Positions 1 through 52,770 of a stretch of DNA of 52,770 nt are shown here, piece after piece. The DNA comes from Nanobdellota archaeon (GTDB lineage Archaea > Nanobdellota > Nanobdellia > Woesearchaeales > GW2011-AR4): NCBI GenBank assembly GCA_038046385.1, contig JBBSWH010000007.1, positions 1 to 52,770 on the forward strand. Direction: 5' to 3'. Made by a program: the position numbers and the translations under genes. Each line of letters begins with the position of its first letter. Positions within the stretch are counted from its first letter, which is position 1. Under the pieces are notes generated by a model, which was not told the origin of the DNA, ran no database searches, and saw nothing but the letters and a program-made list of their open reading frames with translations.

Positions 1-372
1 GTAAGATGTCGGATGGTTGTCTTCCCATTTTGAAACTCTCGGATTGAAATATTTGATATTATGTCTTTTATATGGTCCGTGATGGTCTATCCACACAATC
101 GGAACCTTGGCTTCGTCAATGAAATCCTGCTCCACATCAGAAATATCAAGAATGAATATTTTGTCTGGCCTATGCTCAATGACTTTGTTAAGAAACATAG
201 TTCCTATCTTCGGTGTTGTCTTTACAATAACTCCTTTGCCTTCTCCCTTGAGCCTGTAAAGCTGCAAATAAGAGCAAATTCCGTCCTGGTCATCATCAAA
301 CAAGAATAATGGATTTCTGCAGTTCTCTAATTCATCTCTTATCTGCTGCACCTGTTCTTCTGATATCGCCAT
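1..372 (-). CDS. DHH-family phosphoesterase (RecJ/NrnA-like), runs off the window edge
   Basis: Manual translation from ATG at 372: MAISEEQVQQIRDELENCRNPLFLFDDDQDGICS...FILD...WIDHHGP, giving DxDG and DHH motifs. Not in the ORF track because there is no stop in the window. Confidence 0.85.
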   Translation of the reverse strand, partial: MAISEEQVQQIRDELENCRNPLFLFDDDQDGICSYLQLYRLKGEGKGVIVKTTPKIGTMFLNKVIEHRPDKIFILDISDVEQDFIDEAKVPIVWIDHHGPYKRHNIKYFNPRVSKWEDNHPTSY

Positions 373-394
373 ATAACTTTTAGAATTTAGATGT

Positions 395-760
395 TTATTT
401 AAGGCTTATTCTTTCCAGCCCGATTTTATCATATATTAAATCAGAGCTTATAATTTGATCATTGCCGCAAAAAGCAGCGTGGAATGCATCAAAAACAGAC
501 GAATCATATTTTTCTATATAAAAACCGGCTTTCATGCATACAGAGTAAGCTTCTTCATTAACTTCAATAATCTCAAAAACATGCGCAAACATTTCAAGAA
601 TATTTATTTTGTGCCTTTTGCATACATGCGCCAGCTCAATCATTACAGATATGGAAGTTCTAATATTTCCTTTATTGTCTTCAAGGATTTTCTCAGCATT
701 TGTCTTCAGCCAGTCCGATTCCTTGATTAGTGCAAGAATAAAATCCGTGTCAGCGAACAT
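395..760 (-). CDS. vapC: PIN-domain (VapC-like) toxin
   Basis: MFADTDFILAL...E...FDAFHAA...IISSD PIN acidic motifs; start moved to ATG 760, overlapping the antitoxin end. Confidence 0.85.
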   Translation of the reverse strand: MFADTDFILALIKESDWLKTNAEKILEDNKGNIRTSISVMIELAHVCKRHKINILEMFAHVFEIIEVNEEAYSVCMKAGFYIEKYDSSVFDAFHAAFCGNDQIISSDLIYDKIGLERISLK

Positions 761-1007
761 TTTTAAATTTTGAAGAGGATTCTTTTTCTGCATCTTCCCT
801 TGCCATTCTTCTGAGTTCCGACAATGTGTATTTATCAATTCCTGATTCTTTGCCTAGCTTCCTAAGCTCTGTAAGGGGATCTTTTGCTATCGGCACCAAT
901 ACAATCTCTTTTGGAGTTCCCACTACTGCAAACTTTTTCCCGTATTTGCTCAAAAATTTTGTTCCTAGGACAATTCTTCCTCTGCTGTCTGCCAGTGTTG
1001 TTCTCAT
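750..1007 (-). CDS. AbrB/MazE-type antitoxin (VapB-like)
   Basis: MRTTLADSRGRIVL...IVLVP swapped-hairpin signature; SD AGGTGAT at 1011-1017; directly upstream of the PIN gene. Confidence 0.75.
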   Translation of the reverse strand: MRTTLADSRGRIVLGTKFLSKYGKKFAVVGTPKEIVLVPIAKDPLTELRKLGKESGIDKYTLSELRRMAREDAEKESSSKFKNVR

Positions 1008-1016
1008 AAAATCACC

Positions 1017-1051
1017 TTGTGGGCAATATATACAATTTGTGGGCTTATAAA
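1017..1051 (-). promoter_or_regulatory. TA operon promoter: TATA box plus two GCCCACAA direct repeats (candidate operator)
   Basis: Plus-strand TTGTGGGC at 1017-1024 and 1037-1044 (20-bp period); minus-strand TTTATAA at 1045-1051. Confidence 0.5.
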
Positions 1052-1111
1052 TCTTTTGATTTTTTGATATAACCAGCAAACTTTATAAAGATATATTTTT
1101 ATATCCAATTT

Positions 1112-2116
1112 ATGCCAGATATGCCATCTTCAAAAAAAGAGGTTATTTCTAAAATTCTCCTTTACGTCTTGCTTCCATTAAGTGCTTTTTTTCTGATTAT
1201 TTTACCCGGTCTTGTTTCTAACCGTTACAGTCAAAGCTTAGAAGTTGTATACGGCATCGGAGCGATACTTTTGGGGACGACGATAATTAACTTATTGTTC
1301 GTTGTAATAGAACACTTTTCAGAAAAAAGATTTAGTTTCGTAAAAATTGCGTTTTGGACTTATGAAGCTATATTGATTGTCACCGCTCCTATGGTGTATG
1401 GTCCAGGTGGATTGGAAAAGATTCCGGTCATGTTGATTTTCAATCCCTTCACAATAGTTGTGCCTGCTTTAATCGCAGCATATTTTATTAATAAAAATAA
1501 TCCGCAATTATTTGAAAAGAGAATTCCACTAAAATGGAGTATGGCGCTGATAGTTGCGTGCATCGTAGTAGTACTCTTAGTTTTAATTTTTATTAAAGAT
1601 ATGCCATCATGCAATACACATTTTGGAACTGGCAAATTATTTGGCGTCGACAATTCTTTCTGCCTGTACAATTTAGCTATAAACAGTAAAAATCCAAGTT
1701 ATTGCGAAAAAGCATCTAGTATTGATAGAAGATTAGATTGCTTGGAGAAAGTTATACAAAAAGACCATAAACTGGTTGAAGGATACTGTGAAAGCTTAAG
1801 CGAACTTGAAAAAAGCAAATGTGTTAATGCTTTGAATAACTTCTATCTAGGCCGGATGTTTGCATCGCCGCAGTTTGAGGCTGCAATTGAGGGTACTCAG
1901 AATTGCACAGATTCTGATCAGGGATATAATTGGTACGTTCGTGGAACAATAACCGGAAGTTCAGTAGGCACAGCAACAGATGATTGTGTTTTAATAGGTG
2001 GAACGAGTATTCTTAGAGAAAGATATTGTCCCAAGCAACTAGGGCTTGTTGTAGAAGAATATATTTTTAGTTATAAATGCCCAAACGGCTGCAGCGATGG
2101 CGCTTGTTTGCCTTAG
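1112..2116 (+). CDS. Multi-pass membrane protein with Cys-rich extracellular C-terminus
   Basis: About five hydrophobic segments, then many Cys pairs ending CTDSDQG...LRERYC...CPNGCSDGAC; TATA 30 nt upstream. Confidence 0.7.
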   Translation: MPDMPSSKKEVISKILLYVLLPLSAFFLIILPGLVSNRYSQSLEVVYGIGAILLGTTIINLLFVVIEHFSEKRFSFVKIAFWTYEAILIVTAPMVYGPGGLEKIPVMLIFNPFTIVVPALIAAYFINKNNPQLFEKRIPLKWSMALIVACIVVVLLVLIFIKDMPSCNTHFGTGKLFGVDNSFCLYNLAINSKNPSYCEKASSIDRRLDCLEKVIQKDHKLVEGYCESLSELEKSKCVNALNNFYLGRMFASPQFEAAIEGTQNCTDSDQGYNWYVRGTITGSSVGTATDDCVLIGGTSILRERYCPKQLGLVVEEYIFSYKCPNGCSDGACLP

Positions 2117-2195
2117 ATTCTTGGATAAAAGAGTAAAAAGTTGTCCTTCTAAGTGATTACTAAAGTTTATAAATTTGGCATTAGATTATGCTGTT

Positions 2196-2459
2196 ATGAA
2201 CCGAATAAGGGCGCTTGAACACAGAGTTAGGAACATAGAAATGCGCAATTACTCTGTGGAATCCAATAAGGAATGGGAAACCAGCTTTACAAGGAAGTTT
2301 TTGCTTGTAATTTTCACTTATTTCTCTGTCGGCATTTATATGTATTACATTGGGATTCCAAATCCCTGGGTTAATTCAATAGTTCCTGCCCTTGCTTTTC
2401 TGCTTTCAACATTGACTTTGCCGGCATTCAAGAAAGCATGGATTCACAGCAGGAAATAG
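2196..2459 (+). CDS. Small membrane protein
   Basis: RNYSVESNKEWETS followed by two TM helices; ATG 2196 lies 30 nt after TTTATAAA (2166). Confidence 0.65.
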   Translation: MNRIRALEHRVRNIEMRNYSVESNKEWETSFTRKFLLVIFTYFSVGIYMYYIGIPNPWVNSIVPALAFLLSTLTLPAFKKAWIHSRK

Positions 2460-2504
2460 CTGTCAAAACAAACTTTTATATTATTTCTTTGATTAACTGT
2501 TTTT

Positions 2505-3743
2505 ATGCAGATTAATTACAAAAAGCATTCCGGTTATGATCCATTAGGAGACTGCGGAAAAGGCAAGTGTCCTGTATGCGCGAGGAATAATGCAATGTTT
2601 CGCACAAGAGACGCTATTCTGAAGGATAATTTCACGAGTGATGGAGTTGCTCCCTTCGTGGGCCACTACGGATACCCAAACATAAACGTTGGAATTCTTG
2701 CGCCTCCAACAGAATCAGATGACTCTTGGATGTATGATGCTCCAAAATACTGGGCAGAGAACAGATTTGAAATACCAAAAATTGTTGATTTCCGCTCTTC
2801 ATTATTAAATTCAAGGTACAGTGTCAACATCAAAAAAAGAGAAAAACTTGTTGAGCTTTCGCAGGATATTGCAATGTCCTCCAAGCCCGTTGATGTTGAA
2901 ATTCAGTTAAAGGAAAAGCCGAAATTCCGCTTGAATCTTGATTCTTACATGGCGCCAACAGGCCCAAATGCAAAGCTGGAAAAGGCAACCCTGACAGAAA
3001 ACCCCAAGATCCACACAAAAGTCTACAAAGTTTTTGAGGATATTGACTGGAAAGCAGGCGATGCAATAAACTATCTGTATGAAAATAACTTTGATGAAAA
3101 CTTTCTTTCAAGAATTTTAAGTGTTGGCACAGTTGGAATGAAAAAAGACAGAAAGCTTGTGCCGACAAGATGGAGTATTGTAGCTGTCGATTCCAATATA
3201 GGAGATAATTTAATTTCCCAAGTCAAAGATTATAATCAATCAGGATATTTAGCATATTTTGGCGGATATTTGGGCAATTATTTCCTAATACTGATGTTTT
3301 CAGATGCTTGGAGCTATGAGTTATTTGAAACTTATATTCCCCCTCATTGCAGCTTTAATTCAAATTTAAAGTCCACTACAGATTATGAAAGTTACTATGG
3401 AAGGAAAAGATATGCCGAGGAGACTGCCGGCGGATATTATGCAGCCAGAATTGGGATATTGGAAAACCTAAATGATATAAAAAAACAGTCAAGTGTGCTT
3501 GCTTTAAGGTTTATTACTGATGAATATTCGATGCCTTTAGGTGTATGGGTAGTGCGCCAAGCTGTCAGAAAAGCTTTAAAAAATAAGCCGATAGAATTTT
3601 CCAGCAAAGAGCTAATGCTTAACTATGCCAAAGCTGTTATAAAGAAAAAATTCAATTTTAACTTAGATAATGTGCTTGCAAAAAGCATACTTTTGAAGCA
3701 GGTTAAGCAGCAATCCAAGCTGACTAAATTTTTGCATTCTTGA
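2505..3743 (+). CDS. nreA: Nre-family PCNA-interacting DNA repair protein
   Basis: PFVGHYGYPNINVG, RKLVPTRWSIVAVD, GGYYAAR and PLGVWVVR motifs; C-terminal PIP box QSKLTKFL. Confidence 0.85.
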   Translation: MQINYKKHSGYDPLGDCGKGKCPVCARNNAMFRTRDAILKDNFTSDGVAPFVGHYGYPNINVGILAPPTESDDSWMYDAPKYWAENRFEIPKIVDFRSSLLNSRYSVNIKKREKLVELSQDIAMSSKPVDVEIQLKEKPKFRLNLDSYMAPTGPNAKLEKATLTENPKIHTKVYKVFEDIDWKAGDAINYLYENNFDENFLSRILSVGTVGMKKDRKLVPTRWSIVAVDSNIGDNLISQVKDYNQSGYLAYFGGYLGNYFLILMFSDAWSYELFETYIPPHCSFNSNLKSTTDYESYYGRKRYAEETAGGYYAARIGILENLNDIKKQSSVLALRFITDEYSMPLGVWVVRQAVRKALKNKPIEFSSKELMLNYAKAVIKKKFNFNLDNVLAKSILLKQVKQQSKLTKFLHS

Positions 3744-4006
3744 CATTTTAAATCGCCTAAAACGTGTTTCAACTGCCAAATTGTCATTTCTGTTCTCGGA
3801 TATATATTCTGCAGAAGCACTGGACATCTCCGTGTAAGATATATAAACGAGAAATCACTTACGCAGTTTCAACTTGATATAGTTCGGTGATTTAAAATGT
3901 ATGAAAAATTTAGCAGTATAAGGTTGGATCTGTTTAAGCTTCACGATTCAAAAGATACTACTAAGAATTGGCTTTTTGCTAAAGGTAAAACTCTTAAAAT
4001 TGAATT
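3649..4006 (+). repeat. Long imperfect inverted repeat / rod-like hairpin covering the nreA 3' end, intergenic region and start of the next gene
   Basis: Ten nested complementary blocks of 6-15 bp, e.g. 3649-3661/3994-4006, 3678-3686/3971-3979, 3724-3733/3904-3913, 3743-3757/3886-3900. Confidence 0.8.
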
Positions 4007-5186
4007 AAAAGGCTTGATTAGCAAAACTAGTTTTTCCAACACTGAACTTGTTAAATATTTGATGAAAAAGCTAAATATTTCAATAGCTTCCGCTGAAAGG
4101 TTGGTTTATCTCAAAAAAGAGTGGTATCCTTTAAGTTTTATTGAAGAGCTAGTAAATTTAACCAGTTCTGATAAATATCAAATTCAAGATAAAATTGAGT
4201 TCTTGAAATCTTGCAAACCACCAGTTGTTGAATACAAAGCAGTCAAAGAACTTACTATTGATTTATGTAAAATTGCAGGTGCTCATGCAGCAGATGGAAC
4301 ACTCTATGATAGCTATATCGCGATAACTGACAATCATAAAAGCAATATCCTAGCTTTAATGAAATGGTTTGAAGGTTTTGGCTATTCTCCAAAATTGATG
4401 AGGATAGGAGAAAATGAATATGGCATAAAGTTTCATAGCAGGATATTATCAAGATATTTGACAAAATTCTTTGATTTTCCTTCCGGCTGCAAGCAATACA
4501 CGGTAAAAGAGTCTGAAATAATAAGAAATGCTCCTTTAGAGTTCAGAAAAGCTTTTGCCTTGGGCGCTTTAACATTTGATGGCTGTGTAACGAGCGGAAA
4601 TAAAATTGAGCTTTGTGTTTCAAGTAAAGGCTTTCGGGATTCAATTGCTGAAATATTAACAGAATTAGGCGTTAATCATGTATCAATGGAGAAACAAAGC
4701 TCTGATTATTGGAGGCTTTGGAGCAAATCCTTGTCAAAAGAAGAAGTTTTGAAATGGATTGAATTGTTTGAGCCAAATACAGAAAAATGGTTTAAATTAA
4801 ATGATTATGTTAATGGCTTTTCTTGTAAGGTTAGCTCATTTGAAGAAGCGGTTTATATCTTAAACTCAGTTTATCCAAAGCAATCCGGCAGTAAAGTGGT
4901 ATTAAAGGACGTTTTGCTGGCTTTTAACGAATTAAAGCAAACTTACCGCTATGAATTGGCGGATTATTTGGCAAAGAAAAAGAATCTTAAGTCTTACGGA
5001 GGCACATGGGCACATTCTTTAAGGCATCATTTAGATATTCTCAAAAGAGCCAATATAATATCAGTTGAAAAGCAAAGATTTCACCCAAAGAAATCTTTTG
5101 GAACGACTGTAAGGGAAGTTTATAGGTTTAACGAGAATGTTGAAGGGTGGAGAGTGCCTGAAAGGAGTATAATATTAAATACTTGA
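3897..5186 (+). CDS. Free-standing double-motif LAGLIDADG endonuclease-like protein with flanking HTH-like regions
   Basis: IAGAHAADG and FALGALTFDG motifs; SD GGTGA at 3886-3890; no intein splicing termini. Confidence 0.75.
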   Translation: MYEKFSSIRLDLFKLHDSKDTTKNWLFAKGKTLKIELKGLISKTSFSNTELVKYLMKKLNISIASAERLVYLKKEWYPLSFIEELVNLTSSDKYQIQDKIEFLKSCKPPVVEYKAVKELTIDLCKIAGAHAADGTLYDSYIAITDNHKSNILALMKWFEGFGYSPKLMRIGENEYGIKFHSRILSRYLTKFFDFPSGCKQYTVKESEIIRNAPLEFRKAFALGALTFDGCVTSGNKIELCVSSKGFRDSIAEILTELGVNHVSMEKQSSDYWRLWSKSLSKEEVLKWIELFEPNTEKWFKLNDYVNGFSCKVSSFEEAVYILNSVYPKQSGSKVVLKDVLLAFNELKQTYRYELADYLAKKKNLKSYGGTWAHSLRHHLDILKRANIISVEKQRFHPKKSFGTTVREVYRFNENVEGWRVPERSIILNT

Positions 5187-5205
5187 ATAATTTTTTTAAT
5201 AAAAT

Positions 5206-6009
5206 ATGAAAAAAGCTTATTATTATGTTTTTGTTAGCCCTTTAAAACAGGTGTATAACGATGATAAAAAAATGAAACCTAGTTTTGTAATTCCTATAAA
5301 AACTGCTACCAAAATTTATGAAATATCTTTATTCTCAACTAAAAATAGAGTTTATATGATACGAATTACGATTCCAAATTTAGTTGAAGAAAAAATAACA
5401 GATTATGATACGAAATTTATTCAAATGATTAAAGAACATATGTTATCAGTCCTAAGACTTACATATGACAATGAAATAAGCTCTTTCAGACCAGTTTGGG
5501 TGTTTAGAGATGAGAATGAACCACCAGCACTAAAAATAAAGATTACTGAGAAGATTAATCCAGAATTTAAAGTGAACCCGGAGAATATTAAGTCAACTTA
5601 TTGTGCAACGTTCCAAATACGCCATCAGCTTAGACTTTTATCAGATGGTCAAGATAATAGAATTCCTTTACAATACAGGTTCCTTTCTTTATATAAACTG
5701 CTTGAATTAGAATTCAAAAACAAAGGCACTTTCAAAAAAGATGAATTATTAAATTTCTTATCAAAATTTGAAGGAGAATTTAAAACCCTTAAAAAGTCTA
5801 ATATGGGGTTATTTGGGTATATTGAAGATACAAGGAATAAATGTGCACATATCAAAAATAAAAAAGAAATCCTAGGTGTAACCCATTTAGATCAAAAGCC
5901 TGCAAGAGAGATTGAGCTTTTTTTGCCATTATTTCTTAAGATATGTTCAGTATTATTAAATGAAAAACATAAAGAAACTGGTTTTACTTTATTTCAAAGA
6001 CCAAATTGA
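5206..6009 (+). CDS. Putative HEPN-domain protein (Apea/MauJ-like)
   Basis: RFLSLYKLLE helix and C-terminal RNKCAH (Rx4H); visibly more AT-rich than the neighbouring housekeeping genes. Confidence 0.55.
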   Translation: MKKAYYYVFVSPLKQVYNDDKKMKPSFVIPIKTATKIYEISLFSTKNRVYMIRITIPNLVEEKITDYDTKFIQMIKEHMLSVLRLTYDNEISSFRPVWVFRDENEPPALKIKITEKINPEFKVNPENIKSTYCATFQIRHQLRLLSDGQDNRIPLQYRFLSLYKLLELEFKNKGTFKKDELLNFLSKFEGEFKTLKKSNMGLFGYIEDTRNKCAHIKNKKEILGVTHLDQKPAREIELFLPLFLKICSVLLNEKHKETGFTLFQRPN

Positions 6010-6073
6010 GTATCTTTCACAGAAGAAGTGGGCATAGTTCATTTAACGGCAAATTTAAAAATTTAGTTAATGT

Positions 6074-6316
6074 TTATCTTTTGCCATAGGCAAGATTTCT
6101 TGAAGCTCTTTCCATCCTCAATACTCCAGTCACAATCCCTATAAACATCATCCCAGTGAATAACGCTGAGATTATTCTTCCCTCTAAACCTAAATTAAAA
6201 AGACTAACAAAGAGGTCATCAAGCATAAAATAATAAACTAAAACACCAAGAATTAAACCAGTAATAACTGAGGTTTTGGCATCTTTAATCTCTTCTTTAC
6301 TAGCTTTCTTTACCAT
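6074..6316 (-). CDS. Small two-TM membrane protein
   Basis: 80-aa ORF with two hydrophobic helices. Confidence 0.55.
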   Translation of the reverse strand: MVKKASKEEIKDAKTSVITGLILGVLVYYFMLDDLFVSLFNLGLEGRIISALFTGMMFIGIVTGVLRMERASRNLAYGKR

Positions 6317-6597
6317 AATATTATTTTTGTAAACTCAATATATAAATATTTCGTAATAGAGATTTAAGGAATGATAATCCTTTAAAACTATTTTCTCCAA
6401 TAAATTTATAAATAACATTCAATTTTAATTCTAAAATGAACAGAATAAAGGCAAGTAAAAATATTGTATTGGTAGCCATTATTCTAGTCCTGGTTCTGAT
6501 TTTATAAGCCCCAAACAATAACATATTCTTCCGGGGCTTTGTATCGTTTCAAAATTCTAGAGTATGTTATAAAAACAAAAACACGAGGTAGAATAAG

Positions 6598-6918
6598 ATG
6601 TACGAAAATGTAGGAGTTAAGTATGTGCCTATGAGCAGTCCCGGAAATAACGGGCTTCTTATGAGGTTTGGCCCATTGCCGGATGGCGTTAATCTAGACC
6701 ATCTCTTAGGGGTTGTCCAGCAATCATATCTGGCTGTAACAAGCCAGTCAAATGGCGTTACATTTAATGTTATTCCTCACGGAAAAAGGTCTGTCGGAGT
6801 ATCTGTTAGTCTGCCACCTACCAGCACAAGTGATTTTGGAAGAATGCTTTGTGAACTTGTAGAACAAACGCTTAGAGAAAACTCAGCAAGCGACTGGCAG
6901 GCAGACGGAATAAGTTAA
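6598..6918 (+). CDS. Hypothetical protein
   Basis: 106-aa ORF with GAGGT SD, upstream of ilvE. Confidence 0.55.
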   Translation: MYENVGVKYVPMSSPGNNGLLMRFGPLPDGVNLDHLLGVVQQSYLAVTSQSNGVTFNVIPHGKRSVGVSVSLPPTSTSDFGRMLCELVEQTLRENSASDWQADGIS

Positions 6919-6939
6919 AATGAATTTGAAGAGAACAAA

Positions 6940-7887
6940 ATGACAAACGCTAACGAGCCAAAAGTCTGGATGAATGGAAAACTGATAAATTATAGCGAAG
7001 CAAAAACCCATGTAAGGGCGCATACGCTGCATTATGGCACAGGCGCTTTTGAAGGAGAGAGGGCTTACAAAACAGAAGGAGGCACATCTGTGTTTAGGCT
7101 GAGGGATCATACAAAAAGGCTGCTGTCTTCTGCAGGTTCAATCTCTTTGAAAGTTCCATTTCAGCAGGAAGAGCTGGAAAGAGCAGTTCTTGATACCTTA
7201 AGGGCAAATAATCTTGAAGAAGGATACATAAGGCCGATAGTGTATCTCGGAGATGTTTCCTACCATCTTGATTTAGTCAAAAACCAGCAAGCCCATGCAA
7301 AAGAAAGTCAAAGTGATGTAAATGTTGTAATTATAGCAACACCCTTCAAGTATTTTGAAGTTCCGATGAAAATTCAGGTTTCGAAATGGAGAAGGATACC
7401 TCCAGAATGCATACCTGTTGAATCAAAACTTACCGGGCCGTACATTTCATCAAGCCTGGCTGCTACAGAAGCAGGGAATATATATGAAGTGCAGGAGGCA
7501 TTGCAGCTGGATATAAAAGGAAATGTGGCAGAAGGTCCCGGTGAAAATTTTTTTATGGTGGTTGACGGAAAGCTGGTTACACCGCCGCAAGGATATATAC
7601 TTCCCGGAATCACAAGGGACACGGTAATCAAAATAGCAAAATTCCGCGGGATAGAAGTTGAAGAAAGGCATTTTGGGCTTGAGGAGCTACTGGATACTGC
7701 AGGCGAGGCATTCTTCACAGGAACGGCAATAGAAGTCTACCCCATATCAGAGATAAACAAAAAGCCTATGAAAGATAAAGGCGAGCTGACCGCAAGGTTA
7801 ATGGCTGATTATGCGGATGTTGTAAGGGGCAGGTTGACATTGCCAGAAGCTAAAGACTGGCTGTCGTTAGGGCTTGTTAATGTTTAA
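6940..7887 (+). CDS. ilvE: Branched-chain amino acid aminotransferase (class IV)
   Basis: LHYGTGAFEGERAY, YIRP, EGPGENFF, ILPGITR and FFTGTA motifs. Confidence 0.92.
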   Translation: MTNANEPKVWMNGKLINYSEAKTHVRAHTLHYGTGAFEGERAYKTEGGTSVFRLRDHTKRLLSSAGSISLKVPFQQEELERAVLDTLRANNLEEGYIRPIVYLGDVSYHLDLVKNQQAHAKESQSDVNVVIIATPFKYFEVPMKIQVSKWRRIPPECIPVESKLTGPYISSSLAATEAGNIYEVQEALQLDIKGNVAEGPGENFFMVVDGKLVTPPQGYILPGITRDTVIKIAKFRGIEVEERHFGLEELLDTAGEAFFTGTAIEVYPISEINKKPMKDKGELTARLMADYADVVRGRLTLPEAKDWLSLGLVNV

Positions 7888-7918
7888 TCCGAATATAAAA
7901 AATATCTAATTATTTTTT

Positions 7919-8024
7919 ATTGTAAATTTCTTGGAGTTAAAACTAAGAAGTTCAATAAGAAATTTACAATCCCGCAGGCTCGCCTATTAATTACAAAGTG
8001 CATACGCCTAGTGGCGAGTCTGCG
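7919..8024. repeat. Two adjacent hairpins between convergent ilvE and alaS
   Basis: ATTGTAAATTTCTT 7919-7932 pairs with 7957-7970 (perfect 14 bp); CGCAGGCTCGCC 7973-7984 pairs with GGCGAGTCTGCG 8013-8024. Confidence 0.7.
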
Positions 8025-10545
8025 TTATTTTATTTTTATACTCTTCCAATTCAGCTAGGAATCTCTTTATTGTTTTAGTTATATGCTCCGGCTGAGTTTT
8101 TAATATTTCAGAAATTTTATCAATAACATTTCCGTGATATTCTTCAGAAGAAGTCAGTTCTAACTCTTTCACGTCAACCTCTTTTTTCTTCTCAACGGCC
8201 TTCTTTGCAGTTTTCCATTTCTCAAATAATTCTGAAGTCCGTGCAGGCAATTGTTCTTTCTTGACATGCAGCAGTTTAGCAGCCTCTTCGAGAATCTGTT
8301 CTTTTCCGTGCTTTTCTTTCTGAGCAGCCTCTCCGGCAGTAAAATAAATCCTTACAATGCCGTCGCTTATCTTTGATGACTTCAGTATTTTTATCTCGCC
8401 TGCTTCTGAAGTGTTATGGAGATGCGTTCCTCCGCACGCTTCAACATCAACATCTTTTATATTTACTATTCGAAGTATTTTTCCGGGAACTGCTCCGCCC
8501 TGATAGATATTCATTCCATAAGTCTGCTCTGCTTCTGTTCTCGGGACAAATGAACTGTGGACTTCAATTCCCTGCTTCACAAGCCTATTGGCTTCTTTCT
8601 CAATCTGCTGCAGTTCCTCGTCTGTAATGCTTTGATAATGAGTTAAATCGATTGTAGCCTTGTCAATGTCTTTTTTAGCGCCAGCCTGGTTTATATGATT
8701 GCCGAGGATTTTGCGCGCAGCAGCATTCACAATATGCGTTGAAGTGTGGTGCTTTGCAAGCTGTTCTCTTCTTGCAATGTCTATTTCACATTCAACAGTA
8801 TCTCCTTCCTTAAAATCAGGAGCTTGCTTAAGAGAATGAATTATCACTTTGCCTTGTTTGAATATATCAGCAAGTTCATTGCCGTTTATTGTTCCCAAAT
8901 CGTGCAGCTGCCCGCCTGATGTTGGATAGAAATAAGTCTCATCAAAAATAACTTTGTTGTCTATAATTTTTATAACTTTTGCCTTGAACTTATTTTTTTT
9001 GTAATCCTGAAAATACATTATTTTTGTTTCCGGAACATTTTCCAAATCCAGCTTCTCTTCTCTTTTTGTCGCGTGTTCCTGTTCCTGCTTCTCGTGCAGC
9101 TCTGCAACCAGTGAATAAAAATTATCAGGCACATCAATTTTTCTGCCAAGCTTCTTTGCCTCTTCCTTTATCAGTTCCGGCGGTATCCCTTGGCTGTCAT
9201 ACAGCAAAAGCAATTTTTTCTCATCGATATCTTCCTTTATCATCTTTGAAACAACAGCTGCGGTTTTCTGCTTTGTTGCTTCATATTTTTGCTTTTCAAC
9301 TTCAAGTATCTTAGAAACTTCATCAAGATTTTCAAGCAGCTCTGGGAATAATGGTTTCAAATATTCAGCGTGCCACTTGCAAACCTCTGCAAGGTCTATT
9401 TTCCACTTGTGGTGGTCAATAAAATACAACGCTCTTCTCAAAATTGCCCTTAGATTGTAACCGCCGCCAACATTTGAAGGAAGCGCGCCATCGCTAAGTG
9501 CAACAAGCAATGCTCTTGAATGCTCTGCAACTGAATACAATGCAGCAAGGTCCATCACTTTTTTTCTTAAATGAGTTACTTCATAGCCTGTTTTCTTCGC
9601 GACAAAATCCCATGTCTTGTTAATATCTTCAACTTCATCAACATTAAGATAGGAAGAATAAGGCAAAAACTTCTGCATCAGTTCATGGTCTGTTTCAATC
9701 CCAGTAATGCCGTAAAGTTTCTTCACAACAGTCGGGAAAGTTGTCTCGTAGCTTGTAGATTTTCCCTGAGTAAACCATGCGTTTCTCTCATGTCCCATCC
9801 CCATGTCAAGAACTTTCAAATTTAATTCTTTGAAGCCAGATGGAGTCTGCTCGTACATCATGTAAACCTGATTTCCCAGTTCTAGTCCTCTTGAAAAAAA
9901 TTCCATGCACGGTCCGAAATTTCCTCCGCCTGCCCATGCATCCTCGTGAAAAGTGATTTCTTCGTTCGGCAGCCCAAGCCCTTTGCTTAGCCAGCTATGG
10001 ATATCCTGAAAATATTTTGCCTGATTCCAGTCTTTTGGCTTCATGAAAGCGTGCTGGCCAATCATCACAAAAGCGCAGTAATGTGCCCCGGTTATCCCGA
10101 TGTTGTCTATATCATTAAACCTTAAGCACATTTGAGGAACAACCAGCGGATTGGCAGGCGGCTCAACTTCCCCGGATACAACATACGGCTGGAAGTCATA
10201 GATAGAAGCCTGAACAAAATCAGTATCATCTCTCCATCTTGCAACCACAGGATAGCGCTTTATTGGTGTATACCCTCTTTCTTTGAAATGCTTTGAAAAC
10301 TCTGTCCATACTTGAATGTAATCCAACTCTTTTTTTGCAACCTTTTCCCCGAAAAACCTAAATCCGCCGGAGCATGCAGGATTTCCGCACACGTCGCTGT
10401 TTGTAGTCGTCCAGAACCAGATTCCGCATTTGCAGTGCTTTCTCTTAAAATCATCTTCTTTCAGTACAGAAGTGGCATAATACTTATCGGGGTCTTTGCT
10501 TGCCTTGAGCTTAAACTCTTTCTTTACTTCCTTGTCTGTTGGCAT
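8008..10545 (-). CDS. alaS: Alanyl-tRNA synthetase (archaeal type)
   Basis: YPVVARWRDD, ASIYDFQP, editing motifs HTSTH and CGGTH. Confidence 0.97.
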   Translation of the reverse strand: MPTDKEVKKEFKLKASKDPDKYYATSVLKEDDFKRKHCKCGIWFWTTTNSDVCGNPACSGGFRFFGEKVAKKELDYIQVWTEFSKHFKERGYTPIKRYPVVARWRDDTDFVQASIYDFQPYVVSGEVEPPANPLVVPQMCLRFNDIDNIGITGAHYCAFVMIGQHAFMKPKDWNQAKYFQDIHSWLSKGLGLPNEEITFHEDAWAGGGNFGPCMEFFSRGLELGNQVYMMYEQTPSGFKELNLKVLDMGMGHERNAWFTQGKSTSYETTFPTVVKKLYGITGIETDHELMQKFLPYSSYLNVDEVEDINKTWDFVAKKTGYEVTHLRKKVMDLAALYSVAEHSRALLVALSDGALPSNVGGGYNLRAILRRALYFIDHHKWKIDLAEVCKWHAEYLKPLFPELLENLDEVSKILEVEKQKYEATKQKTAAVVSKMIKEDIDEKKLLLLYDSQGIPPELIKEEAKKLGRKIDVPDNFYSLVAELHEKQEQEHATKREEKLDLENVPETKIMYFQDYKKNKFKAKVIKIIDNKVIFDETYFYPTSGGQLHDLGTINGNELADIFKQGKVIIHSLKQAPDFKEGDTVECEIDIARREQLAKHHTSTHIVNAAARKILGNHINQAGAKKDIDKATIDLTHYQSITDEELQQIEKEANRLVKQGIEVHSSFVPRTEAEQTYGMNIYQGGAVPGKILRIVNIKDVDVEACGGTHLHNTSEAGEIKILKSSKISDGIVRIYFTAGEAAQKEKHGKEQILEEAAKLLHVKKEQLPARTSELFEKWKTAKKAVEKKKEVDVKELELTSSEEYHGNVIDKISEILKTQPEHITKTIKRFLAELEEYKNKITQTRH

Positions 10546-10632
10546 ATAACTGAATAAATAAAGAATGCTATTAAAATTTATTGTTTTATGGCAATGGAAT
10601 AGTTTTTAATGTCCAAATCCTTTGATATTGCT

Positions 10633-11262
10633 ATGCGCTTCAAGAACAGGCATGAATCCGGAATAAAGCTGGCTGAAAAGCTTGAAAAGTACAAAAACAG
10701 CAATGCCATAGTCCTTGCAATACCCAGAGGCGGTGTTGAAGTTGGCTATGAAATCGCCAAGCATCTTAAAATAAATTTAGATATAATTGTAACAAAAAAA
10801 ATTGGATTGGAAGGCAATGATGAATTTGCAATCGGCTCTGTAGGCCCTGACAAAAAAGTTATTCTTAACAAAGATATTGTAAAGTCATATAATGTTTCAA
10901 AGCAGTATCTTGACACTGAATCAAAGCGCATTGGAGAAGAAATTGAAAGAAGGTACAAGGAATACAAAGGCCAATACAAACTAAGCAATCTTAAGGGTAA
11001 AGTCGTTATTTTAACAGACGACGGAATTGCGACAGGCCACACTGTAAAGGCTGCATTGGAATACATAAAAAGGCAGAACCCGGAAAAAATAATTATTGCT
11101 GTGCCTGTTTCACCTTCAGGCTTTGCAGCAGAAATAAAAGATGAAGCTGATGAATTTATTTGCCTGCATTCCGCAGAGAATTTTTACGCTGTTGGCCAGT
11201 TCTATGAAGAATTTGAGCAATTAAGCGACAGTGATGTCAAAAATCTGCTGAAGGGAGAATAA
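10633..11262 (+). CDS. Phosphoribosyltransferase family protein
   Basis: LAIPRGG and VILTDDGIATG PRPP loop; ATG 10633 lies 30 nt after the TATA box. Confidence 0.88.
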   Translation: MRFKNRHESGIKLAEKLEKYKNSNAIVLAIPRGGVEVGYEIAKHLKINLDIIVTKKIGLEGNDEFAIGSVGPDKKVILNKDIVKSYNVSKQYLDTESKRIGEEIERRYKEYKGQYKLSNLKGKVVILTDDGIATGHTVKAALEYIKRQNPEKIIIAVPVSPSGFAAEIKDEADEFICLHSAENFYAVGQFYEEFEQLSDSDVKNLLKGE

Positions 11263-11266
11263 GGCC

Positions 11267-12793
11267 TTATTGTTTATCTGAAGGTTTTTCCGATTCTTGT
11301 ATTTTTTTCTTTAGTTCTATCATCTTTAATTCTCTCCCAATTGCTATTTTATTGAATTTTTCAAGTTCTTCATTCTTTGATTGAAGCTCTTTTGTTCTTT
11401 CTTTAACCTGGTTTTCCAATCCTTCGCCGTATTTTTTTATATCTTCCCTTGATTTTTTTAATTCGGCACTCATTTGATTAAATGTAGAAGCGAGCTGGCC
11501 AATCTCATTATCCGAGCGAACGTTTAATTTTATATCATAATTGCCCTTGGATATCTCTTTGGTTGTTTCTGTTAATTCTTTTATTGGCCTGGTCATGCGG
11601 TTAATGAAGATGAAGCCAACAATGATGACAATGACGAGAATTAATATGCCGGCAGGCAGGATTTGAAAATAAATCAAGTCTCGTGTAGATTTATCTATTT
11701 CTGTCTCCATGTTTTTAATGGCTTTAAACAAAAATTTTTCCTCTGTCACCATGCCTAGGCTGAATCCTGTTTCTTTCAGCGGAGCATAAGCTATATAGTA
11801 ATGTTTATCTCCAATAATTACGCCGCCAAAACCTGCATTGCCTTCTTTCATCCTGCCCAAAATAGCGGCAAACTCATTAGTCAAATTATTAAGATTTGCC
11901 CTAACCTCCCCCGGTTCCCGGTTCCTGCCTAGAATGTCTTTCCATGCCTGTTCCGGCAGGGCAATTGAATATCCGTCTTTATTAACAAGGAAAAAATAAG
12001 ATTGTTCCAATGGCTGGTATAATTCTATATTCTTGGATATTTTATTTAAAGTGACATCCATTCCCAAAACTCCAAAAAATCCTTCTTTGGTGTAAACTGG
12101 AGCAGAGGCTGTAATCATAAGCCCTTGGCCGGCAGGATCATCATACACCGGCGTCCAGGCTACTTTCTGTTCCGGGTTATTTTCCGGATTGGCAACAGTA
12201 AAAAAAATATCTTCAGTAATCTTTTGATCCGGAGGCGCTATGTCGCCTAAGCCTATGTGGGGGTAATATCTTGTTTCCCCCAGCGGGCCGATAAAATATA
12301 TAGCAACTACATTTTGGTTATTCTCAAGGGTTTTTGGAAACATATAATCCAGCTGCGCGCTTAATTCAACCCTTTCTTTTAAATCATCATCAATAGTGAT
12401 ATAATTAGGTATAAAAACTGAGGCTGCGTCATCTTTTCCATTCAAGTACTGCCCATTCTCTCCTCTAAAGACATGATCGTCAAACTTCCACCGCGCCTCG
12501 CTTGCAAAATCATCAGGATTGTCAAATATGTTCTTGGCATGTTCCGCAGCATTGCTTGCATCTGTGCGTATATTTTCAAAGAGCATATCATTTTTTTCAG
12601 CTGTTGACATTGTTAGCTGAACTAAAAAATTCTCTGCTTGCTTTTGAAGAACATTTTTAGCGCTTTGTTTAGCATTTTCTTTTGATGTAACAATTGAATT
12701 TATACTGAGAGCTGCAATAATCACTATTGACAGTACTATTGTTGCAAACAGAAAAAGCAACATGTCTAATTTAAGGCTTCTTTTGATTTCCAA
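11267..12793 (-). CDS. Membrane sensor: dCache + HAMP + coiled coil, no kinase or MCP output
   Basis: TM, WTPVYDDPAGQGLMITASAPV (Cache), TM, DEIGQLA-type HAMP (SDNEIGQLASTFNQM), ends GRELKMIELKKKI. Confidence 0.85.
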   Translation of the reverse strand: MEIKRSLKLDMLLFLFATIVLSIVIIAALSINSIVTSKENAKQSAKNVLQKQAENFLVQLTMSTAEKNDMLFENIRTDASNAAEHAKNIFDNPDDFASEARWKFDDHVFRGENGQYLNGKDDAASVFIPNYITIDDDLKERVELSAQLDYMFPKTLENNQNVVAIYFIGPLGETRYYPHIGLGDIAPPDQKITEDIFFTVANPENNPEQKVAWTPVYDDPAGQGLMITASAPVYTKEGFFGVLGMDVTLNKISKNIELYQPLEQSYFFLVNKDGYSIALPEQAWKDILGRNREPGEVRANLNNLTNEFAAILGRMKEGNAGFGGVIIGDKHYYIAYAPLKETGFSLGMVTEEKFLFKAIKNMETEIDKSTRDLIYFQILPAGILILVIVIIVGFIFINRMTRPIKELTETTKEISKGNYDIKLNVRSDNEIGQLASTFNQMSAELKKSREDIKKYGEGLENQVKERTKELQSKNEELEKFNKIAIGRELKMIELKKKIQESEKPSDKQ

Positions 12794-12953
12794 GATTATG
12801 TCTCTTTTTTATTTATATATTTATGTTAAATCTGTAATCGCAAGGTCGGTATATATATCTTTCCAATCAAAGATTTCTAATCCGGCTAACCTCAATTCCT
12901 GCAAGGCCATGCTTAAGAAAAACTTAAATACCCTTATGCAGATGGGCATATAA

Positions 12954-14153
12954 ATGACAAATATACTGTTGGTTATACTTGTAACGCTTGCTCTCGCATA
13001 TTTTCTTTCGGAAATATTCAAGAGCCTTGGGTTGCCGAGGGTGCTTGGGCAGGTTTTGGCCGGAATTTTTCTGGGAATACCAATAATAAAAAATTATCTG
13101 TTTGACGCAAATGCAGTTTCTGTGGTTTCTTTTCTCACAAATATAGGCATAATTTTGCTTTTCTTTTTCGTAGGGCTCGAAACAAACCTTCTCCAGTTCA
13201 GGAAAAATGTAAAAGAGTCTGCAATGATTTCTATTTTCAATACGTTAGTTCCGTTCTCATTGGGGTTTATTGCATCAAGGGCTTTGTTTCATTTTGACAA
13301 CCTTGCTTCGCTTGTCATAGGAATAAGCCTTTCCGTAAGCTCGCAGGCAATCTCGCTGGATATTTTAGACGAGGCAAAGATGCTGAAAAGCAAAATAGCG
13401 AATTTGATGATTACAGCAGGAACTGTTGATGATATTTTTGAGCTTATTGCAATAAGCCTTGTGCTGGTCATATTTCACACAGCAGGATTTACCGGGGAAG
13501 GGACTGTTTTCAGCCTCCTTATAGACATAGGCATTTTTGTTATAATTGTCATGATTTTAAGGGTGACACTGATACCTTTTGCATTGAGGGCTTTTGAAAG
13601 GGACAATTCGCAGGCAATCCTGTTCATGGGCGCGCTGATTATAGTGCTTCTGATGGCCTATCTTTCAGAGATATTCGGAGTAAGCTCATTGATAGGCGCT
13701 TTGGTTGCAGGCATAATTGTAAGGCAAACGCTTATTTCAGGCAATCACAGGCAGCCATGGAGAAAAAACGAAATCTCCCACCTTATCCACGTCATATCTT
13801 TTGGATTCCTGATTCCGATATTCTTTGTCAATGTGGGCCTGCAGACAGACATCCAAAGCATTTTTTCAAATGTATGGCTGGCGCTTGTTTTGATTTTCAT
13901 AGACCTTTTTGGAACAGTCGGAGGCACTCTTCTTGGAGTTGTTTTGAGCAAAGGCACTGTAAAGGAAGGAATGATAGTCGGCTGGGGAATGGCTCCAAAA
14001 GGGGACACAGAGCTCGTAATTGCAACACTGGCGCTTAGCAAAAGCCTGATAACAACAGATATTTACACCGCAATAGTCGCAGTTGCCATTGCAAGCACTT
14101 TCATAGCGCCGATAGTATTTAAATTTCTGATAAGAAAGCATAAGGCAGCATAG
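12954..14153 (+). CDS. Cation:proton antiporter (CPA2 family)
   Basis: LPRVLGQVLAG, FFVGLE, PIFFVNVGL and GMAPKGD motifs; about 12 TM segments. Confidence 0.9.
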   Translation: MTNILLVILVTLALAYFLSEIFKSLGLPRVLGQVLAGIFLGIPIIKNYLFDANAVSVVSFLTNIGIILLFFFVGLETNLLQFRKNVKESAMISIFNTLVPFSLGFIASRALFHFDNLASLVIGISLSVSSQAISLDILDEAKMLKSKIANLMITAGTVDDIFELIAISLVLVIFHTAGFTGEGTVFSLLIDIGIFVIIVMILRVTLIPFALRAFERDNSQAILFMGALIIVLLMAYLSEIFGVSSLIGALVAGIIVRQTLISGNHRQPWRKNEISHLIHVISFGFLIPIFFVNVGLQTDIQSIFSNVWLALVLIFIDLFGTVGGTLLGVVLSKGTVKEGMIVGWGMAPKGDTELVIATLALSKSLITTDIYTAIVAVAIASTFIAPIVFKFLIRKHKAA

Positions 14154-14212
14154 AAACTGTTCCGAAAGGTTTATATTGTGCTTTTTATTGTCTTTTTCTT
14201 GGGGTATAGTTC

Positions 14213-15085
14213 ATGAAAAAATCAACATTTCTACTGAAAAAGGGCCTTGCGGAAATGCTCAAAGGAGGCGTCATAATGGACGTTGTAAACGCAGAGCATG
14301 CAAGGATTGCAGAAAAAGCAGGCGCGTGCGCAGTCATGGCGCTTGAAAGAGTTCCATCAGATATCAGAAAAGAAGGCGGCGTTGCAAGGATGTCTGATCC
14401 CAAGATGATAAAAGATATAATGAAAGCAGTTTCTATTCCTGTCATGGCAAAGTGCAGAATCGGGCATTTTGCAGAAGCAAGGGTTCTTGAAGCAATCGGA
14501 GTAGACTATATTGATGAAAGCGAAGTTCTAACTCCTGCAGATGAAGTTCATGTTGACAAAAGCAATTTTAAAATTCCTTTCGTATGCGGCGCAAGGAACC
14601 TTGGAGAAGCATTAAGAAGAATTAATGAGGGCGCTGCAATGATAAGGACAAAAGGAGAAGCCGGAACCGGCAACATAATAGAAGCTGTTCGCCATATGAA
14701 AACAGTCAATTCAGAAATTGCAGCACTGCAGTCAATGAATAATTCAGGATTAAAATTAAAGGCAAAAGAATACCGCGTTCCTTTTGAGCTTGTTTCCGTT
14801 GTAAAAAAAATGAAAAGGCTTCCTGTTGTAAATTTTGCAGCAGGCGGAATCGCAACACCTTCTGATGCAGCCTTGATGATGCATCTGGGATGCGACGGAA
14901 TTTTTGTTGGAAGCGGAATTTTCAAGAGCAAAAATCCGGCTGCAATGGCAAAAGCTATCGTGCAGGCAACAACCCATTTCAACAGGTATGATATTGTCGC
15001 AAAAGTTTCCGAAGGCCTCGGTGAAGCGATGAAAGGGCTTGAGATAGACAAACTGGAAGTAAGACTGCAGGAAAGGGGAAATTAA
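14213..15085 (+). CDS. pdxS: Pyridoxal 5'-phosphate synthase lyase subunit
   Basis: [35 protein letters not shown]. Confidence 0.98.
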
Positions 15086-15654
15086 TGAAAATTGGAGTAC
15101 TTGCCCTGCAGGGCGATTTTAAGGATCATATTAAAATTCTGAATAAATTAAATGTTGATGCAGTTGAAGTGCGCCTTCCTGAAGATTTAAGCAAAGCTGA
15201 TGGGCTGATAATTCCCGGCGGAGAAAGCACGACGATAGGAAAACTTCTTCTTTCAAGCGGATTGATGGCTGCAATAATCAAAAGATGCAAAAAAGGCATG
15301 CCAATCTACGGAACATGCGCAGGCGCGATATTGCTTGCAAAAAAAATAGAAGGGAATTCGCAGCCAAGCCTTAGATTGCTTGACATCTCTGTCAGAAGGA
15401 ACGATTACGGACGGCAGATTGACAGTTTTGAAACAGAGCTTAACCTGAAAAACATTGGAAAAGTCCATGGCATTTTCATACGCGCTCCGATTATCAGCAA
15501 AGTTGGAAAAGATGTAGAAGTTCTCGGAAAAGAAAAAAACAACCCCGTGCTTGTGCAGCAGGATAACCTTTTAGCATCGACCTTCCATCCGGAACTTGCA
15601 GGCGACAAAAGGGTGCACGAGTATTTTGTCAGAATGATAAAGGGCAAACAATAA
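15085..15654 (+). CDS. pdxT: Pyridoxal 5'-phosphate synthase glutaminase subunit
   Basis: GVLALQG, PGGEST, GTCAG, FHPE; coupled to pdxS. Confidence 0.97.
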   Translation: MKIGVLALQGDFKDHIKILNKLNVDAVEVRLPEDLSKADGLIIPGGESTTIGKLLLSSGLMAAIIKRCKKGMPIYGTCAGAILLAKKIEGNSQPSLRLLDISVRRNDYGRQIDSFETELNLKNIGKVHGIFIRAPIISKVGKDVEVLGKEKNNPVLVQQDNLLASTFHPELAGDKRVHEYFVRMIKGKQ

Positions 15655-15674
15655 GTAAATCTTATTTTCTTCAA

Positions 15675-16637
15675 TCAGGATGGGTGATTCCTGTTTTGGT
15701 TTACAAAATCAATTAATTTCTTGCTGACAATCTCCCCTATGCTGCGCTGAGCTTCCTCTGTGCTGCCGCCGATGTGAGGCGTGAGTATCACATTGGGAAG
15801 GTTTCTAAGTTCAGACAGGAATTTTGCCGAGTTGCTTTTGGGCTCGTTTACAAAAACATCTATTCCTGCTCCGCCTATCCTGCCGTTCTTTATGTATTTT
15901 GCAAGGGATTTTGCATCGACAACATGGCCCCTGCTCAGGTTGAGCAAAATTGCCCCTTTCTTCATCATATTCATTTCCTTTTTAGATATCACTGCCCTGC
16001 CGGGGCTGCCCTCGACATGGATGCTTACTGCATCAGATTTTTTGAGAAGCTCTTCCATTGAGCTGCATTTCTTTGCATTGCCGGCTGCTGGCTTTTCAGA
16101 ACGGTCATAATAGATTACTTCCATTCCAATTGATTCTGCCAACAGGGAAAGATGCATCCCTATATTTCCATAGCCGATTATTCCGAGGGTCTTGCCGCGC
16201 ACCTCGTGGCTGTTTTCAGAAGACTTGTCCCACATTCCTTTGTGGAGTTTTGCGCTTTTATCAAATGTTTTCCTCATCAGCATTATTATCTCGCCTATAG
16301 CGAGTTCTGCAACGCTTCTCGTGTTTCCTAGCGGAGCATTAAACACAGCTATCTTTCTTTTTGAGCATGCTTCCTTGTCTATATGATTAGTCCCTACACA
16401 GAATGCGCCAATGGCAATAAGATTGGGGGCATTTTCAAGAATTTTTTGTGTAATAGGCGTAGCAGACCTTATCCCCAGTATTGATACATTTTTTATTTTT
16501 TTAATAAGCTCGTCTTCGGCAAGGCCCCTGCCTATTGTTTCTACTTTGTAGCCCTCTGTCTTCATTGCAGAAACTGCTATTGGATGTATATTTTCAAGCA
16601 ATAATGCTTTTATTGTGTTTTTTGGCATAAAATTCAC
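15675..16637 (-). CDS. serA: D-3-phosphoglycerate / 2-hydroxyacid dehydrogenase without ACT domain
   Basis: [38 protein letters not shown]. Confidence 0.8.
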
Positions 16638-17572
16638 GCCAGGAACTTTTCTGTGACGGCAACCAGCTGTTTTACATGCTCAACAGACTTGTTGAAAGCA
16701 TTTTTTTCTCCTTCAGTAAGTTCAAGCTCGACAACGCCTTCTGCGCCTTTTCTTCCAAGTTTTACGGGAACCCCGACAAAGTATCCTCCAACTCCGTATT
16801 CTTTGCCGCAGTATGCTGCGCACGGCAAAACTAGCTTCTTGTCTTTCAAAATAGATTCAACCATCTGCGCTGCAGCTGCAGCAGGAGCATAATAAGCAGA
16901 GCCGGTCTTCAAAAGATTAACAATTTCAGCCCCGCCATCTCTTGTTCTTTGGACAATTGCATCAACCCTTTCTTTAGGCATTAGCTTTGTGACTGGAATC
17001 CCATTAACAGTTGAGTGTCCCAATAAAGGAACCATTGTGTCTCCATGGCCTCCAAGAACCATTGCATCTATGTTTTCAACATTTGCATTTAATTCCTGCG
17101 CAATAAACGTCTTGAATCTTGACGAGTCCAATATTCCGGCCATTCCCAAAACCCTGTTGTTTGGAAATCCGCTTGTTTTTGCAGCAACGTAAACCATTGC
17201 GTCAAGCGGGTTTGTAACGACAATTATAACGGAGTTTGGAGAGTGTTTTGCAACATTCTCTGTTACTTCCTTCACTATTTTTGTATTTGTGGCAATTAAG
17301 TCGTCTCTTGACATCCCTGGCTTTCTTGGGAGGCCAGAAGTTATAACAACAACATCAGAATCTTTTGTGTCTTCATAATTGTTTGTTCCTTTTATTTTTG
17401 TGTTAAAATTTTCAACGGGCCCTGACTGCAATAAATCCAATGCTTTGCCCTGCGGCATTCCCTCAACAATATCCAAAAGCACAACATCTGCAAAATCCTT
17501 TGCAGCAATCCACAATGCAGTTGTTGCTCCTACATTGCCTGCTCCGATGACTGATACTTTTGGCCTTGTCAT
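16634..17572 (-). CDS. mdh: Malate dehydrogenase (LDH-like)
   Basis: [26 protein letters not shown]. Confidence 0.95.
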
Positions 17573-17573
17573 T

Positions 17574-19028
17574 TTATAGTCCCTCCAAAAACTTTTTGTA
17601 ATTATTATTGTTTTTTATTTTTTTGATTAAATCTGAATTTGCTTCCTTTGCTACTGTCATCTCCTCCGGAGACAATATTTTGTTCAAATCGTACTCGTCA
17701 ATCAGCTTGTATTTCAATATGACTTCTTTGACGGATTTGTCTTCTTTCAACGCCTCTTTTACAATCTTTGAAACAGCCTGATATCCAAGATAAGGATTCA
17801 AGGCAGTCGAAGTTGCCGTGCTTTTCATCAAAAGCTCATTGCATCTTTTTTCGTTTGCTTCAATTCCGTTGATGCATAATTCCCTGAACATCTTCAGAGA
17901 ATTTGTCAAAATCTTCATTGACTGCAGGATATTGTATGCAATCAATGGGCACATCACATTCAGCTCAAGAATTGAATACTGTGCAGCTGATTCAACAGTT
18001 TTGTTCTTGCCCATCACGTCAAATGCAACCATTATCGCGCATTCAGGAATGCTCGGATTGATTTTGCCGGGCATTATTGATGATCCAGGCTCGACATCCG
18101 GCAAGGTTATTTCGTTTATTCCTCCTTTTGGACCTGAATTTAGTATGCTTAAGTTGTTTGCAATCCTGAAAATTGTTATCGCCATTGAATTAAGTGAATT
18201 GGAGAAATTTGCAAAAGAATTGTAATTCTGCGTCAATTCTATTTTGTTGTTTGTTATCGTAAGTCCAAGATTAGTTATATCATTCAGCTTCCTTATGATT
18301 GCCCCATGAAATTTCGGATGCGTCGTTATTCCAGTTCCAATTGCAGTTCCTCCAATCCCGAGTTCCTTTAAGTCTTCTGCTGCCTCCATTATTTTTTTTA
18401 TGTCCTTTGCAACAGCAACAGCATAGCTTTCAAACTCCTGCCCAAGCGTAATTGGAACAGCATCTTCCCAATGGGTCCTTCCTGTTTTTAGTATTTGGCT
18501 GAATTCCTTTCCTTTTTTTGTTAATGACAATTCAAATTTTTTTGCCTCAGTGATTAGATTATCTAGCAAAAGCAAAATAGCAATTCTTGTCGTTGTTGGA
18601 ATTATATCATTTGTGCTCTGCGCCATATTGACATGGTTGTTTGCATTCACAGTATACTGCCCAAGATTTCCTCCAAGAATTTCAGTTGCACGGTTTGCAA
18701 TGATTTCATTGCAGTTCATGTTAAAAGGCGTTCCGGCTCCTGCCTGATACACGTCAAGAACAAAATAATCGTCAAATTTTCCGGAAATAACTTCTTCAGC
18801 TGCTTTTATTATTGCATTGCCTGTTTTTTCATCAAGCTGCTTTAATTCAACATTGGCCATCGCAGCAGCTTTCTTTATTGTTGCCAGCGCAATCAATAAT
18901 TCTTTATGCGCCCTTATCCCGCTTATCTGGAAATTGTTTTTGGCTCTCTGGGTAAAAGCGCCGTAATAAGAATCCGCAGGCACATCTATAGCCCCCATTA
19001 CGTCTTTTTCGCTTATAAAACCCCCCAT
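17574..19028 (-). CDS. aspA: Aspartate ammonia-lyase / class II fumarase family
   Basis: [11 protein letters not shown] signature, GAGT..NMN and QSTND (closer to aspartase). Confidence 0.75.
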
Positions 19029-19110
19029 ATATTAAAGGCTAAAATAGTGATATTAAAGGTTTGCGGTTTGCAAAAACTTCCAGAAAATTAATAGCGGCTT
19101 TTTGTCCGGA

Positions 19111-20472
19111 TTACCATTCAATATTAAGCGCAGCGCGTTGAACAACCTCATTCAATGCAGGATGAATATGCACTGTATTTGTCAAAGCATCAACAGTCAG
19201 GTTGTTTTTCATCGCAACAAGAACTTCATGAATCAATGTTGATGCGTCTGTCCCGATTATATGGCACCCGAGGATCTTTCTTGTCTTTTTGTCGGCAAAT
19301 ATCTTGACAAATCCTTCATTGTCCTGTATTGCAATCCCCATCCCTGTGCTTCTGTAAAAATGTTTTCCGGCTGCATATTTAATTTTTGAGCTTTTAAGTG
19401 CTTGTTCTGTCATTCCGACGCCTGCAATCTGCGGAGAAGAAAATATTGCATGAGGCATTGCGTCATAATTCATTTTCATTTTCTTGCCAAGGATTGCGTT
19501 GCTATAAACAGTCTGCGCTTCAAGATTTGCAGTGTGCTTGAACAGGTATCTCCCTATGATATCCCCCAAAGCCCATGTGTTTTTGGCTGTTGTCTCAAGA
19601 TATTGATTTGTTTTTATGTAGCCTTTCTCGTCAATTTCAACGTTTGTTTTTTTTAAATCGAGAATATCTGTGTTTGAAACTCTTCCTGCTGCAACAAGCA
19701 GCGCATCTGAAATGATTTTTTTGCTTGATTTCTTTCCCTGCGCTGTCACAATGAACTTTCCGTTTTTCTTCTCTACCTTTACAGCATTGTGCTCAAGCAA
19801 AACATTGTATTTTTCCCCAAACGATTTTGTATACTGTGCTGCAATCTCTGTGTCTTCTGCCGGCACCATTAAAGGCGCTCTTTGTATGATGTTGATTTTT
19901 GTTCCCAATGATCCGTAAAAGTGAGCCAGCTCAGCTGCAATATACCCTCCGCCAAGGATTGTCATGACTTTTGGCTGCTTCTTCAATCTTAAAGCCTCGT
20001 CGCTTGTCATAAATCCAGAGCCTTTCAGCCCTTCAATGTTTGGGACCATTGGCCTTGTGCCTGCTGCAATAACCACTTTATTGCCCTTAATTGTGTTTTT
20101 TCCTGCCTGAATTGTCCTTTCCCCGATAAATTTGGCTTCTGCCCTGAACAAAGTGGTGTTTTTGTCTTCAATTATGCCGTGCTCTATGTTTTTTGAATCC
20201 TTGTCAACAATATTGGAAGCTCTTGAGATTATCTTTGCAAAATCAACAGAAAGCAATCTTGAATGAACGCCATATTGCGATGATTTTTTGACTTGTTCTG
20301 CAATTTCTGCGCTGTGGATTATTATTTTTGACGGAATGCATCCCCTGTTCAAACAAGTACCCCCCATCGGGCCTTTTTCGACAACAGCAACTTTCATGCC
20401 TTTGTCTGCAGCTGCAGAAGAAACCTTCAATCCGGAGCCCGCTCCTATTACAATTAAGTCAAAAGTCTGCAT
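19111..20472 (-). CDS. Dihydrolipoyl dehydrogenase-family disulfide oxidoreductase
   Basis: GAGSG, GGTCLNRGCIPSK, HIHPALNE. Confidence 0.9.
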   Translation of the reverse strand: MQTFDLIVIGAGSGLKVSSAAADKGMKVAVVEKGPMGGTCLNRGCIPSKIIIHSAEIAEQVKKSSQYGVHSRLLSVDFAKIISRASNIVDKDSKNIEHGIIEDKNTTLFRAEAKFIGERTIQAGKNTIKGNKVVIAAGTRPMVPNIEGLKGSGFMTSDEALRLKKQPKVMTILGGGYIAAELAHFYGSLGTKINIIQRAPLMVPAEDTEIAAQYTKSFGEKYNVLLEHNAVKVEKKNGKFIVTAQGKKSSKKIISDALLVAAGRVSNTDILDLKKTNVEIDEKGYIKTNQYLETTAKNTWALGDIIGRYLFKHTANLEAQTVYSNAILGKKMKMNYDAMPHAIFSSPQIAGVGMTEQALKSSKIKYAAGKHFYRSTGMGIAIQDNEGFVKIFADKKTRKILGCHIIGTDASTLIHEVLVAMKNNLTVDALTNTVHIHPALNEVVQRAALNIEW

Positions 20473-20609
20473 TTTGAATTTAATGAATTAGTTGTTTTTA
20501 AATATTTGTTTTTTAACTGTTCCAATAATAGAAGAAGATATTTGCCCTCTTAAAGGGATTAAGAAAGTTTATAAAGCTGGTTGCAGAGGAATTGGATGCG
20601 ATGATTTGA

Positions 20610-21578
20610 ATGCAGGTTTACAGGCAGAAAAAAGAGGTGTTTTATGGATTTTTGGAATCTCTCAAGAAATACTGCCAGCTTATAGCCCCAGTCAAAAAAG
20701 ACATTGTCAGGTTTGAGCCGATAGAAAGCGTAAAGGACATTTATCTTGGCAAAAACTCTTATTTCTCTGTAAAAGAATATTTTTTCAGGCAAAACGAGAC
20801 AATATTCAAATTTGATGGCAATAAAATAATAGTGCCTCAGTCAAAATCCGAGAAAAGGGCATTTTTCGGACTAAGAAGATGTGACTTAAACGGCATAATG
20901 CACCAGGACAGCGTTTTCATGAAGCAGGTTAACGATCCTTATTACTCTGCCGCAAGGCAAGATTCTTATTTGTTGGGATACCATTGCAACGAAGCGCCGT
21001 CTCCATTCTGCTTCTGCGGCTCGCTTGACCTTGTAGAATTCTTCGATTTGATGTTTTACGACAAAAAGAGCTATTTTCTTGTTGAAGTCGGCTCTGAAAA
21101 AGGAAAATTTTTGGTTGAAAAATTCAAGAATTTCTTTGAAACAACTAATATTGGAATATCAAAAGAAGAAAAGATAATACCCGGCGCAGACCGCCTTGAA
21201 AAAAAAGATATATCGAAGCTTTACGACAATCCTGACTGGAAAAAAGGCGTTGACATGTGCCTTTCATGCGGAGCATGCACTTCAGTATGCCCCACGTGCT
21301 ACTGTTTCGAGATGCACGATGAAGTCACTGCAAAAAATCCTGAAGAAGGCGAAAGGAAAAGAGAATGGAGCTCGTGCCAAGTCCAGGGATTCACAAAAGT
21401 TGCCGGTGACCATGTATTCAGAAAAGAACGTGAAGAACGTTTCAAGCACCGCATATATCATCAGCTTGAGTACTTCAAGGAAAAAAACGGAGTTAATCTT
21501 TGTGTGGGATGCGGCAGGTGCATTGAAGGCTGCCCGACAAGGATAGATTTTGTTGATATAATAAACGAGATGAAATGA
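20610..21578 (+). CDS. hydB: Group 3b [NiFe] hydrogenase (sulfhydrogenase) beta subunit, 4Fe-4S
   Basis: CLSCGACTSVCPTCYC and CVGCGRCIEGCP. Confidence 0.9.
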   Translation: MQVYRQKKEVFYGFLESLKKYCQLIAPVKKDIVRFEPIESVKDIYLGKNSYFSVKEYFFRQNETIFKFDGNKIIVPQSKSEKRAFFGLRRCDLNGIMHQDSVFMKQVNDPYYSAARQDSYLLGYHCNEAPSPFCFCGSLDLVEFFDLMFYDKKSYFLVEVGSEKGKFLVEKFKNFFETTNIGISKEEKIIPGADRLEKKDISKLYDNPDWKKGVDMCLSCGACTSVCPTCYCFEMHDEVTAKNPEEGERKREWSSCQVQGFTKVAGDHVFRKEREERFKHRIYHQLEYFKEKNGVNLCVGCGRCIEGCPTRIDFVDIINEMK

Positions 21579-22405
21579 AAAAAAACAAAGCAGCACAGAA
21601 AAAAGAGCAGAACCCTTATGTGCCGTCGCTGTACAAAGTCACTGATTTTCACAGGGAAACTTCCGATATTTTTACGCTTACGGTCGCAATGAAAAACAAT
21701 CATGAGCCCGGCCAGTTTGTCCAGGTCTCAATGCCCGGCTTCGGAGAAGCTCCGATTTCAATATGCTCTGATTCAAGAGATTTTATCAGGCTCAATATAA
21801 GGGAAGTTGGAAATGTGACAAGCGCATTGTCAAAATTAAGAAAAAACGACAGCGTACTGATAAGAGGTCCATACGGAAAAGGATACCCGATGCGCACATT
21901 GAAAGGCAACAACCTTATAATAATCGGAGGTGGATGCGGTGTTGCCCCCTTGAAAGGAGTTATAGATTATGTGGAAAACCACAGAAACGACTACAAGGAT
22001 GTTCATTTATTTCTAGGATACAGGTCTCCTGATGACATAATATTCAAAAGAGAGTTGGAGGAATGGAAAAAGAAATACAAAATGGAGATTACAGTTGACA
22101 AGAATGCGCATGGAAAATTCTGCTATGATGCGAAAGAGGGATTCATCACAGACGCAATAAAAAATTCAACTCTTACAAATGAAAATAAGGTTATCTTCAT
22201 CTGCGGGCCTCCGATAATGATGAAGTACACTATTGACGCGCTGAAGCAGAAAGGATTTCATGATGACCAGATTTTCATCAGCGCCGAGAGATTAATGTAC
22301 TGCGCAATAGGAGTATGCTGCCACTGCATGATACGCGGCAAGTTCACTTGCATAGACGGCCCTGTATTCAGGTATGATGAAGTAAAAGATTTAAAGAATG
22401 ATTAA
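21575..22405 (+). CDS. hydG: Sulfhydrogenase gamma subunit (FAD/NAD(P)-binding, 2Fe-2S)
   Basis: PGQF, GEAPISI, RGPYG, GGGCG, CGPP, CAIGVCCHC. Confidence 0.9.
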   Translation: MKKNKAAQKKEQNPYVPSLYKVTDFHRETSDIFTLTVAMKNNHEPGQFVQVSMPGFGEAPISICSDSRDFIRLNIREVGNVTSALSKLRKNDSVLIRGPYGKGYPMRTLKGNNLIIIGGGCGVAPLKGVIDYVENHRNDYKDVHLFLGYRSPDDIIFKRELEEWKKKYKMEITVDKNAHGKFCYDAKEGFITDAIKNSTLTNENKVIFICGPPIMMKYTIDALKQKGFHDDQIFISAERLMYCAIGVCCHCMIRGKFTCIDGPVFRYDEVKDLKND

Positions 22406-22407
22406 AA

Positions 22408-23205
22408 ATGACTGACAAAAAACTTAAGATGGGTTTTTACGGCATAACGGGATGCGCCGGCTGCCTATTGTCGGTCATATTCAACGAAGATGAAATTCTT
22501 GATTTGGTGCAGCTTGTTGATTTAAAGGCATTTCCTTTCATAAAAGAAGTCAATGCCGACGAAGAATTTGATTATGTGTTTGTAGAGGGGCTTGTTGCAG
22601 ACAAAGGCGACCTTGAAATTTTGCAGAAGCTTAGAAAAAACTCAAAATTCCTTGTGTCTCTTGGAGCATGCGCCTGCACAGGGTGCGTTCCGGCATACAG
22701 GCAGTACACATTAAAGGAAAATTACGAGCACTTGCTTTACAGGAAGCAGAATAATGTTGAGGATTTGCAGCCAACTCCTGTTGACGTGCACGTGAAAGCA
22801 GATTATTACATTCCAGGGTGCCCTCCTGACAAAAAAGAGATTGTAACTTTCATCAAGAATGTAGTTATGGGAAAACAGCCAAGGCCGTTTGAAAATCCAG
22901 TCTGTATCGAGTGCAGAAAAAACGGAAACCAGTGTTTGCTTGACCTTGGAAAGCCGTGCCTCGGCCCGATAACTGCAGGCGGTTGTAATGCAGTCTGCAT
23001 CAACGGGGGATTTGAATGCTGGGGATGCCGCGGCCCGACTAAAGATATGAACCTGAATTTAATGATAAAAATACTTAAAGAAAAAGGATTTGACGACAAG
23101 TTTATACAGGACAGGATGAGGACTTTCGTCGGATTAAAATTGCCAATGCTTGAAAAGGTGTTTAACGTAAATGTCAAAATCAATAACCCTAAACCACATA
23201 ACTAA
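22408..23205 (+). CDS. hydD: Sulfhydrogenase delta (small) subunit
   Basis: CAGC, GACA, PGCPP, CLGP, CWGCRG. Confidence 0.9.
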   Translation: MTDKKLKMGFYGITGCAGCLLSVIFNEDEILDLVQLVDLKAFPFIKEVNADEEFDYVFVEGLVADKGDLEILQKLRKNSKFLVSLGACACTGCVPAYRQYTLKENYEHLLYRKQNNVEDLQPTPVDVHVKADYYIPGCPPDKKEIVTFIKNVVMGKQPRPFENPVCIECRKNGNQCLLDLGKPCLGPITAGGCNAVCINGGFECWGCRGPTKDMNLNLMIKILKEKGFDDKFIQDRMRTFVGLKLPMLEKVFNVNVKINNPKPHN

Positions 23206-24445
23206 AATCGAAGGCCACGCCAGCCTGAAGCTCGGAATAAGCCGGGGAAAGGTTGGTGTATGCGAGCTTTCTTCTGTAGAGGGATCAAGATACTTTGAAG
23301 GCATTGTAAGGGGAAGAAAATTCTTTGAAGCCCATGAGATAACATCGAGAATCTGCGGCATATGCAGCTGCGCGCACGTGATTGCAGCAATTTCCGCAGT
23401 AGAAGACGCGGCAGGATACACTCCAACAGAGCAGACAATGCAGCTGCGAAAATTGCTAACACTCGGAGAGAGGATAAGAAGCCACGCCACCCACCTTTAT
23501 TTTCTTGCATTGCCGGATTATCTTGGATATGAATCAGCGCTTGCAATGGCCTCAAAATATAGAAAACAGCTGCAGAATGCTCTCAACTTAATGAAAGCAG
23601 GCAACGGCATGCTGAAAGTGATTGGGGGAAGGGACTTGCATCCAGTATCTGCAACAGTGGGCGGCTGGTTAAAACATCCAAAAAAGGAAGATTTGAAAAA
23701 AATGAAAGCAATTCTTGAAGCGGCAAAAGAAGATGCAGAAAAAACATGCAATTTATTTTTCTCGCTTAGCTATCCTAAGTTTGAAAGCGATACTGAATGC
23801 TTTTCGCTTGTTGACGAAAAAGAATATGCTATGCTGTCTGGCAGGTTTTCCTCTTCAAAAACCTCTTTTGAAAAGCATAAATACAGGAATTTTGTAAAAG
23901 AGTATCATGAGCCGAGGTCTACGGCAAATTTTGTAGTAAAAAGCGACCACAGGTACATGGTCGGCGCTTTGTCCAGAATGGACAACAACAGCAATCAGTT
24001 AAGCAATAACGCTAAAAAAATGCTGAAAAAATCAGGAATGAAGCTTCCGTCAAAAAACCCCTACCTAAACAATGTTGCGCAGGCAATTGAACTTATGCAC
24101 TGCATAGACGAATCATTGAGAATACTTGAAATTCTAAATATCCAAAATGAGCCTGTTGAAAAAATAAAGCTCAAGGCAGGAACCGGGGTCGGAGTGATTG
24201 AAGTTCCAAGGGGGACATTGTGGCATGAGTATACACTGGATGATAAAGGCACAATCACAAATGCAAATATAATAACTCCTACAGCTCAAAATCTCCTGAA
24301 TATACAGGAAGACATAAGGATGTTCGTGCCAACAGTAATAAAACAAAAAAAAGAAAAAATTGTGCTAGGCATAGAGAAGCTAATACGCAGTTATGATCCA
24401 TGCTTTTCGTGCTCTGCGCATTTTCTTGAGGTGGATTGGAAATGA
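23171..24445 (+). CDS. hydA: [NiFe] hydrogenase large (alpha) subunit, group 3b
   Basis: L1 RICGICSCAH, EVPRG, L2 DPCFSCSAH followed by a short cleavable tail. Confidence 0.95.
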   Translation: MSKSITLNHITKIEGHASLKLGISRGKVGVCELSSVEGSRYFEGIVRGRKFFEAHEITSRICGICSCAHVIAAISAVEDAAGYTPTEQTMQLRKLLTLGERIRSHATHLYFLALPDYLGYESALAMASKYRKQLQNALNLMKAGNGMLKVIGGRDLHPVSATVGGWLKHPKKEDLKKMKAILEAAKEDAEKTCNLFFSLSYPKFESDTECFSLVDEKEYAMLSGRFSSSKTSFEKHKYRNFVKEYHEPRSTANFVVKSDHRYMVGALSRMDNNSNQLSNNAKKMLKKSGMKLPSKNPYLNNVAQAIELMHCIDESLRILEILNIQNEPVEKIKLKAGTGVGVIEVPRGTLWHEYTLDDKGTITNANIITPTAQNLLNIQEDIRMFVPTVIKQKKEKIVLGIEKLIRSYDPCFSCSAHFLEVDWK

Positions 24446-24726
24446 AAAACAACGCAAATTTGCCGCTCGGGCTCGGCTATAAGTTAAAAAATCAGACATT
24501 GCGCCCTCACAAGCATAGTCAAATTTGCGAGGTTAAAAATTTTCGGGGTAAACTTAACAATGTTAGGCCAAAAATTTTCAACAAAAAAGGCCATTTTGAT
24601 CTTGCAACATTGCTGATTGCAATAATTGGGGGAGCTGCTGCATACGCAATAGCGCAAAAGCACCTGCTGAAAAGGTATTTTAATGACGAATCAAAAAATG
24701 AAAACACTGTACGTCTTCGGAAATGA
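24442..24726 (+). CDS. Possible small membrane protein with class III signal-like motif
   Basis: ATG overlaps the hydA stop (ATGA); NKKGHFDLATLLIAIIGG hydrophobic stretch. Confidence 0.4.
   Translation: MKNNANLPLGLGYKLKNQTLRPHKHSQICEVKNFRGKLNNVRPKIFNKKGHFDLATLLIAIIGGAAAYAIAQKHLLKRYFNDESKNENTVRLRK
24453..24529. repeat. Palindromic element
   Basis: CGCAAATTTG 24453-24462 pairs with CAAATTTGCG 24520-24529. Confidence 0.6.
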
Positions 24727-25057
24727 ATTTCTGGAAGACGACAAGCTAGCAGGGATAGTTTCAAAAGATCTAAAAGGCAAGTTCCATATTGAGCACTGCA
24801 GAAGCCCTGATGATTTGCTGGATGCAGAAGGGGATATTTTGATTCTTGATGTTGTCAAAGGAATAAAAGAGCCTGTGATGATAGAAAACATTTCCAAAAT
24901 TAAGTCCCGGAATCTTATGTCACTCCATGATTTTGACCTTGGTTTTTTCTTAAAACTGATGAAAGGGATGGGAATAAATAAAAAGATTAAAATAATAGGC
25001 ATTCCGCAGAAAGGAAATGCACACGATATTGCGAAAGAGGTTGAAAAATGGATATGA
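24683..25057 (+). CDS. Hydrogenase maturation endopeptidase-like protein
   Basis: FGNEFLEDD, ILILD and SLHD match the HyaD/HycI pattern GN....DD...D...S.H; operon context. Confidence 0.75.
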   Translation: MTNQKMKTLYVFGNEFLEDDKLAGIVSKDLKGKFHIEHCRSPDDLLDAEGDILILDVVKGIKEPVMIENISKIKSRNLMSLHDFDLGFFLKLMKGMGINKKIKIIGIPQKGNAHDIAKEVEKWI

Positions 25058-25974
25058 ATAACAGCAAAAAGGGAGTTTATCTTGTCCTGCTGACAGCGCT
25101 TGTCTCGGGATTCTCTATTTTTATAAACAGCTACGGCGTTAAAGAGTTTGACTCATCAATTTTCACTTTTTTAAAAAACGCAGTTGTTGCTGTTTTTCTT
25201 GCTGCAATAATCCTTTTTGCAGGCAATTTCGCTGAAATAAAGAATCTCAGCAGGAAAAACTGGCTGCAGCTTGCTTTTATCGGGCTTCTTGGAGGCTCAA
25301 TCCCCTTCCTTTTGTTTTTCAAAGGATTGCAATTAACAACGGGAACAACATCAGGCTTCATACAAAAAACAATTTTTATCTACACTGCAGTATTTGCGTT
25401 TATCTTCCTGAAGGAAAAGCTGACAAAAAGTCTTTTCATCGGAGCTTTGCTGCTTGCTGTTGGAAATTACTTCATGCTTAAGCCAAGCTTTGCATTCTCC
25501 ATCGGGCATGTTTTTGTTTTGACAGCAACAATAATGTGGGCTGCAGAGTACACCTATTCAAAAAAAGCCTTAAGTGATATGTCAGGAACAGCTGTTGCAT
25601 TCGGAAGGATGTTCTTCGGCTCTATTTTTATTTTGATTTTCCTTGCAGGAACAGGCAAGCTGGAAAAGCTTTCATTACTGACATCGTCCCATTTTATGTG
25701 GATAGGAATTTCATCTTTGTTCCTTCTTTTGTATGTAATGTCATTCTACAATGGATTGAAAGAGATAAAAGTCACGACAGCAGCATGCATACTTTCGCTT
25801 GGAATGCCGATAACAACATTATTGGGAGTTATCTTTGCAGGTAAAGCTGTTACAATACAACAGTCTATGGGAATGCTGCTGATTGTTGCAGGCGTTTCGC
25901 TGATTGCGTGGTTTTCCAAAATAGCTTCTTTCGTTGGAAGCATTTTCAAAGTGAAGGACTATGGACGGGATTGA
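25048..25974 (+). CDS. EamA/DMT family transporter
   Basis: Ten TM segments in two repeats; FLKEKL motif. Confidence 0.85.
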   Translation: MDMNNSKKGVYLVLLTALVSGFSIFINSYGVKEFDSSIFTFLKNAVVAVFLAAIILFAGNFAEIKNLSRKNWLQLAFIGLLGGSIPFLLFFKGLQLTTGTTSGFIQKTIFIYTAVFAFIFLKEKLTKSLFIGALLLAVGNYFMLKPSFAFSIGHVFVLTATIMWAAEYTYSKKALSDMSGTAVAFGRMFFGSIFILIFLAGTGKLEKLSLLTSSHFMWIGISSLFLLLYVMSFYNGLKEIKVTTAACILSLGMPITTLLGVIFAGKAVTIQQSMGMLLIVAGVSLIAWFSKIASFVGSIFKVKDYGRD

Positions 25975-26677
25975 GCTTGCTGCAAGGTTTTCTTACATAA
26001 CCAACTCATTGAGATATTGCGGCCCTGAAGAAGCTGCAAAGCAGTTCCTGGACTACATAAACAAAAATGCAAGCGCTGAATCCGTAAGAGAATCAATAAA
26101 AAAATTTGAAGGCCTTTACCCTTATCTTTCGGTCATTGCGCAAAAGGCAAAAATGGATTTTCTTGACTATGATGTTGTCGAGGCTTATTGGCTCGGAAAT
26201 CCTATTCTTGAAAAATTTGAAGATGATGATATGAAAGAAATAATAGAAAAACTCATGTCACGCGGATTGCCAAAGTCAATCGGAAAAGATCTTATCAAAA
26301 AAATGCCGCACGGTTTTGTGCCGCACCATAATTTCAATGTTTTCTATGTTGGAGTTGGAAGAACAACTGGGGCTGTTGAAACCAACCTGCAAAACATGGA
26401 CAACTGCCGGGTTTCATGGGGGAAAGTTGTCGACATCTTGGGGAGTAACCTGATTGTCCAGTCAAGGCCGCTGAAAAAAGAGAATGGAATGCTCACCATA
26501 GGAGATGAAGAGACAAAAACTGCAGTTTACATCAAAGACATGCTTCCATCGCTCAAGAAAAATGATTATGTTGCGCTGCACTGGGGATTTGCTTGCCTTG
26601 TCCTAGATGACAAACAGCTTGAGAATCTGATAGAATACACCGGCAGGATACTTAAAACAGTTAATTCATGCAACTGA
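25961..26677 (+). CDS. DUF6390-like hydrogenase-associated protein
   Basis: YCGP, VVEAYWLGN, PHHNF, CRVSWG and LHWG motifs recalled for DUF6390; no HMM was run. Confidence 0.65.
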   Translation: MDGIELAARFSYITNSLRYCGPEEAAKQFLDYINKNASAESVRESIKKFEGLYPYLSVIAQKAKMDFLDYDVVEAYWLGNPILEKFEDDDMKEIIEKLMSRGLPKSIGKDLIKKMPHGFVPHHNFNVFYVGVGRTTGAVETNLQNMDNCRVSWGKVVDILGSNLIVQSRPLKKENGMLTIGDEETKTAVYIKDMLPSLKKNDYVALHWGFACLVLDDKQLENLIEYTGRILKTVNSCN

Positions 26678-26875
26678 CTGCTTGTAAAGCCTTAATGCAT
26701 CAAGCGCTTCTTTTTTTTCGATTTTTTGCACAACAACTTTTCCCTGAACTATGACATAATCTCCTATCTTATATGTTTTTTCAAGAAGCACTGCTCTTCT
26801 TTTCTCTATGTCGTAATCAACAACAGCTTCATTTCCTTTTATTTCAATTATTTTTCCAGGAACTGCGAGGCACAT
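26666..26875 (-). CDS. hypC: Hydrogenase chaperone HypC
   Basis: MCLAVPGKII...GDYVIV. Confidence 0.9.
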   Translation of the reverse strand: MCLAVPGKIIEIKGNEAVVDYDIEKRRAVLLEKTYKIGDYVIVQGKVVVQKIEKKEALDALRLYKQSVA

Positions 26876-27195
26876 TAATTGACCACCACTTTTATTATTT
26901 TTATTTCCGTCCCTTCAAGCAGTTTTGGTATTTTTTTGCATTTCGGGCATTCTATGAAAAAGAAATCATGGCCTCTTTCAAGTATTTTTGGATGCCCTTC
27001 AAAGCCGCACTGGCATTTTACTTTTGCTTTTTTCTCTTTTGAAACTATTTTCCACTTGACAAGGCTTTCAAGGCATTCCAGAAGCTCGTGCGCAGGAACG
27101 TGGGCAAGCTCTCCGATTTCTAATTCTATCTGCTTTATCTTGCCGTGCTTCTCCGCTTCTTTTATTATTCCCCTTGCTATTACGGTTTCGTGCAT
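26875..27195 (-). CDS. hypA: Hydrogenase nickel metallochaperone HypA
   Basis: MHE start, IGEL, CQC...CPKC. Confidence 0.9.
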   Translation of the reverse strand: MHETVIARGIIKEAEKHGKIKQIELEIGELAHVPAHELLECLESLVKWKIVSKEKKAKVKCQCGFEGHPKILERGHDFFFIECPKCKKIPKLLEGTEIKIIKVVVN

Positions 27196-27234
27196 AATTA
27201 TTTAATTTAAAATTGAGTATATTAATGTATCTTC

Positions 27235-28020
27235 CTAATCCCCTTTTGCCAATAATCCTGTTTTCTTTGAATGCTTAAAAGAAGAATTTAGGAAATATGC
27301 CATTGCAATAAAAAGGACTATGCTGATTATAAATGCATAAATCAGTCCATTATAATTTACGGCTGTGCCATTTATCAGTGCCCTGAAAGTCTCAAAAACA
27401 TGGGCAGGAGGCAATAAAAGAGCTATTTTTGCGCTCAATGGTGGCAGCGCTGAAACTGGATAATAAATGCAAGCAAAAGGGGCTATAATAAAAGTTACAC
27501 TCCATGCAAGAACTTGCACTCTCTGGCCAAATCTAAATATAACTCCTGCGATGAAAAGCCCTATTGCCCATCCAAATAAAGTAAGCAAAAATACTAACAG
27601 CGCTATCAAAAAGGGAGACACTGTTAATATGTTAAAAGAATAAAATATCATTCCAAGAGGCCACATTATCAAAAAAGTGGTCAGGGACCTCATAAACCCG
27701 ATTAAGATTATTGATGTAAGGTGTTCGTTCAGCTTGACCGGAGAAGTAAACAGATGGTAAAGGTTTCTCGACCAAAAATCTTCAAGGATGAAAACAGCAA
27801 TATCTTGTGAAGATCGCCATGCAAAAACCCACAATATTACTCCGCCAAGCAGCATGCTCAGCACATTAACATTGGACAAGCCTTGGATATAAGTGCCTGT
27901 GAATCCCCAGACAAATAAATCAATAATCGGCCAGTATACTACATCAAAAAGTCTGTCAGCCCTGTTTATAGTGATATAATAATACTTTAACATTAATGCA
28001 TTTATCCTATGCAGTTTCAT
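27235..28020 (-). CDS. ABC-2 type permease
   Basis: Six TM segments, YYPVSALP; overlaps the ATPase stop. Confidence 0.88.
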   Translation of the reverse strand: MKLHRINALMLKYYYITINRADRLFDVVYWPIIDLFVWGFTGTYIQGLSNVNVLSMLLGGVILWVFAWRSSQDIAVFILEDFWSRNLYHLFTSPVKLNEHLTSIILIGFMRSLTTFLIMWPLGMIFYSFNILTVSPFLIALLVFLLTLFGWAIGLFIAGVIFRFGQRVQVLAWSVTFIIAPFACIYYPVSALPPLSAKIALLLPPAHVFETFRALINGTAVNYNGLIYAFIISIVLFIAMAYFLNSSFKHSKKTGLLAKGD

Positions 28021-28949
28021 TTTTGGCTATGCCTCGCCAGTTTTATGAAAATATCGTCCAAAGTTGGGCTTTTGATGTCAAGATGGGTCAGAATAAACCC
28101 TTGCCTGAATATTTTGCTCATTATCTTGTAAATTTTGTCGTTTTCCTTGGTGGTTTCAAAAATTAGTTTGCCGTTGCTCATTATAGTTTTTATCCCTTCC
28201 TTTTCCAAAAACTTCTTCAATGCAGCAGTATTTTGTTTTACTGAAATTTCAACGGTGTGTTCTTTTACCAATTTTTTGAGGTTTGTGCTTGTGTCCACTT
28301 TTGCTATTTTCCCGTTTGACATGAATGCTATTCTGTCGCAAAGCTCTTCGACTTCCTGCATGTAATGCGAAGTAAAAAGAATTGTGCAGTCATTTTGCTT
28401 TTGATAATTTTTTATTATTTTTCTTGTCTTGTCTGCAATATCCGGGTCTAATCCTACAGTGCATTCATCCAAAAACAAAACTTTAGGATTGTTGATTAAT
28501 CCCTTGCATAAAACCACCCTGGTATTTTCCCCGGAACTCAATCTTATTACTTTCCTGTTTTCAAGATCTTTAAGTTCAAATAGGTTAAGCATCTCATCTA
28601 TCTTTTTTTCATGGTTCTTGACTCCATAAATTTTCGCATAAACCCTTAAATTCTGCCTTACAGTCAAAACATCAGAAAGCCAAGAATATGCAGTTGCAAC
28701 ATTAGAATTATTTTTTACAAATTCCCAGTTTTTTTCTGGCTCATATCCTAATATTTTTATCATTCCGGAATCTTTTTCCAATAATCCTGTCAAAATGTTA
28801 ATTGTAGTTGACTTACCTGCTCCATTCGGGCCAAGAAGTCCGAATATTTCGCCTTTTTTCACATTAAATGAAATCCCATCTACTGCAGTTATTGTCTTTC
28901 CTTTTTCCTTAAAGGTTTTTACCAGATTGCTTACTTCTATGTAGTTCAT
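28017..28949 (-). CDS. ABC transporter ATP-binding protein (DrrA-like)
   Basis: GPNGAGKS, LSSGE, FLDE, TSHYMQE. Confidence 0.92.
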   Translation of the reverse strand: MNYIEVSNLVKTFKEKGKTITAVDGISFNVKKGEIFGLLGPNGAGKSTTINILTGLLEKDSGMIKILGYEPEKNWEFVKNNSNVATAYSWLSDVLTVRQNLRVYAKIYGVKNHEKKIDEMLNLFELKDLENRKVIRLSSGENTRVVLCKGLINNPKVLFLDECTVGLDPDIADKTRKIIKNYQKQNDCTILFTSHYMQEVEELCDRIAFMSNGKIAKVDTSTNLKKLVKEHTVEISVKQNTAALKKFLEKEGIKTIMSNGKLIFETTKENDKIYKIMSKIFRQGFILTHLDIKSPTLDDIFIKLARHSQK

Positions 28950-29041
28950 GATGTATTTATTGGTTAAAATAAACAATTTAAATCTTTGGTTTAATCTAAC
29001 TCATTTATCTCAAGAATGTCGGCGTCTATAATTTAAACCGC

Positions 29042-30202
29042 TTACTCGTTTTTGGACGCTGCTATCACTGCCTTTGCAATCTTTGCAGCCACGCTCTTGT
29101 CAAGCGTTGACGGAAGTATTTTTTTCCTTGAAGGCTTTATGGAATTAGCAAGCGCATGCGCAGCCGCTATCTTCATTTTGTCTGTTATGCTGGTGATTCT
29201 GGCATCAAGCGCTCCCCTGAAAATTCCGGGGAACACAAGAGAGTTGTTTATCTGGTTTGGAAAATCGCTTCTTCCTGAAGCAACTATAAATGCTGATTTT
29301 GACGCTTCATCAGGATATATCTCAGGAACGGGATTTGCCATCGCAAATACAATCGGATTTTTGTTCATTGTCTTTATGTCATCCAAGGTGACCAGATTTC
29401 CTGCTGAAACTCCTATAAAAACATCAGCACCCTTCAGTGCATCTTTAAGCGCTCCTTTTTTTCTCGTTCTGTTTGTGGACTTTGCAAGCTCCTTCTTGTG
29501 CTCGTTCAAATCTTTTCTTCCTTCGTAGATTATTCCCTTGCTATCGCATATCGTGATGTCTTTCACAGATGTGCATATATTTTTGTCCATGCCGAGGCAG
29601 AGAAGCAGATGCGCAACAGATGTTCCTGCGGCTCCTGCGCCGCTGATGACAACGGAAAGGTCTTCAATATTCTTTTTAGCTACTTTTGCAGAATTCAAAA
29701 GCGCTGCAAGTATTGCTATTGCAGTTCCGTGCTGGTCATCGTGCATTACAGGTATCCCTATATCCTGGAGTTTTTTTTCGATTGAGAAACATCTTGGAGC
29801 AGATATATCTTCCAGGTTTATTCCGCCGAAACCAGGCGATATATTCTTCACAATGCTTACTATCTCGTCAGCATCCTGTGTCCCGAGGCATATCGGATAG
29901 GCGTCTATGTTTGCAAGCTCCTTGAAAAGCACACATTTTCCTTCCATGACCGGGAGTGCTGCCTCTGGCCCTATATTTCCTAGCCCCAATACAGCGCTTC
30001 CGTCCGTAACAACTGCAATAGAATTTGACTTCATGGTGTATTCATACGCTTTTTCCCTGTCTTTGGCAATTTCTTTTGACACTGCCGCGACTCCTGGCGT
30101 GTATATCAGACTAAGGTCTCTTCTTGTCTTTACTCTGACTTTTGATTTAATTTCAATTTTCCCTTTGTTTAGCCTGTGCAGGTCAAGTGCATGCTTGAAC
30201 AT
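29042..30202 (-). CDS. NAD(P)-dependent malic enzyme (minimal type)
   Basis: YTPGVA, VMEGK, INLEDI, HDDQHGTA, GAGAAG, GRSDFPNQINN. Confidence 0.95.
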   Translation of the reverse strand: MFKHALDLHRLNKGKIEIKSKVRVKTRRDLSLIYTPGVAAVSKEIAKDREKAYEYTMKSNSIAVVTDGSAVLGLGNIGPEAALPVMEGKCVLFKELANIDAYPICLGTQDADEIVSIVKNISPGFGGINLEDISAPRCFSIEKKLQDIGIPVMHDDQHGTAIAILAALLNSAKVAKKNIEDLSVVISGAGAAGTSVAHLLLCLGMDKNICTSVKDITICDSKGIIYEGRKDLNEHKKELAKSTNRTRKKGALKDALKGADVFIGVSAGNLVTLDDIKTMNKNPIVFAMANPVPEIYPDEASKSAFIVASGRSDFPNQINNSLVFPGIFRGALDARITSITDKMKIAAAHALANSIKPSRKKILPSTLDKSVAAKIAKAVIAASKNE

Positions 30203-30339
30203 TTTAGCGTGTCTCCATTTTTTGAAAAGATTTAGAAATATTGTTTTGATTTATCATGAGTAAAAGAAAGCAAAATGTAGTTTTTAAATGTTATGCAACT
30301 AGAATTTTATTGTTGGAAGTTTATTGTTGGAATAGAATG

Positions 30340-30756
30340 CTAACTGAATAATGTCGGGTTTTGTGCCTTTATTTCGGCTGCTATCTCAGCAGGGTCTGCG
30401 CTGTAGTGGTTTGTAGCTAATACTTGCATGCCTGCCCCATTTAAGTTTGGTGCTTGTCTCATATGTCCGCTTAGAATGACTATCCCTTCCGGCAGTTCTC
30501 TCCATTTCATCATATTAACATGGCCCCTAAGATGAAAATACCTGCCATCTCCAATATCAAAGAAAGCATTTACATTATGGGCTAATTCAGGGTGTGAAAG
30601 GAATTCATTATCTCTTTTTAGTTCTACGCCACCGTAGCCGGTTAGGTTTGCAGCTACCTGTTCAAAAATACCAGTTACTCTTGCAGCAATATCATTAAAA
30701 GAAGTCCTTTCCGTATGAGTAGTTGCACCGACATCTCCCCCAACAGCATTTGTCAT
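30340..30756 (-). CDS. Hypothetical protein
   Basis: 138-aa ORF; TATA 30 nt upstream. Confidence 0.6.
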   Translation of the reverse strand: MTNAVGGDVGATTHTERTSFNDIAARVTGIFEQVAANLTGYGGVELKRDNEFLSHPELAHNVNAFFDIGDGRYFHLRGHVNMMKWRELPEGIVILSGHMRQAPNLNGAGMQVLATNHYSADPAEIAAEIKAQNPTLFS

Positions 30757-30804
30757 TTACTGGGGTAGTGAATAGGGATTTAAAAATATTCGCATTAGAA
30801 GCAT

Positions 30805-32052
30805 CTATTTCAGATTTCCCCTTAGCCTTTCTGCGTCAAGAACCTTCTTAACGGCGTTTATGTACAAAGAATTCCTCATGTTGCACCTGAAATCAATGCA
30901 CACCTTTGAAAGCTCCTTTACTGCTTTTGTCATATAATCCTTAAGCCTTTCAAGCACTCTTTCTTCTGTCCAGTAATAGTTCTGCGAGTTCTGAACCCAT
31001 TCAAAGTAAGATACAACTACGCCGCCGGCATTCGCAAGTATATCTGGGATGACAAAAATGTGCTTATCCAAAAGTATTTCATCTGCTTCCGGAGTTATTG
31101 GCGCATTTGCCATTTCAAGTATTAATTTTGCTTTTATCTTGTGAGCATTCTTTTTTGTTATCTGATCTTCAAGCGCAGCAGGAATCAGTACATCAACTTT
31201 TAGTTCCAATAATTCTTCATTTGAAACTTCCTTTGATCCTGAAAACTTTGCAACTTTCCCTGTTTTTTCCTTGTGCTTCATCACGTCTTTTATTTTCAAG
31301 CCTTTTGGGTTGTAAATCCCGCTTTTTGAGTCTGAAACAGCAACAACCTTGTAGCCCCATTCGTCAAGAATTCTTGCGATATGCATTCCAACATTTCCAA
31401 AACCCTGCACTGCAACTGATGTGCTTTTTGGTTTCATGTCAAAAGAATCGACCATTTCATGCAGCACATATGCGCCCCCCATTGATGTTGAGAATTCACG
31501 CGCTTTTGATCCTCCAAGCAATATTGGCTTGCCTGTCAAAACACCTGGAACGTGCTTTCCTTCAAGCTTTTCATACTCGTCAAGCATCCACGCCATTATC
31601 TGAGAATTTGTGTTTACATCCGGCGCCGGAATGTCAATCTGCGGCCCGATAAAATGCCTTATCTCCCTTATGTAGCCCCTGCTCACTCTTTCAAGCTCTT
31701 CTTTTGAGAATTTGCTTGGGTTTATCATCACGCCGCCTTTTGCCCCGCCGTACGGAAGCCCAATAACAGCGCACTTTAATGTCATCAAAAATGCAAGTGT
31801 CTTTATCTCCTCTAAATTCACATCAGGATGAAACCTTATTCCGCCTTTTGTCGGTCCAAGCGCATCATTATACTGCACTCTGTATCCTGTAAAATACCTT
31901 ATATCGCCTGAATCAAGCTTAACAGGAAAGCTGAATGTCAGAATTCTTTTTGGAATTGTCAGTATGTCGAGCTCTGCCTGAGTCAGTTTCAGAATTTTCG
32001 CGACTTTGTCAACCTGGTTTGAGCAGTTGATGCATACATTGTCTTTTTCCAT
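30805..32052 (-). CDS. gdhA: Glutamate dehydrogenase
   Basis: KGGIRFHP, LPYGGAKGG, DIPAPDV, QGFGNVG, NAGGVVVSYFEWVQN. Confidence 0.95.
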   Translation of the reverse strand: MEKDNVCINCSNQVDKVAKILKLTQAELDILTIPKRILTFSFPVKLDSGDIRYFTGYRVQYNDALGPTKGGIRFHPDVNLEEIKTLAFLMTLKCAVIGLPYGGAKGGVMINPSKFSKEELERVSRGYIREIRHFIGPQIDIPAPDVNTNSQIMAWMLDEYEKLEGKHVPGVLTGKPILLGGSKAREFSTSMGGAYVLHEMVDSFDMKPKSTSVAVQGFGNVGMHIARILDEWGYKVVAVSDSKSGIYNPKGLKIKDVMKHKEKTGKVAKFSGSKEVSNEELLELKVDVLIPAALEDQITKKNAHKIKAKLILEMANAPITPEADEILLDKHIFVIPDILANAGGVVVSYFEWVQNSQNYYWTEERVLERLKDYMTKAVKELSKVCIDFRCNMRNSLYINAVKKVLDAERLRGNLK

Positions 32053-32069
32053 AATTTAATCTTTTATTT

Positions 32070-32312
32070 TTACAGTCCAAGCGCTTTCTTTAGCGCTTCT
32101 TTATCGTATCCCACTATGATTATTCCTTCAACATCTGTCACAGGCACACCCATCTGGCCCGACTTCTCGAACACTTCTGTTCTTCTCTTCTCATCGCCTG
32201 TAACGCTGATTTCCTCATATTTTACATTGTTTGCTTTTAAGAAATCCTTTGTCTTTACGCACCACGGGCACGTAACTGATGTATAGATTTTAACGCTTTT
32301 TGCTTTTGCCAT
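32070..32312 (-). CDS. Glutaredoxin-like (NrdH/YruB) protein
   Basis: CPWC and GQMGVP; SD GGAGG. Confidence 0.9.
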   Translation of the reverse strand: MAKAKSVKIYTSVTCPWCVKTKDFLKANNVKYEEISVTGDEKRRTEVFEKSGQMGVPVTDVEGIIIVGYDKEALKKALGL

Positions 32313-32382
32313 TTTACAGCCTCCTTTTATAGCAGTGAAGAGGCCTTTTATCTTTAATAAGCTTTTCTTTTCATAAGCATTG

Positions 32383-32564
32383 GTTTTGCCATCACTATGT
32401 CAAAAATTTCAATTTTACGAATAAACAGTAAATTTTTGAGCATGCTCATAAATCTTTGATTTATGACATGTGCGCATTTTCTATTTAATCAGATAACAAA
32501 AAGGAAGTTCCAGTGGGAATTTTTGTAATCATCTAAAAACGTGTAATGCGAACGATGGCAAAAC
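32383..32564. repeat. Nested palindromic element (MITE/REP-like or structured ncRNA)
   Basis: Terminal GTTTTGCCATC/GATGGCAAAAC with three internal hairpins; right end recurs at 42787-42807. Confidence 0.7.
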
Positions 32565-32652
32565 GTACATTTTCAACAAGTCATTTTATTTAGGAAATAT
32601 TTATAAACAAGAAATTTCAAAATAGGATAATAAATCAGGAAGGTGATTAATT

Positions 32653-33066
32653 ATGGCAGTTGAAATAAATATGTTTGCGGTTTTTGTATCTGCGGTTGTT
32701 TCTATGGTAGTTGGCTCTTTGTGGTATGGTCCGCTTTTTGGAAAGGAATGGATGAGATTGGAAGGCACGGCCGGCAAAAAAACCAAGGGCGCCAAAAAAG
32801 GAAGTGTTATGCAGAGCTATGCCATTGGATTTGTTTCATATTTGCTGATGAGCTATATACTGGGATATTTTGTTGACTATTCCGGCGCAATTACATTTGT
32901 AGAAGGGGCAATCCTCGGCGTATGGATATGGGCAGGGTTCTTTGCAACATCAATGCTCGGCATGGTGCTTTGGGAAGGCAAGCCGGTCAGGCTGTACATG
33001 ATAAAATCGCTGTACTTCCTTGTTGTATTAAGCTTAATGGCAGGCATACAGGCAGTGTGGGTTTAA
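32653..33066 (+). CDS. DUF1761-like membrane protein
   Basis: GSLWYGPLFGKEW; four TM segments; SD AGGTGA. Confidence 0.8.
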   Translation: MAVEINMFAVFVSAVVSMVVGSLWYGPLFGKEWMRLEGTAGKKTKGAKKGSVMQSYAIGFVSYLLMSYILGYFVDYSGAITFVEGAILGVWIWAGFFATSMLGMVLWEGKPVRLYMIKSLYFLVVLSLMAGIQAVWV

Positions 33067-33104
33067 AGCAAAAGTTTAAATCCTTTATTTCTTTCTTTTT
33101 TATT

Positions 33105-33935
33105 ATGAAGCACCTTTTATTCGGCACTGCAGGGATTCCTTTAAGCACAAATCCGCGCACAACAGGAGACGGAATCCAGCACGTCAAAACTCTTGGGCTT
33201 GGCGCTATGGAAATGGAATTTGTCCACAGCGTTAATATTTCAAAGGAAAAAGCGCCGGAAATAAAAAAGATAGCAGAAGATAATGAGGTAATTCTAACGT
33301 GCCACGCGCCTTTCTTCATCAATTTAAATTCGAATGAGCCTGCAAAATTGAACGCAAGCATTCAAAGAATTCTGAATTCTGCAAGAATCACAAATCTGTG
33401 CGGGGGATACAGCACATGCTTCCACGCCGGGTTCTACCAAGGGCAAGATCCAAAGAAAGTTTACGAAAACATAAAGAAGGCAATGAAAGAAATTGTTTCA
33501 ACTCTTAAAAAAGAAAATAATAATATCTGGATACGACCGGAGACAACGGGAAAGGCAACGCAGTTTGGCGACATGAACGAGATTCTTCAGTTAAGCCAGG
33601 AGCTTGACAATGTAATGCCGTGCGTTGATTTTGCGCACTTTCATGCAAGAACAAACGGAAAATACAACTCTTACAAAGAATTTGCATCCATTCTCGAAGC
33701 AATAGAAAAAAAATTAGGAAAGAAAGGCCTTGAGAACATGCACATGCACGTAACAGGCATTGCATATGGGGAGAAAGGCGAGAAGCACCATCTTACATTG
33801 GAAGAATCTGATTTAAAATATAAAGAGCTGATGAAAGCATTAAAGGATTTTAATGTAAAAGGTGTTGCAATCAGCGAAAGCCCGAACATAGAGCAGGACG
33901 CTTTATTGATGAAGAAGGTGTATAATAAGTTTTAG
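33105..33935 (+). CDS. nfo: Endonuclease IV (AP endonuclease family 2)
   Basis: FGTAG, HAPFFINL, FHAG, RPETTGK, DFAHFHAR, ISESP; start 30 nt after the TATA box. Confidence 0.9.
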   Translation: MKHLLFGTAGIPLSTNPRTTGDGIQHVKTLGLGAMEMEFVHSVNISKEKAPEIKKIAEDNEVILTCHAPFFINLNSNEPAKLNASIQRILNSARITNLCGGYSTCFHAGFYQGQDPKKVYENIKKAMKEIVSTLKKENNNIWIRPETTGKATQFGDMNEILQLSQELDNVMPCVDFAHFHARTNGKYNSYKEFASILEAIEKKLGKKGLENMHMHVTGIAYGEKGEKHHLTLEESDLKYKELMKALKDFNVKGVAISESPNIEQDALLMKKVYNKF

Positions 33936-35098
33936 CCAAAAGTAAATGTATACAGCTTGAATCCTTTTCCCCTTATTGTTGCTTTTAACAAATGCTCTTT
34001 GTATCCATCTGCATTCGCAAGATTATATAGCTTGAATTCGCTTATGTTTTGAGGATTTTGTTTTTTGTTGTCCAAAAATGTTACTGCTTCAGAGCCTGCT
34101 TCAGAGCCTGCTTCAGAGCCTGCAACAATATTCACGGATTTGGCGTCAAACACGAGCAAAAAGCTCCCCCCATCACTCATTAGTTCCATATTGTCCGGGT
34201 TGCTCTTCCACTTGCCTTCAAGATAAACATTGTTGCCTTTGATTTTAGAAGGCATGGCATAATCAATTACAGTGTCCTGCCCGAATCCTTCAGGGTTTCC
34301 GAAATTGCCGCGTGAAAACTGGTATCCTAAATAAATTTCCGGTGTTCCTATTTTGCCTGAGCTTGTGTTGATTGCATCCAATGGCTTGCTTGTTTCAAAA
34401 TCAACGTTTCCTTTTTCTCCTAACTTTTCCATCCTCTCCTGCAGAAGCTCCTGTATTGCTTTTTCTGTTTCTTCATATCCCCCTTCTCCAATATGGTCAT
34501 ACCGGACTCGTCCGTAAATATCTATGAGAAATTTATGAGGCCAGTACCTGTTTTGATAACTTTGCCATGTTGCATAGTAATTATCCTGCGCAACTGCATA
34601 TTTTATGCTGTATTGATTAACAGCTTTCAAAACATTGTCATAATCTTTTTCAAATTCAAATTCAGGAGTATGAACTCCGACAATTACTAGTCCCTTATCA
34701 CGATATTTCTGGTCCCAGTCTTTTAAATAAGGCAAAGTCCTTATGCAGTTGATGCATGTGTAAGTCCAAAAATCCACCAAAACAACTTTACCCCTAAGCT
34801 CTTCTATTTTCAGCGGCTCAGAATTTATCCATTTGTCAATGCCAACAAAATCAGGCGCCAATGGGTATTTTGTATCTCCAACGCCCAATGATAATATTGC
34901 ATCTTCTGTTTTTGCGTCCAGTTCGTTATTCGAAGAAAGGTTGTTTTCAAGCTGAGTATTCGTATTGCCCGTGTTAGTGTTTTGTGTTGGTAATGATATA
35001 TCTGGCTTCTGCGACTCTATGTAGGCTATTGCAGCAGCTACAAAAACCAAAACTATTACGGCCAAAACCGGCTTTTTTATGAAATTATTTTTTTTCAT
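33932..35098 (-). CDS. DipZ-like thioredoxin-fold protein with C-terminal domain
   Basis: N-terminal anchor, DFWTYTCINC, GVHTPEF, YWP, TPEIYLG, YTFTFG. Confidence 0.88.
   Translation of the reverse strand: MKKNNFIKKPVLAVIVLVFVAAAIAYIESQKPDISLPTQNTNTGNTNTQLENNLSSNNELDAKTEDAILSLGVGDTKYPLAPDFVGIDKWINSEPLKIEELRGKVVLVDFWTYTCINCIRTLPYLKDWDQKYRDKGLVIVGVHTPEFEFEKDYDNVLKAVNQYSIKYAVAQDNYYATWQSYQNRYWPHKFLIDIYGRVRYDHIGEGGYEETEKAIQELLQERMEKLGEKGNVDFETSKPLDAINTSSGKIGTPEIYLGYQFSRGNFGNPEGFGQDTVIDYAMPSKIKGNNVYLEGKWKSNPDNMELMSDGGSFLLVFDAKSVNIVAGSEAGSEAGSEAVTFLDNKKQNPQNISEFKLYNLANADGYKEHLLKATIRGKGFKLYTFTFG
34085..34123. repeat. In-frame 12-bp tandem repeat (x3)
   Basis: (TGCTTCAGAGCC)3 + TGC, encoding GSEAGSEAGSEA. 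Confidence 0.9.
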
Positions 35099-35796
35099 TT
35101 GAGCAGAAATGCAGGCGCAAACAGGTTGGCAACAACATTTAATTTATTTGTAAACACAAGTATTCCTAATATTAATAATAATATCCCTACAACGATGTTG
35201 AAATATTTCAATGCTTTTTCCGACTTGCTTATGAAAGCAGTCGCCTGCGAGCTGAATAGTCCGACGATTAAAAAAGGGATTCCAAGTCCCAAAGCATACG
35301 CAAGCAGCAAAACAAAGCTTAAGCTGGGGTTTGCGACAGCTAATGAGAGTATGCTTCCCAAAATGGCAGAAACGCACGGCGTCCATCCGACTGCAAAAGC
35401 TGCTCCGAACACAAATGAAGTAACATAAGTTATGCTGAATTTCTTTTTGACTGCAATCTTGTGGTCTCTCTCAAGGAAGCTTATTTTAACTAATCCAAGA
35501 ATATACATGGCAAAAATTATGATTATTGCTCCGCCAATCCTTGAAAGCCATTGCTGAACAGAGTATGAAATTCGTTCAAGCACTGTATTCAAAAGAACGC
35601 CAAGCAGCGCAAACACGACCGAAAATCCCAGAACAAAAGCAGCGCTGTTCAAAAACATCTTCAGTCTTGCGCCTTCTCCATTCGCTGAAGTTCCTGAAAG
35701 ATATGCAAGGAATCCGGGTATTATCGGCAGAATGCACGGGCTTGCAAAAGATACAATCCCTGCAATAAATGCGACTATAATGCTGACTTCAACCAT
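35095..35796 (-). CDS. ccdA: Cytochrome c biogenesis / thiol-disulfide transporter CcdA
   Basis: SFASPCILP and GWTPCV. Confidence 0.9.
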   Translation of the reverse strand: MVEVSIIVAFIAGIVSFASPCILPIIPGFLAYLSGTSANGEGARLKMFLNSAAFVLGFSVVFALLGVLLNTVLERISYSVQQWLSRIGGAIIIIFAMYILGLVKISFLERDHKIAVKKKFSITYVTSFVFGAAFAVGWTPCVSAILGSILSLAVANPSLSFVLLLAYALGLGIPFLIVGLFSSQATAFISKSEKALKYFNIVVGILLLILGILVFTNKLNVVANLFAPAFLLK

Positions 35797-36330
35797 TTAC
35801 TGCACCTTCGCAATCTCGTCAAGATATCTTTGTCTGTTCCATGCTTCAAGTGATTTTGCCACTTTTTGTCCATTTTTCAAAATGACTTTTGTATGCTGGT
35901 ACGGGATTCCAAATTCTTTTGCAAGCGCTTCTTCATCAGCATCTGTGTCAGAATCCTTGTAGTTCACCCTAAAACCTACAACGTTTTCATAGTTCATATC
36001 ATTAAAAGCTGCAAAGGCTTCCGGCTGCTCTGCCTTGCACGTAGGGCACCAGCTTGCGTAAAAATTAAGCACTATGATTTTATTTTTCTTTAGTGCATTG
36101 TTATAATCCTCTTTTGTAAAATCCAAATAAAGTGATGTTTTTCCTGCAAGCAAGTTTCCGTTGTATCTTGATTGCATCGTGGAGATTTCATCTTGAATTA
36201 TAGAATCTTTTTCCATAATTGTATTCTCATCTTTAACCATAGTCTCCTGATTGATTGGCTCATTTGGCTGTGAACATCCCGCAGCAGCCAGTGCAAGAAT
36301 TGTAATCAAAACCATCATTATTTTCTTCAT
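35797..36330 (-). CDS. Thioredoxin-family lipoprotein
   Basis: AAGC lipobox-like signal; FYASWCPTC. Confidence 0.85.
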   Translation of the reverse strand: MKKIMMVLITILALAAAGCSQPNEPINQETMVKDENTIMEKDSIIQDEISTMQSRYNGNLLAGKTSLYLDFTKEDYNNALKKNKIIVLNFYASWCPTCKAEQPEAFAAFNDMNYENVVGFRVNYKDSDTDADEEALAKEFGIPYQHTKVILKNGQKVAKSLEAWNRQRYLDEIAKVQ

Positions 36331-36369
36331 TTTATCCTCCTGAGCCTTTGTTTATCTTAATCAATGTGG

Positions 36370-36666
36370 TTATTCCCATGTTATCTTCAATAATGTTAAA
36401 AACCCGCCAAGCTGCAGCAACGTCAGTATGAACACATGCTTTTCCACTTCAACCGCGTAGTAGTCCATCATTGTTGCAAAATAATAAAACGACACTATAT
36501 TCTGTATCAAAAACAAAAGCGCAAATATGAAAAGCCCGAGTGTAAAACTTGATTTCATTTTTCTCAGGCTGTTGAAATATACATAAAGCAAAGCCAGCAG
36601 CGCAATTATTGAAACAGCTGTCAGAATTGTTGTTACTTTCATTATCATTGAATCCATATTATCCAC
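36370..36666 (-). CDS. Small three-TM membrane protein
   Basis: Hydrophobic ORF with SD GAGGTG, downstream of the regulator. Confidence 0.75.
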   Translation of the reverse strand: MDNMDSMIMKVTTILTAVSIIALLALLYVYFNSLRKMKSSFTLGLFIFALLFLIQNIVSFYYFATMMDYYAVEVEKHVFILTLLQLGGFLTLLKITWE

Positions 36667-36684
36667 CTCATTGCGTTTGTTTAA

Positions 36685-36969
36685 TTACTTTTTCCCAAAT
36701 CTTACCCAAATTGAATCAAATATTGCAATATCTGCTTTCATCATCTCTGAAAGAAAGTAAGCTGCGCCGTAATTTCCTTTATTGACGGCAGTGATTATAT
36801 TGTTTTTCTCCAAAACTTCAAGATGATGTCTTATAGTCTTATAATCCATATTCAGAATTTCCTTTATCTTATGAGCATTGCACGGGGTTTTTCTCAAGAG
36901 TTCAATTATTCTGCCCCTTGTCTCGCCGCCCTTGGTTCCCGCTATAAGATACCACAACAGGTTTTTCAT
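36685..36969 (-). CDS. ArsR-like winged-helix regulator
   Basis: LLWYLIAGTKGGETR...DYKTIRHHLEVLEKN...YG. Confidence 0.88.
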   Translation of the reverse strand: MKNLLWYLIAGTKGGETRGRIIELLRKTPCNAHKIKEILNMDYKTIRHHLEVLEKNNIITAVNKGNYGAAYFLSEMMKADIAIFDSIWVRFGKK

Positions 36970-37008
36970 AAGAAATAATTTTTATTGACACTATTTATAG
37001 TTTGCGGG

Positions 37009-38247
37009 TTATACCTCATGAAATATCTTCCTTTCCTGTTCCTTAAAAAACATTACGAAAACAAGCCATGCTATGAACATTAAAGCTGCTGATACAATTA
37101 TTGGAAGATAAAGATGGATGCTAACGATAAATCCTGCGACTATCGGGGGTATTGATATCCCAAGCGCTTGTATTGACTGGTTTATGCCCAATATTTCTCC
37201 CTGAGAGTCCTTTGCGCCCAATCCGGATACGATTGCAGTGTAATTCGGGAATGTTAGTCCGGCAAATATTGCAATGACTGCATTAACAGCATAAAGATAA
37301 AATAATTTTGTTGGTATCAAAAGCAAAGGAAGCGAAATTGCCAAAAGCAGTATTGAAAATGGGAGAATCTGCTTTGGGCTGAATCTTTTTGAAAGTACTC
37401 TTGTCAAAAATCCCTGGGAGAATGCTATCCAAATGCCTACAAAAGCAAAAAGAGTGCCTATATCTGACTGATTGAAGCTGAATTTTTCAATAAGAAGGAC
37501 TTGGAAAAACTGCGTGAAAAAATTGAATCCGAGAGTTATTAGAAATACTATAATAAAGATTACTCTTAAATTTCTGATAGTAAATGCCTTGCGTATATTT
37601 CTAAAGCCGGTTAGCATGCTTATTTTTGTATGAATCCTCGTTGTTGATGTTTCCTTAAAATAATTGGCAACCATCAGCATGTTGAACAGCGCAAGCAGTG
37701 ATGCAAACCACAAAGGGGTTGCATAATTAAACCATGAAACCAGCGTCGGGTCTGCGAGCTTCCCCCCGATAAACGGTCCGAAGATGAATCCAAGCCCGAA
37801 AGCCATGCCCACAAGCCCAAAATTCTTTGCCTTTGATTTTTCGTCGCTTAAGTCAGCTATAGATGACATTACTATTGACAGATTTCCGCCGGCAAACCCG
37901 CCTATGATTCTGCTGGCAAACAGCAAAAAAAGGTTGTGCTGCAGAAGTGCAACGCCGAATAATAGATATCCCAAAAACGTGCCGGGCAGCGATAAGAAAA
38001 GGATTTTTTTTCTTCCGTATTTGTCAGACAAAGCTCCGAGTATCGGAGATCCAAAGAACTGCGCTATTGAGTATGATGCAATCAAAAAGCCAAGAAGCAT
38101 TGTCCTTGTGCCAAAACTGTATGAATCAGGAAGAAGCTCATTTCCAAGAAACAGCGGGCCAAGGATAGGTATAACAACCCCAATTCCGAGAAGGTCTATA
38201 AAAACTACAAGGAATATAGGAAATATTGAAAAATCTTTTTTTTGCAT
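37009..38247 (-). CDS. MFS transporter (TetA/DHA1-like)
   Basis: GALSDKYGRK motif A; GFIFGPFIGG. Confidence 0.92.
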   Translation of the reverse strand: MQKKDFSIFPIFLVVFIDLLGIGVVIPILGPLFLGNELLPDSYSFGTRTMLLGFLIASYSIAQFFGSPILGALSDKYGRKKILFLSLPGTFLGYLLFGVALLQHNLFLLFASRIIGGFAGGNLSIVMSSIADLSDEKSKAKNFGLVGMAFGLGFIFGPFIGGKLADPTLVSWFNYATPLWFASLLALFNMLMVANYFKETSTTRIHTKISMLTGFRNIRKAFTIRNLRVIFIIVFLITLGFNFFTQFFQVLLIEKFSFNQSDIGTLFAFVGIWIAFSQGFLTRVLSKRFSPKQILPFSILLLAISLPLLLIPTKLFYLYAVNAVIAIFAGLTFPNYTAIVSGLGAKDSQGEILGINQSIQALGISIPPIVAGFIVSIHLYLPIIVSAALMFIAWLVFVMFFKEQERKIFHEV

Positions 38248-38269
38248 AGATTTGAGAAATTATGATTAT

Positions 38270-39112
38270 TTATAAATTAAGCGATTGGGAAATTCTGGCT
38301 CCTTTTCTGTCAAAATACCAATAAGCAAACAGTGCAGCAGTCAATCCGTATTGTATTATGAACTGGATCCATTCCGGCCTGGAGTACCAGCCGATTGCAA
38401 TATACAGCGGTATCCCGAAAGCCCCTTCTTTGTGCTCAAATGGTGTTTTTGACAGGTCAAATGCTTTGGTAAAAACTGCGTTGTCCGGTGCAATCGCCCC
38501 AAGCCCTTTTGCAGCAGATAATCCTTCATGGACAGAATATCCTGCCAAAAAGCCGGCCTGCAGTATCAGATATGCAAGCGTGACATTGAAGATTGTTGAG
38601 AGTTTTATATTTACAATTGAATAGAATATCAGCAGCACAGCAACAATAGAAAGTGCAATCCCGGCAATTATCGGCAAAAGCGCGTATTTTCCGGCAAATG
38701 AGAATATGGCAATTTCCGCGCCTTCCCGCAAAACCATAATCATTGCCAATAAAAATATGCCTGCTTTTGAAAGGTTTAATGATGCTTTCTTTTCAACATG
38801 ATCTTTGATTTTGCTGCCGTGTTTTATCATCCAGATAATAAAGGTGGAAATTAAGATTACTGCAGCCAGGCTTGCGCTGCTTTCCAGTAGTTTTGCAGTG
38901 TTATCAGTTCCCCCTATTGCAGATGAAATCTTAAAAAGAATAATTCCGAGAATAATTGAAACAATGACTCCGGCAAATGTTCCCTGCCATACATTTTTCT
39001 TGAATTTTTTGTTGTTGCTTTTTTCCAGGAATTTAAGCAGTATTGCTATTATAAGGAATGCCTCCAGCCCCTCGCGGAATGCCACAATCAATGCCTGAAC
39101 AAAGGTTTCCAT
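38270..39112 (-). CDS. FTR1/EfeU-family iron permease
   Basis: REGLE and REGAE motifs. Confidence 0.92.
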   Translation of the reverse strand: METFVQALIVAFREGLEAFLIIAILLKFLEKSNNKKFKKNVWQGTFAGVIVSIILGIILFKISSAIGGTDNTAKLLESSASLAAVILISTFIIWMIKHGSKIKDHVEKKASLNLSKAGIFLLAMIMVLREGAEIAIFSFAGKYALLPIIAGIALSIVAVLLIFYSIVNIKLSTIFNVTLAYLILQAGFLAGYSVHEGLSAAKGLGAIAPDNAVFTKAFDLSKTPFEHKEGAFGIPLYIAIGWYSRPEWIQFIIQYGLTAALFAYWYFDRKGARISQSLNL

Positions 39113-39157
39113 TCTTAATCTCCCTTAAAATACCTGATTTATTGATATGTTTGAATA

Positions 39158-39179
39158 AAACTTAACAATTGTTAACTTT
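39158..39179. promoter_or_regulatory. Palindromic candidate operator upstream of the FTR1 gene
   Basis: Perfect TTAACAATTGTTAA at 39162-39175, between the TATA box (39194-39201) and the start codon. Confidence 0.5.
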
Positions 39180-39310
39180 GCAAAAGAGGCTTGTATATAA
39201 ATCTTTCTGGGACTGGTTTAGTCCATCAATTTTTGTGCAGAATTCGTTTATTGAAAAAATGATGCAAAAATATTCTCCTAAATAAGCGAGAAAGATTCAA
39301 TCGATTTAGC

Positions 39311-39496
39311 TTATTTTACATAATAGGCCATTATGTTATATGCCAAGGATACTGCAGCAGCACCCAATACGCCTCCTGCCACCCACCCCACATAATTGGA
39401 AAGTGAAGCTACTCCTAAAAGAGCGCCCCCTGTTGGGATGACAATTCTCTCAAGAGACATTGGCCTAATTGTTGATGTATTTCCGCCTGAACTCAT
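39311..39496 (-). CDS. Small hydrophobic Gly-rich protein
   Basis: 61 aa with SD AGGTGG and an upstream TATA box. Confidence 0.5.
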   Translation of the reverse strand: MSSGGNTSTIRPMSLERIVIPTGGALLGVASLSNYVGWVAGGVLGAAAVSLAYNIMAYYVK

Positions 39497-39582
39497 AAAA
39501 AACCACCTACACTTAACTATTGTTAGTTGTTATATAAATTTTCCTATAGAAGCCACTACTAATGAGATAATAAAAGAAAAAA

Positions 39583-40407
39583 TCAGGCGCTTTGCCTGAA
39601 CAAAACATGCTTTTCATCCACATTGACGTATTCTGACTTTGTCTTTACATCCAATTTGTCCAATATGGTGTTGAATCCAATATAGGAGATTGTAATGCCT
39701 GACGCAAAAACAAGCCTTTCAAATATAACAATTGGGATTAATGCAATCCACATTTGAGGCGTCATCGGAACAACATAGTTCCAAATTGCTCCTCCAACAG
39801 CGTGCGCTGTGAAAGTTGCTCCAAGGCTTTTTGATGCAACCTCCCTATAAATAAATGATAAGCCGAATATTGCCACGAATCCAATCGTTATCCAGATATT
39901 TCTGTACAATGGGTTTAATGCAAACATTATCAGTCCCATCAAAGAGATTATTCCCGGAACAACATAGTTTGAATATTCTTCAGATGCATATTTCATTATG
40001 ATTGGTATTGTCCAGAACAGTGAAAAGTACCAAACCTGCCTTCCGACAGGATGCGCTATGAACAATATAATTGCCGCGATTGGTATGTATAAACTTAATT
40101 TGTCTTTTCTTGTTCCAAAATACCATGCTGCCAGCAGCATCGGAGTTAATCTGAAAAAAGTGACCAAATCCCATGATGCATTCATTGATACTTTGCTTGC
40201 AACTTCTGCTATTAATACGCTTAGAACGCCGACAACAGGGCCTAAAAACGCGCCTGCAACAGGGCCGAATAACTGGAATAATGTAAAAAACTGGCTTTGT
40301 GATCCAACCAAACTTGAGAAATTTATTTTGTCACCAACAAAAACCAATGCGCTGAAAATCAGCAAAAACAAAATGCCTTTTGATGTAATTAGCTTGTTAA
40401 CCCTCAT
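39583..40407 (-). CDS. Integral membrane protein, possibly ECF S-component-like
   Basis: GPVAGAFLGPVVG resembles S-component helices; SD AGGTGA. Confidence 0.6.
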   Translation of the reverse strand: MRVNKLITSKGILFLLIFSALVFVGDKINFSSLVGSQSQFFTLFQLFGPVAGAFLGPVVGVLSVLIAEVASKVSMNASWDLVTFFRLTPMLLAAWYFGTRKDKLSLYIPIAAIILFIAHPVGRQVWYFSLFWTIPIIMKYASEEYSNYVVPGIISLMGLIMFALNPLYRNIWITIGFVAIFGLSFIYREVASKSLGATFTAHAVGGAIWNYVVPMTPQMWIALIPIVIFERLVFASGITISYIGFNTILDKLDVKTKSEYVNVDEKHVLFRQSA

Positions 40408-40533
40408 TATATCACCTTATGGTTGATTTTTTAGAGGTTATAAAAAGGTTGCGGTGAAGGTATGAAATATTAAGTTTTATGAATATATGTTTCAAGGAAA
40501 ACATTTATATACTACTATAAAATAGTGATAAAA

Positions 40534-40923
40534 ATGCAAGCACAAGAAGAACCTGGAGAGATACATAAAGAATCCGGATTTAGAGTAAATACTAGAAACC
40601 TCGTAATGTCTGGGCTTGAAGGAGAATTGATAAAAATGGAAGAGGAACTTAAAAGCTCTCCATTCCAAGTAACAAGGCTTCCAGAAATTAGAGACTACTC
40701 ACAAATTCCTGATGTGTTGCACCCTGAAGCAAGTGGCTCTGAGGTGTATTTGTTAAAAACAGGAGATATATCCGGCATAGGGCTATTGAGTTTATTACCT
40801 TCTCAGAAGGAGGGATGGTTTAGGGATCTTGATACAGTATTAGCACTCACTCAGGCAACTTTTGATGGTGGAAGAACTGCGATTGGCATTTGCCAAATTA
40901 AAATGTATGGGGATTATGCGTAA
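40534..40923 (+). CDS. Hypothetical protein
   Basis: ATG 40534 lies 30 nt after TTTATAT. Confidence 0.55.
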   Translation: MQAQEEPGEIHKESGFRVNTRNLVMSGLEGELIKMEEELKSSPFQVTRLPEIRDYSQIPDVLHPEASGSEVYLLKTGDISGIGLLSLLPSQKEGWFRDLDTVLALTQATFDGGRTAIGICQIKMYGDYA

Positions 40924-41018
40924 AGTTTTGACTCAGCCGAATAATCAATTTGTATCTTCTAATTTTGTCGTATAATAATAAAGATAAATTAAAATAGGAA
41001 CAAAAATTCTATCGATTT

Positions 41019-41738
41019 ATGCTCACCAACAAAATCGCTTTAGTCACCGGCTCTTCTAAAAGGATAGGCAAAGCCATTGCAATAGCATTAGCAAAGGAAG
41101 GCGCTGATGTAATTGTCCATTATAATAATAGCAGAAAGGAAGCTGAAGAAGTAAAGAAGCAGATAGAAAAGCTGGGAAGGAAGTCTATTATAGTAAAAGC
41201 GGATTTGATAAATCCAAAAGAAGTTGATGCAATGTTCAAAGACATAATAAAACGCTTCAAAAGAATAGACATCCTTGTAAACAATGTCGGCAATTTCATC
41301 TTCAAGGATTTGGATGATTATTCAATAGAAGAATGGCATCATTTGATTGATACAACATTAAACACAACGTATCACTGCTGCAAATTCGCATTGCCGTACA
41401 TGAGAAAGCAAAAGAATGGAAACATCATAAACTTAGCTGATTCTTTGGCAGACCGTATTGCAGCATCGCCTAAATTGACGCCATACATGATAGGAAAAAC
41501 AGGTATTCTTATCTTAACTCAAACTCTAGCCGTAACAGAAGCAAAGCATAATATTAACGTCAATGCTGTTTCACCCGGCGTGATGGAAAACAGCGTGACA
41601 AAACCAGAAGATAAAGTTCCAAAAGGAAGATACGGCAAATACGAAGACATAACAAACGCAATTTTGTTCTTGTTAAATAAAAAATCAGATTATATAACGG
41701 GAGCTAATATCAAAGTTAATGGCGCTTGGAGATTGTAG
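41019..41738 (+). CDS. Short-chain dehydrogenase/reductase (pteridine-reductase-like TGxxxRIG)
   Basis: TGSSKRIG, LVNNVG, YMIGK, VNAVSPG. Confidence 0.9.
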   Translation: MLTNKIALVTGSSKRIGKAIAIALAKEGADVIVHYNNSRKEAEEVKKQIEKLGRKSIIVKADLINPKEVDAMFKDIIKRFKRIDILVNNVGNFIFKDLDDYSIEEWHHLIDTTLNTTYHCCKFALPYMRKQKNGNIINLADSLADRIAASPKLTPYMIGKTGILILTQTLAVTEAKHNINVNAVSPGVMENSVTKPEDKVPKGRYGKYEDITNAILFLLNKKSDYITGANIKVNGAWRL

Positions 41739-41739
41739 T

Positions 41740-41776
41740 TTAGGTGTCTACTTTTTCCTTGATTTGTAGTCACCCA
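41740..41776. repeat. 37-bp palindromic site at the Fic gene 3' end
   Basis: TTA GGTGTCTACT-N12-TGTAGTCACC CA. Confidence 0.75.
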
Positions 41777-42704
41777 GCTTTTTGCTTAATTTATTGTATT
41801 CTTTCATACACAGCCTTATGGTCGGCCTTAAATCATGGGCTTTTTCGTATGCCTGCAATGATAAGTAATATTCTGTCCTGTTTTTCAAGTCTATGCTGAT
41901 TGGAGGCAGGTTGTGCTTAATAAGTATATTATTCAACAGCAATCTTCCGACTCTTCCGTTTCCATCCCTGAACGGGTGGATGTTCTCAAACTGATTATGA
42001 ACCACTGCTCCAAGAATCAGCCCAGGGTATTTGGTTTTGTTGCATTCATACCATTCTGCTAGTTCCCGCAATAAGTGGCTTATCCTTGCCTGCGGCGCCC
42101 ATTCATGGACAACATTTCTTTTGCTGTCCATGACAACTACTTCCTCGCCTTTTTTTCTTAATTTGCCTGCAAAAGGCTTTGAATTCCTAAACACAATTTT
42201 ATGTATTTTTTTAATCAATTCCACTGACATGTACTCCTTTGTATTTCGTATGTAGGATATAGCTTCATCAACCCCCAATGCCTCTGCAATGTCCTCTTTG
42301 GACTTGTTTGGCCACTTGTCTTTCTCCAGAAGGTCTTTTACTTCTTCCTGTGTTAATTTGCTCCCTTCTATTGCATTTGTGTTGTATGTGAATATTTTCG
42401 AGAATTTTTTCCAGTTTGCCTCTGATAAGTGGCTTATCTTCAATGGTATTTGCGCTTCGAGCTTCCTTATTGCATCTATATCATTTTCTGAAAGCGGCAC
42501 TTGGAGAGAGTATTTGATTATTTTGTACTTGTGGATTTCCTCCAGAATGAGCTTTTCGGCTATTGTTTTTCTTTCTTTGAGCAATTGCACCTTTAGGTCT
42601 TGTCCAAGGTATTTCCTGAACTTGTGGACTTTTTTCCCTTCCCTGTATGAATACGCAAGAAAATATTTTATTACTTTTCCAACTTTCCGCTTTTCAAGGT
42701 GCAT
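41748..42704 (-). CDS. Fic family protein (class II, autoinhibited)
   Basis: HPFRDGNGRVGR catalytic motif; TNAIEG inhibitory motif. Confidence 0.93.
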   Translation of the reverse strand: MHLEKRKVGKVIKYFLAYSYREGKKVHKFRKYLGQDLKVQLLKERKTIAEKLILEEIHKYKIIKYSLQVPLSENDIDAIRKLEAQIPLKISHLSEANWKKFSKIFTYNTNAIEGSKLTQEEVKDLLEKDKWPNKSKEDIAEALGVDEAISYIRNTKEYMSVELIKKIHKIVFRNSKPFAGKLRKKGEEVVVMDSKRNVVHEWAPQARISHLLRELAEWYECNKTKYPGLILGAVVHNQFENIHPFRDGNGRVGRLLLNNILIKHNLPPISIDLKNRTEYYLSLQAYEKAHDLRPTIRLCMKEYNKLSKKLGDYKSRKK

Positions 42705-42713
42705 AGCATATAA

Positions 42714-42780
42714 TAGGTGACTACATATTTAAATGTTTTGGTCTTAGGTGACTACATTTGGAGCGGATTGTAGGCACCCA
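42714..42780. repeat. Half-site plus 37-bp palindromic site around the Fic promoter
   Basis: GGTGACTACA at 42716-42725; TTA GGTGACTACA-N12-TGTAGGCACC CA at 42744-42780. Confidence 0.75.
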
Positions 42781-42786
42781 AATTAT

Positions 42787-42807
42787 TAATGCGAACGACG
42801 GCAAAAC
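42787..42807 (+). repeat. Second copy of the right end of the 32383-32564 element
   Basis: TAATGCGAACGACGGCAAAAC, 20/21 identical to 32544-32564. Confidence 0.75.
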
Positions 42808-42811
42808 AAAT

Positions 42812-43315
42812 CTAAAAATTATCCATTAAATAAACAGAATAAGTCTTTCCTTTTGCTTCTCTCTGTATTAAGTGCTTCTTCTCAAAATCAGTAAGTATCT
42901 GTGAAACTTTTGCTTTTGAAAGATCTGTCCTGAACTTAAGTGTTGTTTGGGTTATTCCTTCCTGTTCCCTTATTGCTTTGATAACTTTTTTCTCATTCTC
43001 ATCAAGCCCTTTCAGAACCAATTCAAACTTGCCCTCGCCTATCTTCATGTCCTTCTCCTGCTCAAGCCTCTTCATGATTGCCTCTTCGCTTGTGCTAAAA
43101 AACAAAAGATAAACTCCAAGAGCGCCGATAAATGATATAAGCCCAACTGCAAGATGCGACAGTCCAATCAATGATTCAACGCGCTGGCACTCCTGTGTAG
43201 GATAACACTGCAATGATGTTGTCTGCTTGTTAAGCAAACCCATGAAAGAAAATGAAAGAACTCCTGCTGCTATGCTGATAGCCAGTATCAAAAGCCCCAA
43301 CTTCTTGTTCTCCAT
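42812..43315 (-). CDS. Membrane-anchored MarR-type wHTH protein
   Basis: Two TM segments, then GITQTTL...SKAKVSQILTDFEKKHLI; start moved to ATG 43315. Confidence 0.82.
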   Translation of the reverse strand: MENKKLGLLILAISIAAGVLSFSFMGLLNKQTTSLQCYPTQECQRVESLIGLSHLAVGLISFIGALGVYLLFFSTSEEAIMKRLEQEKDMKIGEGKFELVLKGLDENEKKVIKAIREQEGITQTTLKFRTDLSKAKVSQILTDFEKKHLIQREAKGKTYSVYLMDNF

Positions 43316-43412
43316 ATAGGCCGATATATCGCACATACTATATAAACTTTTTCCCGAATTCACTAGTGACAACTGATAAATATTTATAAATGGAGCGTTC
43401 TTTTCACAGTAT

Positions 43413-45500
43413 ATGGCAAAATCAAACAGAATACTTGTAACCAGCGCCTTACCATACGCTAACGGGCCAATCCACATCGGACATCTGGTAGAATACATAC
43501 AGACAGATATATTCGTCAGATTCCTAAGGCTGATAGAAGAAGATGTTATTTACGTCTGCGCAGATGACGCTCACGGAGCGCCAATTGAAATAAAGGCATC
43601 AGAACTAAAGATAACCCCGGAAGAGCTTGTAGGGAACATCTACAAAGAGCACACAGCAGACTTCAAAGAATTCCTAATCAGTTTTGACAATTATCACACA
43701 ACCAACAGCCCGGAAAACAAGCACTACAGCGATTTAATTTTCAACAGATTAAATGAGAAAGGATTCATCTACAAAAAAGATGTTGAAGTCACATACTGCA
43801 ACAATTGCAAAAGAACTCTTCCAGACAGATACGTAAAAGGCAAATGCCCAAAATGCAAAGCCGAAGACCAGTACGGCGATGTGTGTGAATCGTGCAACGC
43901 AACATACAAGACAATAGAATTGATAGATCCGTATTGCACAATCTGCAAGAACAAGCCAATAAGAAAGATATCAACACATTACTTCTTCAAATTAAGCGCA
44001 TTCTCAGATAAATTGGAAGCATGGCTCAACAATAACAAAAATCTGCAGCCTGAAATAAAAAACTTCGTGCAAAACTGGATAAAAAATGGATTAGAAGACT
44101 GGAATATAAGCAGAGACGGCCCATATTTTGGATTTAAGATTCCGGGAGAGGAAGACAAATATTATTATGTATGGCTTGACGCGCCAATAGGATACATTGC
44201 ATCAACCGAGGATTACTGCAAAAAAAATAATTTGAAAACTGAAGACTACTGGAATAATCAAAATACTAAGATTTATCATTTCATTGGAAAAGACATAATT
44301 TACTTCCATTTCCTTTTCTGGCCTGCAGTGCTAATGGCTTCTGATTTTGAGCTTCCGCATGATATCGTTGTCCACGGATTTTTGACTGTCAACAATGAAA
44401 AGATGTCAAAATCAAGGGGAACATTTTTCACTGCAAGGGATTTTCTGCAGAAATACAATCCGGAATACTTGAGATTCTATTATTCTGGCTTCCTGAGCAA
44501 GACCTTGTCTGATTTAAATCTTGATTTCAATGATTTCAGGAGCAGAATAAATAATGAACTTGCTGCAAACATCGGAAACTTCTGCTACAGAACTTTAAGC
44601 TTCCTCAACAAGCATTTTAACGGAGAAGTAAACGAGCTTGATGAAAATCCTGCATTAAGGGACGAAATAACCAAGTCTATTGAGTCTGTAAAGAAAAACT
44701 ACAATGCTTTGAATTTCAACGAAGCTCTAAAAGGGATACTCTACATTTCTTCACTGGGAAACAAATATTTCCAGGTAAGCGAGCCGTGGAAGCTTGTAAA
44801 TGCAGACAAGGAAAAAACACATAAGATTCTTGGATTATGCGTCAATATTGTAAAAGAATTGAGCATACTTTTGCAGCCGATAATGCCAAACATTTCAGCA
44901 GAGCTTCAAAAGCAATTGAATTTTGAAAATCTGAAATGGAAAGACCTTGGATTTAATGTAAAAAACCACAAAGTCGGAAAAGAAAAAATACTGATAACAA
45001 AAATGGAAGAAGAAAAAACAACAGAAACAAAAAAACCGGAATTTCCATTAAACCTAAAGATTGCAAAAATACTTGAAGTGAAGGAGCACCCTAATGCAGA
45101 CAAATTGTACGTCTTGCAGATTGATTTAGGCTCTGAAAAGCGCCAATTGGTCGCGGGATTAAGAAGCCATTACACTCCGGAAGAATTATTAAACAAAAAG
45201 ATTGTTGTAATAACAAATCTAAAGTATGCAAAATTAAGAGGTGTCGAGTCACAGGGCATGCTTCTTGCAGGCGGAGATGGCGAAATTGTCGGCGTCCTCA
45301 CAGTTGACAAATCAGAAGCAGGCGATAAGGTTTTCATTGACGGACATGAAAACTCAGCAAAAGAATTGGCTTATGATGAATTTGCAAAGCTTGAAATCAC
45401 TGTCAAAAACCATCATCCTGTTTTTGATGGAAAAGAATTAAAGACGGAAAAAGAAACAATACAAGTCGAAAAGGCAGAAGACGGCGCAAGGGTAAAATAG
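43413..45500 (+). CDS. metG: Methionyl-tRNA synthetase
   Basis: HIGH, KMSKS, Zn knuckles, C-terminal EHPNADKL tRNA-binding domain. Confidence 0.98.
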   Translation: MAKSNRILVTSALPYANGPIHIGHLVEYIQTDIFVRFLRLIEEDVIYVCADDAHGAPIEIKASELKITPEELVGNIYKEHTADFKEFLISFDNYHTTNSPENKHYSDLIFNRLNEKGFIYKKDVEVTYCNNCKRTLPDRYVKGKCPKCKAEDQYGDVCESCNATYKTIELIDPYCTICKNKPIRKISTHYFFKLSAFSDKLEAWLNNNKNLQPEIKNFVQNWIKNGLEDWNISRDGPYFGFKIPGEEDKYYYVWLDAPIGYIASTEDYCKKNNLKTEDYWNNQNTKIYHFIGKDIIYFHFLFWPAVLMASDFELPHDIVVHGFLTVNNEKMSKSRGTFFTARDFLQKYNPEYLRFYYSGFLSKTLSDLNLDFNDFRSRINNELAANIGNFCYRTLSFLNKHFNGEVNELDENPALRDEITKSIESVKKNYNALNFNEALKGILYISSLGNKYFQVSEPWKLVNADKEKTHKILGLCVNIVKELSILLQPIMPNISAELQKQLNFENLKWKDLGFNVKNHKVGKEKILITKMEEEKTTETKKPEFPLNLKIAKILEVKEHPNADKLYVLQIDLGSEKRQLVAGLRSHYTPEELLNKKIVVITNLKYAKLRGVESQGMLLAGGDGEIVGVLTVDKSEAGDKVFIDGHENSAKELAYDEFAKLEITVKNHHPVFDGKELKTEKETIQVEKAEDGARVK

Positions 45501-46259
45501 TCACTTTTTCATGAATTCGTCAAAAGAAGTGTCTGCAATCTTATTCTGATCAATTGGTTTTCTTCTTAATCTTATTTTGTAAAAAATAACTCCCATCAAA
45601 ATTATAATAATCAATGAGAATATACTTGCAAATATTGCTTTCTTGTTTGAAGATTTTGGTTTTATATTGCCAGTCTGTAAATCTTCTTTTAAGGTGTTAA
45701 TGATTTTTGAATTCGCTTCTGGAATTGTCTCATTTTTCTGATTCTGCGCCTGCACAGGAGATGTTTCATTCGCTGTTTGATTAACAGGCTGTTCAATAAT
45801 TATATCCGGCACAGCAGTGGTATTTCCTCCTGTGAAATTCAGTGCAGCAGTGGTGGTATTTCCACCTGTGCTTGCATTGATTTGCCCGGTTGCCGTCGCC
45901 TGAGCAGGCTCATCCGGCTGTTTTGTCGCAGATTTGTTTGCAGGATTTTCTATCTCAACATTCATGATATAATGATTAACAAAAGTGGTTGCATTTTTAT
46001 ATGAGAGATTTGCGCTTTTGATGCACACCCAGTAATAGTCGTTTCCCTTGCAGTTTCCATTCGCTATAATCAGGTTCGTATCCGGAGTCTGCACAAATGC
46101 CTTGTCAGATACAGGATCGTATGTGAACTTGAAAATGTCATTGTTGATTATTACATCCTTTCCTGTTGTAATGGTCCCTGAAAAAGGAAAATTAGCGGCA
46201 TATGAAATAGAGTTAAGCAAAAAAATAATTGCAATGTAGAAAAATATTTTTTTGTTCAT
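45501..46259 (-). CDS. Secreted protein with low-complexity linker and C-terminal TM anchor
   Basis: Signal peptide, T/N/Q-rich linker, hydrophobic helix followed by basic residues. Confidence 0.7.
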   Translation of the reverse strand: MNKKIFFYIAIIFLLNSISYAANFPFSGTITTGKDVIINNDIFKFTYDPVSDKAFVQTPDTNLIIANGNCKGNDYYWVCIKSANLSYKNATTFVNHYIMNVEIENPANKSATKQPDEPAQATATGQINASTGGNTTTAALNFTGGNTTAVPDIIIEQPVNQTANETSPVQAQNQKNETIPEANSKIINTLKEDLQTGNIKPKSSNKKAIFASIFSLIIIILMGVIFYKIRLRRKPIDQNKIADTSFDEFMKK

Positions 46260-46260
46260 T

Positions 46261-47193
46261 TTAGCTTATCGTCCAGTTGGCAACCTGGTAAACTTCAAGA
46301 TGCGCATCGTCTATCTTGAACCATTCAGGCGTGCTGTTAATTCTGTGGTTTGTTGTTGTCTGTGTTCCAAAATAAACCGAATCGACAATGCTCCTGTCAT
46401 AAACTGCAAGGCCCTGCTGCTGGAATTTTTCAATGTTGACAAGGCTCTCTATTCCATAAGTTGAGTTTCCGAACTCCCCTCCGAGCCTCATCAAAAAGCT
46501 AGGCGAATCGTTATGTGCTATGTAGTATGAGCCATTCATGTGATAAAGTAGGTTTGCCATGTCCCCGTTTGATACAAATGTTGTAACGCTTGTAGGAACG
46601 ATTGCATTAGAAACTCTCCCCGTGCTGCCAACCAGATAAAGCGGGTCCTCAAAGCCGGCTATGCTTATCTTTGAGGAAATCATTTTTTCCCTGTTCCATG
46701 AGCTTACTCCTTTTTTGTCTTGTATATAAAGCGACAGATTTAGATTTATGTTTACAGACCAGGGATCCTGCTGCTCGAGCCCTATCTTGTTTATAGTGAA
46801 ATTAAAGTTTATGTCTATTTTGTCTGCCTGTTCGGATATTTTATTGCTCCAGTCAGCAAATGTTGAGTCGTCCATAAGTGTCTGGGATAATCCGTTTACT
46901 GTTCCATTAAGAAATGACTCCTCAAAAGTCTTGTTCAGGTCAATTATGTACGTGCCATTTGATGCAATAAGCTGATTAAAGCTCAAAAAAGTTCTAAAGC
47001 CGGCAATGTAAGCTCCGTTGTTGATGTCTTTTTCAACATCCTTGATGAAAAAATTAACTGTTTCTATCCTTGATTGCACAGCGTCCATTTTGTCATTTAA
47101 TTTTAAGGCGCTGTATGAGCTGTAAATCACAAAAATAACAACAGTAAGGGCAATTGCGGCAGATGTGTAAAAGATTGATTTTTTGCCCTTCAT
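46261..47193 (-). CDS. Class III signal peptide (pilin-like) protein
   Basis: MKGKKS|IFYTSAAIAL; ATGA overlap with the upstream gene. Confidence 0.7.
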   Translation of the reverse strand: MKGKKSIFYTSAAIALTVVIFVIYSSYSALKLNDKMDAVQSRIETVNFFIKDVEKDINNGAYIAGFRTFLSFNQLIASNGTYIIDLNKTFEESFLNGTVNGLSQTLMDDSTFADWSNKISEQADKIDINFNFTINKIGLEQQDPWSVNINLNLSLYIQDKKGVSSWNREKMISSKISIAGFEDPLYLVGSTGRVSNAIVPTSVTTFVSNGDMANLLYHMNGSYYIAHNDSPSFLMRLGGEFGNSTYGIESLVNIEKFQQQGLAVYDRSIVDSVYFGTQTTTNHRINSTPEWFKIDDAHLEVYQVANWTIS

Positions 47194-49748
47194 TGCCACA
47201 CCCTCAGCTCTATGACTGCCGGCCCCCACAATGAAGGGACTTTTGAAATTGTCAGGGAATTTATCTCAAGATTGTTCTCGTTAAGGCTTATGTCTATCTT
47301 GCCGTCATTGTCCATATCAAGGCTGCTAAAAAGCTGGTATGCGCCAAGATTTATAGAATCATTTTCGTCAAAATTTGCTGAAGCAAAATCACATTGTAAA
47401 GTTCCGGAATAGTCCGAAGGGACTTTTATCTGGGAAGATGTTCCGTCAGAAAATGTCAGGTTCCATATGCATCCGTTCGCCTTTGCAGCCACTGTTGAAA
47501 AGCTTACTGAATTGTCTATCAAAATTGAGTACATTGCCTTATCGTCTTCAGATCCTGCAGACAGATTGGCCTGATTAGGCCCGGAAGAGGTGCTTATATT
47601 TACAATGTTGTCGCCAGTTTGCACTTTTGCTACAGGAATATTTACAAGGAAAGGGTCTCCAAGCTCAACGTAAGATATATTATACTTGCTTAAATTAAAA
47701 ACCACATCGTTGTTAATCCCCACTCTTTCTGTCCACCTATCGCCGGAGTAAGATGTAACGGTCATCTCCGTAATATTGGCATTAGGCTGCAGGCTTATGT
47801 TTCCGGAAGTGACATTGTTTCCGAATGCTTCTGTTTCCAGAGTTATTGGAATTTTTCCAAAAACATAGGGAGAGGTTTCCGGAGTGTACCGGAGTTCCAT
47901 GTAAGAATTCGGATGCATTGTCGAGTTTACGCCTTCAACAACTGTTTTTTGCAGGCTGAACGTAAGGCTTAGCGCATTTTCAGCAATGTTATTGAATGCG
48001 CTGATAAGCTGCGATAAATTGCTGCTGTGGAAAAATGTGCCGTCGCTGCAGTCTTCTGAAATATTTTTTAGAGTTGTATTGTCTGCACCTGCCCCGATTG
48101 CAATTGAAAAAAAGGTTATGTTGTAGTTTTGATAAACGCTGCAGGCAAATTGTATGGCCTCGTTCTTCGCAGCTTCTGGAGTGCATTGCGCCTGAGGTAT
48201 GCTGTCGCACTTATCAGCAACCCCATCCCCCATAAGAATGATGTACCATTTCTTTGAAGAGTTCCCATTGGCAATTAGCCTGTCTCTTGCGCTGGCTATT
48301 GCGCATGAAAAGCAAGTATTTCCTGATTTTGTTGAATATCCGTCTATTGTATTTTTAAGCGTTACATTGTTGTTTGTAAGGTCTACAGACTGTCCAGGCT
48401 CAACCGAAGAATGGTATGAAATGAGCCCAATATTGTTCTTCATGCTTTTGTTAAGGACTAGATCAACAAATATTTTTTCCGCTATTTTTGCAACTGACAG
48501 CCTTGACAGTCCGGGAGAGTCAGGAACATCCTGCAAATCCATGCTGGTATCAACAGGAGTCCCAATATACAGATCAGTATGCTTTGCATAATCCCCGATT
48601 TTTTGTATTGAAAAATGGCCGATTCTCAATGGAACGGTTTTTCCGCTTAATTCAGAATAATCATTGCCAAAAAGGCTGTAGATTATGGAATTTTTGACTG
48701 TGACGTTGAAATTTCCGGTTATGTTGCTGCCGTAAACAGTAACGTTGCCGAAATTTACAAACAGAGGGTAGTTAGAGGTATAGTTAAGGAATATTTTCGC
48801 AGACTGCAGATTTCCTGGAACATAAAATGAAGAATACAGGTTAACAACTCCTGCAATTCCTGGAAGATGCTCTTTTTTTGTTATTAGGTTGTTTGTCGAA
48901 TTATAGTTAAAAGGAAGGTATCCTACATCTGTGCTGTTAAGGCTCACCTTAAAAAAGCCACCCCCGATATAATCAGAACTTCCGTCAAAAATTATTGTTA
49001 TTTTGTTTATTCCTGGCACAAAATTGGCAAAATATGCAGAGCTTATGTTGTATTTGTCTGCTTTTGCAGGATTGCTTTCAATATTGGTATAAAAGCCTGA
49101 TGAAATTCCATTTATCTGTAGGTCAAATCCTGAATTAAGCGCAAATTCCATGTACGCTTCGTTTATCCCGGAATAATCATCTGGAAGTATCAGGTATTGG
49201 GTTATTATTCCATCTCCGACATACCCTCCAAAATAAGAATATGCAAGTATTGTTTTGCTGCTTATGCTATTAAGTATTACTCTTGTAGAGTATCCTTCTT
49301 TCGGCTGCGTTTTTGAGACGCCGCTTATTATGTTTCTTGACGTTACAAGTGAATTGCTAATGGGCAGGTTTCTGGAATATATCTCCTCTCCGTCAACTAA
49401 GACGCTAAACCCAAGATTTCCGGGTATAAGCCCTTCTAAAATTTCCCTTGTAAAATTGTATGAAAGCTCATCCTGTCCGTTTGCCCAGAAGTCTCCTATC
49501 TGCTCCAGCACTGTGTTATTTATTTTTTCTATGTCGCCTGATACAATCAGGCTTTGAGTATACTCATTGTTTAGCTCCCCTACCTTCATCGTCGACAATA
49601 TGCTCACTATATCATGCGATGCGTAGTTTATGCTAGTGGTTTCCGGCTTTGAAGAATAGAAGCCGAATAAAAGGAGTATTGAAAGTATTATTATTCCAGA
49701 TGCAAGCAGCGCGTCTATCGTAAAGAAAATTCCCTTCCTTAGTGCCAT
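47190..49748 (-). CDS. Large pilin-like protein with vWA domain
   Basis: RKG|IFFTIDALLA; vWA elements IGLISY, GNTC, ILMGDG, FSIAIG. Confidence 0.78.
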   Translation of the reverse strand: MALRKGIFFTIDALLASGIIILSILLLFGFYSSKPETTSINYASHDIVSILSTMKVGELNNEYTQSLIVSGDIEKINNTVLEQIGDFWANGQDELSYNFTREILEGLIPGNLGFSVLVDGEEIYSRNLPISNSLVTSRNIISGVSKTQPKEGYSTRVILNSISSKTILAYSYFGGYVGDGIITQYLILPDDYSGINEAYMEFALNSGFDLQINGISSGFYTNIESNPAKADKYNISSAYFANFVPGINKITIIFDGSSDYIGGGFFKVSLNSTDVGYLPFNYNSTNNLITKKEHLPGIAGVVNLYSSFYVPGNLQSAKIFLNYTSNYPLFVNFGNVTVYGSNITGNFNVTVKNSIIYSLFGNDYSELSGKTVPLRIGHFSIQKIGDYAKHTDLYIGTPVDTSMDLQDVPDSPGLSRLSVAKIAEKIFVDLVLNKSMKNNIGLISYHSSVEPGQSVDLTNNNVTLKNTIDGYSTKSGNTCFSCAIASARDRLIANGNSSKKWYIILMGDGVADKCDSIPQAQCTPEAAKNEAIQFACSVYQNYNITFFSIAIGAGADNTTLKNISEDCSDGTFFHSSNLSQLISAFNNIAENALSLTFSLQKTVVEGVNSTMHPNSYMELRYTPETSPYVFGKIPITLETEAFGNNVTSGNISLQPNANITEMTVTSYSGDRWTERVGINNDVVFNLSKYNISYVELGDPFLVNIPVAKVQTGDNIVNISTSSGPNQANLSAGSEDDKAMYSILIDNSVSFSTVAAKANGCIWNLTFSDGTSSQIKVPSDYSGTLQCDFASANFDENDSINLGAYQLFSSLDMDNDGKIDISLNENNLEINSLTISKVPSLWGPAVIELRVWQ

Positions 49749-50308
49749 ACATACACCACCATCTTGATAATGCTGGAATTATGCCCAATGTAGCGTTCGT
49801 TCTTTGCAAGCTCTGTCTTTGATGTGATATTTATCGGAGCACAGTTTCCCCCTATGGGATCGCTGATTACACTTGGCTTTCCTGTGCCGCATGTCCCATT
49901 TATGTTCAATACAGTATTGTTGCTGTCAGCAAAAAAAACAAGATAATCATTTGTTGTGCCGAATTTTATCCTGGAAAATGTGTAATCAAGGCTGTGAAAC
50001 TGGTTTAGCTTTGTAATGTTAAGCAGGTTGTTGTCTGCAATTCCTATCCTGAGCACAGTTGTATTTGTCCAGTCTGTCGGATACCCTGATAGGAGCAATT
50101 GCGAAGATATTGACTGTGCATCTGAAACTGTTTTTGCCAGTGTTCCCTCTTCCTTGCTCTGGAAGTTGCTTGTCTGCGTGAAAAAAAAGACAAGTGAAAA
50201 AACAAAAATGAGGAATGCTGCCAGAAAATCAAGATACCATGCCTGGCCTGAACGCGAGCCTGCGGAACGTTCTCTTAAGCATCTTTCTTTAGTTGATATA
50301 GATAACAC
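49739..50308 (-). CDS. Class III signal peptide (pilin-like) protein; start uncertain
   Basis: G|QAWYLDFLAAFLIF, GYPTDW; the only in-frame start is GTG at 50308. Confidence 0.7.
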   Translation of the reverse strand: MLSISTKERCLRERSAGSRSGQAWYLDFLAAFLIFVFSLVFFFTQTSNFQSKEEGTLAKTVSDAQSISSQLLLSGYPTDWTNTTVLRIGIADNNLLNITKLNQFHSLDYTFSRIKFGTTNDYLVFFADSNNTVLNINGTCGTGKPSVISDPIGGNCAPINITSKTELAKNERYIGHNSSIIKMVVYVWH

Positions 50309-50678
50309 CCCCTGTCTTGTTTATGGTGTTTGTCCCTTTTGTAAAATTTCCAATTGCGTTGGGTATTGGCAGGCTGTAGAACGCTTTTTTTGACTGGATT
50401 ATGACAGTTGAATTCTGCGTCCTTATGGAATAATTGATTGCTTCAAGATTTTCCGGGAGTTGAAACGATCTTGAATAGCCGTCCTCAACATAGGCTGCAA
50501 TCAAAATTTCCCTCTGCATTTTTAATGCAATGTCCATAACGGCATCATTTTCTTTTTTTAATCTTAAATCATTCAATTTATCAAGCGAGCCTACGCTGAA
50601 TATTATTGATATCAGGAATGCAAGCCCGATAAATATGAAAAACTCAGTGCTTACTTGTGATTTGCAATATTTTTTCAT
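50289..50678 (-). CDS. Class III signal peptide (pilin-like) protein
   Basis: KS|QVSTEFFIFIG. Confidence 0.8.
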   Translation of the reverse strand: MKKYCKSQVSTEFFIFIGLAFLISIIFSVGSLDKLNDLRLKKENDAVMDIALKMQREILIAAYVEDGYSRSFQLPENLEAINYSIRTQNSTVIIQSKKAFYSLPIPNAIGNFTKGTNTINKTGGVIYIN

Positions 50679-50681
50679 GAT

Positions 50682-51143
50682 TTAGTTAGATGTCACAAGA
50701 ACATACCCGTCTTGAGCCTTTATTGTGACTATATGCATTCCTGCTGTCTTCGGCAAGGTTCCCGTCATGTTAACGCTTGAAATCTGGACTATGTCGGTTG
50801 TTCTGCCTTTTTTTATGTTCATCCTGAACAAAACTTCTCTGTTTGAGAGGTTTGTTGAATCTATATTATCGGGGAAATTAAGCTTTAAAGTGGTTTGAGA
50901 AGGGCTTCCAAGAAAATACACTGATTCTGACGAGTCTGCTATTAATCTGGCAATCTGCAGCGCCTGCCCTGAAGCGACTGCTTCTGTTGCGTCTGAAGTA
51001 TAATTGTAATAAATAATAAGCAAAGGCAGCGCCATCAGCGTGGCAAAGCCTATTATCATCATGTATTCCACGCTGATTTGGGCTTTTTTCAGCAAGAAAG
51101 CAGGAACTCTAAAGCTCCTCCTACTAAAATTGATTCTCACCAT
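50682..51143 (-). CDS. Class III signal peptide (pilin-like) protein
   Basis: KKA|QISVEYMMIIG. Confidence 0.82.
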   Translation of the reverse strand: MVRINFSRRSFRVPAFLLKKAQISVEYMMIIGFATLMALPLLIIYYNYTSDATEAVASGQALQIARLIADSSESVYFLGSPSQTTLKLNFPDNIDSTNLSNREVLFRMNIKKGRTTDIVQISSVNMTGTLPKTAGMHIVTIKAQDGYVLVTSN

Positions 51144-51227
51144 CCTTTTTACCTAGTAAACCTTTGATTTTGAATATAAACTTTTCGTATATGGGAAAGA
51201 TAAAAGAAATAAATAGATAATAAAATC

Positions 51228-51947
51228 TCAATGCTGCATCTGCGCAATATAGCGTGTAAATAATTCGTGCATGGCATCTACAGCTGGCCTTGCTGTATCC
51301 GGAAATTTTTGTCGTCCCATTTGATCAGCCATTTCGTAAACCATTCTTTCCCTGTCTGTCTGAAATAAATCGAAGTTTTGCATCATCAGTAAGCGGCAAT
51401 AGGTTCTGGCATTTTCCCTCCATTTCGGATTTTCAAGCATTGCCTCAATAGTCCTGTCTGGAGTTCCATAATCACTAAACCGCCTGCTTTTAAGGTTATC
51501 AAAAGCAGGGCTTAGAGTTGGAACAATCGTACTTTCCCCTGAAGCAGGGTTTACCCTGGATTGGTTTATAACTGCACCCCTCATTGCAATTTGTTCGTCG
51601 GTCATTAAATAAAATACTCTCAACTGCAGTTCGTCTGAGATTGGATCATGTCCATTAGCGGATACTAATCTCCAATCGTTGTTGAAAGTTGACCATTTAT
51701 GATAGTCTCCAAGTATTGGATGGCCAAACAATTTGTAATCTTCTAGCTCTTTTGGCAAAAATGGATCCGGTAAATCACTGTCTATTCCTATTCCAGAATT
51801 TTCTCTATTGGATAATCTAACTGATTGACTTGTTTGTGGATCATCTGCAAGTTGGACTATCCCATACCCTAGCCTGATATTAGAAATATTTCTAATTAAT
51901 TTTAACGGTTCTCCCTGAATCCTCTCTGCCAATTCTGTAAAACTCAT
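51228..51947 (-). CDS. Hypothetical protein
   Basis: 239-aa ORF; TATA 30 nt upstream. Confidence 0.65.
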   Translation of the reverse strand: MSFTELAERIQGEPLKLIRNISNIRLGYGIVQLADDPQTSQSVRLSNRENSGIGIDSDLPDPFLPKELEDYKLFGHPILGDYHKWSTFNNDWRLVSANGHDPISDELQLRVFYLMTDEQIAMRGAVINQSRVNPASGESTIVPTLSPAFDNLKSRRFSDYGTPDRTIEAMLENPKWRENARTYCRLLMMQNFDLFQTDRERMVYEMADQMGRQKFPDTARPAVDAMHELFTRYIAQMQH

Positions 51948-52045
51948 AGTAATCAGTATAAAAAATGAATTTATAAATCTTTCTCCTATTACTACTAAAA
52001 AGTGATTATAGTTAGAACCAATTCAATTTCTTCCAGAATTATATT

Positions 52046-52312
52046 TTATTCCATCTTCAAAAATTCATCAATATACTTCATTACTTCTTCTTTCTTCTCA
52101 ACATTAATCGAGACCTGCTTCCCATAACTGGTTTTCTTCAGATGCAAAATGCTTTCTTTAACCAGCTCTTCCGTCATTTCTTTAGTTTTTCCTTTAATGT
52201 CCGGCGGAAAGCCTTTTTGCAGATTATCGAGAGCAGTATGGCTATGCTCAAATTTTCCTTTACGTGTCAATTTATGCAGTATTCTGCCTTTAATCTGTCC
52301 ATCTGTCCACAT
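52046..52312 (-). CDS. Small putative winged-helix protein
   Basis: 88 aa; SD-like GGTGGA; helical core plus KKTSYGKQVSIN wing-like hairpin. Confidence 0.6.
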   Translation of the reverse strand: MWTDGQIKGRILHKLTRKGKFEHSHTALDNLQKGFPPDIKGKTKEMTEELVKESILHLKKTSYGKQVSINVEKKEEVMKYIDEFLKME

Positions 52313-52377
52313 GACAAGTCCACCAAAATAGACTTTGAAAGGTAAAATTTATATATTTTGCTATTATTTTGCATCTT

Positions 52378-52704
52378 ATGGAAGATAAATCACTATTACT
52401 GGGCTTAACAGGAGACCTGCCTTTGTTCAGGATAGTTGACTTTTTACTGGATAACAAAGGAATGGATTTCAGCAAGACAGACATTGCAAAAGGAGCTGAA
52501 ATTTCCAGAGCATCCTTATTCAACTATTGGGCAGAAATTGAAAAGCACGGCATTGTAAAAACAACAAGGAGCTTTGGCAAGACAAAGCTGTACACATTAA
52601 ACAGCAAAAATCCGGTAACGCAGAAAATTATTGAGCTGGAAAAAACTCTGATTGCAGAAGCCTTGGAAAAAGCAAACAAGAAAGAGATTGTTGTTGCGCA
52701 CTGA
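52378..52704 (+). CDS. Winged-helix DNA-binding protein
   Basis: FSKTDIAKGAEISRASL...GKTKLYTLN; ATG 30 nt after the TATA box. Confidence 0.8.
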   Translation: MEDKSLLLGLTGDLPLFRIVDFLLDNKGMDFSKTDIAKGAEISRASLFNYWAEIEKHGIVKTTRSFGKTKLYTLNSKNPVTQKIIELEKTLIAEALEKANKKEIVVAH

Positions 52705-52730
52705 ATTCTGATTTTTTAAAATGACCTCCT

Positions 52731-52751
52731 CTCGCACCCTAAAGGGTGGAG
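52731..52751. mobile_element. Possible IS200/IS605-family end hairpin
   Basis: CTC(G)CACCC-TAAA-GGGTGGAG resembles IS605-type subterminal palindromes; no transposase is visible before the window ends. Confidence 0.4.
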
Positions 52752-52770
52752 TTTCCTTTAGGTAAAAGCA

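What the first reader, a model, noticed from the sequence alone, without database searches (positions are those of the whole stretch)
3649..4006. ~360-nt fold-back pairs the nreA 3' end with the RBS and 5' coding region of a LAGLIDADG gene
Seen: collinear nested complementary blocks with near-constant coordinate sums (7637-7657). They are AATTCAATTTTAA 3649-3661/3994-4006; GCAAAAAGC 3678-3686/3971-3979; CTTTTGAA 3690-3697/3947-3954; TTAAGCAG 3703-3710/3930-3937; ATCCAA 3713-3718/3924-3929; CTAAATTTTT 3724-3733/3904-3913; ACATTTTAAATCGCC 3743-3757/GGTGATTTAAAATGT 3886-3900 (contains the SD and ATG); AACTGC 3771-3776/3863-3868; TTCTCG 3793-3798/3848-3853; and 3801-3813/3833-3845. Several mismatches are G-U compatible on the + strand, and both arms stay within intact reading frames. 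Known: T4-type phage homing endonuclease genes are silenced by RBS-sequestering hairpins, but those are short. Inference: this is an RNA switch. The anti-SD arm starts exactly at the nreA stop, so a terminating ribosome could expose the SD and couple nuclease synthesis to a DNA-repair gene. A TATA-like box at 3840-3847 inside the stem could bypass the block or drive an antisense RNA. An old inverted duplication is the alternative.
Basis: partly seen in the sequence, partly recalled or inferred. Interest (0 to 1): 0.85.

Follow-up and report, generated by a model that had tools for sequence, protein, structure and literature searches.

The report
Self-insulating leader of mobile nuclease gene
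The long fold-back is real: it is an enlarged copy of a conserved hairpin that hides the ribosome-binding site of a mobile LAGLIDADG nuclease gene while carrying that gene's own promoter in its loop, much as phage T4 controls its homing endonucleases, but here in a small-genome archaeon.

Summary

The core (3743-3900) is one copy of a leader element not in Rfam. A model of it matched 22 of 151 sampled genomes of the order. It precedes free-standing nuclease genes (21 of 28 downstream ORFs hit LAGLIDADG_3). Three helices covary; one pairs an anti-SD with the SD and AUG.

It lies in the apical loop here and in 25 of 38 leader copies. I infer that transcripts from it start near 3871, lack the 5' arm and are translatable. 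Transcripts entering from nreA would be masked: predicted SD accessibility is 0.32 against 0.001. No RNA data exist.

The left arm, nreA's last ~30 codons with the PCNA-binding motif, appears to travel with the nuclease gene as one cassette.

The outer coding-coding helices are strong only in this window and one relative. They show compensatory changes but little synonymous constraint, so their function stays open.

Coupling to nreA termination is possible but not general. New variant of a known kind.

The parts
2505..3743 (+). nreA (412 aa), an archaeal PCNA-binding repair factor. The C-terminal QSKLTKFL fits the PIP motif QxxLxxF(L).
   Evidence: Pfam Nre_N 3.1e-76 and Nre_C 5.5e-31, with the Nre_C profile matched 1-110 of 110 to residues 295-409. 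PIP definition and NreA biology are from passages of PMC4929162.
3649..3742 (+). Left outer arm: the last ~31 codons of nreA. This is the 'cassette-type' C-terminus that appears to travel with the nuclease gene.
   Evidence: Identity of the last 30 aa to nuclease-linked loci is 19-24 of 30, even where residues 1-330 are only 51-56% identical. Same-genus relatives without the cassette have 14-19 of 30. Displaced native-type C-terminal fragments lie downstream of the nuclease gene in G020, L039 and L045.
3743..3757 (+). Anti-SD, the 5' arm of helix H1 (ACATTTTAAATCGCC).
   Evidence: Pairs with 3886-3900. Conserved with covariation in 11 and in 38 leader copies.
3771..3776 (+). 5' arm of the core helix (AACTGC), pairing with GCAGTT at 3863-3868.
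   Evidence: RNAalifold consensus. Covaries as AACTAT/ATAGTT and AGCTCT/AGAGCT in other loci.
3783..3791 (+). 5' arm of the apical-base helix (GTCATTTCT), pairing with AGAAATCAC at 3850-3858.
   Evidence: alignment columns 50-58 with 221-229.
3818..3848 (+). Promoter-like motif in the apical loop: CACTGGACA (3818-3826), then 13 nt, then TATATAAA (3840-3847).
   Evidence: 31 copies in the genome. 6 of them have an ATG 22-24 nt after the TATA box, a leaderless geometry. Conserved in the orthologues and in the apical inserts of other leader copies.
3871..3871 (+). Predicted transcription start of the internal promoter (±3 nt). Inferred, not mapped.
   Evidence: Distance rule taken from the leaderless genes that carry the same motif.
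3850..3868 (+). 3' arms of the apical-base helix (3850-3858) and the core helix (3863-3868).
3886..3900 (+). 3' arm of H1: SD GGTGAT (3886-3891), spacer, and start codon ATG (3897-3899).
   Evidence: Predicted unpaired probability of the SD is 0.001 in read-through RNA and 0.32 in RNA starting at 3866-3874; for the AUG it is 0.001 and 0.94.
3901..4006 (+). Right outer arm: codons 2-37 of the nuclease gene.
3897..5186 (+). Free-standing double-motif LAGLIDADG gene (429 aa) with a C-terminal winged-helix-like region.
   Evidence: Pfam LAGLIDADG_3 at 23.5 bits against a cut-off of 22.5. D133 is invariant in ..AADG, and the second motif is GALTF(D/E)G. The AF2 model (pLDDT 66) matches I-Tsp061I, I-DmoI, PI-SceI and WhiA by Foldseek, E 8e-7 to 5e-4.

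Best explanation
The fold-back is the 5' regulatory module of a mobile cassette. The cassette consists of a portable nreA C-terminal segment, a structured leader with an embedded promoter, and a free-standing LAGLIDADG nuclease gene. It sits at the 3' end of nreA. The leader works as a translational insulator. In any RNA that enters from upstream (nreA read-through), an anti-SD (3743-3757) pairs with the SD, spacer and AUG (3886-3900). Two conserved inner helices hold this pairing in register. In this lineage it is extended outward by pairing between nreA's last ~31 codons and codons 2-37 of the nuclease gene. As a result the nuclease is not made from host-driven transcripts. The gene's own promoter lies in the apical loop. 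Its transcripts start near 3871, downstream of all 5' arms and of the inner 3' arms, and carry a free SD on a ~26-nt leader, so they are translatable. Nuclease synthesis is thereby tied to a promoter type that this genome also uses for MCM, a Hef-like helicase-nuclease, a Cas4-like nuclease, an integrase and many other nuclease genes. Shown here: the structure, its conservation and covariation, the motif and its position, the gene neighbourhoods, and the evidence that the cassette moves. Inferred: that the motif is an active promoter with a start near 3871, that read-through transcripts exist, and that masking lowers translation.
For: (1) The structure is real and depends on codon choice.
(2) The core is a family. 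RNAalifold on 11 leaders gives 27 pairs, 12 of them with compensatory change. Covariance model R1 finds 3 strong copies and 5 weaker type-A copies in this genome and matches in 22 of 151 sampled genomes of the order. On 39 aligned matches, one of which is a reverse-strand artefact, 90.2% of cells pair. 20 of 28 pairs change on both sides, against 10.1±1.6 in shuffles (0 of 500) and 6-13 in slid controls.
(3) The element precedes nuclease genes: 21 of 28 downstream ORFs match LAGLIDADG_3, and 5 of 8 in this genome.
(4) The promoter-like motif has 31 copies, 6 of them with an ATG 22-24 nt after the TATA box. It precedes MCM and a Hef-like gene, and an integrase, a Cas4-like nuclease and an NgoPII-type enzyme.
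(5) The promoter sits in the loop in the window, G020, L039, L040 and L045, and in degenerate form in L046. 25 of 38 leader copies carry a 35-160-nt apical insert. By eye, most of these read CACTGG(A/C)CA ... TATA-like at the 3' end.
(6) Pairing is kept even among loci with the promoter in the loop. Examples are AACTGC/GCAGTT against AACTAT/ATAGTT, and TTTTTTATTAC/GTGATAAAAAA in L046. This implies that RNA spanning both arms matters.
(7) Predicted accessibility: SD 0.001 and AUG 0.001 in read-through RNA; 0.32 and 0.94 from a start at 3866-3874.
(8) In H1, G·U outnumbers A·C by 19 to 7, as expected for + strand RNA.
(9) The same logic is documented for T4 I-TevI, I-TevII, I-TevIII and segB and for Aeh1 mobE (passages of PMC2988022).
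(10) Outer arms: 10 of 67 window pairs show compensatory states on several branches. On the four closest loci, 13 pairs do so against 5.7±1.8 in shuffles. In G033 an unrelated nuclease gene at the same site (BLASTP E 0.51) again has its first codons complementary to nreA's last codons (z -2.4, 3 of 100). 11 of 38 leader copies have flank-to-flank complementarity at z ≤ -2.
Against: There are no RNA data: no start site, no read-through transcript and no probing.

Thirteen of 38 leader copies have a short loop. Two of them (C5:55443 in this genome, and L047) carry the promoter-like motif upstream of the anti-SD, so their own mRNA would be masked. Insulation alone does not explain those copies.

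Over all 28 family pairs, A·C (39) is not rarer than G·U (29). In the inner helices A·C outnumbers G·U by 32 to 10, or 14 to 6 once helix-end pairs are dropped. This does not favour a + strand RNA for those helices.

The outer arms are thermodynamically significant only in the window (z -3.8 and -5.3) and partly in L039 (z -2.9 and -1.3). They are not significant in L040, G020, L045 or L046.

Synonymous conservation in the right arm is only slightly raised: 0.72 against 0.65, with a block range of 0.56-0.71.

In the model the anti-SD alone already masks the SD, so the outer arms are not needed for masking.

In L086 the left flank lies over the start of a divergent gene, where read-through from a host gene is not expected.
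Confidence: 0.55

Rival explanations
1. Termination-coupled unmasking. The nuclease is translated mainly from the nreA transcript. A ribosome that reaches the nreA stop melts the left arm and the anti-SD, exposes the SD and AUG about 150 nt downstream, and so couples nuclease synthesis to nreA translation. This resembles long-distance translational coupling in RNA phages (recalled).
For: In the window the anti-SD begins at the last base of the stop codon. In all six tandem loci with this leader layout it lies 0-9 nt after the stop. That is within or near a terminating ribosome's reach (footprint size recalled). Removing 3744-3759 in silico frees the SD (0.31) and the AUG (0.94). The whole left arm is coding, so it would be opened by each translating ribosome.
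Against: The same leader works without any nearby upstream stop codon. This is seen in C5:55443, C5:121130 and L047, where the promoter lies between the stop and the anti-SD, and in L086 beside a divergent gene. The window's zero spacing is derived: a lost ancestral stop extended nreA by two codons. The conserved internal promoter makes coupling unnecessary. With only the coding arm removed, the SD stays masked at 0.001.
Confidence: 0.15
2. A DNA-level inverted repeat with no RNA role, at least for the outer arms. Possible origins are a relic of an inverted duplication made when the cassette formed at a cleaved nreA 3' end, or outward growth and patch-wise correction of a quasi-palindrome by template switching during replication (mechanism recalled). 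It would be retained because both arms are constrained coding sequence. The inner repeats might instead be protein-binding half-sites that flank the promoter.
For: The outer arms decay among close relatives: G020 has z +1.7, and L040, L045 and L046 are not significant. Synonymous constraint is weak. There is no G·U excess over A·C in the four orthologues (42 vs 30) or in the inner helices of the family. The nuclease gene lies next to the nreA 3' end in both orientations, tandem and convergent, so rearrangements at this site do occur. Read in antisense, nreA's last codons resemble the nuclease's first residues (KFNQFRLL against KFNNVRLDL). In L086 the left arm covers the start of a divergent gene. 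Compensatory changes cluster on the window branch at 3710-3737 with 3901-3930, as patch-wise correction would give.
Against: Neutral decay does not produce pairs that are Watson-Crick in two different states, yet 10 of 67 pairs are. The matched blocks are short and separated by indels, which is unlike a single conversion tract. The apical stems of the family differ in sequence but keep pairing, unlike a protein operator. H1 always involves the SD and AUG. The N-terminal motif DLFKLH is shared with distant homologues that are not beside nreA, so most of the right arm is not a recent copy.
Confidence: 0.2
3. A regulated switch. The sequence-conserved inner module (AAACTGCCAAAT, hairpin, ATTACGCAGTTT) binds a trans-acting factor. 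Candidates are the nuclease itself, by analogy with I-TevI autoregulation, a host RNA-binding protein, or a small molecule. Binding would open or lock H1, so translation is controlled, not merely insulated.
For: The inner module is conserved in sequence as well as in pairing across type-A and type-B leaders and across families. Short-loop copies with an upstream promoter would be permanently masked unless something opens them.
Against: No known RNA family or riboswitch matches. No candidate factor was identified. Sequence conservation may simply reflect recent common ancestry of mobile cassettes.
Confidence: 0.1

Closest known systems
RBS-sequestering hairpins with an internal middle or late promoter in T-even phage homing-endonuclease genes (I-TevI, I-TevII, I-TevIII, segB; mobE of phage Aeh1)
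   Same: A stable RNA structure sequesters the RBS of a homing-endonuclease gene on transcripts that start upstream in the host gene. A promoter placed so that its transcripts lack the inhibitory arm frees the RBS (passages of PMC2988022). The window has the same parts in the same order.
   Different: This is an archaeon, not a phage. The promoter is a TATA-box type with an upstream CACTGGACA word, not a sigma-factor late promoter. The hairpin is a three-helix, ~110-nt conserved family with a 35-160-nt promoter-bearing insert, and here it is extended to ~360 nt into two coding sequences. The nuclease is LAGLIDADG rather than GIY-YIG or HNH. Nothing has been tested experimentally.
Mobile endonuclease ORFs (mORFs) of fungal mitochondria that bring a foreign C-terminal gene segment (Allomyces atp6; Glomus atp6, atp9, cox2, nad3)
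   Same: A LAGLIDADG ORF is inserted at the 3' end of a host gene together with a replacement C-terminal segment. The native C-terminus is left as a displaced fragment downstream (passages of PMC3630166). G020, L039 and L045 show exactly this for nreA, and the in-frame C-terminus is of a foreign, cassette-linked type.
   Different: The host is a chromosomal gene of an archaeon. The window itself has no displaced fragment. The ORF is separate from the host gene and has its own promoter and leader. No fold-back between the inserted C-terminus and the ORF is mentioned in the passages I read.
Long-distance translational coupling through RNA structure (MS2 coat-replicase interaction; recalled, no paper read here)
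   Same: An upstream coding sequence pairs with a downstream initiation region, so that translation of the first gene can open the second.
   Different: Here an internal promoter offers an independent route. The pairing partner of the SD lies just outside the upstream ORF. Coupling is not a feature of most copies of the leader family.

Membership tests
T4-type 'hairpin plus internal promoter' control of homing-endonuclease genes (functional class) | An RNA structure pairs the SD and start codon of the endonuclease gene | tested here: met
   MFE and partition function. Conserved and covarying in 11 and in 38 copies.
T4-type 'hairpin plus internal promoter' control of homing-endonuclease genes (functional class) | A promoter is placed so that its transcripts lack the inhibitory 5' arm | tested here: inconclusive
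   A promoter-like motif lies in the loop, with 31 genomic copies and a leaderless geometry at 6 of them. The start predicted from that geometry is near 3871. No start site has been mapped.
T4-type 'hairpin plus internal promoter' control of homing-endonuclease genes (functional class) | Upstream transcripts run through the gene and are translationally silent | not testable with these tools
   No RNA run was listed for this sequence.
LAGLIDADG homing endonucleases | Two LAGLIDADG motifs, each ending in a conserved acidic residue, and the matching fold | tested here: met
   Pfam LAGLIDADG_3 is just above its cut-off. D133 is invariant in the first motif and the second has D/E at position 228 (the motif reading is mine). 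Foldseek hits to I-Tsp061I and I-DmoI with target TM-scores of 0.56-0.64, from a model with pLDDT 66.
LAGLIDADG homing endonucleases | Sporadic distribution at one conserved target site | tested here: met
   A close orthologue occurs in 1 of 42 other genomes of the genus. 7 of 401 genomes of the order match at E ≤ 1e-30, G000 included. Orthologues with at least 43% identity and enough flank lie beside the nreA 3' end, tandem or convergent.
LAGLIDADG homing endonucleases | Site-specific cleavage of the empty target | not testable with these tools
   Needs the purified protein and nreA 3' ends from genomes without the cassette. WhiA-like non-catalytic use of the fold is not excluded, because WhiA is among the fold hits.
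mORF-type cassette with an inserted C-terminus | A displaced native C-terminal fragment of the host gene downstream of the ORF | tested here: not met
   Not found in the window (tblastn). It is met in G020, L039 and L045. The window is therefore filed as a descendant of such a cassette, not as a demonstrated case.
mORF-type cassette with an inserted C-terminus | The in-frame C-terminus is of a foreign type linked to the ORF | tested here: met
   Identity over the last 30 aa ranks by cassette linkage, not by relatedness of residues 1-330.
Any Rfam family (riboswitch, leader, sRNA) | Match to a curated covariance model | tested here: not met
   0 matches at E ≤ 1 in window 3000-5500. Only tRNAs at E ≤ 0.1 in five loci that hold leader copies.
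Nre family (the upstream gene) | Nre_N and Nre_C domains and a C-terminal PIP motif | tested here: met
   Pfam. QSKLTKFL fits QxxhxxF followed by L; the last position of the consensus QXXhXXaa, quoted in PMC4929162, is aromatic, here L.

The most novel reading that the evidence does not exclude
Archaea of this order carry a previously undescribed family of 'self-insulating' expression modules for mobile nuclease genes. Each is a conserved three-helix leader whose arms flank the gene's own promoter, so that only cassette-initiated transcripts are translated wherever the cassette lands. In the nreA cassette the hairpin has grown into both neighbouring coding sequences. A portable PCNA-binding tail of a repair gene and the N-terminus of a nuclease then co-evolve base by base, as a dual-coding RNA duplex of about 100 bp per arm.
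Probability: 0.4. Interest if true: 0.75.

Novelty: new variant of a known kind. Interest (0 to 1): 0.62.

Why it matters
If the reading holds, it would extend the control logic known from T-even phage homing endonucleases (RBS masking on host transcripts, release from an internal promoter) to archaea. I found no such report: two searches, LAGLIDADG with Woesearchaeota and LAGLIDADG with DPANN, returned nothing on leaders of free-standing genes.

It would define a structured RNA family absent from Rfam that marks free-standing LAGLIDADG genes in many uncultured small-genome archaea. That gives annotators a handle on these genes and on their true start codons.

It would also show a mitochondrial-mORF-like 'portable C-terminus' cassette in a chromosomal archaeal repair gene, aimed at the segment that encodes the PCNA-binding motif.

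The shared promoter word in front of MCM, a Hef-like gene, a Cas4-like gene, an integrase and some ten nuclease genes suggests a DNA-metabolism regulon. The mobile genes may have adopted it. Mapping transcription start sites in any member of the group would test this.

Tried and rejected
Expression data: the look-up of sequencing runs listed no RNA holder. Read laying on four DNA runs gave only contigs identical to the window across the fold-back, so no strain variants were available for covariation.

Repeat or MITE idea: only the loop motif and the leader recur in the genome; the arms do not. Rejected.

Recent copy of antisense nreA as the origin of the whole right arm: rejected for residues ~10-37, because distant homologues away from nreA share DLFKLH and the following domain. 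It stays open for codons 2-9.

Wobble test for strand: inconclusive. H1 favours the + strand (19 G·U vs 7 A·C); the inner helices do not.

Synonymous-site constraint: only marginal.

Sigma-70 and terminator scan: not relevant to an archaeon and not used.

The AF2 model is mediocre (pLDDT 66; four of five models below 50). I used it only for the fold class.

Supplements of papers were not opened. Those of PMC3630166 hold the C-terminal alignments that I know only from the main text.

The - strand match of L040 in A6 is a palindrome artefact. It was left in the counts and dropped.
Full report
**1. Observation**

The nreA ORF is 2505-3743 and the second ORF is 3897-5186; both are intact.

As RNA, + strand 3640-4015 has an MFE of -102 kcal/mol, against -69.87±4.97 for 100 dinucleotide-preserving shuffles (z -6.46, none as good). 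The MFE is one nested fold-back. The - strand folds less well (-85 kcal/mol, z -3.57). The two arms align with 132 matches, 32 mismatches and 55 gap columns.

Both protein sequences were held fixed and synonymous codons were redrawn from the genome's usage.
- Whole structure: -102.0 against -76.5±4.8 (z -5.3, 0 of 60).
- Arm-to-arm interaction energy: -24.3 against -8.9±4.1 (z -3.8, 0 of 150).

**2. The genes**

The upstream ORF is NreA: Nre_N at 3.1e-76 and Nre_C at 5.5e-31, with the Nre_C profile matched end to end up to residue 409 of 412. Its last residues, QSKLTKFL, fit the PIP motif through which NreA binds PCNA. A review states that loss of that motif phenocopies loss of NreA (passages of PMC4929162).

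The downstream ORF is a double-motif LAGLIDADG protein.
- Pfam LAGLIDADG_3 scores 23.5 bits against a cut-off of 22.5.
- D133 is invariant in the first motif, and the second has D or E.
- An AF2 model of moderate quality (pLDDT 66) matches I-Tsp061I, I-DmoI, PI-SceI and also WhiA.

Record titles of relatives name Candidatus Woesearchaeota or Nanoarchaeia MAGs. The window's genome is 1.28 Mb at 85% completeness.

**3. The centre of the fold-back holds a promoter-like motif**

A DNA search of the window's own genome with the fold-back matched many other places, but only through its centre, 3818-3852. The repeated word is CACTGGACATC, about 10 nt, then (A/G)A(G/A)ATATATAAA. A strict scan finds 31 copies.

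In 6 of the 31 copies an ATG lies 22-24 nt after the TATA box. From general knowledge of archaeal promoters, this is the geometry of leaderless mRNAs. It argues that the motif is a real promoter with a start about 24 nt downstream.

The genes behind the motif include:
- MCM and a helicase-ERCC4 (Hef-like) protein;
- a tyrosine recombinase, a Cas4-like nuclease, a Bro-N protein and an NgoPII-type restriction enzyme;
- about ten LAGLIDADG genes.

By the same rule the start would be near 3871. That lies downstream of every 5' arm and of the inner 3' arms, and gives a 26-nt leader with the SD GGTGAT.

**4. The core of the fold-back is a conserved leader family**

Several copies of the motif in this genome are followed by a structured leader. 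It has an outer helix that pairs an anti-SD with the SD (and, in type-B leaders, the AUG), a core helix (AAACTGC/GCAGTTT) with conserved internal-loop bases, and an apical stem. Two sub-types occur. The window belongs to type B, together with C5:55443(-) and C5:121130(+).

Eleven type-B leaders from this genome, from orthologous loci and from distant loci give an RNAalifold consensus of 27 pairs, 12 with compensatory changes.

A covariance model (R1; 112 positions, 28 pairs) gave these results.
- In this genome it finds 3 strong and 5 weaker (type-A) copies.
- It matches 22 of 151 sampled genomes of the order, with up to 7 copies per genome.
- On 39 aligned matches (one a reverse-strand artefact; the alignment is fitted to the model), 90.2% of cells pair. 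20 of 28 pairs change on both sides, against 10.1±1.6 in shuffles (0 of 500) and 6-13 in slid controls.

The ORF that starts at the leader's AUG matches LAGLIDADG_3 in 21 of 28 cases (E ≤ 0.01). A few of the rest match Mrr, Vsr or PD-(D/E)XK nuclease families. Rfam has no match.

**5. Promoter in the loop is a family trait**

Of the 38 genuine leader copies, 13 have a 7-17-nt apical loop and 25 have a 35-160-nt insert. By eye, most inserts read CACTGG(A/C)CA-like followed 10-16 nt later by a TATA-like box at the 3' end of the insert. My regular expressions flagged the first word in 15 and the box in 19.

The window, G020, L039, L040 and L045 have this layout, and L046 has it in degenerate form. 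In L047 and in C5:55443 the promoter lies upstream of the anti-SD.

Pairing is maintained by compensatory change even among the promoter-in-loop loci (AACTGC/GCAGTT against AACTAT/ATAGTT; the L046 anti-SD and SD). RNA that spans both arms therefore seems to matter there.

The partition function predicts the following.

| RNA | SD unpaired | AUG unpaired |
|---|---|---|
| read-through | 0.001 | 0.001 |
| starting at 3866-3874 | 0.32 | 0.94 |

This is the arrangement described for T4 I-TevI, I-TevII, I-TevIII and segB and for Aeh1 mobE (passages of PMC2988022).

**6. The left arm belongs to the mobile element**

The nuclease gene is sporadic. A close orthologue occurs in 1 of 42 other genomes of the genus. 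Seven of 401 sampled genomes of the order match at E ≤ 1e-30, G000 included.

Wherever an orthologue of at least 43% identity has enough flank, nreA is its neighbour.
- Tandem (nreA then nuclease): the window, G020, L039, L040, L041, L045, L046, L047 and L059.
- Convergent (the two 3' ends abutting): L055, L056, L057, L060 and L061.

G020, L039 and L045 carry a second, displaced nreA C-terminal fragment downstream of the nuclease gene, covering residues 331-409, 361-406 and 381-410. These fragments resemble the C-termini of relatives without the cassette.

The in-frame C-termini next to the nuclease gene share their own type, KKFNF(N/D)LD.IL.KSILLK..QQSKLIKFL. Over the last 30 residues the window matches nuclease-linked loci at 19-24 of 30, even where residues 1-330 are only 51-56% identical. 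Same-genus relatives without the cassette (66-73% over residues 1-330) reach only 14-19 of 30.

This is the architecture of fungal mitochondrial mORFs, with an inserted foreign C-terminus and a displaced native one (passages of PMC3630166).

The shortest duplicated segment starts at residue 381. That is window nt ~3645, the left end of the fold-back. Both arms therefore lie inside one co-inherited unit. The window itself has no displaced fragment.

**7. The outer, coding-coding helices**

The window's 67 outer pairs are kept in 58 (L040), 54 (L039), 54 (G020), 52 (L045) and 47 (L046) cases, and in 25 of 46 comparable pairs in L047. Ten pairs show compensatory states on several branches. On the four closest loci the window-derived structure has 85.1% of cells paired. 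Thirteen pairs change on both sides, against 5.7±1.8 in shuffles and 0-5 in slid controls. The structure was derived from one of these rows, which biases this count.

Energetically the extension stands out only in two loci.

| Locus | z, codon permutation | z, synonymous redraw |
|---|---|---|
| window | -4.9 | -3.8 |
| L039 | -5.6 | -2.9 |
| L040 | -2.0 | -1.8 |
| G020 | +1.75 | +1.74 |
| L045, L046 | not significant | not significant |

L047 and L041 were tested by codon permutation only and were also not significant.

Other observations bear on the outer helices.
- Synonymous conservation of codons 2-37 is 0.72, against 0.65 for the rest of the gene (block range 0.56-0.71).
- The wobble test does not favour either strand in the orthologues (42 G·U against 30 A·C).
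- Extension beyond H1 recurs in the family. Eleven of 38 copies have flank-to-flank complementarity at z ≤ -2 and seven at z ≤ -3, four of which are not nreA loci.
- In G033 a nuclease gene with no detectable similarity to this one (BLASTP E 0.51) sits behind the same cassette-type nreA end and the same leader. Its first codons again mirror nreA's last codons (z -2.4, 3 of 100).
- In L086 the left flank covers the start of a divergent gene, which does not fit 'silencing of host read-through'.
- In the model the anti-SD alone suffices for masking.

My reading is as follows. The proximal extension (roughly 3703-3742 with 3901-3937) is probably a selected reinforcement of RBS masking. The distal helices may be a lineage-specific by-product or a relic.

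**8. Mechanism and rivals**

Best supported (0.55): a translational insulator with an embedded promoter. The structure, family, covariation, motif position and cassette are shown. Promoter activity, read-through and repression are inferred.

Rivals:
- Termination-coupled unmasking (0.15). This is plausible in the window, where a lost ancestral stop places the anti-SD directly at the stop codon. It is not general.
- A DNA-level inverted repeat without an RNA role, at least for the outer arms (0.2).
- A factor-regulated switch that uses the sequence-conserved inner module (0.1). Something of this kind is needed to explain the short-loop copies, whose own mRNA would be masked.

**9. Novelty**

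The control logic is known from T-even phages, and the cassette type is known from fungal mitochondria. The following appear to be new:
- the archaeal setting;
- a conserved leader RNA family with the promoter in its loop;
- nreA, at the segment encoding the PCNA-binding motif, as the target;
- growth of the hairpin into two coding sequences.

Two literature searches, LAGLIDADG with Woesearchaeota (1 paper, on group I introns) and LAGLIDADG with DPANN (6 papers, none on leaders by title and abstract), found no description. These searches cover only the held open-access library.

Noticed in passing
window 3818-3848, and 30 other places in the genome (e.g. C6:64865, C6:146828(-), C1:127, C6:85585, C18:12194): A genome-wide promoter-like word, CACTGGACATC-N10-TATATAAA, sits in front of MCM, a Hef-like helicase-nuclease, an integrase, a Cas4-like nuclease, an NgoPII-type restriction enzyme, Bro-N proteins and about ten LAGLIDADG genes. 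It may mark a DNA-metabolism or mobile-element regulon. The word, often as CACTGGCCA, also appears in leader loops of other genomes of the order.
   Followed up: partly
own genome C4:35069, C4:45520, C4:56996, C5:89795, C6:49829, C9:17487; also L050: A second ('type A') leader. AAAAAGAGAA...AAAACTGCCAAAT-hairpin-ATTACGCAGTTT...TTCTCTTTTT is followed by a separate hairpin, CTCCAAAGTT...AACTTTGGAGGT, that buries the SD. It precedes LAGLIDADG, PD-(D/E)XK, zinc-finger and HTH genes. Model R1 hits it only weakly (E 4e-4 to 0.02).
   Followed up: partly
L030 (G020) reverse strand 6394-6630; L039 2493-2630; L045 3716-3805: Displaced native-type nreA C-terminal fragments lie downstream of the nuclease gene. 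They are evidence of insertion into the nreA 3' region together with a replacement C-terminus.
   Followed up: yes
L055, L056, L057, L060, L061: More distant orthologues of the nuclease gene (46-54% identity) lie convergent to nreA, with the two 3' ends almost touching. The same site is therefore occupied in both orientations.
   Followed up: partly
L040 2656-3924: The orthologous nuclease ORF has an in-frame stop after codon 75. It may be a decaying copy, yet leader and promoter are intact.
   Followed up: no
L018 (G002) 2600-2715: This nreA has the cassette-type C-terminus (22 of 30 identical to the window) but no leader or nuclease gene behind it. It may be a footprint of cassette loss.
   Followed up: no
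L016 (G024), downstream of the nreA stop: The promoter word with the same upstream context as in L039 (TATATTTTCTACAAGCACTGGACAT...) follows nreA. No nuclease gene follows it; tRNA-like sequence follows instead (by eye).
   Followed up: no
L028 (G033), oriented 2742-2884 and downstream: A 381-aa nuclease-like gene unrelated to the window's (BLASTP E 0.51) occupies the same site behind the same leader and the same cassette-type nreA end. This suggests modular exchange of nuclease bodies behind a common 5' module.
   Followed up: partly
window 3732-3743: The window's nreA lacks the stop position of its relatives (...KFL*) and runs two codons further (...KFLHS*). This is why the anti-SD abuts the stop only here.
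   Followed up: yes
L045 1330-1360: The apical insert holds a perfect palindrome that contains the promoter word and its reverse complement (CACTGGACAACTGAAATGTCCAGTG), upstream of a second copy of the word.
   Followed up: no
window 5206-6009: A 267-aa ORF right after the nuclease gene has a sub-threshold MauJ match (24.5 bits against a cut-off of 28). It has no counterpart in G020 and is of unknown role.
   Followed up: no
L086 1706-2578 (+): A 290-aa ORF divergent from a leader-bearing LAGLIDADG gene reads like RNase HII by eye (GIDEAGRGP; not scanned). Its first codons lie inside the left arm of that locus's extended fold-back.
   Followed up: no
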